64,000 nucleotides of DNA from positions 53,320,001 through 53,384,000 of the forward strand of contig OZ024741.1 in the NCBI GenBank assembly GCA_964016885.1. The letters run 5' to 3'. Under the pieces are notes generated by a model. It was not told the DNA's origin and did not search any database. It was given only the letters and a program-made list of their open reading frames with translations. This document shows, piece by piece, positions 1 through 64,000 of this stretch (position 1 is its first letter; every line of letters begins with the position of its first letter). Source of the DNA: Eledone cirrhosa (Eukaryota). A program made the position numbers and the translations under genes.

Positions 1-340
1 GTTTCTATATCTAGCCATTAAAATGTGTCCCAATATAGACCCTAAATTCTATGGTGAGGTGCACCTTCCAAGAGAGACTTTTAAAGCATAAAGTGTACTA
101 ACTATAGAGTAGTTTAACTAAATTATGCTGAAGGTGATCATATTATTATTAAGGTGGATTAACCCATCTTAAGGTGCTACAAATGGAAATTATAGATGAT
201 GAGCGAGTATTCTAAATTAATGATCTATGTGGTTGTAGTCTGCTCATATGACCAGGCGCGGTGATTGCAGGATTGCTTCAGGACCCAATGATCTCTGGTA
301 AGATCTGGGTCATCGCTTGCTACATTGGATGTCGAAAGAT
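1..340 (-). repeat. Inverted copy of 3281-3620 (inverted pLTR arm)
   Basis: Direct reverse-complement match read by eye; identity stops at gtcgaaagat (340/3281). Confidence 0.97.
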
Positions 341-382
341 TAACTGCTCCATATCGTTGAGCTGACATATAATATTGCCAAT

Positions 383-2842
383 ATGCTAATCAAAGACCAA
401 CTCCCCATGTCAACCAAGAACATACCAATACCATCCAGGAATACATATGAGAAATTGCTGATCAACAGTGTAAATTCATTTATCAATAGAGTGAGATGGA
501 GGACATTCCATTATGATAGAAACAAATCTAACAACTTGAATAATACTAACAATTTTGACTCCTTCGGCTTTAAAACCTTTAAAAGCCCCCCTCATAACAC
601 TCTACTTAACTCCTTTGAAAATGACCTAGTTAAACTAGTTAAGAACATTAAATACAATAAGCACCATATTAGAAGCAACACCTTCTTAAACAAACTTAAC
701 ACTTCTATTAGTGGATTCAAAACTAGTAATAAAATTATTGTACACGCAGATAAAACTAATAACATATACAGCCTAGATTATATTACTTATAGAAAGTTTA
801 TATATAATGAACTACATAAAAGCTACAAAAAAACCACCTTGAAAAACTTAGAAGATATTAATGTAGAGGGTTATAATATAGTGTCTAAACTAGGACTACA
901 GAGGCATACACAACCTTTCACTCCGAACCCCCCTAGATTCTCTCTGAAGGACCATAAGGAGAACTTCATCAGCAACCCCACGATAAGACTTATCTGCCCT
1001 TCCAAGTCCGACATTGGTATTATCAGCAAGAAGATTTTGGATAAAATCATCCCACAAATTAAACACAAGATACACCTTAAACAATGGGGAAATACGGGTG
1101 AAGTAATTGAATGGTTTAAGGATATCAAGAATAATAAGAACAAAAAATTTATTCAATTTGATATCAATTCATACTACACCTCTATTTCCCCTATCCTATT
1201 AAATAAGGCACTTATCATGGCCATGACCAATAGCGACCTGACTAGAGCCCAGGTTGATGTCATCCTTGCGGCCCGTAAAACCATAATCACCTTCGAGGAC
1301 CAACTATGGACACGCAAGGATACGCACAACAACTTCGACATAACCATGGGATCTAGTGACTCGGCGCAGGTCACTGATTTGGTCGGCCTATACCTCCTCA
1401 ATGAAATCCATAAATACCTCCCTTACCTCAACGGTGGTTTGTACCGCGATGATGCACTTCTACTCATAGAATATAAAAAATTTAATATAGAAAGAACTAG
1501 AAAACAACTGCATAAGACATTCAAAAACTTTAACCTTAGTATCACCATGGACAAAAACACTAAAAATGTTAACTTCCTAGACGCCACACTATACCTAGAC
1601 TCAAAAATATATACACCTTTCCATAAGCCTAATGAGAAACTTATTTACGTAGATACCAAGTCTAATCACCCTAGATCAATATTAAACTCTATCTCTAAGG
1701 GGGTGTCCAATAGAATCTCTAGTCTGTCCTATGACGCAAACATATTTAGCAAAAACTCACAATATTACAATCAAGCATTAGCTAGCTCGGGCCATAATAT
1801 AGAAATTGAGTTCCTATCTAAGAAAACACATAGCTACAACATAATCTCGCACAACATGTCCATGAGGAAATCTAATAATAGGAATAGCAACCACAAGTAC
1901 ACCAAAGCGGAGGGTGCCACAGGAAGTAACCATTACCATGGAAACTACTGTGAGGCCTTAGGAGGAAGCAACACACCAAACACTAAAAGCAAAAATAGAA
2001 GAAGAAATAATACATTTTTCAACCCTCCCTTCAACCTAAATGTCTCCACCAACATACCTAGGGCTTTCTTCTCACTACTAGATAAAAACTTCCCTCTAGG
2101 ACACAAGTACCACAACCTCTTAAACAAAAACACCATTAAAATCTCATACTCTACGACGCCTAACTTAGCATACCACATAGCTAGCAGCAATAATAGTAAA
2201 ATTAGTTCTTACTTCCAACAAACAAAATCACAACGGGATGCAAACCCTCTAAATACCACTGTAGCAAGCAATAATAGCAACGGCAGTAACAATAGAAATA
2301 ACACTAGTATAAGTAATAACACCAGGGTTGCCAACCCGAACACCCAAAATCCTATATCCACCACACAGACTTCCGCATTGCATTATAACCAGCGGACTAA
2401 CGCACAGAATAATTGTAACTGTAGAGCTAATAGAACCTGCCCTTTAGATAAAAAATGCCTAACCAAGGATGTCATATACTCATGCACAGTCACGACTAAT
2501 AACTCTTCAGAAACCTATGTAGGCTCCACTTCTAACTGCTTCAAAATCAGATATAACTCGCACATCCACTCGTTCAAAAAGCACAGCCTAGCCAACTCCA
2601 CCTCACTTTCTAGCTACATACACTATCTAAAATCTAAAAATAAACCATACACACTCAAATGGGAAGTGATAGGCAGCGCGACCTCGTACAAACCACCTAA
2701 TAAATTCTGTAACCTCTGTATACTAGAGACACACAATATTATCTTCTCCAACCGTAACCTACTTAACAAAAAATCTGAGGTGTTTGCAACTTGCCAGCAC
2801 CGCCTCAGACATTCCTTCCAAAACTTTAAGCCCTATATATAG
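383..2842 (+). CDS. PLE reverse transcriptase / GIY-YIG endonuclease, 819 aa (Naiad-like)
   Basis: Motifs KNIPIP..RVRWR, ADKTNN, LKDHKENF..RLICPSKSDIG, FIQFDI, MGSSDSAQ, GLYRDD, NFLD, NHP; Cys linker CNC-x5-CPL-x3-C; GIY-YIG-like VIY..YVG..FKIRY..H; C-terminal CNLC..E..LLNK. Confidence 0.95.
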   Translation: MLIKDQLPMSTKNIPIPSRNTYEKLLINSVNSFINRVRWRTFHYDRNKSNNLNNTNNFDSFGFKTFKSPPHNTLLNSFENDLVKLVKNIKYNKHHIRSNTFLNKLNTSISGFKTSNKIIVHADKTNNIYSLDYITYRKFIYNELHKSYKKTTLKNLEDINVEGYNIVSKLGLQRHTQPFTPNPPRFSLKDHKENFISNPTIRLICPSKSDIGIISKKILDKIIPQIKHKIHLKQWGNTGEVIEWFKDIKNNKNKKFIQFDINSYYTSISPILLNKALIMAMTNSDLTRAQVDVILAARKTIITFEDQLWTRKDTHNNFDITMGSSDSAQVTDLVGLYLLNEIHKYLPYLNGGLYRDDALLLIEYKKFNIERTRKQLHKTFKNFNLSITMDKNTKNVNFLDATLYLDSKIYTPFHKPNEKLIYVDTKSNHPRSILNSISKGVSNRISSLSYDANIFSKNSQYYNQALASSGHNIEIEFLSKKTHSYNIISHNMSMRKSNNRNSNHKYTKAEGATGSNHYHGNYCEALGGSNTPNTKSKNRRRNNTFFNPPFNLNVSTNIPRAFFSLLDKNFPLGHKYHNLLNKNTIKISYSTTPNLAYHIASSNNSKISSYFQQTKSQRDANPLNTTVASNNSNGSNNRNNTSISNNTRVANPNTQNPISTTQTSALHYNQRTNAQNNCNCRANRTCPLDKKCLTKDVIYSCTVTTNNSSETYVGSTSNCFKIRYNSHIHSFKKHSLANSTSLSSYIHYLKSKNKPYTLKWEVIGSATSYKPPNKFCNLCILETHNIIFSNRNLLNKKSEVFATCQHRLRHSFQNFKPYI

Positions 2843-4285
2843 CAATGTCGGACTGGAACCTAACACCACATCTAGCATCAAACACCAGAGACACACCCTA
2901 TACTACATACCCAACACTAGCTGATCCATTATAACACAAACAACGACATCCCTCTGGAACCCTTCGCAGGGAAAATACCCATTTATACCTCTACGGCAGG
3001 TGAGACAACATCCACCCACTTGGACGGCACTACACCGCTCTAAGGGTAATTTGAGCATGAATTGATCGGTTGGATGGTGTTGGGCAGAGGAAACACCTTC
3101 CTTAGACAGATGTAAAATGATTTAATCGAGTAGCGCTGTTGACCAGTAGGACCGGGCTGCTGAGCGCAGTGAGTGAATGCAATGCAACTGCCGTGCGGGT
3201 TGTACGTATATGGATGATCTGACGGTCAGAGAGGGGTCGCGAGGACTGCGGATTGACCTTTGGCCTGCCTGGGGACGATTATCTTTCGACATCCAATGTA
3301 GCAAGCGATGACCCAGATCTTACCAGAGATCATTGGGTCCTGAAGCAATCCTGCAATCACCGCGCCTGGTCATATGAGCAGACTACAACCACATAGATCA
3401 TTAATTTAGAATACTCGCTCATCATCTATAATTTCCATTTGTAGCACCTTAAGATGGGTTAATCCACCTTAATAATAATATGATCACCTTCAGCATAATT
3501 TAGTTAAACTACTCTATAGTTAGTACACTTTATGCTTTAAAAGTCTCTCTTGGAAGGTGCACCTCACCATAGAATTTAGGGTCTATATTGGGACACATTT
3601 TAATGGCTAGATATAGAAACCCCAGAGTTACCTCCCCGCATGCATTAACTCCCCTTAGCCACACACACACTTCCGGTATTCAATGGCGTTTCTCGAAACG
3701 TAACAACCACCTGTATCGAACTAAAGAACACCAGACTACGATCTCTAACTGGATTGTCGTCGATTATGTGAAAGGCATATAATCGAAATATACACTCCCT
3801 TGACCATGAAAATGCCGAAGTACATGAATTTCTTGACATCCCTGCGCTGTGCATCTCCAATACTTATAACACTTTTAATGCTTGCACTATCTTTAATGCT
3901 TATAATATTTCTCCACACACAGACTATATCAATCATATAAAGACTTTGCCACCAGATCTACCAACCTAACACTCTTATTTACCTACCTAAGTGCCTCTAC
4001 CACACATATCTCTCTGCCACACTATATAAACAAGACGCACATGCGTGCCATACATATAACATTTGCACTATATAACCACTTATCTTCATGTTGTACTTTA
4101 ACCTATATCTTTGATTTTTGATTGTACCTATTAATATAAATGTAATCTCGAAGTGTGTACTGCCACTCTAAATTCTGTAATGAATGTTGACCCACAATGT
4201 TTGAATATGTATCAATGTTTGAATATGTATTGGTATGTCTCTCGGCTGAAAAGGAGGTCATATAACTGTCCATGCATTAATAAAT

Positions 4286-4332
4286 TGCTCCGAAGAATCC
4301 AAACCTCGGTTTGGAAGAAACAGCTGTAAGCA
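4286..4332 (+). ncRNA. Type I hammerhead ribozyme variant (core CCGAAGA)
   Basis: tgct-CCGAAGA-a-tccaaac(ctcg)gtttgga-a-GAAA-cagctg-TA-agca. Palindromic stem III; U4C change and an A.A pair at the base of stem II. Confidence 0.7.
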
Positions 4333-4533
4333 CAATAATGTTTTGAACAGTTCTTTGATTCTTATATTTCATATAACTGCTCTGTAAATCATCTGATGTT
4401 TTTACATTGAGCTACTTAACTTACTGGTAATAAGGTAGTAATACATTACTGCCTACCACTATTTAGGGTGTGTGTAAAATACTTACAACTGCTTAAGGTT
4501 TTGTGTTTACATAACCATAAATAGTATAACTAA

Positions 4534-4595
<62 letters not shown>

Positions 4596-4806
4596 TTGTA
4601 TGTATATAAGAAAAGCGATTAAGTTCAATTTACTAGTATTTATGCTATATTCTGAATTGACCTATTACGCGAGTATCACAGATGCTTGGCTCAAGTCCAC
4701 CAATAGAAGTTATAGACCCGATCCTAGCATCGAAAGGTGATTCAACAAAATTAAAGTGTTTTTAATTATATAAGTATTTGAGTGTGTAATCATGCCTATT
4801 TGTATG

Positions 4807-4845
<39 letters not shown>

Positions 4846-4847
<2 letters not shown>

Positions 4848-5370
4848 ACCATGGCGACAGCGACAGCTTCAGTATATTTGTACATTGTAATTATATGTAT
4901 TGTTAAGAATTCCGTTGTTTCCCATTTTCTTATATATATGTTTCTATGGCTACGTTCAAAAACATAATTGTTCAGATGATCGGCCTCTAATTTGATATCT
5001 GCTCCTCCATCTCCCTCTATGAATATATATATATATAGTGTGGGTGTAATTTATGCTCACACAACACACACGCCCGAGGATTGTATATATTTATATATAT
5101 AAGTCTAATGTCTATCTCAAGCCACCATCAGGCCAGTGCTTATCCCGGTTTCCATGGCGTCAACCGACTGAGAGTATATATATATATCCCATGTACATCA
5201 ATATATATATATATATGCGATATTTTCATGTGTACGTCTCTATTTATAAAACAAACTTTGTATTTTATCTGATGAAAGCGTACCAATGTTGTCTTGGTAC
5301 CCTTGAAATATATATAATAAAATAAATATGGTTTTATAAATATAGTTTCCATTTATTTAATATCATTGTC

Positions 5371-5410
<40 letters not shown>

Positions 5411-5722
5411 TGTGTGAGTGTGTGAGTGAGTGTGCATATGTATGTATATGCGTATGTCTATGCGTTTATGCCTGTGTATTTAATTGTGAATGTATGTGCG
5501 TGCGTGCGTGTGTGCTGTGTAGTATGAATTACATACACTATATATATATTCATAGAGGTAGATAGAGAAGCAGACATTAAATTAGAGGCCGATTGTAGCA
5601 ATTATGTTTTTGCACGTTGCCATAGAAACAAGTATATATAAAATGGGAAACAACAGAATTCTTAACAACACATATAATTACAATGTACAAATATAGTGAA
5701 GCTGTCTCGGTCGCCATCGTTG
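4846..5722. repeat. Diverged inverted duplication (4846-5073 vs ~5506-5722)
   Basis: Reverse-complement similarity with scattered mismatches. The spacer holds an HHR-bearing fragment and TA/TG repeats. Confidence 0.85.
5263..5322 (+). ncRNA. Type I hammerhead ribozyme (GTAC-stem family)
   Basis: ttttat-CTGATGA-aagcgtaccaa..ttggtaccctt-GAAA-tatata-TA-ataaaa. Confidence 0.85.
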
Positions 5723-5841
5723 TAACAGCTGTGTATATGTAAATAACTGTATTGTTATTTAAATACAGCAGTTCTACTGATACACATCCACACAATAAGT
5801 ATTCACATACAGCCCACTCGCAAACACACACATATATATAT

Positions 5842-5895
5842 GTGGTGCCCCAACATGGCCTCAGCCGGATGGCTGGAACAGGTAAAAGAGTAAAA

Positions 5896-5899
<4 letters not shown>
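5842..5899 (+). mobile_element. Isolated LINE/SINE 3' tail
   Basis: gtggtgccccaacatggcctcagccggatggctggaacaggtaaaagagtaaaaga. The same tail occurs at 24430-24483 (-) and ends the LINE relic at 37745-37800. Confidence 0.7.
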
Positions 5900-5941
<42 letters not shown>

Positions 5942-5946
5942 ATATA

Positions 5947-6145
5947 CAGAGAAGTTGTGGTAAGAAACCAGGTGGACCATAACGCACCAGAGTACTTGAT
6001 ACTTAGGGTAGTAGAGTGGGTAATAGGAAAAGAGTCAGGACCCCAACGGCTGAGCCCCGTCCGGTTCGACAGCTAGATCCAAAATGGGATGTAGCTGTTG
6101 AAACGGCTGGAGCTCCAGCCGTCGGGGTCCTGACTCTTTTCCTAT
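5947..6145. mobile_element. Short foldback PLE-type derivative in (TA)n (family D)
   Basis: IR 6023-6052 / 6116-6145 plus a ~76-nt one-sided extension. Related copies with the same ends at 18595-18732 and 48108-48237. Confidence 0.75.
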
Positions 6146-6171
6146 ATATATGTATATATATATATATATAA

Positions 6172-6253
<82 letters not shown>

Positions 6254-6339
6254 ATGTGTGTGTGTGTTAGTGTGGCAATATTTGTAGGTGTAAAAGAGAA
6301 AGAGGAAAACAGTACTCAGTCGGTCAAAGAGCAGAAATA

Positions 6340-6612
6340 TATTATTTATTTATGTTCATACACTGAACAAACGCGGTCAAATTTGTATCAACTATATATA
6401 CTTGATAGCGTAACCAATAAATACCGAAAGGCCAAATCTAACACCTATAACATGATTAATGACTAGACCAATGATATTGCCGCTTAGCGGAATGTGATGC
6501 CTTCAATTACCCTGGAGGATCACAAACATGATTTCACTAACAAGCTTACTTGTAGATTGATAAATCCTTCAAGCACAGAGTTAGGACTAGGTAGTAGACA
6601 AATTTTAGATTA
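6340..6612 (+). pseudogene. Naiad-type PLE RT fragment
   Basis: Manual translation ITLEDHKHDFTNKLTCRLINPSSTELGLGSRQILD matches the LKDHKENF..RLICPSKSDIG..ILD block of the 819-aa ORF. Upstream reads NLYQL..TNKYRKA. Confidence 0.8.
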
Positions 6613-7108
6613 CATCAATACTTGTCTTATTTAAAACACCAATCTGTATTAAAACACCAGTCTGTGATGTAAAGTGTTTTACCTTGTTAGTTCTACTGTG
6701 TAGAATTAGCAATGCCATGCTGGATCTTTTTGGACGTATGTAATATTCGGCAACAGGTAAATATATCGTTTTTCTTATAGTAGGAAACACAACCCTTTCT
6801 GAAGATCGGCAAATTCTGGTGGAAAGAGCTATCTTAATTAATTAACTATTTAATTGGGAGGGTCAATTCTGTTCTTTTGTTCATGAAACTGCAGTAACGG
6901 GAACATTTGTTGAGCCCTCTCATTTTAGGTCACTTGAAAAAAGGAATCTACTCATAGAGTTAGATGCTTGTGAAGATTCTTTATTTTAAAGTACTTTACT
7001 GCGATCTTCCGTTTGGTTAGTTTGCGCTTTATTTAAGATATTTCTATATTTATATTTACAAGCTTCTCTAAATGTCATTCGAAGCAATCTAATTTATTGA
7101 GAAGTAAA

Positions 7109-7158
<50 letters not shown>

Positions 7159-7160
<2 letters not shown>

Positions 7161-7585
7161 CCAAAGATTAATATGGTTCATTGATTACTCAATGAATATA
7201 GTTTTACAATAGATTAAAAGCACTCTACAAGAAGTTTTCTGGAGTTATTAATATTATTCAGAATATTAATAAATGAAGACATTCACATAATCAAAATATG
7301 TTTTATTATATATATTTCGAAGGTACTGTGTTGTTTTTTCAGTACGTCCTCGTCAGATAAAATACATGAATTGATGTATGACATACCTCAACGGTCTTGA
7401 TGGTTCAATTCCAGTATTGACAGTTGAACCATCAAGACCGTTGAGGCATGTCATACATCAATTCATGTATTTTATCTGACGAGGGCGTACTGAAAAAACA
7501 ACACAGTACCTTCGAAATATATATAAATATATATAATAAAACATATATTTTGATTATGTGAATGTCTTCATTTATTAATATTCTG

Positions 7586-7593
<8 letters not shown>
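7159..7593. mobile_element. HHR-bearing foldback element in (TA)n
   Basis: Near-perfect IR 7251-7408 / 7424-7593; ~92-nt left-only extension; TA repeats on both sides. Confidence 0.9.
7301..7362 (-). ncRNA. Type I hammerhead ribozyme (mirror copy at ~7470-7541 on +)
   Basis: ttttat-CTGACGA-ggacgtactg..cagtaccttc-GAAA-tatata-TA-ataaaa. The + copy has a small duplication near the cleavage site. Confidence 0.88.
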
Positions 7594-7634
<41 letters not shown>

Positions 7635-8039
7635 TATAAGTTGAAAATGAACGAACAAATCACAGGAGGCAATTGTACAGTTATATTAGTTTCATATATA
7701 TATATGTGTGTGTGTGTCTTTGTGTGCATCATATGTACATTACGCATACACACGCTCGCATATATAAATCGTGTGTGAGAGAGAGAGAATATGTTCAACA
7801 CAACGTATGTATTGCTCCAGAATGACACTGAAACTTCCTACCCTACGTGTTCCTTCCACTGGCTTCATTTATCTGTCTTCTTTCGAATCAGGAAGTTTCC
7901 TGTCATTCTGCTTCATTGGATATCACATTGACAAGACTTTCTCTAACCAACCAACATTCTATCAACCCAATCTGGTTGGCGTACTGCAAGGTTTACTTAA
8001 GTCACCCGCACTCTTACTTCCACTTCTGTATCAACAGCC

Positions 8040-8684
8040 ATTATTGCTGTTGTTGCTGTTATGGACTTTGCTATTATTTTGACCTTACAGTTTTGTTGTT
8101 GCTGTTGTTTGACTGTTGTTGTTGTTTTGACTGTTGCTATTATTGTTGTTGTTATTGTTGTTGTCACTGTTGTTGTTATTGTTGTTGTTGTTGTTGTTGT
8201 TATTGTTACTGTTGTTATTATTGTTGATGTTACTGTTGTTGTTATTGTAGTTATTACAGTTGTTCCGGCTCTTTACTTTCGGAGTTCAAATCCCGCCAAG
8301 GTCAACTGTACCTTCCATCCTTCCGTGGCTGATGAAGTAAAGTACCAGTAGACAACTGGGGTTTAAATAATGGACTTTCTCCTTCTCCCGAATTGTTGGC
8401 TTTGTGTCTAGAAATTGCTAGTACAACTATTGTTGTTACTGTTGCTGTTAGTATTACTATCGTTGTTATTACTGTTGTTGTTATTACAGCTGTTGTCACT
8501 GGTTTTCTTGTCACTACTGTTGTTACTGTGGTGATTGGTGTTGTTACTGTTGCTGTTGGCATTACTGTTGTCGTTACTGTCGTTGTTATTACTGCTGCTG
8601 TTATTGGTTTTGTTGTCACTACTGTCGCTGCTGCTATTGCTGCTGTTGTTATTGTTGTTGGTGGTGGTGCTGCTGCTGCTTTTG

Positions 8685-8732
<48 letters not shown>

Positions 8733-9040
8733 TTGCTGTTGGTGCTGCTGCTGCAGTTGTTGCTGCTACTACTGCTGCTGTTGTTGATCTTGGTGCTGCT
8801 GTTGTTGCTGCTGTTGCTACTGCTGTTGTTGTTGTTGTTATTGTTGTTGTTGTATCTGTTTAGGTATTGTTATCGTTGTTGTAATTGTTGCTATTGCTAT
8901 GAGATGTTGCTGCTCTAGTTGTTTTTCCCGTTGTTGTTTTTGTTTCGGTGGTCGTTATTATTGTTGTTGTTGATGATGATGTAATGTTATCTTCTGTTGC
9001 TGATTATGTTGATGATGCTGTTGTTGTTGTTGTTGTTATA
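8040..9040. repeat. Degenerate (GTT/GCT/ACT)n trinucleotide tract
   Basis: Low-complexity triplets giving poly-V, poly-L and poly-C pseudo-ORFs. Confidence 0.95.
8265..8416 (+). mobile_element. SINE fragment with Meta-like central domain
   Basis: gagttcaaatcccgccaaggtcaac..ccttccatccttcc..agtaccagt; box-B-like GAGTTCAAAT; many related copies in the window. Confidence 0.75.
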
Positions 9041-9545
9041 ACATATCGATCACACAAATATATCCGACAAGGAACAACAGGAAACATTACCAAATCGCAA
9101 AAAAGAATGGTATGGGGTGGGGGTCGGGATGGTGGTGGTGGTAGGTGACACATATCCACCCTTTACCAATATTTATGTTTTTTATATTGGTTTTCTTCAT
9201 TTTCAGGAACCCACATTTCACTCATCATTTCCACATGAAAAGAAAAGAAGAGAAAAGAAAAAAGAAATATAACTAAACTTACCCCCCCCCCCCCATCTGC
9301 CCCGCCAAAAAAAAAAAAAATTTCTTCACCTTGATTGAAGAAGAAAACAAAATAACTTTCTTCTCTTTCTTCTTTTAACACATCCAATCAGAGAGGGTGA
9401 TTGGCAATGTGGTGTAGAGAGTACAAACCCATTACATTATAGATAGCGGGGAGGTTACGGTGGTGTTGTTTGGTGTTCATTATCCACTCTTCAGTATATC
9501 ATTCCAGTGAGGGATTTTTGATACATCCGTTAAAACATCGGCTGC

Positions 9546-10565
9546 ATGTGTTTGTGTGTAGGAGTTTGTCTTCAGTATGTATGTGTTTGTGTGTAGGAGT
9601 TTGTCTTCAGTATGTATGTGTTTGTGTGGGGGTTTGTCTTCAGTATGTATGTGTTTGTGTGGGGGTTTGTCTTCAGTATGTATGTGTTTGTGTGTAGGAG
9701 TTTGTCTTCAGTATGTATGTGTTTGTGTGGGGGTTTGTCTTCAGTATGTATGTGTTTGTGTGTAGGAGTTTGTCTTCAGTATGTATGTGTTTGTGTGTAG
9801 GAGTTTGTCTTCAGTATGTATGTGTTTGTGTGGGGGTTTGTCTTCAGTATGTATGTGTTTGTGTGTAGGAGTTTGTCTTCAGTATGTATGTGTTTGTGTG
9901 TAGGAGTTTGTCTTCAGTATGTATGTGGTTGTGTGTAGGAGTTTGTCTTCAGTATGTATGTGGTTGTGTGTAGGAGTTTGTCTTCAGTATGTATGTGTTT
10001 GTGTGTAGGAGTTTGTCTTCAGTATGTATGTGGTTGTGTGTAGGAGTTTGTCTTCAGTATGTATGTGTTTGTGTGTAGGAGTTTGTCTTCAGTATGTATG
10101 TGGTTGTGTGTAGGAGTTTGTCTTCAGTATGTATGTGTTTGTGTGTAGGAGTTTGTCTTCAGTATGTATGTGGTTGTGTGTAGGAGTTTGTCTTCAGTAT
10201 GTATGTGTTTGTGTGTAGGAGTTTGTCTTCAGTATGTATGTGTTTGTGTGTAGGAGTTTGTCTTCAGTATGTATGTGTTTGTGTGTAGGAGTTTGTCTTC
10301 AGTATGTATGTGTTTGTGTGTAGGAGTTTGTCTTCAGTATGTATGTGGTTGTGTGTAGGAGTTTGTCTTCAGTATGTATGTGTTTGTGTGGGAGTTTGTC
10401 TTCAGTTTGTATGTGTTTGTGTGCGAGTTTGTCTTCAGTATGTATGTGTTTGTGTATAGGAGTTTGTCTTCAGTATGTATGTGTTTGTGTGTAGGAGTTT
10501 GTCTTCAGTATGTATGTGGTTGTGTGTAGGAGTTTGCCTTCAGTATGTATGTGGTTGTGTGTGTT
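9546..10565. repeat. 35-bp minisatellite, about 29 copies
   Basis: Unit gtgtgtaggagtttgtcttcagtatgtatgtgttt with 33-bp variants; no spacers. Confidence 0.97.
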
Positions 10566-11460
10566 TGAGTGTGTGTGTGTTTGTGTATTTGTGTGTGCGT
10601 GTGTGTGTTTGTGTGTTTGAGTGTTTGTGAGTGTTTGAGTGTTTTTGTGTGTGTGTGTGTGAGAGTGTTTGAGTGTTTGTGTGCATTTGTGTGTGTTTAT
10701 GTGTGTTTCTGTGTGTTTGAGTGTGTGTGTGCGTGTGTGTTTGTGTGTGTCTGAGTGTGTTTGAGTGTGTTTCTGTGTGTTTCTGTGTGTTTGTGTGTGT
10801 GTGTGTGTGTGTTTTGTGTGTTTCTGTGTGTTTGAGTGTTTATGTGTGTTTGTGTGTGTTTCAGTGTTTGAATGTGTGTGTGTGTTTGTGTGTGTTTGAG
10901 TGTGTTTGTGTGTGTTTGAGTGTTTGTGTCTGTTTGAGTGTGTGTGTGTTTGTGTGTGTCTGAGTGTGTTTAAGTATGTGTGTGTGTTTCTGTGTGTTTG
11001 AGTGTTTGTGTGTGTTTGTGTGTTTTTGAGTGTGTTTCAGTGTGTTTCAGTGTTTTAGAGTGTGTGTGTGTTTGTGTGTGTTTGTGTGAGTCTGTGTGTT
11101 TCTGTGAGTCTGCATGTGTCTACTTGTCTGTCTATGTTTGGTACTGTGTGCACACGAGTCTCTCGGTGTAGGTTTCTGTGTATGATTTTGTGCGTGCGTC
11201 TACTTGTACGCATGTGTTTGATTGTATGCGTGCGCGCACGTGTCTGTATGTCTGTTTGTGTGGGCTTGTTTATGCGTGTGTATGTGTGTGTGTGAGTGTG
11301 TGCGAGTGTTTTTGTGCTTGATTGTGTTTCTTCGTGCGTATGTGTTTGGATTATGTCTGTGGATATTACTAGTAAATACCCGTGTGTGGTTGTGTGTGTT
11401 TGTGTGTATGTGTACATATGTGTGTATGTGTGCATATGTGTGTGCATATGTGTGTATGTG
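10566..11460. repeat. Degenerate (GT)n tract
   Basis: GT-rich low-complexity sequence. Confidence 0.9.
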
Positions 11461-11949
11461 AACCCCTGTCTACTTTCTGCGTAGTTACTAAAATAATAGT
11501 GCACTTAGATCAATAAGAAAGGTTACGTGTATTAAAAATAATTTTCCGTGCCTTTCTACACCAATTCGTTTCTGTAAAGCTGATTATTTTCCTTCAACAT
11601 GCAAAGTGGGGAGGTGAATGGATATGAGGTTGTGTAATTTGTGATGTTGTTTACTAAGTAGTTATAAAAATTTACTTTACTGCATAGTCAGGAAGGATTA
11701 TGCAGCGCATATGACGTTATATGTATAATCAGGAGCTCCGAGACTGGTGGGAAGATGGAAGGAAGTTATCTTAAAATGTTGTTCGAATTCCTGCAACGGA
11801 GTGAACTCTGCTAAAGTTTTCAAAGTATAGAAGTGTGAAACAGGTCGACATATACAGTCCCTCACGCAAAAGAACTTAGGGCAATAAAGATTGCAAGGGG
11901 ACTCATTCGACGCTCTGAAAATTTCAGAAATCCAATTTTAAATTGGTAA

Positions 11950-12145
11950 AGGAAGAACGTGAAGGGAAGGGGATGGCAAGAGCTCTGGTGTCTCAGAAGA
12001 GAGGGGAGGACTGAATGGGGGGGGGGGGCACAAGACGGACAAGACGGCAAAAGCATTCCCGCGGACGATGGCAAGTGACACCCGCTGCAACAGACAAGCA
12101 GCCTGATGAGGCTCCCTCCTCAGACGGGCCGCAGACGTTCCGATC
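11950..12145 (-). mobile_element. 3' end of CRE-like (RLE) non-LTR retrotransposon inserted in a SINE
   Basis: Translation LLQRVSLAIVRGNAFAVL fits the QRxSxAIxRGNA C-terminal motif. Flanked by ttggtaa at 11943-11949 and 12146-12152; SINE body at ~12146-12235. Confidence 0.75.
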
Positions 12146-12959
12146 TTGGTAATATATTTCATCGACTCTCCATTAAGAGTGAAATGCAAAGTTGAAGCCA
12201 AAAGCGTTTGAACTCAGAGAGCTGAGTGCAGAACTAAACACTTCACAGGGAATCATTCGATGGTCTAACAATTCCACAAATCCACAGTTCTAAACTCTGA
12301 CTTTATTTCATTCCCCCCCCCCCCCCCCCCCCCCCCAATAAAAAAAATAATAATAATAATAAAACAAAGTATGTATGGCAAAGTTGACTGCAGCAATATT
12401 TGAACTTAGAGAGCAGAAAAGAAAAAAAACTAATACCGCAAGGAATCTCATAAATTCTAACGCCATTGTCAATGTATTTTCAATCATTAAAAGGGAAAGT
12501 TGCGAGGTATTCGAATATTAAATGTCATACGCACATACTTTATATTAATCTCTGGATTCTCAGTTCAAATTTTATATCTTCTCTTGCCGATTTATTATTT
12601 CATTAAATACAAAACATCCGTAAAAAATATTATGGTACTGGTTTCAGGTGCGGGACTAAAGCCATGCCAGAACAGTGTATATATCGATATCGGATCATGG
12701 TCTATCACATGGTTGTTTTATCGGCCTTGTAAGAGATGAATGGTAAAGCCAGCTTTCGTGTAAATGAAGATAATGCAAACAGAATTAATTATCATTGGGT
12801 AGTTTTATCTGTCGTATTGATTGTTACAGCGATCGCTCCTCTATATACACGAGTACACATATATATATATACCTGTTATATACACACAAGTACACATATA
12901 TACATACCTGTTATACACACACACACACACACAAGTACACATATATACATACCTGTTAT

Positions 12960-13003
<44 letters not shown>

Positions 13004-13004
<1 letters not shown>

Positions 13005-13463
13005 AAAGAAAATTTCGCTCTACATGGCTGAATACAATAAATGTAATCTGAATTTTTCGAATATTAATAATAACATTTGATTCGTTTGCAATTATGCAAA
13101 CAAGCCTCAATTTTATAGCCATGTCAGTAGAATGAACACTTCATTCTTGCTCTTGTGTTGCCATGCGAAAAGAACTGCAGACACTAATGTTTCTGGGTAT
13201 CACCCTTCATCAGAACAGCTCCCTGTTCACCTGCCAAACTGTCAGAGCTAGTGAAAATATATGCTATTTTCAAAAATACGCAGTGATTGATCCGCCTGAT
13301 TTGCATATTAGCAGACTGGCTGATTAGTCACATCTGCATATTAGCAAATCCACTGATCAACCAGATTTGCATATCAGCTGACTGGGCAGTCAGTTTCCTG
13401 TATACGAAGCGTTCTGTTCCCATGCCAACACAATAGCAAGAATGAAGTGTTCATTCTACTGAC

Positions 13464-13465
<2 letters not shown>
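13004..13465. mobile_element. HHR-bearing foldback element in (TA)n
   Basis: IR 13121-13175 / 13411-13465; ~117-nt left-only extension; TA flanks. Confidence 0.82.
13173..13220 (-). ncRNA. Type I hammerhead ribozyme
   Basis: agctgtt-CTGATGA-agggt(gat)accca-GAAA-cattagtg-TC-tgcagtt; stem I partly mismatched. Confidence 0.72.
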
Positions 13466-13498
<33 letters not shown>

Positions 13499-13655
13499 TA
13501 CAGATGTGTGTGTGTATGTGTGTGTGTTTGTGTGTTTGTGTGTATGTTTGTGTCTGTATTGTTAGTAACTATAGCTTGTAAGCTACTGTAGTTCTGGTAC
13601 CACCCTCATATATATATAGAGAGAGAGAGAGAAAGAGAGTGAGAGAGAGAGAGAC

Positions 13656-13722
<67 letters not shown>

Positions 13723-14183
13723 AGAGAGAGACATATATATATATATATTCGTATATATACATATGTGAGTGTGGGTGGGATGGCTGTTGAAAGTACTTGT
13801 ACCTCTAAGAATCAAGAATTGTAGTTAAAACTTTATCGTAGGTAATTGAACGTTCTCAATCTATAGTGGCTCGTAATTACTTCGCTGGTTTCTTCGGTCT
13901 GAGAAATTGCAAGAAATGTAGTTGGCACTTATTAGAAAGGCAGTAGTATAATGGAGTAGACTTACGTGTATGTGAATGTGAATTTTATTTGATGGTTTAA
14001 TTGAACGATTTTGTATACGCTGAGATGAACGTAGGTGGATAGTCAGACATAAAGTTGCTTTGCATAAAATAGAATAAATTTGAAAAACAGAACAAAATTT
14101 GAATTATCGAAGCTCTGGGACTGTTTTAAATTTGAAAAACTGAGAATCCCAAACACCCATGTTTCCGTCTCTAATGATAATTT

Positions 14184-14316
14184 AGGCGGCAAATAGGTGG
14201 AGTCGTTAGAACGTCGGATAGAATGTATTTGTCCCGGCTCTCTGCACCCTGTCTACGAATCTCGCCGAGGATATATGTGCCTTTCATCCTTTCGAAGTCG
14301 AAAAAAGTACCAGTCA
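14184..14316 (+). mobile_element. tRNA-type SINE with Meta-like domain
   Basis: Head ggcggc..gtcgttagaacgtcgg followed by gcctttcatcctttcg..gtaccagt. Confidence 0.7.
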
Positions 14317-15794
14317 AGTAATGGAGAGAATTCTTCCTCTACATCTTTTTTTATTTCTTCTCTATCTGTCTCTTTCTTTCTCCCGATGAAATAAGCTGTA
14401 TCCATAGCTGGAGAGGGGATGGGCTCCTTGAGGTTAAATGATACCCAAGAAAAGCCGTTTGTCACTACAGTGCCCTTACGACTCCAGCAGAAATTACGAA
14501 TCTATACATACATACAATGGAAATGTACCCAATTTTCCCTAACCCGAACACTAACCCCAACTCCAAACTTAACCCTCATTTATCCATCTATTATATAGAG
14601 TGATCGAGTATTGTTTTCGACAAATATTTTCTACGTTTGTCATGCTCTCATTTTCAAAAGAAAAAAAAAACTTCTTGTCAGCAATTGAGCTGGTACCTGA
14701 TTAGTTGGGAGATGTAATAGTTAACAATAAAGTCTATACGCGCATGTTTGTGATTTCAGATCTAGCTATAGGAAGAGCTGTAGCTTATTAGTGTGCATCA
14801 TTGTGGGTGGATTACAATTTGTATATTGGGTAATGGGCAATACAAATATGTTTTACAGTAAATGGTTGTCATACAAGTTAGGTTCAAACCTGCCTATCTG
14901 TTGCATCACTAACAGGAAATGTACTTCCGTGTTGATTGTGAAAAGGTTGTTTATTCTCTTGTTAATATTTTAATAACTTGTTAGTAAGAACACCGGACAT
15001 TTCGTTGATCATATGCATTGTTTACGTCCAACTATTTTCACTCATAAATCTTTGGTCGAACAAACAAGTCTTTGATAGAACAAACAAGGCGACAATGTAG
15101 TTGGGAGGGCCGTGGAGAAGAGTACGAAGACACGCTTTTTGGGGAGTCCTATTAGAAGCAACAAATTCCAATTGATCCAGCTGAAACACCATTCGGAACA
15201 AACCGAGCTCATGGATGTTATCAAATCATCTTGCTCGTGGTGTACCTCGGGATCCCCTGGCAATTTGCAGTAATTCTTTCCTTGGGATATTCTAACCACA
15301 TGTTAGTAGTAACGGAGCTGTGATCCCCCCATTTCGAAAAGTAGTGGGTCTATCTGGAGCAACTTCCTGGCATCCAAGCTACACACCCTATTGAGTAATG
15401 TGACTTCAAAGAATATGATGGTGAATAAATGCGACCGAAATGGGGTTCCTCAGAAATGTTTTTTTACCTACACTACTGCATAAAAACGACAGCTACAGCT
15501 TTCAAATTTTTTCGGGTTTAATTTACTAATTTAATATACAAAAACTTTAAAAGATATTGTAAGAGAAACGCATAAAGCACAACAGTTCAAAAACTATTCT
15601 TTTTGATGTGAACAATTTTTTTAGTTGTGTAGCATACGAGTGACATGTATATCAAAAATAAACATCAGATGTTTTTTTTTTCAGTTCTTTATCTATTACC
15701 TATACACACACACATATATATATATATATCTCTTACATATAGATATATAGATATACAGATATATACGTATATATAAATATATATATATACATGA

Positions 15795-15827
<33 letters not shown>

Positions 15828-15841
15828 AAGAGAGGGGGAGG

Positions 15842-15879
<38 letters not shown>

Positions 15880-15934
15880 TGTAAAATCCCGACTATAGCG
15901 CCAAGCGGTTTTGGCAGATCCCCCTCTCTCTCTC

Positions 15935-16094
<160 letters not shown>

Positions 16095-16837
16095 CATATA
16101 TGTTTAGCGGTGATATCAGTGCAAGTCGTGGAAGATCAATTGGGTATATGCAGATCTGCGGCAGGTTTAATAAGACGGCGTTTGTGATTTATTTGTCTGC
16201 GTGCCGATAGCGTTCAATCATGTGTTGTACGATTGATCGGGAAGCAAATACATGATAGAGAAATTGATGATAGATTGGGAAGAAAGAATGGGAGCGAGAG
16301 AGTAAGTGACAGAGATATATGCATGTTTATCAACACATCTATACATATTTATACACACATACATATATGTACGAACATACAAACATGTATATATATATAT
16401 ATATTGGCATATGGTTGGACAATACATGTGTCCCTTAGCGCCTTGTGCGTGTAGGAACACATATCCTATTATTACTTACCTCCTCTATGTTGAGAAAAAA
16501 TTTGGTCATTCCGACTGCTGCTAGCGATAGTGGTGGCCGATTGACCTACCCCCTCTGCCTCTATCTTTACTTTCGGCCCTTGAAAAAATTGATTCCACTT
16601 CATTTACTCTCATCTCGGGAACAGTTTTGGATAACGCTAGTTCGTAATTTAAATTCAAGAATTTTATATTCTTCGAATGAAAAGAACCTTCTGACGAGAA
16701 TCTTTCTTTGCAACGAAGGCCGTATGGTCTCCGTTTATTTTTGAGATTGGAAACCGATTCGGTAAAGGTAACTATAGTAAGTAAAGTTAATTTTTTAAAA
16801 TTTATTTTGAAACTTTTTCATTATTTGCTAAACCTTG

Positions 16838-16912
<75 letters not shown>

Positions 16913-17204
16913 ATGTTATTTAGTAGCAATCGAAATCTCCCCCTTCCCCAATTGACACTTTATAATTAATACTACTGCACCAAATGACCAGCCCTGTCCA
17001 CTGTCCGGTTGGTCAAGTAGAGATTAAAATTGGCACTCCCAAAATTCTTATTTAGATTTACTCATGGTATTCTCATTAAAAATCCATTATATACTTGTTT
17101 AGCAGTAAATTATTTTACCATCTGTCATATACTATCCCCTCTGTTCCTTCCTCTTTTACTAATATAAATACTTCAATTTTTCTGATTTTATCCAGTTTAT
17201 CCAA

Positions 17205-17323
17205 AATCTCTGAAGAAGTGACAACTGATTATACATTTGCTATCGAATACTTGCTAACATTATATGATTACGCAAGCAGCGATACATAGGTATTCGGTCT
17301 GTTACAGAAACATATGTCAATAC
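17205..17323 (+). ncRNA. Hammerhead motif with ~90-nt stem II domain (PLE 3' remnant)
   Basis: CTGAAGA-a-gtgaca...tgttac-a-GAAA-catatg-TC-aatacc. Stem I is decayed; the 3' flank gtcaatacct is shared with the 19/21 kb HHR. Confidence 0.65.
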
Positions 17324-17478
17324 CTAATAAATTCCTTTTTTAACAAAAGCACTTTCATTTTATATTCATCCTTTCTACATTTCTCCGGAATATAATTTAT
17401 ACTCGTTGATCAAACCTGCACGTACGCTGTTCATCTCTAACGTGACGATATATTATCACTACATTATTGATAACGTGA

Positions 17479-17520
<42 letters not shown>

Positions 17521-17573
17521 GAGCGGGGATGTGTATATGTGTGTATATAGAAATATATATATATACTTATATA

Positions 17574-17636
<63 letters not shown>

Positions 17637-17641
17637 TGAAG

Positions 17642-17746
17642 TTTATGTTGTATACTCTCTTGCGAACAATACCGTTGTTGTTAATTACACGTTGTCAGAG
17701 ACTGTCAATGGTACACTCGTTCGCTGCTATTTCCTTATCAATGCAG
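17642..17746 (+). other. Possible 105-nt host exon (phase 1-1)
   Basis: ag|...cag|gtatg. Open frame [35 protein letters not shown] with three N-x-T sites, but a weak acceptor and no neighbouring exons found. Confidence 0.2.
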
Positions 17747-18153
17747 GTATGTTTGACATGCTTTTCAAGTTACAAACATGCATGTTGTATGTATTGGTAA
17801 AGTTACTAAAACGTATTTGTGCTTATTCGACCCTACATCGATCCTGTAATTTTATAATATCTGCTCTACACCATGACTGCAAATCAAATTATAATGTGAA
17901 TTTCAGTCGATCTGAAAATCACACTCGTTATGAGGCGTCATGCAGTAACGGTGGGAATTCTGGAATGTCCGCCTCTAATATAATAAATACACACACATGG
18001 AGACACACACACGCACACACACACTCACACACACACTCACGAACACACACTCACACACTGATACATACACACACACACTCACACACGCACAGACACACAC
18101 TCTCTCTCTCTCACACACACTCACACACGCACAGACACACACTCTCTCTCTCT

Positions 18154-18185
<32 letters not shown>

Positions 18186-18594
18186 CATATATATATGTAT
18201 ATGAAATCTTTTACTCTATTATGCCAAAGTAATGAGTCTTGTTACTCTGGATTTTCAGTGTTGTACCCAGAGGGTCATCAACTAAATTCATAAGTCAGGA
18301 CACATAATTATTATCTGATGAACCCTTCAGTTCACAGAATAAACCTACGAGAAAGAAAACTTATTACTAAGCCATAATATGTTTTTGTGTGTGAGGAGCG
18401 AGAGACTTCTAGTCATGATTAAGACATCCCTCTAGAAGATCACTCTGATATAAAAACTTCGACTTCGTTTGCACCAATAATGTAGACCAGTTCTACTTTG
18501 TGGGTATATGAATTCGATATTCATAGAGCGGGATTGCACCCGTGTAAATTTCCTATCCTCATTTAAAAAAGCTTATATATATATGTATATATAA

Positions 18595-18727
18595 GAAAGT
18601 AAGAAAGAGTGATAAGGAACCAGGTGGACCATAGGGCACCAGAGTACTCGATACTTAAGGTACTAGAGTGGGTGTTCAGATGTAGCTGCCGAAACGGTCG
18701 GAGCTCAGCCGTCCGGGTCCTGACTCT

Positions 18728-18732
<5 letters not shown>
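18595..18732. mobile_element. Family D PLE-type derivative
   Basis: Same inverted extension and same right end as 5947-6145, with a different internal junction. Confidence 0.72.
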
Positions 18733-18763
<31 letters not shown>

Positions 18764-18983
18764 GGTAATAAGTTATCATTATAGGCAATCCAGTTAGAGG
18801 TTGTGAGTACTCTGCGTCGTGGATAGTTTTAACGTACGGCTTTGTTTAACTCAACAAGATGTTTCCATAGTTAGGCAGCGAGTTCGCGGTAATTCCTATG
18901 TATTTTATACTTGGAGTAAAGTAATAATAATGAAAGATTGAAGAGTAACATGGTTGGTTGTATAACAAGGGGCTTTAATTAAG

Positions 18984-19094
18984 GTATTGACATTTGTTTC
19001 ATTGATCAGGTGAGTCTAGAGGCCGCTAATCGCTCGAAGATGCGTCACTCGATCTCCATTACATTATTTACCTCTGATCAACTCCTCAGAATAC
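18984..19094 (-). ncRNA. Type I hammerhead with ~80-nt stem II domain (mutated mirror copy 21857-21968, +)
   Basis: gtatt-CTGAGGA-gttgatcag...ctgatcaat-GAAA-caaatg-TC-aatac. Confidence 0.85.
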
Positions 19095-19499
19095 AAAAAC
19101 AATTCACACAAGGCAAGATATATATAGAGAAATAGCGTATAATCAAAATAATAAAATCAATAATAAAATATATATGATAAATAGGTAGAGAAGTTAGAGA
19201 TGTAAAAAGTAAAAAGTAAAAGATGAGAAAAAATATACAGTAAAAAAGTAAGAAAATGGAAAAATAATACAAATATAATGAAATATAATGAAATAAGGAT
19301 AAGTGAGAGCATGTAAGTATAGAATATGATAGTGGTGAGTAAGTGTCCTTGTAAGGATTTTGTGGTGGGGGTTAGTGCTAAGATGAAAAGTCATATTCGA
19401 AAATACATAGCTACGTGTAGAGAGTCTGAGGTAGTGACAGATAAAAGCAAAAGCAATAAATTAGAGATTAATTGGGAGATACTAGTATGAGATCCATTA

Positions 19500-21234
19500 T
19501 ACGCCGTGAACTACACAAAAAATACAAAAAAAACAACAACAGAATTTACACTCGCTAGCATTAATAAGGAAAGACTTAGCATAGTAAAAACTGAAAATAT
19601 CTGATAGAACCGAGCCTCTAACCCATTGTGACCCCACATTTAACCTACCCAGAAAAATTCAGACCTTACCTCGGACGAAATTAAAATATTACTAGCTGCT
19701 AGGAGAACTATCATTAAATTCAAAAATAGTTACTGTAACGAAAAAACAGACAGAATAGCATCGATATCACAATGGGATCTAACGACTCAGCATAGGTAAC
19801 GGACATGGTGGGAATATATATAGCGCACAACTTACATAAGGAATTCAATAACATTCTAGGGAGTAATTTATAGATACGATACACTCCTTTTAGCCAAAAA
19901 CTTAAATAATCAAAACATGGAAAAATTACGAAAAAACACCAGAGTCTTCTTCAACAAACTAGACCTAGGTATCACTTTCGAACTTAACTCTAAAAAAGCT
20001 AACTTCTTAGATGTAACACTCAACCTAAACACAGGATTAATAGAGCCATTCCATAAAAATAACGAGAATCTAGCCTACATTAGTTATTACTCAAACCACT
20101 CCCGATCCATAATTAACTCCATAGCACATAGTATATCCCTCAGAATATCCCGCCTATCTTCTAACCTAGAGATTTTTAACGAACATGCAAACTATTATAA
20201 CATAGATTTACATAAGGCAGGACATAAAGCGGGGCAGGAATACATTCCAAATAGAGACATCAGCAATAAACCTAACAACTACACTACCCACACCTATAGA
20301 AATAACAAACATAGGACTAAGCATAGAATTAGACAACGAGCACCAAAAATAACTGAACAGAACACTAATATAAAGACCCCTAAGAACTATAGAAGATCCA
20401 GAGATAGAAAATACCTATGGTTCAATCCAATATTCAACTCCTCTATCAAAACCAAACTACCTTCTACATTATTTAAGCTAATCGACAAACACTTCCCTAA
20501 ACTACTCAAATGCCATAGAATCTGTAATAGAAGAACAATCAAACTATCTTACTCTACTGCAGCCAACATAGAATGACACATACATAAAATCAACCGCAAA
20601 AATATCTCTAAAGAAAATAACCTACCAACATACACCATAGCACCAAATACAAAACGCAAACACATAACAACATCGCAACCACAAACACATCGCAACCACA
20701 AACACATCGGGGCGCATCACAACAAAAAAATAAATGGCCAAAATCTCAACCCACCCACAACAACATACAAAACCGCAACAGAGAACCTGCACACAGAAAA
20801 GCCTCCAACTGTAACTGCCACCTACCGGATAAGTGGCCACTGCAAAATAGATGCCTGGATTCGAGTATGGTGTAACTGTGTACTGTAAATTCAGGCAACT
20901 CTACTTGGCACTACATAGGTTCATCGGCTGGGGAGTTAAAAAAAGGTGGTATGTCCACAGACACTCCATGAAGAACCATAGACTGGAGAACTCTACGACG
21001 CTCGCCAATAAAATCTGGCAGCTTAAAATCACAAACCAGGAATATAGGATTAGCTTGTCAAAATCATCGGAAGCAAGGGCCTACAACAATGGGATGTCCC
21101 ACTGCGGACTTTGTAATATGGAGCTATTCCATATTTTAAGGTACGATAAGATGCTTCTTAACAGCAAAATAGAAAGATTAATTTTCTGTAGGCATAAAAT
21201 AGCTACCAAGTTCACAAATTTCAAACCACCGTAA
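19500..21234 (+). pseudogene. Disrupted Naiad-type RT/GIY-YIG ORF
   Basis: DITMGSNDSA, NFLDVTLNL, SNHS, WFNP, TIKLSYS, CNC..PL..C, CGLC..E, FCRH; several stops and frameshifts. Confidence 0.92.
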
Positions 21235-22018
21235 TTCGAGCCAGCAATCCCAAAATTAGAACTGAACCACCTGGATTTTAACGTATGGAAAACACACCAT
21301 CACACCGCTATTAGCTCTCAAATGGCCAACTGATCACTAGATCATAAATCTCTTAACATCTCTTTCACCCTCTCGACCTGAAACCGCATCAACCCCATTA
21401 AGGCAAGACAATCAGCAAAACATTTACCACACGCATTTGTCAAACATCCCTTCACCATCCACCCTTAGCCCTTGGATCTCATACTAATATCTCCCAATTA
21501 ATTGCTTTTTCTTTTATCTGTCACCACCTCAAACTCTCTACACGTATCTATGTATGTTTCGAATATGACTTTTCATGTTAGCACTAAACCCACCACAGAA
21601 TCGTTATTTGTACACTTACTCACCACCACTATCATATTTTGTACTTATATGATCTCACTTATCCTTATTTCTTTATATTTGTATTACTTTTCCATTTTCT
21701 TACTTTTTTACTGTATATTTTTTCTTATCTTTTACTTTTTACTTTTTACATCTCTAACTTCTCTACCTATCTATCATATATATTTTATTATTGATGTTAT
21801 TGTTTTGATTATACGCTATTACTCTATATATATCTTGCCTTCTGTGAATTATTTTTGTATTCTGAGAAGTTGATCAGAGGTAAATAATGTAATGGAGATC
21901 GAGTGACACAACTACGAGCGATTAGCGGCCTCTAGACTCACCTGATCAATGAAAAAAATTGTCAATACCTGAAATAAAGCCCCTTGTTGTACAGCCAACC
22001 ATGTTACACTTCATTCTT

Positions 22019-22087
<69 letters not shown>

Positions 22088-22093
<6 letters not shown>

Positions 22094-23355
22094 TTAAGTC
22101 GTTTGGAAGCCTCGACAATGCAAATGGGTAAATCTCTGGGTAACAAGGTCCGGTGGTGGAGAGAGAGATGTAAGTGGGTGTACGTTGAGATGCGTGGTGT
22201 GTATAAGATGTGTGAGATGTGTAGAATGAAGGGAAGAGTATAAAGGATAAAATAAAAATAACAACACAAGAGAGAGTTACCTTGGGGGAGATTTAATAGT
22301 CCCTATATATTTCGGATTCACATCCATCAACTGGGGGTTTTTTTTCGGGGTGAGGGAAAAAGGTTGTCTGTCGGACAAGTCCGGAACGCGTCCTTCGCTG
22401 TTTATTGTTTTGAATATCTGAGGTATTTGGCAGAGCGCGCGTGCGCATGAAACGGGGTCGGTCGTACAGAGGTCAGCGGCTGAATGAGGGAGTGCGATGG
22501 CGCTAGCTGTCAGTCCATTCTCTGCCTGTTTGTTAAATGTTACTGTGTGTGTGTGTGTGCGTGTGTTGTTGTCTCGCTTGAGTGCGTGTGTGTGTGTGCG
22601 TGTGTTGTTGCCTTGTTCCTCTGTATTGGCAATGTAGTATGTTCGTATGGTGGAATGCTACTGTGTGTGTGTGCGTGTGTGTGTGTAGTTGTCTGTTTGC
22701 GTGTGTGTGTGTGTGCGTATGTTGTGTGTTGTTGCATCGCTTGTTAACTTAAACCAGCCATCTCATTTCGCTTCTCTCTCATCGGTTGTTTATTTGCGGT
22801 TGCAGTCGTTTGATAAAAAGCGCTTCCTTGATATGTAACGTGCCGACGTTTCTTTTCACACACACACGCACAAACACACAGTAGTATTCCACCATACGAA
22901 CATACTACACTGCCAATACAGAGGAACAAGGCAACAACACACGCACACACACACACAATCACGCGCGCTCTGCCGAATACCTCAGATATTCAAAATAACA
23001 AACAGCGAAGGACGCGTTCCGGACTTGTCCGACAGACAACCTTTTCCCCCACCCCGGAAAATCCCCCAGTTGATGGATGTGAATCCGAAATATATAGGGA
23101 CTATTAAATCTCCCCCAAGGTAACCCTCTCTTGCGTTGTTATTTTTATTTTATCCTTTATACTCTTCCCTTCATTCTACACATCTCACACATCTTATACA
23201 CACCACGCATCTCAACGTACACCCACTTACATCTCTCTCTCTACCACCGGACCTTGTTACCCAGAGATTTACCCATTTGCATTGTCGAGGCTTCCAAACG
23301 ACTTAAAGATATTTACTTATTGTTCCACAATGCTTCAAGCAAACTTCAATACTCT

Positions 23356-23358
<3 letters not shown>
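22088..23358. mobile_element. ORF-less foldback element in (TA)n
   Basis: IR 22088-22443 / 22960-23312 and nested IR ~22578-22685 / 22857-22957. ~46-nt right-only extension; HHR-like motif at 23062-23100. Confidence 0.88.
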
Positions 23359-23453
<95 letters not shown>

Positions 23454-23458
23454 TATAT

Positions 23459-24290
23459 AAGAAAATGAGTTGTTTTCTTTTAAATGAAAAAAAAAAACGA
23501 GTTGTCCTACACGAGTGAAAGTATAAAGAAAAAGTATGAAATCGAAAATGCAACTGGAGTCTTTTTAAGCATATTTATTTGTTTCCTTTACCGGTTTCAC
23601 AGTTCTTATGCTTTTCAAAACTAGAATTGAGATGGAGGTTTTGTGGTTTTTCTCGCATCTCGTTGGTGTTCGAATGTTATTTCTGTTTTATGTAGGAAAA
23701 AAGGGGCTCGAATGATAGGATTTTTAGATAAGTAATTTGGTTGGTTGATGACTGTCACGTGAATAGGTATAATAAATTTTGCGTCAGTTCGTGTTAGAAA
23801 GTTCTTATAGTATTTTCCTTTAAAAAAAGGGGGAGGTTATTTTTTTTTCATATATAAGTGAAATTTGGTTGTTGATGCTAGTCACGTGTCTAAGCACATC
23901 AACGTTCGCGCTAGTTCGCGTTTGAAGGTTCTTTATTGTCATTTTCACTTAAAAAAGTGGCTCAAAAATGTTTTTCTTTTATTAATATAATTTGATTGGT
24001 TTTGACTGTCACGTGAATAAATACATTAAATTTCACGCCAGTTCGTATTTGGGGGTTCTTTGTGCGGTTTTCACAGTCACATGATTTGTCATAGAGAGTT
24101 TTGTGCCAAACAAGAGATAATGGTCAAGAAAAAAGGGATGGGGAGAATTGTTCTGGTTCAGTGAGTCTGGGTGATGTGCTGTGTTGTCAAAATTCAAACT
24201 TTCTATTGAAATAAATTGAATGTTTGTATCGGAAGTGGTGGTGGCGGCGAAAGGGTAGAAAATAGAGATATATGATTCCATTAGTAGAAA
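23459..24290 (-). mobile_element. Older inverted pLTR arm of the Neptune-type family
   Basis: Diverged match to 25119-25799, starting at the same point after (TA)n; contains a TTGAAAA..GAAACCGGTA motif on the minus strand. Confidence 0.85.
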
Positions 24291-24501
24291 TGGAGAAGGG
24301 AGTATGTGTGTGTATGGGTGTTATATGTGTATGTGTATGTGTGTGTGTGAGGTATTGTTAGCATATATATATATATATAATATATAAAATAAATATATAA
24401 TATATATATATAATACGTATATGTATAATACTCTTTTACTCTTTTACCTGTTCCAGCCATCCGACTGAGGCCATGCTGGGGCATATATATATATATAATA
24501 T

Positions 24502-24534
<33 letters not shown>

Positions 24535-24542
24535 TCATATAT

Positions 24543-25046
24543 GTGGGTCATCAGCATGTGGAAGGCCGATATTGTCCGCACTACTAGAGAGAACTAAAGA
24601 AAACTAACTTTCGCACGTGTAGACATAAGGGAAATGCGTGCGCGGGGCAGTAAACGGCATGTCACCGGTTACTGTCTCCCGAATGGTAGTTTACTTTAGT
24701 TCTCTCTAGTAGTGCTGACAATATCGGCCTTCCACATGTTGATGACCCACCGGGCCGAATTGGAACCCACTAAAATGGCGAAACATTCTCCTGGTGAGTG
24801 TGTACATGTGTGATTTAGGTGAGGTTGGTTTCTCATTTTAATTTCTACTTTTAATTTTAATGTTTTTCCTATGCCTCTAGTAGCTTATATTCTCTTCACG
24901 CTGGTGGTTTGAAATTCCTGTAAAGAAAAATACACTCTTCTGTGTCTTTCCCCTCTATACATTGTATTTTAAAGTGCCCAGGATAACTCTTTCCTTTGAG
25001 CTCATTTAATTACAGGATTATACGCGAGTCCTTTGCTCCGTTATTT

Positions 25047-25050
<4 letters not shown>
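24543..25050. mobile_element. HHR-bearing foldback element in (TA)n
   Basis: IR 24543-24606 / 24687-24750; the right arm continues ~300 nt to (TA)n. Confidence 0.8.
24733..24810 (+). ncRNA. Type I hammerhead with extended stem III
   Basis: cacatg-TTGATGA (CTGATGA in the left arm)-...-GAAA-cattctc(ctggt)gagtgtg-TA-catgtg. Confidence 0.75.
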
Positions 25051-25124
<74 letters not shown>

Positions 25125-26136
25125 GTGAGGTTTTTTTTACAAAATGAAAAATAACCGAGGTGTCCTACACGAGTGAAAGTATAAAGAAAAAAAGATGAAA
25201 TCGAAAATGCAACTGGAGTCTTATTTAAAAATATATATATATATTTATTTGGTTCCTTTACCGGTATCGCAGTTCTTCTGTTTTTCAAAAGTAGAGTTGA
25301 GATGGAGGGTCTGTCATTTTTCTCAGATCTGGTTAGTCTCTGAATTGTTACTTGTTTTATATGGAAAAAGTGGCTCGAAATGCCAGGTTTTTCGAGAAGT
25401 AATTTGATTGGTTGGTCAATAATTATAATAAATTTCGCGCCAGTTTGCGTTTAAAAGTTCTTCAAACAAGGGGGGGTGGGTCACAGGTTGTTTTTTTCAT
25501 ATATGAGTGTTTGAATTTCTTTTTACTTAAAAAAAGGGGGCTCACGAAGGCTTTTTTTAATAAACGTAATTTGATTGGTTATAAATGAAATTATGGCTGT
25601 CACGTGAACAAGTTTTCATTAAATTTTCTCGCCCTTATTTGGAAATCTATTCTGTAGCCTTTTTAGAGAATGTTATGACAAGTAAAAGATAATGGTCAAG
25701 AGAAATTGGATTGGAGAATTGTTCTGGTTCAGTGAATATGGTTAGTTCGCTGGGGTGTCAGAATTCAGATTTTCTATTGAATAAAGAAAGTAAAGATATT
25801 ATAATTATTGACCAACCAATCAAATTACTTCTCGAAAAAGCTGGCATTTCGAGCCACTTTTTCCATAAAAAACAAGTAACATTCAGAGACCAACCAGATG
25901 TGAGAAAAACCACAGACCCTCCATCTCAACTCTACTTTTGAAAAGCAGAAGAACTGCGATACCGGTAAAGGAACCAAATAAATATATATATATTTTTTTT
26001 AAATAAGACTCCAGTTGCATTTTCGATTTCATCTTTTTTTCTTTATACTTTCACTCGTGTAGGACACCTCGGTTATTTTTCATTTTGTAAAAAAAACCTC
26101 ACTTTCTAATACATACCCACCACACGAAGACCGAAA

Positions 26137-29100
26137 ATGCCACCAAAGTCTCAACAAAACAACAACTCACTGAACCAGGATATCTTAAATGAACTCAAAG
26201 AGATTTCCTCTAAACTCTCAATTTTGACCAACAAAGTGGACCAAATACACATCTATAAAAAAGACCCCACAAAGAAACAGAAAATACCCAAGAGACGAAT
26301 ATTACTCCAGCATTGACTAAACTAATCGAAACCATTGAAACAGCAATGCTCCAAATGCTGGAACAACCATTAGAACCCAATCTACGAGATGTCCACTCAG
26401 TGAAAAACACCCTAATCAACATATGGACTCAAAAGCTCACAGCCCGCAAATTCGCCCTTTGGAATCTTCTAAAAAATAATGGCAAGGCAGACATATATGA
26501 AAAGTGACTAAACTCTACCCCAATCATCCTCCCCCCAAAACTCCAAATAAAACCCATCCCGAATGAACCAGAAAACCAACAAAGACTTAGGGAAAATATG
26601 GCGTTAGAAGAATTTAAAATAGAAATAGAACTGTTGCGATTAAGAGCCAACTCCAACGAAGAAAAATTCAAGTCACTCGACCAACAGATAGACACGGAAA
26701 TCTCAAAGCACTCTGAAGGCCTACTCTACGAAAAAACCTTAAAACTTTGGAAAGAAAACTGTGAGGATTAAGAACTAACATCCCTCCAGCGATGGGAAAA
26801 AACGCCACCTGGTTCAACAACAACGAAATGGACTTCAAAAATGAACAACATACAGGTAACCCATTTTTAAAACAAACTAAAACTCACACACCACATGCAC
26901 AACAAATAACAAAAAAAGTAACAAAACGTCCAACATACCCCCAGCAAAACTATAACGTTAATCCCAGAAACCATAGACAAAACTATAACCCTACTAACAA
27001 AAACCGAAGATCCCCGAACACAAAGCAGGAACCGATCCGCAGATCACAACCCCCACAAAACCTATTCCAAAACCGTAGACCCCTGCCCACACAGAGCCTG
27101 TTCCAAAACCGTAGATCCCAACCCACACAAAGGAACAGAATTTACAACCCGGACTATCAACAAACCGAACCTCAATACGTCCGAAACTTCTATACAACAA
27201 CAGGAGAAATACCATTACAACAACAGGAGAAATACCATTAGAAACTTCTATACAACAACAGGAGAAATACCATTAGATATAATAATACCATTGAAAAAAC
27301 ATTCCAGAAAAATCATTTTTTAGACCAAGGCTACAGGACCCACGACACTCGGAGGCACAAATCGATTTTGTAAAACCGAAAATAATCAACCTTTCAAATA
27401 CAAACCTCTCAGCCAACAAGTAAAAATTCTCTCCAAAGGACTGAAATTCACACCAACACCACAATACTCTAACCCCAATGACATAAATGACGATATCTCA
27501 CATTTCTGTAGAAAATTACGTCTCACAGAGAAATTCTTTGACAAGGAGAATAACGATGAATCAATTGTACGGAATAAAAGCAGCTACAACCCAACATAAG
27601 GTAGAAACAGAGTTCTGGACAAATTTTCTGACCACATAGCTACTTTCCCATACCATGAACTACCACAACCTAAACCCAAACCCAACACGAGTCGAAGGGA
27701 ATGGGAGATTATCCATGAACTAAAAAACAATACGGGCATTATAATAAACGAAGCGGACAAGGGAAGTACTGTTGTCATTATGGAGGCTGAAAAATATAAA
27801 CATTCTATGTTCTCTCTCTTACAAAATACTAATTACTATGAAAGAGTAAAATACTACCAGCAATCAAAAACAATGACCAGATTAAACACACTGATTTATC
27901 GATACCAGGAAGACCTAACTAAAAAGGAACGCGATTATTTAACACATTTTGAATACAAAACCAGCAACCTTTACGGACTTCCGAAGATCCACAAGTGTAA
28001 AATAATTAACGATGCCTGTAAACAATCCACCTCAGCCTGCGTGAACACAAAATACCCCACATACCTTAAATTAAGACCAATTGTAGCGGGCCCACAATGT
28101 GAAACACACAGACTGAGCAACTTTATAGACGTACTACTAAAACCAATTCCCAAACACATACCAAGCCTTGTAAGAGACGATCTGGACGTCTTAAACCACC
28201 TCCACAGACATGTCAACAACGACACTATTATTGTGTCTTTCGATCCCACACCAATACGGACTAGAAGCAATAGGATTCTGGCTGGAGAAATATCCCATTC
28301 AGATACCTGGCAGAATAGAAAAAAGCTTCATCACCGAGGGATTAAAATTCATCTTACAGAACAACTTTTTTGATTTCGATGGCAATACTTACAAGCAAAT
28401 ATCGGGGACTGCGATGGGTACAAAAGCCGCTCCAACTCATGCCAACTTAGTCATGGCATACTTAGAAGTCCAGATATATGAACAGTCCAAATCAAAATAC
28501 GGATTGAACTTCCACAAATATTTATCAGAGAATTGGAAACGCTACTTGGATGATTGTCTCATTCTTTGGTCCCACACACTCGACCAACTGAAGGATTTCA
28601 AAAACTTAATAAACGGCATCAATAACCACATCCAATTCACAATGGAATACAGCCAAGATCAACTCCCATTTCTGGACATCTTAATCATAAAAAAGACACA
28701 AATATTGAAACTGACATACACTACAAACCAACAGATTCCTAACAATACCTGCTATTCACCTCCAACCACCCAAAGCACACGCAGGCGGACATTCCTTTTA
28801 ACCTAGCAAGAAGAATTTGCACAATTGTCTCCAATTATGAAACGCGAAATAAAAGACTTCAAGAATTAAAGGAAATTCTACTCAAAAGAGAGTACCCACC
28901 ATTACTAATAAATAATTGTTTCTACTTTTGGCACAAGGCCAGCAATTTCCCAGTACATTACTGGTACTTTATTTTATCGACCCCGTATGGATGAAAGGCA
29001 AAGTTAACCTCGGCGGGATTTGAACTCAGATCATAAAGGTAATAAATAATGGAATAGAAAGGGCTAAAGCAATAGGCATTGATGAATTACGAAAACAGAA

Positions 29101-29340
29101 ACAGATTCGAGGTACGTCCAATATTCTATCATATATCTCAACACACAACCCAAGAAATTCGGAAGCTTACAACACTATTCACAAGAACATCCCACTATTA
29201 AAACAAAACCCAAGAATGAAAAAAGCCCTTGAAACACACAAAATAATCAAAAGCAAAAGACAACCGAAATCACTGAAAACATTACTCACCAATGCCAAAT
29301 TACCTACCACAAACCCACAACCAACTGTCAAAAATATTCC
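26137..29340 (+). pseudogene. Disrupted PLE RT ORF (Neptune-like) with long N-terminal region; endonuclease part not found
   Basis: INLS..KGLKFTPTP, ADKGS, LYGLPKIHK, RPIVAGP, GTAMGTKAAP, WKRYLDD, LPFLD, HPKH; stops, frameshifts and a SINE insertion. Confidence 0.9.
28917..29039 (-). mobile_element. 5'-truncated SINE inserted in the PLE ORF
   Basis: Meta-like domain; 11-bp TSD taataaataat at 28906-28916 and 29040-29050. Confidence 0.88.
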
Positions 29341-29359
29341 TATTAAGGGAATCATTTTC

Positions 29360-29400
<41 letters not shown>

Positions 29401-29887
29401 ATATATATATATATATATTCTCTTCATCTTAACATGTTAACCATACTCCCACACACATAACACCAATACACACACATAACAACCCAGGCCCCCACACACA
29501 CAACACCCTCCCCCATTTCTACTAATAGAATCACTTTCCTACACACATATATACACACACACAAATATATATATATTCTCTCCATCTTAACATACTCCCA
29601 CACACACACACACACATAACACCCATATACCCCCCCCCCCATTTCTACTAATAGAATCATCTTCCAATACACACACACGCGCGCGCACACACACACACAA
29701 GCACACAAATAAACATACACATCTTTACTTTCTTTACTTCAATAGAAAATCTGAATTCTGACACCCAGCGAACTAACCATAATTTCATGTTTAACCAATC
29801 AAATTACGTTTATTAAAAAGAAGCCTTCTTGAGCCCCCATTTTTTTAAGTAAAGAGAAATTCAAACACACACACACAACACACAACA

Positions 29888-29944
<57 letters not shown>

Positions 29945-30486
29945 ACACACACACACACAAGCACACAAATAAACATACATATCTTTACTTTCTTTATTCA
30001 ATAGAAAATCTGAATTCTGACACCCCAGCGAACTAACCATATTCACTGAACCAGAACAATTCTCCTATCCAATTTCTCTTGACCATTATCTTTCACTTGT
30101 CATAAAATTCTCTAAAAAGGCTACAGAATAGATTTCCAAATAAGGGCGCGAAAATTTAATGAAAACTTGTTCACGTGACAGCCATAATTTCATTTATAAC
30201 CAATCAAATTACATTTATTTAAAAAAAAAGCCTTCGTGAGCCCCCTTTTTTTAAGTAAAAACAAATTCAAACACTCATATATGAAAAAACAACCTGCCCC
30301 CCCCCCCCCTTGTTTGAAGAACTTTGTAACGAGAACCGGCGCGAAATTTATTATAATTATTGACCAACCAACCAAATTACTTCTCGAAAAACCTGGCATT
30401 TCGAGCCACTTTTTCCATATAAAACAAGTAACATTCAGAGACCAACCAGATGTGAGAAAAACCACAGATCCTCCATCTCAACTCTA

Positions 30487-30522
30487 CTTTTGAAAAGCAG
30501 AAGAACTGCGAAACCGGTAAAG
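30487..30522 (+). ncRNA. Minimal hammerhead, U3-A8 core variant
   Basis: ctt-TTGAAAA-gcag(aagaa)ctgc-GAAA-ccgg-TA-aag. Copies at 25935-25970 and in the inverted arm carry GATA instead of GAAA. Confidence 0.8.
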
Positions 30523-30989
30523 GGACCAAATAAATATATATATATTTTTTTAAATAAGATTCCAGTTGCATTTTCGATCTCATCTTTTTTTCTTTATATA
30601 TATATATATATATATATATATGGTGGTTTTTTGCTCCTTGCACTTTCCTAGCGTGATATCGTAAATGACTTTTGAGTCCTGCAAGGAGTTGAAGAGCTGA
30701 CTATAAATACTGTGGTCTCAAACCAGCATTGGCGCCATTTTTCCTATCTTAAAACAGTGTGAGATATGCGTACTTTTGTACATAAGGAACATTTAAAGAA
30801 AGGTGCCATTGCTATCAATCTTATTTTTACGAAATTTTCTTTTCGATTCAGCATGCTTAGTTCTGTCAAGCTGAAACGTTTTCTAAATGAGAAATGTAAC
30901 ACTATGTTTCCCTATCTGCCTTAAGAGATTCATGACTTTTGTAACATAAATTCAAATTTGGTTTTAAAGTGTCTTTGTATCTTTTCTTT

Positions 30990-32560
30990 GTATTACTATT
31001 TTTTCTCTTTCGCAGCATAAGCTCATCATAAAACATTTGTATGGGAATGCGCTCATCATCCACACGGATGAGATGGCCTGTTCATCGCAGATAATTCCCA
31101 ATAAGCATGTCTTAGATTGATGTGACTATAGCTTCAGCGAGAACCCCGATGCCGAGAAAGAGTTAATACCAGCTTATTCTGAATATGTGGTGGAGGCATT
31201 TCTGTTAAAATCTTTCAAACTTTTTTTATATAACACGTATATTCTCCACGTTCCAATGCAGAATTAACAAATGAGACATATATACCAATAACTTAATGTC
31301 AGTTTTGATAAGCCGCTGTGACTAGACTTTAGATTCTCGATGCCCTATGAATGATCCGTGTCTAAATTTCTATCAACATGTACCAGATATTCAAAAGAAA
31401 TTACAACTTTAAGGACTGTACCCTTTACAAGTACCCGAAGTGCGTTTATTTGTTTTCCATGGGCAGGGTGATGCATTATAACAATTATTTTTTGTTTTAT
31501 TTTTTCAAATTAATTGTGAGACCAAAAAACGTCACGTGTAGAATCTAACGCCTTGCTTGGTGTGGCTATATAGATCACATAGCGAAGAGGTAAAAACTTT
31601 GGAGTTGACTTTCATTCGTGTTAAATTGAATATATTGGAAGACCGGTATCGTATATAAGATGCCATCTATTGAAATAGCAAATGTATTTGAAAGCATAGC
31701 TGCAACATATATGGTAGACGTTGTCGGTGCTTCGAGATCACCTTGATTAACTCCACATTCAACAGCAAATGTTTCCGATAGGGTTGCACCAAATTTAACC
31801 CGGGTCCTCATATCCTTATGGAGAGCCTAGGTTTTGTTTACGAAAATTTCAGGACAGCTAAATTTCTTCAGCAGTAGCTACAGTGCGTTCTTGTTAACCG
31901 AGACAAAAGGTTTGCTATGATCTACAAAATAATGGTGTAAGCCCACGATTTGTTCGTTACATTTCTCTTTTAGCTGTCAGATAGTGAAGATTTTATCAAT
32001 TGTCCCTCGAGAACTGTGGAGGCCACATAGTGACTCTGATACAGCTCTCGGGATGATAAATTTATCTAAGAGAACACGGAGGAGCACCATTCCAATATCT
32101 TACAGTAAATATATTCCACAGAAAATTCCACATACGTCGTTGAAAACAGATTTATACAGGAAAATGACAATAGCATCAACACTTCCTGAGGCAGCTCCTC
32201 TTTTTTTCCATTAGCATATATACAATTTCGGAATGAGGTAATTCGGTCACTCTTTCCCCATCAGAATTCAAAATTTCTGAACAAATGCCAACAATTCCCT
32301 AGGATTTATTGTTATTGAACTGTAGCCCAAAGAGGAAGATGCTGCATTATAGATTTGTAATTTGAAATTCTCCAAGGTATTTTCTTTTTCAGGTGCAACA
32401 CCTTTTATTGCATCTCGAAAATGTTGCAATAGGGTTGGGGAAATAAGGTTTGCTATGTTAGAGCCTGCCTTTCTAATTTTGGGCTAGATTGAAACAACAA
32501 ACTTCCCTCTTCCTAGCCAATGGTATGTGCAACACTTTGCTCTTCTAATAACTCAGGAAC
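30990..32560 (-). mobile_element. Decayed RTE-clade LINE
   Basis: SETFAVECGVNQGDLEAPT, FEYL, QKCLHHIFRISW on the minus strand; heavily disrupted. Confidence 0.75.
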
Positions 32561-32959
32561 TGCGGATATTATTCAAATCTGATTTGTCTACCAATAAATA
32601 ATCAATAAGATGCCAGTGCATCCAGTTTATTTTATTTATTTATTCTTTTTTTGCTGAGTCTTAGGAGTGAAATACCATTTCGATTACATTTTCCTACACC
32701 ATGTTTACACAAGGCCAGCCGTCATGAAATCAGATCCAAACCCCGAGATGAAGTCACCATAATTACTAGCTTACTACCAACTGGTACATTACTCAACAAT
32801 TCTCACACATCCATGCATACATACATACATACATACATATGTACTTACATACGTACATATATACATATACCTGCATATACATACATATACATATACAGAT
32901 AAATACAAATATACATACATATTTACATGTATAAATATATACATATGTACATACATCAA

Positions 32960-33077
32960 AACGATGAAAGGCAAAATTGACATTGGTGGGATTTGAGTTC
33001 AGAGTGCAGATGGGGGGGAAAGAATACCACAAAGCATTATCTTCGACGTTCTAACGACACGATCGATTCGCCGCCTG
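32960..33077 (-). mobile_element. SINE 5' part (tRNA-like head)
   Basis: ggcggcgaa..gtcgttagaacgtcg..gcctttcatc on the minus strand. Confidence 0.65.
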
Positions 33078-33309
33078 AAGCATATAATATTATGGTCAAA
33101 ATATGACTGAATTCAATACCAAAGCGTGAAAAGTACAAATAGGTTTTTAAAAAAATATTGCTGAAACGTAAAGTAAACTAAAGAGGTTGAGCGCGAAAAT
33201 ATTGGAAAGTTTGTTTGGTTAATCATGAATTTGACGTTAAATGAATGAGCTGTCAAAAAAAAAAATAGATTCATATGAATTATAGAAAGAGGCATTTGAC
33301 ACATTTTCA

Positions 33310-33383
<74 letters not shown>

Positions 33384-33440
33384 CACATATATATATATAT
33401 ATGCATATATATGCATTTATATATGTATATTTATACAGAT

Positions 33441-33480
<40 letters not shown>

Positions 33481-33483
<3 letters not shown>

Positions 33484-34440
33484 GGAAAAATTTGAACAGG
33501 AACAAAACAGAGAGGCAGTACAACGAATGTTTATTAATTTCACGCTCTGGAGAGTGGGGTGGTGGTGGGGAACGACGTTTCGGGCATAAGCCCTTCCTCA
33601 GGCGAGAAGTGTGTGGGAACAGAGTTCAAAGGATGTGTAGGGGAGTGGTGGAGAGACATATAGCGAAAGGAAACGGTGCGAATGAAATTAAAAATAAAAA
33701 TAAAAATAAAGCATGATCAAAATACAAGGAATGAAATAAAATTAAATATAAAAGCATGATCAAAATAACTGAAATTAAAAAGGGGTAAAACAGGTGGTGG
33801 AAGGGTGTGGGGTGTGTAGGGGTGGTGGCGGATGGAGTGGGGAGAGGGAGACGGGTGTCCGAGCGGGGAGGGCTGAAGGTGGTGGTGTGTGTGTAGGTGT
33901 ACCTGTGTGTGTGTGTTTGTGTATGTGAAAGTAAGGGTTGGGGGAAGAACGGGGTTGCATGTTCAGGAAGAGGTGTGTGTGTGTGTAGGGGGGTTGTAGC
34001 TCGGAGTGTCTGTGCGTGTTTGGATAGAGGGGTGGGGGGAGAGTAATCAGGAGGCTGAGGGTGTAAATATGTGGTGGAAAGCACGTGTGTGTGGGGTTTA
34101 AGCGTGTTGTAGGTGTAGGTGGCGTGTGGAGAAAAATATTTTTTTGGGGTGTGTGTGTGGGTGAGATATATAGGTGATTCCGTAAGAGGATGGTTGAAAA
34201 GTTGGTAAATTCCTATGATATTTAGTAGATTCCGTGGTGGTCAAGTTCCACATACGAGTATTCCATGAGGAGATGGTCGGAAGAGGAGAGATGTGGGGGT
34301 GAGCGCGCAACAGGAAGTGGTCAAGCAGTGGGAGTGCTGTGTGTCTGTTTGTGCTGGGAGGTGGTTAGAGGGCATAGCAGCAGTCGGTGGAATGGTAAAG
34401 GGCGAAGATGGGTAGGTGTGAAAGTTGGAGTGAGGAGGGT
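33481..34440 (-). mobile_element. PLE 3' region/pLTR remnant between (TA)n tracts
   Basis: Strand-biased C/A-rich sequence on minus with a minimal HHR ~90 nt from the TA junction. Confidence 0.6.
33573..33604 (-). ncRNA. Minimal PLE-type hammerhead
   Basis: CTGAGGA-a-gggc(ttat)gccc-GAAA-cg-TC; stem I is weak. Confidence 0.75.
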
Positions 34441-34453
34441 ATGCATATATATG

Positions 34454-34598
<145 letters not shown>

Positions 34599-34600
34599 TA

Positions 34601-35148
<548 letters not shown>

Positions 35149-35236
35149 AATATACATATTTATATATATATATATATATATGTTTGTGTGTGTATATATA
35201 TATATATATATACATATATCTATATATGTGTGTGTA

Positions 35237-35267
<31 letters not shown>

Positions 35268-35469
35268 GCATATATATGCATTTATATATACACAGAGAGA
35301 CACAGATAGATAGCGTAGTCTCAGATTTCTAGCTTCAAGTCTCTCATTGAGCGATCACAGTGGTACATGATCGTTATATTATATATCGATCTCTTTATTG
35401 ATATATCTATATATACATAGTGTAAATAATCGTGTGGATTACAAAACTCTAGTTGGTTAACACATTAAA

Positions 35470-35539
<70 letters not shown>

Positions 35540-35577
35540 TATAGATATATATACATCTATCCATACATATATATATG

Positions 35578-35613
<36 letters not shown>

Positions 35614-35657
35614 CACGCACACATACACATATATATATATATATTCACACATTCTCA

Positions 35658-35692
<35 letters not shown>

Positions 35693-35831
35693 GTTTGAAT
35701 GTGTTTGCGATGTGACTCTTAAAAATCGCGCTATATAAAAGTGCATGCTGAATATACATCTATATATAGACTATATATAGACTATATATATATATATGGG
35801 TGTGCGCGTATAGCGTATATGCGCGTGTTTT

Positions 35832-35938
<107 letters not shown>

Positions 35939-36104
35939 ATGTTTGTAAGTACAGACAAATATAATCCTCCCTGGTTGGTTTATATCCCTTGGCAGCTTGG
36001 AAAAACATTTCTGCACAAATTTAATGGTTATTGCCTTAGTTATAAATATTAACGATAACTGAAAAACAATCATAGTTGAGCGATAAAGAGCTTGGTAGAC
36101 AACG

Positions 36105-36135
<31 letters not shown>

Positions 36136-36350
36136 TTATCTATCTACCTATCCATCTAACTATCTATCTATCTATCTATCTCCCTAAGTGCCTCTTCTAC
36201 TTTATCTCTCTCTCTCTTTCTCTCTCTCTATATATATATATATCGATCAACTTTTCTATTTATATAGTTATATATATACTTACACATCAACTTCTCTGTA
36301 TGCTTGAATGTATCTATGTCTTAATTTTTTGGTGTATGTATGTATGTATG

Positions 36351-36428
<78 letters not shown>

Positions 36429-37399
36429 GTATTAAAATGTTTTATATTTGTAAACTTAATCTAATCAGTTATTTGACATTTTTATTGACGATTTTTTTTT
36501 TTCCGCGCAAACTCTAATGCTCAAATTTATATTCTGTCTCGTTATTTTATCTTTTACCATCTGTGCTACTTTTAATACTGTTTCTACCCTTAAAAAGCAT
36601 CTATATTTCAATCTTTAATCTTTAATTGCTAGTGAAGCAAACATGTTACATTAACTGATGCCCAGAGCAAGTTTCATATCCGTATTCAGTTAAATATTTA
36701 CCAACTGTGTATACATGGTTCGCTTCATATCAATACGATGTTTATGTATATTCAACCTCCAAATCGATGCTTATGTATTATAAAATTTAATATTTGTCAT
36801 TGTTGTTGTTGTTTTAGTTATTGTTGTAGTTTAGCTCCAGATCAATGCCTGATTGAGGAGACCTACGTGTAATGTCATTTCAGTAGTTGATATTTTACAT
36901 CTTTCCCCGAGACAGCCTACCAACGAATAGAACCACACCTTTCTACATGGTAGGATGAACCTTGAAAGATTTTTGATAGGTATGATAAGTCCAAAATATT
37001 TTGTCACCTTTCTTTGTTGATAATACTTATGATTTCTTCTATTTAGGGTGATATTTTACAAGTATATTCTTATTTATATTTCTGTGGCAGCAACTATGAT
37101 ACCTATACTATGTTTATCCGATTATTACCTTTCGGATTTTTAACCGTATTTCTAGGGAGAAAACATTTATTGCAATTTTGACATCGGCACTACATTTCAA
37201 TAAGTTAGACCTCCATCCATAATCAGGTGTATTTTTCCTGAATATGTACATATCGACAAGGAGAATTAGAGCACGGAGGTTTTATCGCTAAATTATTGGT
37301 ATTACCCAATTTAACCACTAGGCTACTGGTTCATGAATGTAAAATAGAAAAACTACATAAAAAAATTGTATAATGTTTTTATTAATTTGTAAATGTAGA

Positions 37400-37800
37400 A
37401 TTACAAAATCGTCTTGCCTATGACTTCACAAAGAAATAGGTGTCCAAGACGTCACTGTTAAGTGCCAAAAGTCCTGTTTTTTACATCTCGAGTAAGGAGC
37501 AGATATGGCAATAGCCTTGGGTTCAAAGGACCCAAATTCTCTAATAAGCTGCAAAGAAAATTTAAATATCTAAATGGTCTGAACGTAGATGTTTTCAAGA
37601 AACATTCGACACTCTGCTATCTAAGATCACAGATACACCCACAACACGGATTGAGGGTAAACTAATGGCAACAGCAACGAACACCCTCCTACATTAATGG
37701 CCAGCCAACACATGCTGCGTTTAGAAAGTGAAGCAACAAGGTCAGTGCCCAAGAATGGCCTCAGCCGGATGGATGGAACAGGTAAAAGACTAAAAGAGTA
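37400..37800 (+). mobile_element. CR1/L2-like LINE 3' end
   Basis: Relic reading RSRYGNSLGFKGPK..DVFKK followed by the shared ..ggaacaggtaaaaga tail. Confidence 0.6.
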
Positions 37801-37882
37801 ATATCGATATCACCTCATTCAGTGCTTTCGAAAAATACTAATCGCAGCTGCAACTTCGATTTTGCTCACTATTATTATTATT

Positions 37883-38036
37883 AAGGCAAAGTTAACCTCG
37901 GCAGGATTTGAACTTATGATCTGAGTTCAAAACCTGGTGAGGTTAACTTTGCCTTTCATCCATACGGGCTCGATAAAATAAAGTACCAGTTAAGTACTGG
38001 GATAATAATTGCTGGCTTTGTGCCAAAAGATGAAAC
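37883..38036 (+). mobile_element. SINE with inverted 5' duplication
   Basis: IR 37883-37914 / 37924-37955. Flanked by actattattattatta at 37868-37883 and 38035-38050; same subfamily as 28917-29039. Confidence 0.82.
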
Positions 38037-38047
38037 TATTATTATTA

Positions 38048-38144
<97 letters not shown>

Positions 38145-38740
38145 CTATATATAAACAACATCAAGTGCAAAAGCAAACACGACGTAGAAACCGCAGCAAT
38201 AACAACGGTAACACAAACAATATCAGCACCATTAAAAACAAGGTAGCAATACATAAATAATAAAATCTATAGACAAAAACTATCGTCTGCTTACGGCGGA
38301 AAAGCCTCCCCAGAACAAAAAACAAAAAAAATAACAAGTAACGAAGCGAAACATATTAAAGCAAGGAATTTTACATACGTATACGCACAGACTTACATAT
38401 ACACACATACACACAGACACACACATAGGGTTTGAGACATAGATACATACACATATATACGCATGCACAAACGCATACGCACATGTTCTCATACGTTCAT
38501 ACACATGAAAATATATATAAAATAATTTGTTTCGTTTTTTATATAAATATTTACCATGGAATGAGTGTGTGCGTATGTGTCTATATCAGAGACTACACGA
38601 ATATGACTGATCACTAAGGTGTGCGTATATATTCTTGTATGCCTAGGTGTATACGTATGTACATTGTATGTGACTGTGTGTGTGCATCTTTGTGAGAGCG
38701 CGTGTGTTTATGGGCATGTGTGTAAAAAAGCACAAGGATT

Positions 38741-38811
<71 letters not shown>

Positions 38812-38854
38812 GTGTATATATATATATTTATATATATATCATATGTATATGTAT

Positions 38855-38903
<49 letters not shown>

Positions 38904-38907
38904 AACT

Positions 38908-38956
<49 letters not shown>

Positions 38957-38965
38957 GTGTATATG

Positions 38966-39002
<37 letters not shown>

Positions 39003-39092
39003 ATATCGTATGTATATGTATATACATACATTCATATATATATATATATATATGTATACATACATATAATATATATATATATATATTATTTG

Positions 39093-39159
<67 letters not shown>

Positions 39160-39655
39160 GCACATATACCTACATATACACATACATATATGTATATATC
39201 TTTTTTTCTTTGATTACGTTAGATTTCTTTTCTGTTTCCTATTGATTGTCTCATGTAATTTAACGATAACACTTCTTTTTATTGGTCCTTGGGCTGTGGT
39301 AACATTTATCTTGTCTCAGTACTTTATCTCGTCTGATTCCGAACAGACGGTGCGTTAATTGTTCAAATGGCTGGGGTCTGATTGTTTGCAATTAATATCC
39401 TTAAAACCTCGAAAATTTCCGTTGATATCTGCGATATTCATGGATTTTCACGCATGAATCAGATGACTGAAGATCCGAAACTGTTGATCAAATATTGCAA
39501 AAGATACTGAAATATCCCAAGGACGGGAAAATAGAAATACTCCACCGGTTTGACTTTGTAAATTTACTCCATATGTTTATTTGAGATTCAGCTGCGATTT
39601 GATAGAATGATGATTTGATAGAATATATTCGATTATATTTTAATTTTCTGGGAAT

Positions 39656-39698
<43 letters not shown>

Positions 39699-39869
39699 TA
39701 TATATATATTGGCCGGAGGAATTAGATGTTTTTCCGGTAAATCACGAGTACTAGTTAGCCAAGATATAAGAACATAAATAATCCCTGTTACTGTGTTCCA
39801 TGGCTGGAGCAGTCCCACCATTAAGAGCTTATTGTTATATTCATTCAAATAAAACTAAACACGCACCCC

Positions 39870-39900
<31 letters not shown>

Positions 39901-40095
39901 GATAAATCTACCTGAAGACAGCATATATATATGTGTAGGTATGTATATTCCCTCTGATAGCTTGGAAACATTTTACATAGATCTATATGATATACATACC
40001 AACATACACATATATATATACTAGAAACGATCGTAAAATGATAAATTTTTTAATATAAGGAACTGTTTCTTTGTTTTTATTCATTATTTTTATTA

Positions 40096-40168
<73 letters not shown>

Positions 40169-40169
40169 A

Positions 40170-40240
<71 letters not shown>

Positions 40241-40246
<6 letters not shown>

Positions 40247-40594
40247 GTGAGGTTTTTTTTACAAAATGAAAAATAACCGAGGTGTCCTACACGAGTGGAA
40301 GTATAAAGAAAAAGGGATGAAATCGAAAATGCAACTGAAGTCTTATTTTTTTTAAAAATATATATATTTATTTGGTTCCTTTACCGGTTTCGCAGTTCTT
40401 CTGCTTTTCAAAAGGTGAGTTGAGATGGAGGGTCTGTGGTTTTTCTCACATCTGTGAGAAAAACCACAGACCCTCCATCTGAACTCACCTTTTGAAAAGC
40501 AGAAGAACTGCGAAACCGGTAAAGGAACCAAATAAATATATATATTTTTAAAAAAAATAAGACTTCAGTTGCATTTTCGATTTCATCCCTTTTT

Positions 40595-40601
<7 letters not shown>
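40241..40601. mobile_element. Miniature foldback of the Neptune-type pLTR
   Basis: 149-bp arms 40302-40450 / 40453-40601 with one mismatch seen; 61-nt left-only extension; ends identical to those of 25119-30598. Confidence 0.95.
40488..40525 (+). ncRNA. Minimal hammerhead, U3-A8 variant (mirror copy 40378-40415, -)
   Basis: cctt-TTGAAAA-gcag(aagaa)ctgc-GAAA-ccgg-TA-aagg. Confidence 0.82.
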
Positions 40602-40642
<41 letters not shown>

Positions 40643-40706
40643 ATATATATTTATATATATATATATAAAAAGGTGATATATATTTAAATTATAAAATAAA
40701 CTGCAA

Positions 40707-41176
<470 letters not shown>

Positions 41177-42324
41177 TCAGCTTTTTTAATGAATGATAAG
41201 ACTATTTCTACTGTATCTTTAGTATAATAAATTGTAGATGAAAAGGGATTAGTTCGTCTTCGAAGAACTAATGGTAATTCAGCTGTTTGTTGAAAACTTC
41301 ATATAACTGTTAAATGCTGTATCATAAACGCGAACAATTGAGTCCAATCCAACACTACCCAGAATATATTATGATACATTCCATACACCTAACATACTAC
41401 ATAAATATCAAAATAGACATAACATATTGGGTCATCAAGTATGAAATTTGTAGAAATTTTTTTTTTTTTTCACAAATTTTTACAAATTTTATACTTGAGA
41501 CCCAAGAAAGACAAAAAAATCCTGCCTTCAGAAGTACTCCGCAAAGGAATACTTAATAAAGGAATCTATATTAATTAGTGGTACAGTGGTGACGCCCACT
41601 ACTAGGCTGATATCTCCATATTACATTCTATATAGCTGCAGCGATCACAAATTCTTAATCCCTATTTCACATACACAGAATTAGAGCATACTACAATTAA
41701 CAAAACCCAAACATATACCATCAAGGAAATAGAATCGAAGACAAACTATATTATACCCATTCGACCTCTTTATAATGAAATGCCGCTAATATAACGATAA
41801 AAAGTCTCCTTGGAATAAATTTCACTAAATTAACAAATTAAATGAGAACCGACTGATATCAAAACTTCGTAATTATCAATTAACTAAAATCCAAGCCCTT
41901 CTGGAAATCAATGACCCACTTAACGAAGAGATAAACTCAACCAAAATTGATATCAAACCACATATCAATGTTCCCATTATGTAAATACTAATTTAACCAT
42001 TAAATTAGTTACAAAATCCGAGCAGAAAATTAACTAAAATCTATTCAGAAACTTATACTAAGCAACACAATGCAAATAGATATCACAAACAAGCAATTAA
42101 ATACAAAACAAATAAATAAGACAAATATAAGTTGATTAAAAGAAAATATTAAGAGATTAAATTGAAACTAAACAATACATTATAATAAACATTAAATAAT
42201 GATTTATATAGATATATATATTTATATGTATATTTATATATTTTTAAATGTTGGTCTATTATTGACAAACATTGATTGCAAGCTAAATTGTTCATAGAAA
42301 TAATTTATACATTAAACAGAAAAC

Positions 42325-42485
42325 CAGTAATTTGGGGGAGCGTTTCCAGTACATGACTGGTACTTTATTTTATCGAGCTCAGAATGTAAAGTTGGTCGCG
42401 GTAGGATTTGAAACCATAAATTAAGAGGCCGTAACGAAATCCTGCAATGTATTTTATCCGGCGCTCGAACGACTGTGTAAGTTCA
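42325..42485 (-). mobile_element. Decayed SINE
   Basis: ccagtacatgactggtactttattttatcga block shared with other SINE copies. Confidence 0.65.
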
Positions 42486-43721
42486 AGTCAGCTTAACCGA
42501 ACATAAACAACTAAATATACTAGTGGTCAAGTAAATAACTCACCATAAGGTACCACGAGATTCATGTCCAACTAACAAGAAATTTACTTGTCGTTTATTC
42601 ACTGATGGGCAAAATACTACGTGTACATGCGAGCGGGGGCAACTGAAGAGAGGGATACGAGTCCTTCCCACTCTCACCCTCACAGAAGTTTGCAATTCCA
42701 ACTGCCATACACCTTTCACTAACATGTCAAATAAACAACATAACTGCCTGGTGGTATTGTAAACAAACAAGCAGCGTACCTCTATAGAAACTAAATGAAG
42801 GATATTTGGCAGCCATAACATCTAACGCCTAAGTGAGTTGAACATCCACAATAGAATAGATCAAAATAAACTGAATACTATCGAACTTTGAATTTTATTA
42901 AATGCTCATGCCCAATGTGACATATCATTTCCCAATCCTTACAATCGTCACACCACTATCTACTCTGCTTCAAGTTAGAAATAGCACCAAATCGCCTCAG
43001 AGTCACCCTTTGCATCCTTGTGCAACTAATGAAGCAGCGTTTAAACAATACTTTCTTATCACGCCCTTGTTTAACCACGTGTTCTAACATCGAATTTACT
43101 CCATCCACAAACATTTTTAGTCTGACTTCTAATCCTTCTGTATCTTATTATTTTGGTATAAATTATTATATCCCAGTATCTTTGGGATATAATGCTTTAT
43201 ACCCAAGAAATATCGATTTTCCTTGCTTCCTAACTTTATTAAATTTCTTAAGTTTATCAATACTAATGGGACGAACGTGTTAGCTCCCCACCCCCCATTT
43301 ATTTCAATGTCTCACATTTTTTAACATGATATCTTACTTTCTTCATCTTGTTTTTTTTCTTTATTTCTTTTTTCTTTTTTTCTCCTTTGTTTCATTCTTG
43401 AGACTTTCGAGCTATAAGAGGTACCACACTTTTCCCCTGACGTCATATAAATACATTTATGTATACTTGTAGCTTAATTGCGAATGTTTTGTCTCTCGTC
43501 CCTTACTCTACTGGACAACGTTTGACTTATCTCAGCAGTACCGTTGGTAGGGGTCGAAATTGCCGAATTCCATCTCAATTCCATCTCAATTCTGTGGAAT
43601 TATGTGTCCTTCGTTTGTATTTTTATTTTAAGAAATGATTTTTTTAAGGTTTTCCCTTAAAACAGTATTTTTCGTTTTGCCTTGCTTCGGTACGTTGTCT
43701 TGGCCTCTCTTTGTTAATTGT

Positions 43722-43784
<63 letters not shown>

Positions 43785-44289
43785 TGAGTGAGAATCTGTA
43801 CATATATACGTCGTTTTGCAAGATTCATGAAGTGGAATCGTGTGTTGAAACAACGGAGGTTGTTGTATTTCGGGAGAGTAGTGTTGCCAATTAATAAACT
43901 TGCACTGGTTGACTTTCATTTCAGATTTTTATTATTAATTAAGTAATTAACAAATCCATCAGTTTAAATCTCAACGAGTCGTCTAATTGTCCATGGTCTT
44001 TTAGTCCCACCATCTGTGACCCCAACAAAGACGTTTTGCTCTCTCTCTGTTTTTTTTCCATATTCACTTGATGTCTGATGTGTGTGATGTGCGCTTCCAT
44101 ATGTCTTTTGTTGTCGATGGATTTCTCTTTCTATATTGTTGATGTTGTTGTTGTTGTTCGACTCCCGACGAAAAGTATTCCAGTTGATTGAATGAACAGA
44201 GCTGTCAGTTTATGAAATACACGTGTAAATTTCACTAGTAGACTTTAAGAAAAGGCCCACTTGCTAATATATTTATTTAAAAATAATGA

Positions 44290-44612
44290 CAACTATAATG
44301 ATGGCAATAATAAAAAAAAAGGGAAACAAGGAAAGAAAGAATAGGAAAATATAGAGAAAAATGAGAGAAAGAAAGAAGAAAAAAACGGGAAGAGGAGGGG
44401 TGGCAGGAGCTTTGGTGTCGCAGAAGAGAGGAGAGGGTGATTGGGATTTGGGCCTAGGGCAAGAGGGCAGAAGTGCTGCGCCCCGCTGACCAGACGGCAG
44501 CATTCCCACTGACGCTGGCCAGTAACACCCGCTGCAACAGCCACCCAAACCCGTGTGGATCCTTCCTCAGACGGGCCAGCAATGCTCCGATCCTGCGGAG
44601 GAGCTCGGCTGC
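44290..44612 (-). mobile_element. 3' end of CRE-like non-LTR retrotransposon
   Basis: LLRRIGALLARLRKDP..LLQRVLLASVSGNAAV; nucleotide similarity to 11950-12145. Confidence 0.72.
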
Positions 44613-44646
44613 TGAGCAATCCACTGACACGTGCACCCATACCATA

Positions 44647-44894
44647 GTTCTCAGGAAGATTCAGTGTAACACAACATTCAAGTAGGTGAAATTTCCACGT
44701 TGTTCTCAGGGAGATTCAGTGTAACACAACATTCAAGTAGGTGAAATTTCCACGTTGTTCTGAGGGAGATTCAGTGTAACACAACATTCAAGTAGGTGAA
44801 ATTTCCACGTTGTTCTCAGGGAGATTCAGTGTAACACAACATTCAAGTAGGTGAAATTTCCACGTTGTTCTGAGGGAGATTCAGTGTAACACAA
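44647..44894. repeat. 55-bp tandem repeat, about 4.5 copies
   Basis: Unit ct(c/g)agggagattcagtgtaacacaacattcaagtaggtgaaatttccacgttgtt. Confidence 0.95.
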
Positions 44895-45225
44895 TATGTG
44901 ATAAGGCTGGCCTCCTTCAATTAAAAGTTACAACTCATTTTTTCCAGATGAATGGATTGAAGCAACGTGATATAACGTGTCTTCCTCAAGGACACAACGC
45001 AGCGCTCAAGCCAGGTATCGCTCAAATCACGACCTTACGATTGTGAGCTAAACGCCATAACTAGTAAGCTATACGCTGTTATTCTCTGTATATATTGGTA
45101 GTAATAACAACAGGTTCATGTCTACTTCTGTTTTCATTTTTTTAATTCTCGGTTGACATGTACTGAAGATTCGGCAGAACCAGTTAATCCTCCATATATC
45201 ATATATCTAGAATACAACATTGAAG

Positions 45226-45261
<36 letters not shown>

Positions 45262-45309
45262 CACCATCTCATTCTCCCTCCATATTCACTATGTGTTTAT
45301 ATGGTAGAG

Positions 45310-45405
<96 letters not shown>

Positions 45406-45562
45406 ATAATGTTTCTCGTCAGTTTTATCGACCCATCGACCAGTGCCGTTGGCTGGTGTTACTTTTGAACTGAGGAGCTTCGTTTGCTGTCTTCTTCATT
45501 TAAAAACATTCCAAAGACACACACGCACACACACACACGCACACACACACACGCACACACAC

Positions 45563-45658
<96 letters not shown>

Positions 45659-45838
45659 ACACACACACACACAAATAAAAGTTCATACACCTATACTCTT
45701 TCTCTCTCTTCTCTCTGTCTCTCTTTCCGCCTCTCTCTCTCTCGCTCACATACTGACACAGACACGTATAAACATAAATTACATCTATGTCACTGAAGCA
45801 TATATCTAGTAACACACGTTGCCACACACATACACACG

Positions 45839-45900
<62 letters not shown>

Positions 45901-45904
<4 letters not shown>

Positions 45905-46023
45905 GTTCTAACATAAATTCCTGCCGTTGTTATACTTCTTAATAAAAGAAACGGCGGCAATCTATGTTACAACCCAATATATATATATATATATATTGGG
46001 TTGTAACATAGATTGCCGCCGTT

Positions 46024-46026
<3 letters not shown>
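45901..46026. mobile_element. 77-bp mariner-like MITE plus an extra inverted TIR copy
   Basis: TA-flanked TIRs ttgggtt.taacata at 45901 and 45947-45977. 45996-46026 is the exact inverse of 45947-45977 across a short (TA)n. Confidence 0.65.
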
Positions 46027-46083
<57 letters not shown>

Positions 46084-46821
46084 CATTCATAGATACATGT
46101 TTAAAATACATATATATATGCCTACCTACATACATGCCTAAGTACGTACATAAATATCTATGGACATACAGTCTCAGACATCTGCATCCATACATATATC
46201 AACTCATAAATATACATGTACATATGCACATGTATATGTAATGTTATGTACATAGAATTTCTTAACACGTAAAATACACACGTATATAGACGGAGCCCCT
46301 TCTACATACGACATCACTCACACACAGAGACACATAAAAAATACAGACATCTATTTTAAAACACATGCTTACATACATAAATTGACACATCCACACAACC
46401 ACAGACTTACGCCCACACAGAGAAAAAGCTAAAAATACAGACATCCATATTAAAACACATGCTTACATACGTTGACACATCCACACATACACAGGCTTAC
46501 GCTCACACACAAACACATATATCTGTAAGAATACAAAGTTACATAATAACACAGGCACAAACAGACAGCTAGACACACAGACAGACAAACAGGCAGACAC
46601 ACACACACACACACACAGACACAAGGAGACACACACGATATTTACGATCTATTGATGCTTATTGCAGTAACAAGTATTTTTTGTAGAGCAGTTTTGTTGA
46701 CAAGATAACCACAAGTCTTCACTAATTAGTTTTGCGTTGACTTTTTTCATTCACACAATCAGATACAGCATCTTACATATTTTTTGTCGATCCATATATA
46801 TATATATGTATGTAACTATGT

Positions 46822-46873
<52 letters not shown>

Positions 46874-46905
46874 ATGTATATATATATATGTGTGTGTGTA
46901 TAAAC

Positions 46906-46943
<38 letters not shown>

Positions 46944-46944
<1 letters not shown>

Positions 46945-47784
46945 TGAAAGGTATAGAAATTGTTTTAGCGAGAAGCTAACAGTATTCTATAACATATATG
47001 CGACTATGTCGTCAAGATGGGAAAAATAGTTAACCTAAGATGTAGGAAAAATAATTCAAACTCATCTCAAAAGAGAATCAGGATACAAATTCATCCACAG
47101 AATTTAGTGAAGTCCAGGGAAAAATCAATAGACCCTTAACTCATGATAAAATGAAGTTTAAAATACCTATCCTTCAATTTGGAAAAACATCAAATGCTCT
47201 GTATAGTCTTAAAGACTATTTCATGAAAACTTTCAGTGGAGATGGTCACGGTTGGATTTCAATCGTCAGCAGAGCTCAACAGATAACCAGGGCTCCCACA
47301 GAATTATAAGCCAAAAAGGGAATTCTAAAACTGGCTAGTTCACCATCATGCGTGATTATGAAAAACGCACATGAGGAAAAACGGGGCTAGTGACGTCAGG
47401 ATGAAAATGAATGTTTGTTTACAAGAAATAACAGTCAAATACATTCCGAAAAAACTCTAGAAAAGGAGTTTAGCAAACAGCAATATTATCGCAGTTTTTA
47501 TTAAAAAAACCGGGATTAATCACAGATAATTTAAGCACTCAATGAAAAGAATCCGAGTATAAGTATAAATGAAAGGTATAGAAATTGTTTTAGCGAGAAG
47601 CTAACAGTATTCTATAACATATATGCGACTATGTCGTCAAGATAGGAAAAATAGTTAATGTAAGATGTAGGAAAAATAATTCAAACTGATCTCAAAAGAA
47701 AATCAGGATACAAATTCATCCACAGAATTTAGTGAAATCCAGGGAAAAATCAATAGACCCTTAACTCATGATAAAATAAAGTTA
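46944..47784 (-). mobile_element. Retrozyme-like non-coding element: 625-bp unit, ~1.35 copies, in (TA)n
   Basis: Direct repeat 46944-47158 / 47569-47784; complete HHR inside; no ORF. Confidence 0.8.
47196..47275 (-). ncRNA. Type I hammerhead with stable stems I and III
   Basis: gctctg-CTGACGA-ttgaaa..tttcat-GAA-atagtct(tta)agactat-A-cagagc. Confidence 0.9.
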
Positions 47785-47792
47785 TATATATG

Positions 47793-47877
<85 letters not shown>

Positions 47878-47882
47878 ATATG

Positions 47883-47913
<31 letters not shown>

Positions 47914-47993
47914 GTATATGTATATATATATATGTGTATATATATATATGTAAATATATATATGTTTTATATATATATGTATATATGCATATA

Positions 47994-48044
<51 letters not shown>

Positions 48045-48047
48045 ATG

Positions 48048-48107
<60 letters not shown>

Positions 48108-48108
<1 letters not shown>

Positions 48109-48233
48109 CGGAGGAATTGTGGTAAGGAACCAGGTGGACCATAACACACCAAAGTACTCAACACTTAGGGTAGTAGACTGGGTAATAGGAACGTCGAAAC
48201 GGCTTGAGCTCAGCCGTCGGGGTCCTACTCGTT

Positions 48234-48237
<4 letters not shown>
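48108..48237. mobile_element. Family D PLE-type derivative
   Basis: Same ends as 5947-6145; the arms overlap by only ~8 bp. Confidence 0.72.
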
Positions 48238-48280
<43 letters not shown>

Positions 48281-48319
48281 GTATATGTATATGTATATAT
48301 ATATATATAAATATACATG

Positions 48320-48364
<45 letters not shown>

Positions 48365-48393
48365 GTATGTATGTATATATATATGTGTGTGTG

Positions 48394-48431
<38 letters not shown>

Positions 48432-48515
48432 GGAGGTGAGTTTTATTGTAGTACAATAAAGCAATGCAGATATCGGATAAGAAGCACTCTACAGTTTGTA
48501 GGACTGGAGTATACA

Positions 48516-49042
48516 TCTATATATATAAAGCTGTGGTTGTCTGTCTGTCTATCGATTTTTGGCACACATCTCCTCTTAGAATCTCTGACAGAATTGCGCC
48601 GAAATTGCTATACTTGTACATTGAGCCCTAGCGAAGACATCGGAAAAAAAATATTTCAAATTGACCCACCCTATGTGACGAAATCGAATCTAATGTATCG
48701 ATTTTTGAGCGTAAGTGACGAGTTATTTCCCTTTGTTCTGTTTACATTGAGCGTCTTACGTTGTTTTTCTCTGCGTTGCAGTGTTTACATTTTCGATCTT
48801 TGTTAATAAATAACCAGTGCAGTTTTTATCCCCAGCATCCTCTTTTGTTATAACATTCGGGTTATCGTTATGTTTTCTTAACTTCATAAGGCATATTGTT
48901 GGTTGAGGGAATATTAATCAAAAACACCACATGCAAGTCTGCACAGTAGACACTACAGTTTTTAAGCAAAAAAAGAAACTTAACATTGTAACTTTAACAC
49001 AGCTACTGAGCGACCCCGAGCAACGCCGGGCTTTACTGCTAG
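48516..49042 (+). mobile_element. Non-autonomous Helitron
   Basis: 5' TC(tatatatataaag), subterminal GC hairpin cccgagcaacgccggg, 3' CTAG; inserted between A and T with no TSD. Confidence 0.85.
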
Positions 49043-49225
49043 TAATATATAAGAACAAAAGATGGTTAAAGGAGTTCCATCTATTTTATTATGCGCATTT
49101 CAAAAACAAACATCATCATGCAATAATATTTGTGTTTTCATCAGATAAAACAGGAAGACATGATATGTTGATTTAAAACTGCACTATCCACAAGTGATTT
49201 TTAGCCTTCATATCATGTTCTCCTG

Positions 49226-49292
49226 TTTTATCTGATGAAAACACAAATATTATTGCATGATGATGTTTGTTTTTGAAATGCGCATAATAAAA
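49226..49292 (+). ncRNA. Type I hammerhead (mirror copy 49084-49150, -)
   Basis: ttttat-CTGATGA-long AU/GU stem II-GAAA-tgcgca-TA-ataaaa. Confidence 0.88.
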
Positions 49293-49324
49293 TACATGGA
49301 ACTCCTTTAACCATCTTTTGTTCT

Positions 49325-49370
<46 letters not shown>

Positions 49371-49648
49371 TTATATTTACATATTCTTTTATAGGTAACT
49401 TATATTATTTAGTAGGACGTTAGAATCTGTTTACATCTCTCACTTGCAATGTTTTCATTCATGGAGAACCTTAGGATGAAAAACAATTCCCATACATTGT
49501 TATAGCAGCCTAGCCTGGTCTGGTGATTGGAGATATTAGACGATAATGTTAGATCTCCTAAGACACACATCTGATCCGCTAGATTATCTTATGGCAACAG
49601 AAATATGAACAAGAACATGAACAATAATGAAAACATCAATAATAATGA

Positions 49649-49770
49649 TTTCTGATTTAGGCACAAGGCCAGCAATTTGGAAGATAGGGGAAAGTCGATT
49701 AAATCGATCGCAGTGCATTACTGGGGCTTTATTTTTTTTATATATTAACCAAAGGATGCTGTGCAAGGGC
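49649..49770 (-). mobile_element. SINE 3' part
   Basis: ggcacaaggccagcaattt tail shared with 28917-29039. Confidence 0.65.
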
Positions 49771-49774
49771 ATTA

Positions 49775-51340
49775 GACTAAAAGTATAACGTCTCTCCTCC
49801 CGATACTGGCGGCCATGTTCAATGTTTGCTTGGTGTAGGGTGAATTTCTGCGGTGGTTGACAAAATGTACCAGGGTTCTAATAATGAAAGACCAAGCCAG
49901 GGAAATGACGTCACCAACCATAGGCCTATCACATGCCTGTCCTTGATGTAGAAATTACTAACAGGTATTATGTCTTAGGAAATGTACCACCCTCGACATA
50001 AACAACCTATTGCCAGAGGAACAGCAAGAATGCCGAAGGAAGTCCCGTGGTATAAAATATCCGTTACTTATAGACAAGATGGTAATAAGGAACTGTAAGA
50101 GGAGGCATACTGGTCTTGGCATGGAATGGGTAGAATACAAGATGGATTTCGACATGACTCCTTATTCTAGGATAACCAAATGTCTGAAAATCTTCAAGGT
50201 AGCGGAAAACATCAGACTGCTATTAAGTAATAGCATGAAGACCAGGGAGACAGAGCTAACATCAAGGGGAGGATCCTTTTCCTTTTGAGGAGTGAAAATC
50301 AAGAGAGGTATCTTCCAAGGCAACAGTATCTCCCCACTATTGTCCCTCGTATTCCGAAAAGCAAAGGCAGGTTATGACCCGAGAAGTGGAGAGCATAGCA
50401 TCAACCATTCCCTCTTCATAGACGACCTAAAACTCTTCGGGGAGATCGAGGAGTTGAATGTACTTGTTTATACTGTTCGTATTTTCAGTCATGATATATG
50501 TATAGAATTTAGTCTTAATAAGTGTGGAGTCCTAGTGATGAGGAGAGGTAAATTGAAAAGAAGCAAAGGAATCGAGGTACCAACAGGTGAGAAGATAAAG
50601 GAGATTGATATCGAAGACGGATATAGGGTGTTTTTGAGGCAGATAAATTCAAGGACAAAAAACGAAGGAGATGATAAGATCTGAATACACAAGAAGAGTA
50701 AGTAACATACTAAAATCACACTGAAGTACATTTCCGAGCTGTGTCTATTGTTAGGTACAGTGTTGGATTTCCTAAATGTAATGTATACAAGCAAAAAAAA
50801 AAAACTAGATAAAAAGGAAAGGAAATTAATGACTATCTACACTATGTTTCATAAGAAGGATGATGTTGATAGGCTGGACTTAAGGAGCGCTGAAGGTGGA
50901 ATAGAGCTAATCAGCGTGGAGGACTGTGTTCAGATGGAGAAGAGCTGTTTACGTAAATATGTGTCTGAGAGTAACGGGCCAATGCTTAAGGCTGTATTGA
51001 ATGAGGAACTAATAGACCGACCCGGGGATGTCTCAGAAAGAAGTATCAAAATGGGAAAGTACAACCTGAATGAAAAGGCATCTTCTTAAAGAAAACAGAA
51101 TTCAGAGATTCGCAGACATGGAAATGATTTAAAAAATGGAACCTTAAGAAAGCCACAGAGGGAATGCTACTGGGTGCACAGAAGCAAGCCATTAGAACGA
51201 AGTGGATGAAATATCATATTGACAATATCATATTGTGGGAGAGGAAACTGTGACTCACATCATTCTATGTGTAAACACCTAGACCTGGCTCACTAGAAAG
51301 GATGGAGGCATGGTATCATAGGAAAAGTGATATACTGTCA
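49775..51340 (+). mobile_element. Decayed R4/Dong-like (RLE) non-LTR retrotransposon
   Basis: RPITCL, LPEEQ..LLIDKMV, IKRGIFQG.SISPLL, INHSLFIDDLKL, DVDRL..EGG..LISVEDC, LKKATEG..AQ.QAIRT. Confidence 0.85.
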
Positions 51341-51356
51341 TTTATGCAAAGGAGGA

Positions 51357-51503
51357 GAAGAAGAAGAAGAAGAAGAAGAAGAAGAAGAAGAAGAAGAAGA
51401 AGAAGAAGAAGAAGAAGAAGAAGAAGAAGAAGAAGAAGAAGAAGAAGAAGAAGAAGAAGAAGAAGAAGAAGAAGAAGAAGAAGAAGAAGAAGAAGAAGAA
51501 GAA
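51357..51503. repeat. (GAA)49 microsatellite
   Basis: Pure triplet run. Confidence 0.97.
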
Positions 51504-51820
51504 GATAAGGTCAACAGATGATGGTGATATTATATGGACAAATTACAAAACAAATGTGGGGAATTTACGAAATATCAAATCAATTAATAAAGTAGACAAA
51601 CATAACAAAGAAATACATAATAATAGAACAATTCTGGATAACAAAAGATATATTAACGTCCCAAAAGAGGCAGAGCATCATTCTGCGCTGGGTCTGTAGA
51701 ACGGGGCGTTCTATCGTTTTCGTGACACACCATTCCCATCACTATAATGTTGTAAACGGATGTAGCTTTCTGTATTAATGATAACAACCGTGCCTTCAAT
51801 CTTTCCAATTTTACATTCGT

Positions 51821-51856
51821 TCTTCTGATAAAGGACTAGCTATCGAAACGTTAAGA
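51821..51856 (+). ncRNA. Degenerate minimal hammerhead
   Basis: tctt-CTGATAA-...-GAAA-cg-TT-aaga (G8A, poor stem II), ~90 nt before (TA)n. Confidence 0.5.
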
Positions 51857-51940
51857 CCCTCCTCCAGCTATTTCAAGCGTTAAACTAATTTACTCCTTCC
51901 ATATACTGTATCGATTGTGTTGTTATTTCTGGTTACCTTT

Positions 51941-51994
<54 letters not shown>

Positions 51995-51999
<5 letters not shown>

Positions 52000-52963
52000 T
52001 TCAAGAGTAACCAATCTTAAAGAGAGAGATAGAGATAGGAGAGGAGATATAAGAGGAGAGATTGGTGAATTAGTTAGAAGCCAAAGCGTAAAGGCATGTG
52101 CTCAATGTGCAATATACAATAGAAAGCAGCTAGGTGGCTGGGTTCATGCAGAGGTTAGGTGCGCAGAGCTGGAAATATTCATTAGTTAAGCAAAACAAGA
52201 CCACAAATTTCACAAAGAAGACATTATTAAAAGATTGTCAACATATTTTAGTTTGATGTAAGGAATGTAGAGAATAATAATAATAATATTAATAATAATA
52301 ATGTCCGTTTACAATTGTTTCGCTACTCCATATAATATTTCTGGATCAGATGACTATATATCATAATTGATCTGGTTCAGTTGAAAATAATTAACATATT
52401 TAAGAGACAGAGTGGCTCATCGGAACTTCAAAGGAATATAAATTAAAATAATGAGATAATGTTACATAATATAATGTTCCATATATTGGTTTTTACTATG
52501 GTGTCTTAGTTGCATCAGTTGTCAGCCATAATCAAGCAGTATTCATCTGTCGAGGCTGCATTGTGTGAGATCTGCCTATCGTTACCCATCGACAGATGAA
52601 TACTGCTTGATTATGGCTGACAACTGATGCAACCAAGACAGCATAGTAAAAACCAATATATGGAACATTATATTATGTAACATTATCTCATTATTTTAAT
52701 TTATATTCCTTTCAAATTCTGATGAGCCACTCTGTCTTTTAAATATGTTAATTATTTTCAACTGAACCAGATCAATTATGATATATAGTCATCTGATCCA
52801 GAAATATTATATGGATTAGGGAAACAATTGTAAACGGATATTATTATTATAAATATTATTATTATTATGCTCTACATTCCTTACATCAAACTAAAATATG
52901 TTGACAATCTTTTAATAATGTCTTCCTTGTGAAATTTGTGGTCATGTTTTGCTTAACTAATGA

Positions 52964-52967
<4 letters not shown>
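51995..52967. mobile_element. HHR-bearing foldback element in (TA)n
   Basis: IR 52175-52553 / 52589-52967; ~180-nt left-only extension. Confidence 0.92.
52716..52835 (+). ncRNA. Hammerhead with ~95-nt stem II domain (mirror copy 52307-52426, -)
   Basis: Composite of the two arms: gtt-CTGATGA-gccactct...ggagtagc-GAAA-caattg-TA-aac. Confidence 0.78.
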
Positions 52968-53027
<60 letters not shown>

Positions 53028-53289
53028 GTTTCGGCGAGTATTGGCCCAGGCCATGTCTAATTTAATAGCACCACCTGGCGAAGTCTTTCAAAATCAGGAT
53101 TTGAACACAATGGCCCACTCAAAAAGAGAGTTATTGTTTACGGAGAAATATCCGGGTGTAGGAGATTGTTGAAAATTGTCCAAAGACATCTTGAACATTA
53201 TGGGGTATGTCTCCATTTTAATGTGTTTTGATGTAATGTTAATGAGAGCGGGGTCAATTGAGGTGAAATATGTATATATATATATCCAA

Positions 53290-54028
53290 AGGGAACCTGA
53301 ACGGTTAAGGTCTGATTCCTGGGTATGTCACTATTTATAAAATAAATTTTGTATTTTATTTGATGAGGGCGTACCAAAGTTTTGGTACCCTTGAAATCTA
53401 AACTATAATAAAGTTAGGAGCGCGGGACTGCGTACGGTTTATACTTTTTTATCCCACTAGTAAAATAAGTTGGATTACTTTGAATAAATAATGAATGAAT
53501 ATTACATAATTTATCTACTAAATTTCGTGGCAGTTGATTAAATATATTTTATTTATTTAAAGATTCAGTTCTTTAAAATGTCTGAAATGTCAACATTTCC
53601 GGTTGGCCATCGCTTAAATAAACATAATAATTTTCTGTCACTTATTTTCTCCTAATGCAGTTTATATATAATATCGTCTTTTTTAATGTATCATGGATTA
53701 CGTTACTGATTAAATAAGACAGTGTAACGCAGTCTTCGTTCAATTTCTATGTATTATATTTTTCCAATTACGATCTTATTTGATGTATCATATCTACATG
53801 TATATATACCTGCGTATAATATCAATATACACACTACACATGCTAGCAGAAAACCACGCGAAGGGTGGTTTTTCTGCTAGTATATATAATAGAATAAATA
53901 TAGTTTTATAAATATAGTTTCCATTTATTAATATAATTGATATTATACTCCAGAAAACTTGTCGAGTGCTTTGAATCTGTTATAAATATATTTGTTGAAT
54001 CACCAACAAATTAAATATCTCTTGCTTA
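53290..54028 (+). mobile_element. GTAC-stem HHR family PLE remnant split by a Helitron
   Basis: ttttat-TTGATGA-gggcgtaccaa..ttggtaccctt-GAAA is interrupted and resumes at 53881 (tatatataatag..). The 3' part matches 5309-5360 and the inverse of 7159-7250. Confidence 0.8.
53397..53880 (+). mobile_element. Non-autonomous Helitron
   Basis: 5' TC(taaactataataaag), terminal hairpin 53843-53880, 3' CTAG. Removing it at A^T restores the HHR sequence. Confidence 0.85.
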
Positions 54029-54349
54029 TATATATACATATATATATATCATAGATCATGTCTATAGAATCATCAGATATTAAAATATATACTATTTCTT
54101 CTTCTAATTAGCATAATTAACCATATACAAAATCAAATTTAGCAAGCTTTAAGAATAAATTTTCTCATGGGGAAATCTCTGACAAACAATTGATCGTAGC
54201 CTCTTCGCGGCAGCCCCGTTCCATTATTTATCCAACATTTCGGCAGCATGCAGAATCCGATCAAATATACCATCAACCACACACAATTAGTAGTAAAATT
54301 AAACTTAGAAGAAATGCGCACATACCGTAATTATACCTATAATACACGT

Positions 54350-54414
<65 letters not shown>

Positions 54415-54471
54415 CGTATATATATATATATATATATATTAACGTATATATATATATAGTAACGTGTATTA

Positions 54472-55116
54472 TTGTTTGTGTCATACGGTCCAATAAACTT
54501 TTGTTAGCAATATTAAGTTATCCACGCTTTTATATATCTCCAGTTCCATTAATGGGAACAGCTAGATGATGTAAAACCGGGTATTTGTATCAAAATAAAG
54601 ATCGGAAGGCATGGCATAAATGTCCAATCATTTTAATCACGACACATGTTTCAATAAGAGATAGTTCGATCGTGTAGCCATGATCGATTATCACTGATCG
54701 CGTCAGGTGAAAATGAATTGTCTTCATATCCTTGATATGGGGGAGAAAATTTAACGATGTTCACTCACTAGAGTTTTGTCCCCATATAAAGATTAAGCAG
54801 CCAAAACACGCCGACTATTATCGTCCTCATTTCGGGTCATTTACAGCTATTGAGAGATAGAGACTTGATAGTTTTATGACCCTAACTGAGGACGAAAGCA
54901 GTCGGCGTGCTTTGGCTGCTTAATCTTTGTATGGGGAACAAAACTCTGGTGAGTGAACATCGTTAAATTTTCTCCCTCATATCAAGGATTTGAAGACAAT
55001 TCATTTTCACCTGACGAGATCAGTGATAATCGATCATGGCCACACGATCGATCTATCTCTTATTGAAATATGTGTGGTGATAAAATGATTGGGATTCTAT
55101 ACCATGCCTTCGGATC

Positions 55117-55123
<7 letters not shown>
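54472..55123. mobile_element. HHR-bearing foldback element in (TA)n
   Basis: IR 54593-54840 / 54876-55123; ~120-nt left-only extension. Confidence 0.9.
55007..55080 (+). ncRNA. Hammerhead (mirror copy 54637-54710, -), each arm with a different lesion
   Basis: Composite tcac-CTGACGA-gat..att-GAAA-catgtg-TC-gtga. The left arm has A9C; the right arm has GTG at the cleavage triplet. Confidence 0.75.
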
Positions 55124-55211
<88 letters not shown>

Positions 55212-55365
55212 TATATATATATATATAAGTTTGTGTGTGTGTGTGATGTGGGTAAACATGATAAAATCTAGGTTAAACATACTTAATGGAAATGCTAATC
55301 TGTTGTAGAGTACTAACTACTCATTCTTGCTACCTTCAATACTAAATATATATATAAATATATAA

Positions 55366-55530
55366 TATGAGATCAAAAGATGTTTAAAAGAGTTCCAAGT
55401 ATTTTATTATGCGCATTTCAAAAACAAATATCATCATGGGATGATATCTGCGTTCTCATCACATAAAATATGGAGACATGATATGAAGCTTAAAAAACAC
55501 TTGTGAGCAGTGAAGTTTTAAATCAACATA
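55366..55530 (-). mobile_element. Diverged single-arm copy of the 49 kb HHR element
   Basis: Reverse complement aligns to 49164-49330 end to end; core decayed to GTGATGA. Confidence 0.8.
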
Positions 55531-55830
55531 TAAATATATATATATATTTATTCATTTATATCAGTATGTGTGTTGATTTTTCTTAGTGTGTATGCATGTA
55601 CATGTGTCTGTATAGACAGACACAAACAATATCACATACGCACATATTACCACATACAATTGCATACATAGAATTGATGTCATTATTTTCATACTAAGAA
55701 AACAGATAAAACACCAAAAATAAAACAAGACATACATCAATGAAATAAACACACCGTTTCTTGTTTACAGTGAAATCCAACCTGTGCCACTGAGATGTAT
55801 GGTAATATATATATTTTTATATATATACCA

Positions 55831-55931
<101 letters not shown>

Positions 55932-56600
55932 ATATATTTATTTATACACCCGCAAAGTGTATTTATTTAATACGAATGCACAGAGAGAGAGAGAGGTTTC
56001 TTAAGAATTGAACTGTCTATAATGTGACAGGTAGAAGCAGGTAAGTAAGTTGGTATCGATTGAAATGTAAGCTTAGTCTATATAAACGTCGCTTGACAAC
56101 AGAACAAAAAATTGTCCATGTAATGAATTCGTGATTTTTGCTGCTAGTCGCGAGTTGTATATGTTCTTACGAAAAATGCAAGTATGTGTTCATGCATATA
56201 TGTAAGTAAGTATGTATGTATGTATGTATGTATGCATGTATGTATGTATGTATGTATGTATGTATGTATGTATGTATGTCTGTATGTATGTCTGTATGTA
56301 TGTAGGCATGTTGGTAGGTAGGTAGGTATGTGTGTGTATGTATGTGTGTGTATGTGTGTGTGCATGTGTGTGTGTGTGTGTGTGCATGCATGTACCTGCG
56401 CTAGAGATTTGTTTATGCCTCTGTATAAATTGGGTATATGGTATCACAAATCGATACATGTAAATATATACCTGGATATATATATATATATATATATATA
56501 TTCATTTATTTATTTATCTATTCATTTATATATATATTTATATAATATACATATATAGATACTACATATATGTATGTATGCATGTATGTATCTATGCATG

Positions 56601-56636
<36 letters not shown>

Positions 56637-59422
56637 CATATATATTAATACATATATGCATAGATACATACATATATATATATATATATTTGTTGTCGAC
56701 TGTTCTAAATTTCCGAGTGTTTCGTTCTTTTCATCCCTCCTTTGTTAAGCTTGTAAGTCTGATGACTGGTGAGATCGATTCGTGTATGAAAAATGCGTCT
56801 CTGTTTATACATGAATATATAATACCATGATTACGTCACCCAACATTATCTTCCTGTATCTATGTGCTTAGAGATGTTCCGCTTACAATACTCAAACAGT
56901 CAGTGCTTTGTGTCCTTGACCAAAGTACATATAATGCACGCTGCTCTAGTACACTCAGCTGGCATAAACAAGTTGATTCAAATTGCCGGCTTTGTCTTAC
57001 CATGTGTCACACCTTTTGTCGGAATTAAGATGAATGTAGCCCTGTACTAGTTAAGTTATGAGGCCCCTTACCTGTGCGCTGAAGGAGCTAATTCATCGTA
57101 AACATTTTGGCGTCAGGAAGATGGCTTCTTTCCTGGCCAACGGGGCCAGGTTAGGAGCCAGCACACCTAAGCACAAAGGTAAATCCGACATTAGTCACAC
57201 CCAATTTTCCTGACTGACTAAGTTAAAAATACACGTGTTTGTTGACTGTTCAGCCACTGCAGTGCCGATAATCGTTGTTGGGGGGTTTCGATGCGGTTAA
57301 CTACAAAGGAGGTGACGTAATCATTGTATTTTATAATATTGATTGATGGAGCCCTTCACTGGTGAAAGCGTTTCTGCATCTTGATGTCTCAATGCTACAA
57401 ATATGCCCATTTCTCATCAGTCGAGTAAGATTGAATCAACGACAGCTTAATAGGTGTGTAAACAGCTTTCTTTCGTTGTGAACGAAGCCAGCCGTCTTCT
57501 ATAGCAACAATACGGTCCCGAATAATTTGATTTAATATTAGTAATCGATGCATTTGGTTATCTTTGGATAGATAAGCTCCTTCATGAGTGCGAGGACCAC
57601 CACGTGCTTTCCTCTATATACCTATCTCTGTATATTTCTTTCACCCTATCTCTCTCTATATATATGGTATATACCCACCCCACACCCCACACCCACATAT
57701 ATATATATATATGTGGGGAGGAATGTAACAAAAAAGACTATGATTTGCACCTAGGAATTTTACCGCCGGGGTATATGCCTAGGTAAGTTTGTAGAAGACC
57801 AGTGTCTTCTACAATGCATATTATCCATCTTAACGCCATCGATATTGTCCAAGTGACAGGCAAAAGCAGATACCACGTGACACTTGTTACGTCGCAATTC
57901 CTTTCTATAGCTGAGTAAACTGGATCAACGTGAAATAAAGTGTCTTCCTCAAAGTCACAATACACCACTCTGTCTGGGAATCGAACACACAGGCTCAAAA
58001 TTTAAATAAATATATTTATATATGTATTAATATATTCATATATATATACATATATATATGAGTGTGTGTGTGTGTTTATATGTATGTATGCATGCATGTA
58101 TGTTTGTATGTATGTGTATGTTTGTTTGTATGAATGTATGTAAACGTACGTGGAGCTGGGACTAGGAAATACTCTGGTGGAATATCTGCAGGTTCCTTTT
58201 TAGTTCGGCACAAATATTCTCCTCTTGACTAATCTTTAATACGTACATAAGTTTACATACACGCACGCATGCAGCTACACATGTATTTATGTATGCATCA
58301 TTATATGTGAAGGAGGCATCCCATGTAAAATCTGCAACTTGATGACAGTCAATGATATTGACCTGCTCTTTTTGGATACCTTTCACTTTTATTCAGATAG
58401 AGGGATTGGTTCAGTGCAAGGACTTGATTCATTTAAAAAAGCTTCAAACACAAACGTCATTTGATTTAAACATCTAAGAGCCTTGTTGGCTCTTTTTTTT
58501 TCTTTAGTGGCAGCATGCAGCGAAAGGAATGTATGTATGTATGAAAGGAATGTATGTATGTATTTATGAAAGGAATGTAAACAGCTGGAAGGGCTAAAAC
58601 TTCAATTTCGTGTCACGCATGCGTGAGAAAAGGATCAAGTGATGATAATTCTCAAAAATGAGATGAAGCCATCATGTATGTATATCTATGTATATATTAG
58701 TAGTGCTTGGGGTTATTGTAATTCGCTGATAATTTTCCTACTGTACTGAATCTACAACTCTTGCTTAATTGATATTCAAACGTAAACATAGAAATGTTTG
58801 GCTCTATTTATACATAACAAACCTCGTTGACTTGATCTTTAAATTCTCAATGCATACTGTCAAATTTTAAAGCAGATTGCGAACAAATTAGATCATGGTA
58901 CTGCATAAATATAATGTTTATAGAGAAAAATTATTTCAGGCAATGAATTTCAACAAAGATACATATATATATTGACGAACACAAGAATCGGGCCGATGAA
59001 ATATCACACATCTTTCAGTCCTTATTATTCGAACTCACCTATTATACTGATATTTGCTCAGCATCTTATGATATAACAAACTGTGGTTTGTACAACTCAG
59101 AACAGCCGTGTACAATATTTCTTAACAAACAAAAAAAACCTTAATATTTAATGAGGTTAAATATTTATAAATGATGTACCACCTTATTTGGGAGGTGAGG
59201 CGTTCACCTAGCGGCCCCGAGATTAAGTTGGTGGTATGCAAGTATGTTTGTATGAATGTATGTATGGTTTCGCATGCTGAACGAAAATATATATGCGAAT
59301 ATATAAATTAATAGGCGTATATACATATATATATATATATATAATTAAAATTTTATTTTTTTTATTTCTCACTCCGGCATAGCAGATACATAAATGTAAG
59401 TATGCACACGAACACACACACA

Positions 59423-59507
<85 letters not shown>

Positions 59508-59611
59508 ACACACACACACACGCACACATACATATATATATGTGCTTGTGTATGTGCGTGAGTGTGTGTATGTTTATGTATGTGTGTATACATATATATA
59601 TATATATAAAA

Positions 59612-60535
59612 ATTTCTCCAGCTGATTTCAAGCTTCAGACGGTCATCAACGGAGAGGAAGACCGGACATGCTTTCAATCGGATCTGCTCGCTGTTATCCA
59701 ATTGGCAGCAAACACAAAGATGCTACTAAACGAGGATAAATTTGAATTAATCCACTTTGGAAAAGAGGATGGATTGAAGATACCATATTCTTTTCCGTCG
59801 TGTGAAACCCTCGTGGCATCAAACAACAACAGAGGCCTTGAAGTAATTATTGACATTGATTTAAGCTGGAGTACTCACACGAACAACAAAGTTGACTTGA
59901 CCCACAGGATGCGTTCCCGGATTCTCAGAAACTTCCGTCCCAGAGAAATTCACACCTTCATCCTACACTACTCTACCTTTTCTCAGACCCACATTGAATA
60001 TTGTTTTCCACTGTGGTCTCACACGAAATAAAGTATTATGAGATTTGAAGCAGCCCAGAGGTGAATTATAAAAACGATAAACGGTACGAAAGGCCTTGAC
60101 TATTGGGGTCGACTTAAAAATATCAAAGTCTACTTTCTCCAACACCACCGTGAGCGCTACACATCTGTATGATGTGGAAAATATCCCATTAACATTGACA
60201 AAAAGATATTGGCATCACTTTTAAAATCACTCCAAGGATTGGTACCTGTACAATCCGTCCAATACAAAAATCAAACTTGCATCTCATAGCAACGACACGA
60301 CACCACTACTCCACTTCAACTAGTCTCGTTCCCTTAATATCATAACGAAATACATCAAGACAGAAAAAATCCCATATTATTCAAAACTATCCTAGACAAA
60401 TTCCTCCGATAAACCCCATAAGCCCGGATATGCCATTGAAATCAAGAACTCAATACTGGAGTGGATCACGTTGTCAAAAACATGATTAGTTGTGAACCCA
60501 TAATCTGAAGACTTCGGTGCTATGATAGATGCTTC
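59612..60535 (+). mobile_element. Decayed CR1-like LINE 3' half
   Basis: FQSDL..MLLNEDKFELIHFG..VIID..LSWSTH..ILRNF..EYCFPLWS. Confidence 0.8.
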
Positions 60536-60577
60536 CCGCATTATTCCATTATGTATATGTATATCTATCTATTTATC

Positions 60578-60666
<89 letters not shown>

Positions 60667-60789
60667 ATAGGTACACACACACATACGTGTGTATATCTAT
60701 ATATATATATATTATATGTATATATATATATATATGTTTATATAGATGTATATATATATATGTGTGTGTGTGTATATATATATATATGT

Positions 60790-60823
<34 letters not shown>

Positions 60824-61141
60824 TCACACCGAGAATGAGATGTGTAAATGAATAAGAGTCTCACATCAAGATATTAAATCCTACTCATAATCATAGAGCC
60901 CCCTCTCCCTGTACTCCCCCTACTACTCTGTAATTCTACAGTAGTATTATAGGTTACTGCAAGTATGCTTGTATTGTATCCTGTTTAGTTGTTTTTATCT
61001 TGTCTTACTGGCGGCATTCTAACTTCATTGAGAAACAGCGTTGTTAAAAGGATACGAAATGTCCGCCTATCTCATATGCTTTTGTCTCTTCTTCATTTCC
61101 TCAGCGAATCTTTCATACGTCTTCCATTGTGCCCGATCACT

Positions 61142-61572
<431 letters not shown>

Positions 61573-61862
61573 CATATATACTTCGGTTAGGCATATATAC
61601 ATTGATATGTTCATATACATATAGAACACTCATAATGTACTTCAGGCTGTATTCTAACACTTGCAGAGAGCCATGTACGGACATACGCGACTGCTTCTGC
61701 ATATTATGTATCTATATGTACGTACTGACTCTATGCTGCTATATGTATGCATATCGTATATAACTCTCTTTGTTGGTATGGATGCAGTTTATTCTCAGTA
61801 TAACAAATTACTTTATCATAATTGTACTCACATATGTATATATATATATATATATATATACA

Positions 61863-61931
<69 letters not shown>

Positions 61932-62162
61932 ATACTGAAACGAAGCCATCGGATAGGACTAAAAGGCCTTCGATCGTTTTATATATATATATATATTTAA
62001 TACATTAACAGAGAAAGCTTTAAGCAATACTCCGACCGGCTTCCGTCTCACTCAACAAACATTAGGATATACCTTAGTATAATCCCAATTATACGTTTGG
62101 CGTGCTAACTATACGTATTTTGCGGATAGCCAGTTGTATTATTTTATATGAGACATAATTAA

Positions 62163-62200
<38 letters not shown>

Positions 62201-62202
<2 letters not shown>

Positions 62203-62332
62203 AAGGCGGGTAAAATTCCCGAGATCCATGGACGAGTTCTCTCCAGCGATCTCTGTCCCTCATTATCGCTGCCATGTCCTGCGTCTCCAACAGACCAGTG
62301 TCTGTCCTTAGGGCATCAACATACGTTAACCT

Positions 62333-62335
<3 letters not shown>
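62201..62335 (-). mobile_element. RTE-like LINE 3' terminal fragment
   Basis: [24 protein letters not shown]-terminal motif. Confidence 0.7.
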
Positions 62336-62414
<79 letters not shown>

Positions 62415-63534
62415 GCTGTGTTTGTGTGTGTGTTTGCCTGTGTGTGTATCCATATATCTGTGTGTGTATCCATATATCTTTATATATATATATGTATGTG
62501 TGTATATTCATATGCCATTCTGTGAGCAGATACATACGCACGCACTCATACAGTTTTAAATATGACAAGGCGTTTAATGGAAGTATATTTAGTTATTTAG
62601 CCATATAAGTGACGGCGTGTGTTTGTACGCATGCGTGATGGAATATTTTGTAGCCTGGTAGAGGAAGGCGTCCATGATTTTTATATAATTCTGGACATGA
62701 CTGTATAAATATATCTGTACCATGAAATTGCTTTTATGTCATTCGGCAATATCTAAGACACACTTACTTGACATCTGCCGTTAGATAAACTCTATGTACA
62801 TTTGTATCAATGTAAATATGTATGTATTTATGTATATATGCATATGTAAGTATATGTATGTACGTATATGTATGTATGCATGATGTATTTATGTATGTAT
62901 GTATGTAGGCAGGAAGGTAGGTACCTGTACAATGTATGTCTTCATGTATGATGTATGCATGTATATATATATGTATGTATGTATGTCAGGTCACTCTTGG
63001 GTGCTACTGGTAACATATAACCTAGTACAACCTATCGCATGCTCTGGTCGCCGGCGACTAAACTGATAACCCCACCAAGTTTACTTGGTGAGGAGGGTGA
63101 TTTTGGACACCCTGCAGGACAAAAAACAGAACCTGACAAAGGGCGGAAGAACACATGAGCTAACTACCATCCAAATATGTGTAAATATGTATATACATAT
63201 GTATATATGGATATACATGTATAAATATGTGTACATATGCGCGGGGACATAGAAATAATCGAGCTGGATACACGATTCCGCGGTTAAACCACTGGGAGTG
63301 AAGGACCAGTATCCTTTATCAGGGCATTCTTCTAAGAGAAGGCAACTCAGGAAACTGTAGAACATATATTCAACTTAGTCCCGTAAATCCTGATGTAGTC
63401 CGTCGTTGTATGCAGCGTGTTTTGGGAATTTTAAATACTCGCGGTCCCCATCCTTCTCCAGTTCTGAACAAAACGAATTTCTTCCAGACAGTGACTGTGA
63501 GAGAGAGGTAGTAAGAAAGAGATGTAGAAGAAAA

Positions 63535-63695
63535 ATATAACTCAGTACTAGACTGGTATATTTTTATCAACCTGGTATAGATGAAAGGCAAAGAGGACCT
63601 TAGAGGGGTTTGAACTCAAGCTATAGAGCGACCGAACAAATACAGTAAAGCATTGTATCCGGCGTTCTAAGGACAATACTAATTAGCCGGCCTGA
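63535..63695 (-). mobile_element. Decayed tRNA-type SINE
   Basis: gagttcaaac..tttgcctttcatc..taccagt on the minus strand. Confidence 0.65.
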
Positions 63696-64000
63696 ACGTA
63701 TACCACTGCACCTAAATACCACAAGCCTACTTCATCAATGGCCTCCGTTTAAGAAACACTTAAAACATTTCAATGATACTTAGAAAATGTAGAAAACTCA
63801 AACGTTTGCTATGAACAATGGCGTAGCTAATCTGGTAAAATACCCCTATGGCCGTTGCAGGCCATTTCTTTCCATCTATTGGGCTATACTTATACATTTT
63901 CTAAGTATTTCAATCTATTCATTGCTCCGATCTATTCAATGCTTCAACATTGTCGTGTTATTTTTATTGCCACCCTTGCCTTTGATACTTCCCAACATCA

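What the first reader, a model, noticed from the sequence alone, without database searches (positions are those of the whole stretch)
40241..40601. 361-bp mini-palindrome has exactly the same two ends as the 5.5-kb Neptune-type element
Seen: the left end (TA)n|ttagaaagtgagg and the right end ttcttta|(TA)n are identical to those of 25119-30598, and the older copy at 23459 starts at the same left point. The offset between the arm ends is 61 nt in both copies. The two arms share private variants (ctcacctttt, gacttcag, catccct) absent from the 25-30 kb copy and are joined by a 2-nt loop. Inference: this is the cleanest evidence for two fixed priming sites and for both arms deriving from one source RNA or element.
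Basis: partly seen in the sequence, partly recalled or inferred. Interest (0 to 1): 0.75.

Follow-up and report, generated by a model that had tools for sequence, protein, structure and literature searches.

The report
Twin-primed Penelope stub, fixed 61-base offset
This 361-base mirror-image insert is one of thousands of stubs of a Penelope-like jumping gene, and across the genome its two arms almost always start at two different fixed points 61 bases apart and stop at one spot, which likely means both cut ends of the target DNA each copy the element's RNA to its front end.

Summary
The palindrome is real: 149-bp stem, one mismatch, 2-nt loop, 61-nt one-sided tail, in (TA)n, with the same ends as the 5.5-kb element. 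It is the shortest form of a known Penelope-like insertion (inverted pLTR plus tail). The family is huge (11,955 exact hits of one 31-mer). In 78 consecutive loci, 115 of 127 arms begin at site A or site B; 41 of 44 head-to-head pairs are A+B; 59 of 109 arms stop 17-30 nt past a TATAAAA box, a predicted RNA start. Conversion is rejected: 137 arm-unique changes against 1 locus-private shared one. This exact junction recurs at 334 places, in both polarities and five haplotypes, so it is re-made, not copied as a unit. Best reading: two target-primed cDNAs, one per site, run off the RNA 5' end and are joined. One shared RNA molecule is likely but unproven; no RNA was seen. The scan reached this model before on other families.

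The parts
40099..40240 (.). Left (TA)n flank, the insertion target
40241..40301 (-). 61-nt tail, present on this arm only; outer end = site A. In the full element it is the 5' UTR directly after the pLTR (26048-26108)
40302..40454 (-). Inverted pLTR stub (arm A body), from site B to the stop hotspot, x=62-214 counted from site A
40451..40454 (.). Junction: 2-nt loop and 2-nt overlap of the arms, at the predicted RNA 5' end; same 32-mer junction at 334 places in the genome
40453..40601 (+). Direct pLTR stub (arm B), outer end = site B; 148 of 149 pairs complementary to arm A
40488..40525 (+). Predicted minimal type I hammerhead with U3-A8 core, 4-bp stem II and palindromic stem III; predicted cut after 40521; mirror copy at 40378-40415 on the minus strand.
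   Evidence: read by eye against PMC4209133; stems I and II fold; no Rfam hammerhead hit
40598..40630 (.). Right (TA)n flank; first bases shared with site B
25119..30598 (+). Long copy of the same family: inverted arm A 25119-25809, inner pLTR 25797-26047, tail 26048-26108, broken RT ORF, endonuclease region deleted near 29334, pLTR ending at site B 30598
30418..30424 (+). TATAAAA box 30 nt before the A (30448) at which most short arms stop; also in the inverted arm; absent from the mini-palindrome
   Evidence: 48 of the long arms share the 14-mer
23459..24215 (-). Older solo arm A of the family, about 80% identical, no partner arm

Best explanation
The mini-palindrome is a dead-end insertion of a very abundant Penelope-like retrotransposon, likely made when both nicked strands of a (TA)n target each primed a cDNA on the element's sense RNA, one at site A and one at site B 61 nt upstream, and both copies ran off the predicted RNA 5' end and were joined head to head. 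Shown: two fixed outer ends, near-exclusive A+B pairing, one inner stop hotspot 30 nt past a TATA box, subfamily concordance of arms, independent later mutation of arms, repeated de novo formation of the junction. Inferred: that the hotspot is the RNA start, that A and B are priming sites (by analogy with PAc in vitro), that the protein acts as a dimer on one RNA, and that joining uses 0-2 nt microhomology. Long copies would arise the same way when priming falls in the downstream pLTR-plus-tail of a tandem or read-through RNA.
For: Outer ends 68 at A, 47 at B, 12 other of 127. Pairs 41 A+B, 1 B+B, 1 A+A (two solo arms 3.3 kb apart), 1 A plus rearranged B, of 44; p=1e-10 for 41 of 43 against 0.5. 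Either arm can be the longer one, up to the whole ORF (window copy: B long; L073: A long), and solo B arms exist (7 listed ending at x=204-214). 59 of 109 arms reaching x=200 stop by 216: 0.032 per nt against 0.001-0.0025 elsewhere; TATAAAA lies 30 nt before A213. 137 arm-unique against 1 shared locus-private change in 5731 sites; 43 against 4 in 2576. The T/A tract boundary differs between arms in 24 of 28 and 13 of 15 pairs, even with no substitutions, while total length stays 13 in 62 of 85 arms, as two separate copying passes would give. PAc in vitro cuts and extends both strands, starts at two internal RNA sites that bracket the tail, and is predicted to be a dimer (PMC11167929).
Against: No RNA data, so the start site is predicted from DNA only. 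The cap signature is ambiguous: after T213 a non-genomic C is commonest among non-G letters (hand tally of 100 rows: 43 C, 26 A, 18 T, 13 mutated read-through), but G is about twice as frequent overall (1,748 against 910) and many C can be explained by re-copying. D. virilis Penelope has a TATA-less internal promoter (PMC2377424). PAc showed no strand preference of start site in vitro, which alone would allow A+A and B+B. The two commonest junctions look like tight hairpins, as self-priming would give. L094 pairs two subfamilies, which fits two cDNAs but not one RNA. Sample is from one contig and needs an exact 31-mer.
Confidence: 0.68

Rival explanations
1. One cDNA (or an antisense RNA template) folds back and primes a copy of itself, giving the second arm; the second arm is then joined to the target.
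For: Proposed for PLE inverted junctions in PMC3846280. Tight 1-4 nt loops at the commonest junctions; short partner remnants after the hotspot in solo arms; arms share rare variants at a few loci.
Against: A self-copy cannot be longer than its template, yet arm B outruns arm A in 5 of 27 minis and by kilobases in the window's long copy; a copy of B cannot supply the tail; a full fold-back would give A+A, seen in 0 true pairs; the longer internal TA tract at x=116 is not used as an end; solo B arms exist. Later deletion at palindrome centres could explain some asymmetry.
Confidence: 0.15
2. Sites A and B are endonuclease cuts that resolve a hairpin or palindromic DNA intermediate, not priming sites.
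For: PMC8557442 attributes the tail most likely to endonuclease resolution of the intermediate; a staggered cut would also give strict A+B pairing.
Against: In PAc the two tail ends coincide with mapped RT start sites; solo A and solo B arms with TA on both sides; a 61-nt stagger needs a one-sided tail to be explained separately.
Confidence: 0.1
3. The mini-palindrome is a MITE-like unit amplified from a mini master, or its arms are kept alike by gene conversion.
For: Terminal inverted repeats, TA target, thousands of similar-sized copies; 334 share this junction.
Against: The same junction occurs with A on the long side in 15 and B in 10 of 30 loci and in five natural haplotypes; most minis have other junctions; arm-unique changes outnumber shared private ones 137 to 1; the mini lacks the TATA box.
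Confidence: 0.04
4. Assembly or sequencing fold-back artefact.
For: Near-perfect palindrome in simple repeats; no public contig spans this locus.
Against: Flanks are not mirrored, one arm has a tail, arms of older copies differ by up to 7%; short-read contigs show the same family ends at 40302 and 40451-40455.
Confidence: 0.01

Closest known systems
EN+ Penelope-like element insertions with inverted 5'-truncated copy and tail (PMC8557442 passages; PMC3846280 passages and Discussion; PMC2377424 passages)
   Same: Head-to-head inverted pLTR, tail at one end only, partial tandems, (TA)n targeting, RT followed by GIY-YIG.
   Different: Tail is 61 nt rather than 30-40; about a third of loci are ORF-less stubs; strict A+B pairing and a single inner stop site were not stated in the passages read.
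PAc (Poseidon of Anolis) in vitro, PMC11167929 (parts 1-2 of 4 read)
   Same: Two internal RT start sites bracket the tail; both target strands cut and extended; hammerhead cleavage not needed (arms here read through the predicted cut).
   Different: PAc start sites lie inside the ORF, here upstream of it; the parts read do not address inverted ends or pairing of the two sites in one insertion.
Opposite-strand pairs of minimal hammerheads 100-700 bp apart in Schistosoma PLEs, PMC4209133 (part 1 of 4 and passages)
   Same: Same footprint, including the U3-A8 core variant.
   Different: Noted there as probably truncated PLEs, with no mechanism given in the parts read.
LINE-1 twin priming (recalled, no call)
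   Same: Both target strands prime cDNA; products joined by microhomology into an inversion.
   Different: In L1 the second primer lands at variable upstream sites and the two cDNAs do not overlap; here both sites are fixed and the copies overlap, giving a palindrome.

Membership tests
EN+ Penelope-like element (family of the mini) | RT followed by C-terminal GIY-YIG endonuclease in one ORF | tested here: met
   L073 copy: RVT_1 E=1.4e-6 (just under the curated cut-off) and GIY-YIG E=4.7e-7 (over it); the window's long copy has lost the endonuclease; the mini has no ORF
EN+ Penelope-like element (family of the mini) | pLTRs in partial tandem and inverted arrangement | tested here: met
EN+ Penelope-like element (family of the mini) | [quoted passage not shown] | tested here: met
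   61 nt; 41 of 44 pairs
EN+ Penelope-like element (family of the mini) | Minimal hammerhead in the pLTR | tested here: inconclusive
   Motif fits by eye with U3-A8 core and stems I and II fold; Rfam gives no hammerhead hit; cleavage untested
Neptune clade | CX2-5CxxC linker between RT and endonuclease | tested here: met
   C-X4-C-X2-C in L073; shared with Nematis
Neptune clade | RT phylogeny with Neptune rather than Nematis | not tested
   No reference PLE set was at hand; no tree built
Neptune clade | Microsatellite insertion bias | tested here: met
   TA-type flank at 63 of 68 A ends and 43 of 47 B ends
MITE (non-autonomous DNA transposon) | Amplified as a unit from a master with fixed structure | tested here: not met
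   Both polarities and five haplotypes for one junction; many junctions
MITE (non-autonomous DNA transposon) | Symmetric terminal inverted repeats with a target-site duplication | tested here: not met
   Ends offset by 61 nt; duplication unreadable in (TA)n

The most novel reading that the evidence does not exclude
A Penelope-like RT dimer engages one sense RNA at two fixed sites, one per target strand, and copies the same stretch twice, so every stub records both priming sites and the RNA start; this would be a general explanation of the inverted ends and one-sided tail of this class, without antisense templates or self-priming.
Probability: 0.45. Interest if true: 0.72.

Novelty: new member of a known kind. 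Interest (0 to 1): 0.5.

Why it matters
How Penelope-like elements build their inverted ends is listed as open (PMC8557442), with self-priming on an antisense template (PMC3846280) and endonuclease resolution as published guesses. Thousands of dated natural products with a strict A+B rule and one stop site favour twin priming on sense RNA and give sharp predictions for the existing in vitro system. The locus itself is an ordinary young member; annotators should not file such stubs as MITEs.

Tried and rejected
DNA search of the own genome returned nothing because common words are skipped; patterns were used instead. The first pattern differed from the window by one base in an A run and so sampled only 47 variant copies; those 30 loci were left out of end and pair counts but kept in the divergence and haplotype counts. 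Rfam gave only hairpin-driven microRNA matches below gathering score and nothing for one arm. No RNA holder listed. Contigs of four public runs did not span the locus. The predicted hammerhead cut (x about 141) is not a stop hotspot. The 'solo arm' list wrongly included paired arms and was redone; the tract comparison had a faulty pattern and was redone. L154 looked discordant but has a local rearrangement. Earlier-finding look-ups by place and sequence were empty. Literature searches showed no paper stating A+B pairing or twin priming for PLEs; subscription papers are not covered and supplements, including Fig. S2 of PMC11167929 on genomic ends, were not read.

Full report
Observation. The insert at 40241-40601 is an asymmetric palindrome between (TA)n runs: a 149-bp stem with one mismatch, a 2-nt loop, and 61 extra bases on the left arm. 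Its ends equal those of the long element at 25119-30598 and the older arm at 23459 starts at the same left point. I call the tail end site A (x=1) and the other end site B (x=62). In the long element the tail is the sequence directly after the inner pLTR, before the ORF.

Identity. The long window copy has a broken RT and has lost about 560 nt including the endonuclease. [quoted passage not shown] This is an EN+ Penelope-like element with the Neptune/Nematis linker (PMC8557442, passages); the clade was not resolved. The pLTR holds a predicted minimal hammerhead with the U3-A8 core described for PLEs (PMC4209133, part 1 of 4 and passages); Rfam does not detect it. Inverted truncated copies with a one-sided 30-40 nt tail are the textbook PLE insertion.

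Population. A 31-mer of the pLTR has 11,955 exact matches. I fetched all of the first 100 matches on contig C1, 78 loci. Of 127 arms, 68 begin at A, 47 at B and 12 elsewhere, mostly eroded by microsatellite growth; flanks are TA-type at 63 of 68 and 43 of 47. Of 44 head-to-head pairs 41 are A+B (five of them with B eroded to x=67-96), one is B+B (L108), one A+A (L124, two solo arms 3.3 kb apart with no element sequence between) and one an A with a rearranged B. 27 of the 78 loci are minis of 245-383 bp; scaled to the hit count that is roughly 3,000, a rough lower bound.

Inner ends. 59 of 109 arms that reach x=200 stop by x=216, about twenty times the rate elsewhere, with the peak at 210-214. 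Solo arms stop there too, running into TA. In sense orientation a TATAAAA box, conserved in long arms, begins 30 nt before A213. This predicts an RNA start. Genome counts: 3,145 read through, 1,748 have G214 then a non-G, 910 have a non-G after T213. A hand tally of the 100 listed rows gives 43 C, 26 A, 18 T and 13 mutated read-throughs; a cap-templated C is possible, but many C can come from re-copying or the partner arm, so this is inconclusive. The predicted hammerhead cut is not a stop site, in line with PAc, where uncut RNA is the main template.

Source of the arms. Arms of a locus share haplotype far above chance (24 of 34 against 6.4; 33 of 34 at position 176; 19 of 22 against 7.7 in the young group). 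But the partner is the closest arm in only 17 of 44 pairs, and L094 joins two subfamilies. Arms have mutated independently since insertion: 137 arm-unique against 1 shared locus-private change, 43 against 4 in a second set that repeats one locus. That rejects conversion. Arm divergence ranges from about 0.9% in the mini's subfamily to 3.9% in the long copy's, so subfamilies are partly sequential and concordance cannot prove one RNA molecule. The T/A tract boundary differs between arms in most pairs while its length is held, including loci whose arms share rare variants (L156, L165); this fits two copying passes over one template, though later mutation is not excluded.

Is the mini copied as a unit? 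Its exact junction occurs 334 times. In 30 such loci, 15 have A on the long side, 10 have B, none is A+A or B+B, five are truncated, and five natural haplotypes occur. The junction is therefore re-made repeatedly.

Mechanism. PAc in vitro cuts and extends both target strands and starts at two internal RNA sites that bracket the tail; a dimer is predicted (PMC11167929, parts 1-2 of 4). Adding the genomic rules found here, the simplest reading is that each target strand primes one cDNA, one at A and one at B, both run to the RNA 5' end, and their 3' ends are joined. Self-priming (PMC3846280, Discussion) fails to explain B arms longer than A arms, solo B arms and the lack of A+A, though tight-loop junctions resemble it. 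Endonuclease resolution of a DNA intermediate is not excluded. D. virilis Penelope has a TATA-less promoter, so the TATA reading is family-specific. No RNA was available.

Artefact check. Short-read contigs show the family's ends at site B and at the hotspot but none spans this locus; unmirrored flanks and the tail exclude a fold-back read.

Verdict. Known kind of insertion, ordinary young member; the population statistics make the open question of PLE inverted ends testable. I had formed the RNA-start idea before the look-up; earlier unchecked notes on other families of this genome give the same model and are not independent support.

Noticed in passing
window 40345-40357 and mirror; L061-L168: The T-run/A-run boundary in the pLTR floats from T3 to T14 while the summed length stays 13 in 62 of 85 arms (r=-0.93) and differs between arms with no other change; possibly a per-copy slippage error of the RT.
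   Followed up: partly
window 40488-40491: The two-base subfamily marker lies in predicted hammerhead stem I and turns a mismatch into a G-C pair in the younger subfamilies (read by eye).
   Followed up: partly
L094: Mini-palindrome whose two arms carry different subfamily markers.
   Followed up: partly
L108: The only B+B head-to-head pair in the sample.
   Followed up: no
window 52179-52963, 34638-35044, 54594-55122, 7255-7589, 49045-49331, 24543-24750, 6023-6145: Further unrelated palindromes, most with (TA)n directly at one end and a one-sided extension at the other, probably stubs of other PLE families.
   Followed up: no
window 1-3620 and 18931-22021: Inverted repeats around RT-like ORFs with a C-terminal endonuclease-like end (344-2842, 832 aa; broken copy near 19860-21234); arms at 1-340/3281-3620 are identical, so very young; Pfam gave no clear family.
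   Followed up: no
window 28915-29050: A roughly 130-bp very common repeat is inserted in the long element's ORF; it appears in many fetched loci.
   Followed up: no
L087, L082, L165: Tandem re-copies of the last 18-20 nt before the stop hotspot, suggesting repeated template jumps at the RNA end.
   Followed up: no
window 39900-40098 and L028, L096: The sequence left of the mini's TA flank also follows solo arms of this family elsewhere, suggesting nesting in the TA flanks of another repeat.
   Followed up: no
window 9546-10562: 35-bp tandem array, 29 copies, 95% matches.
   Followed up: no
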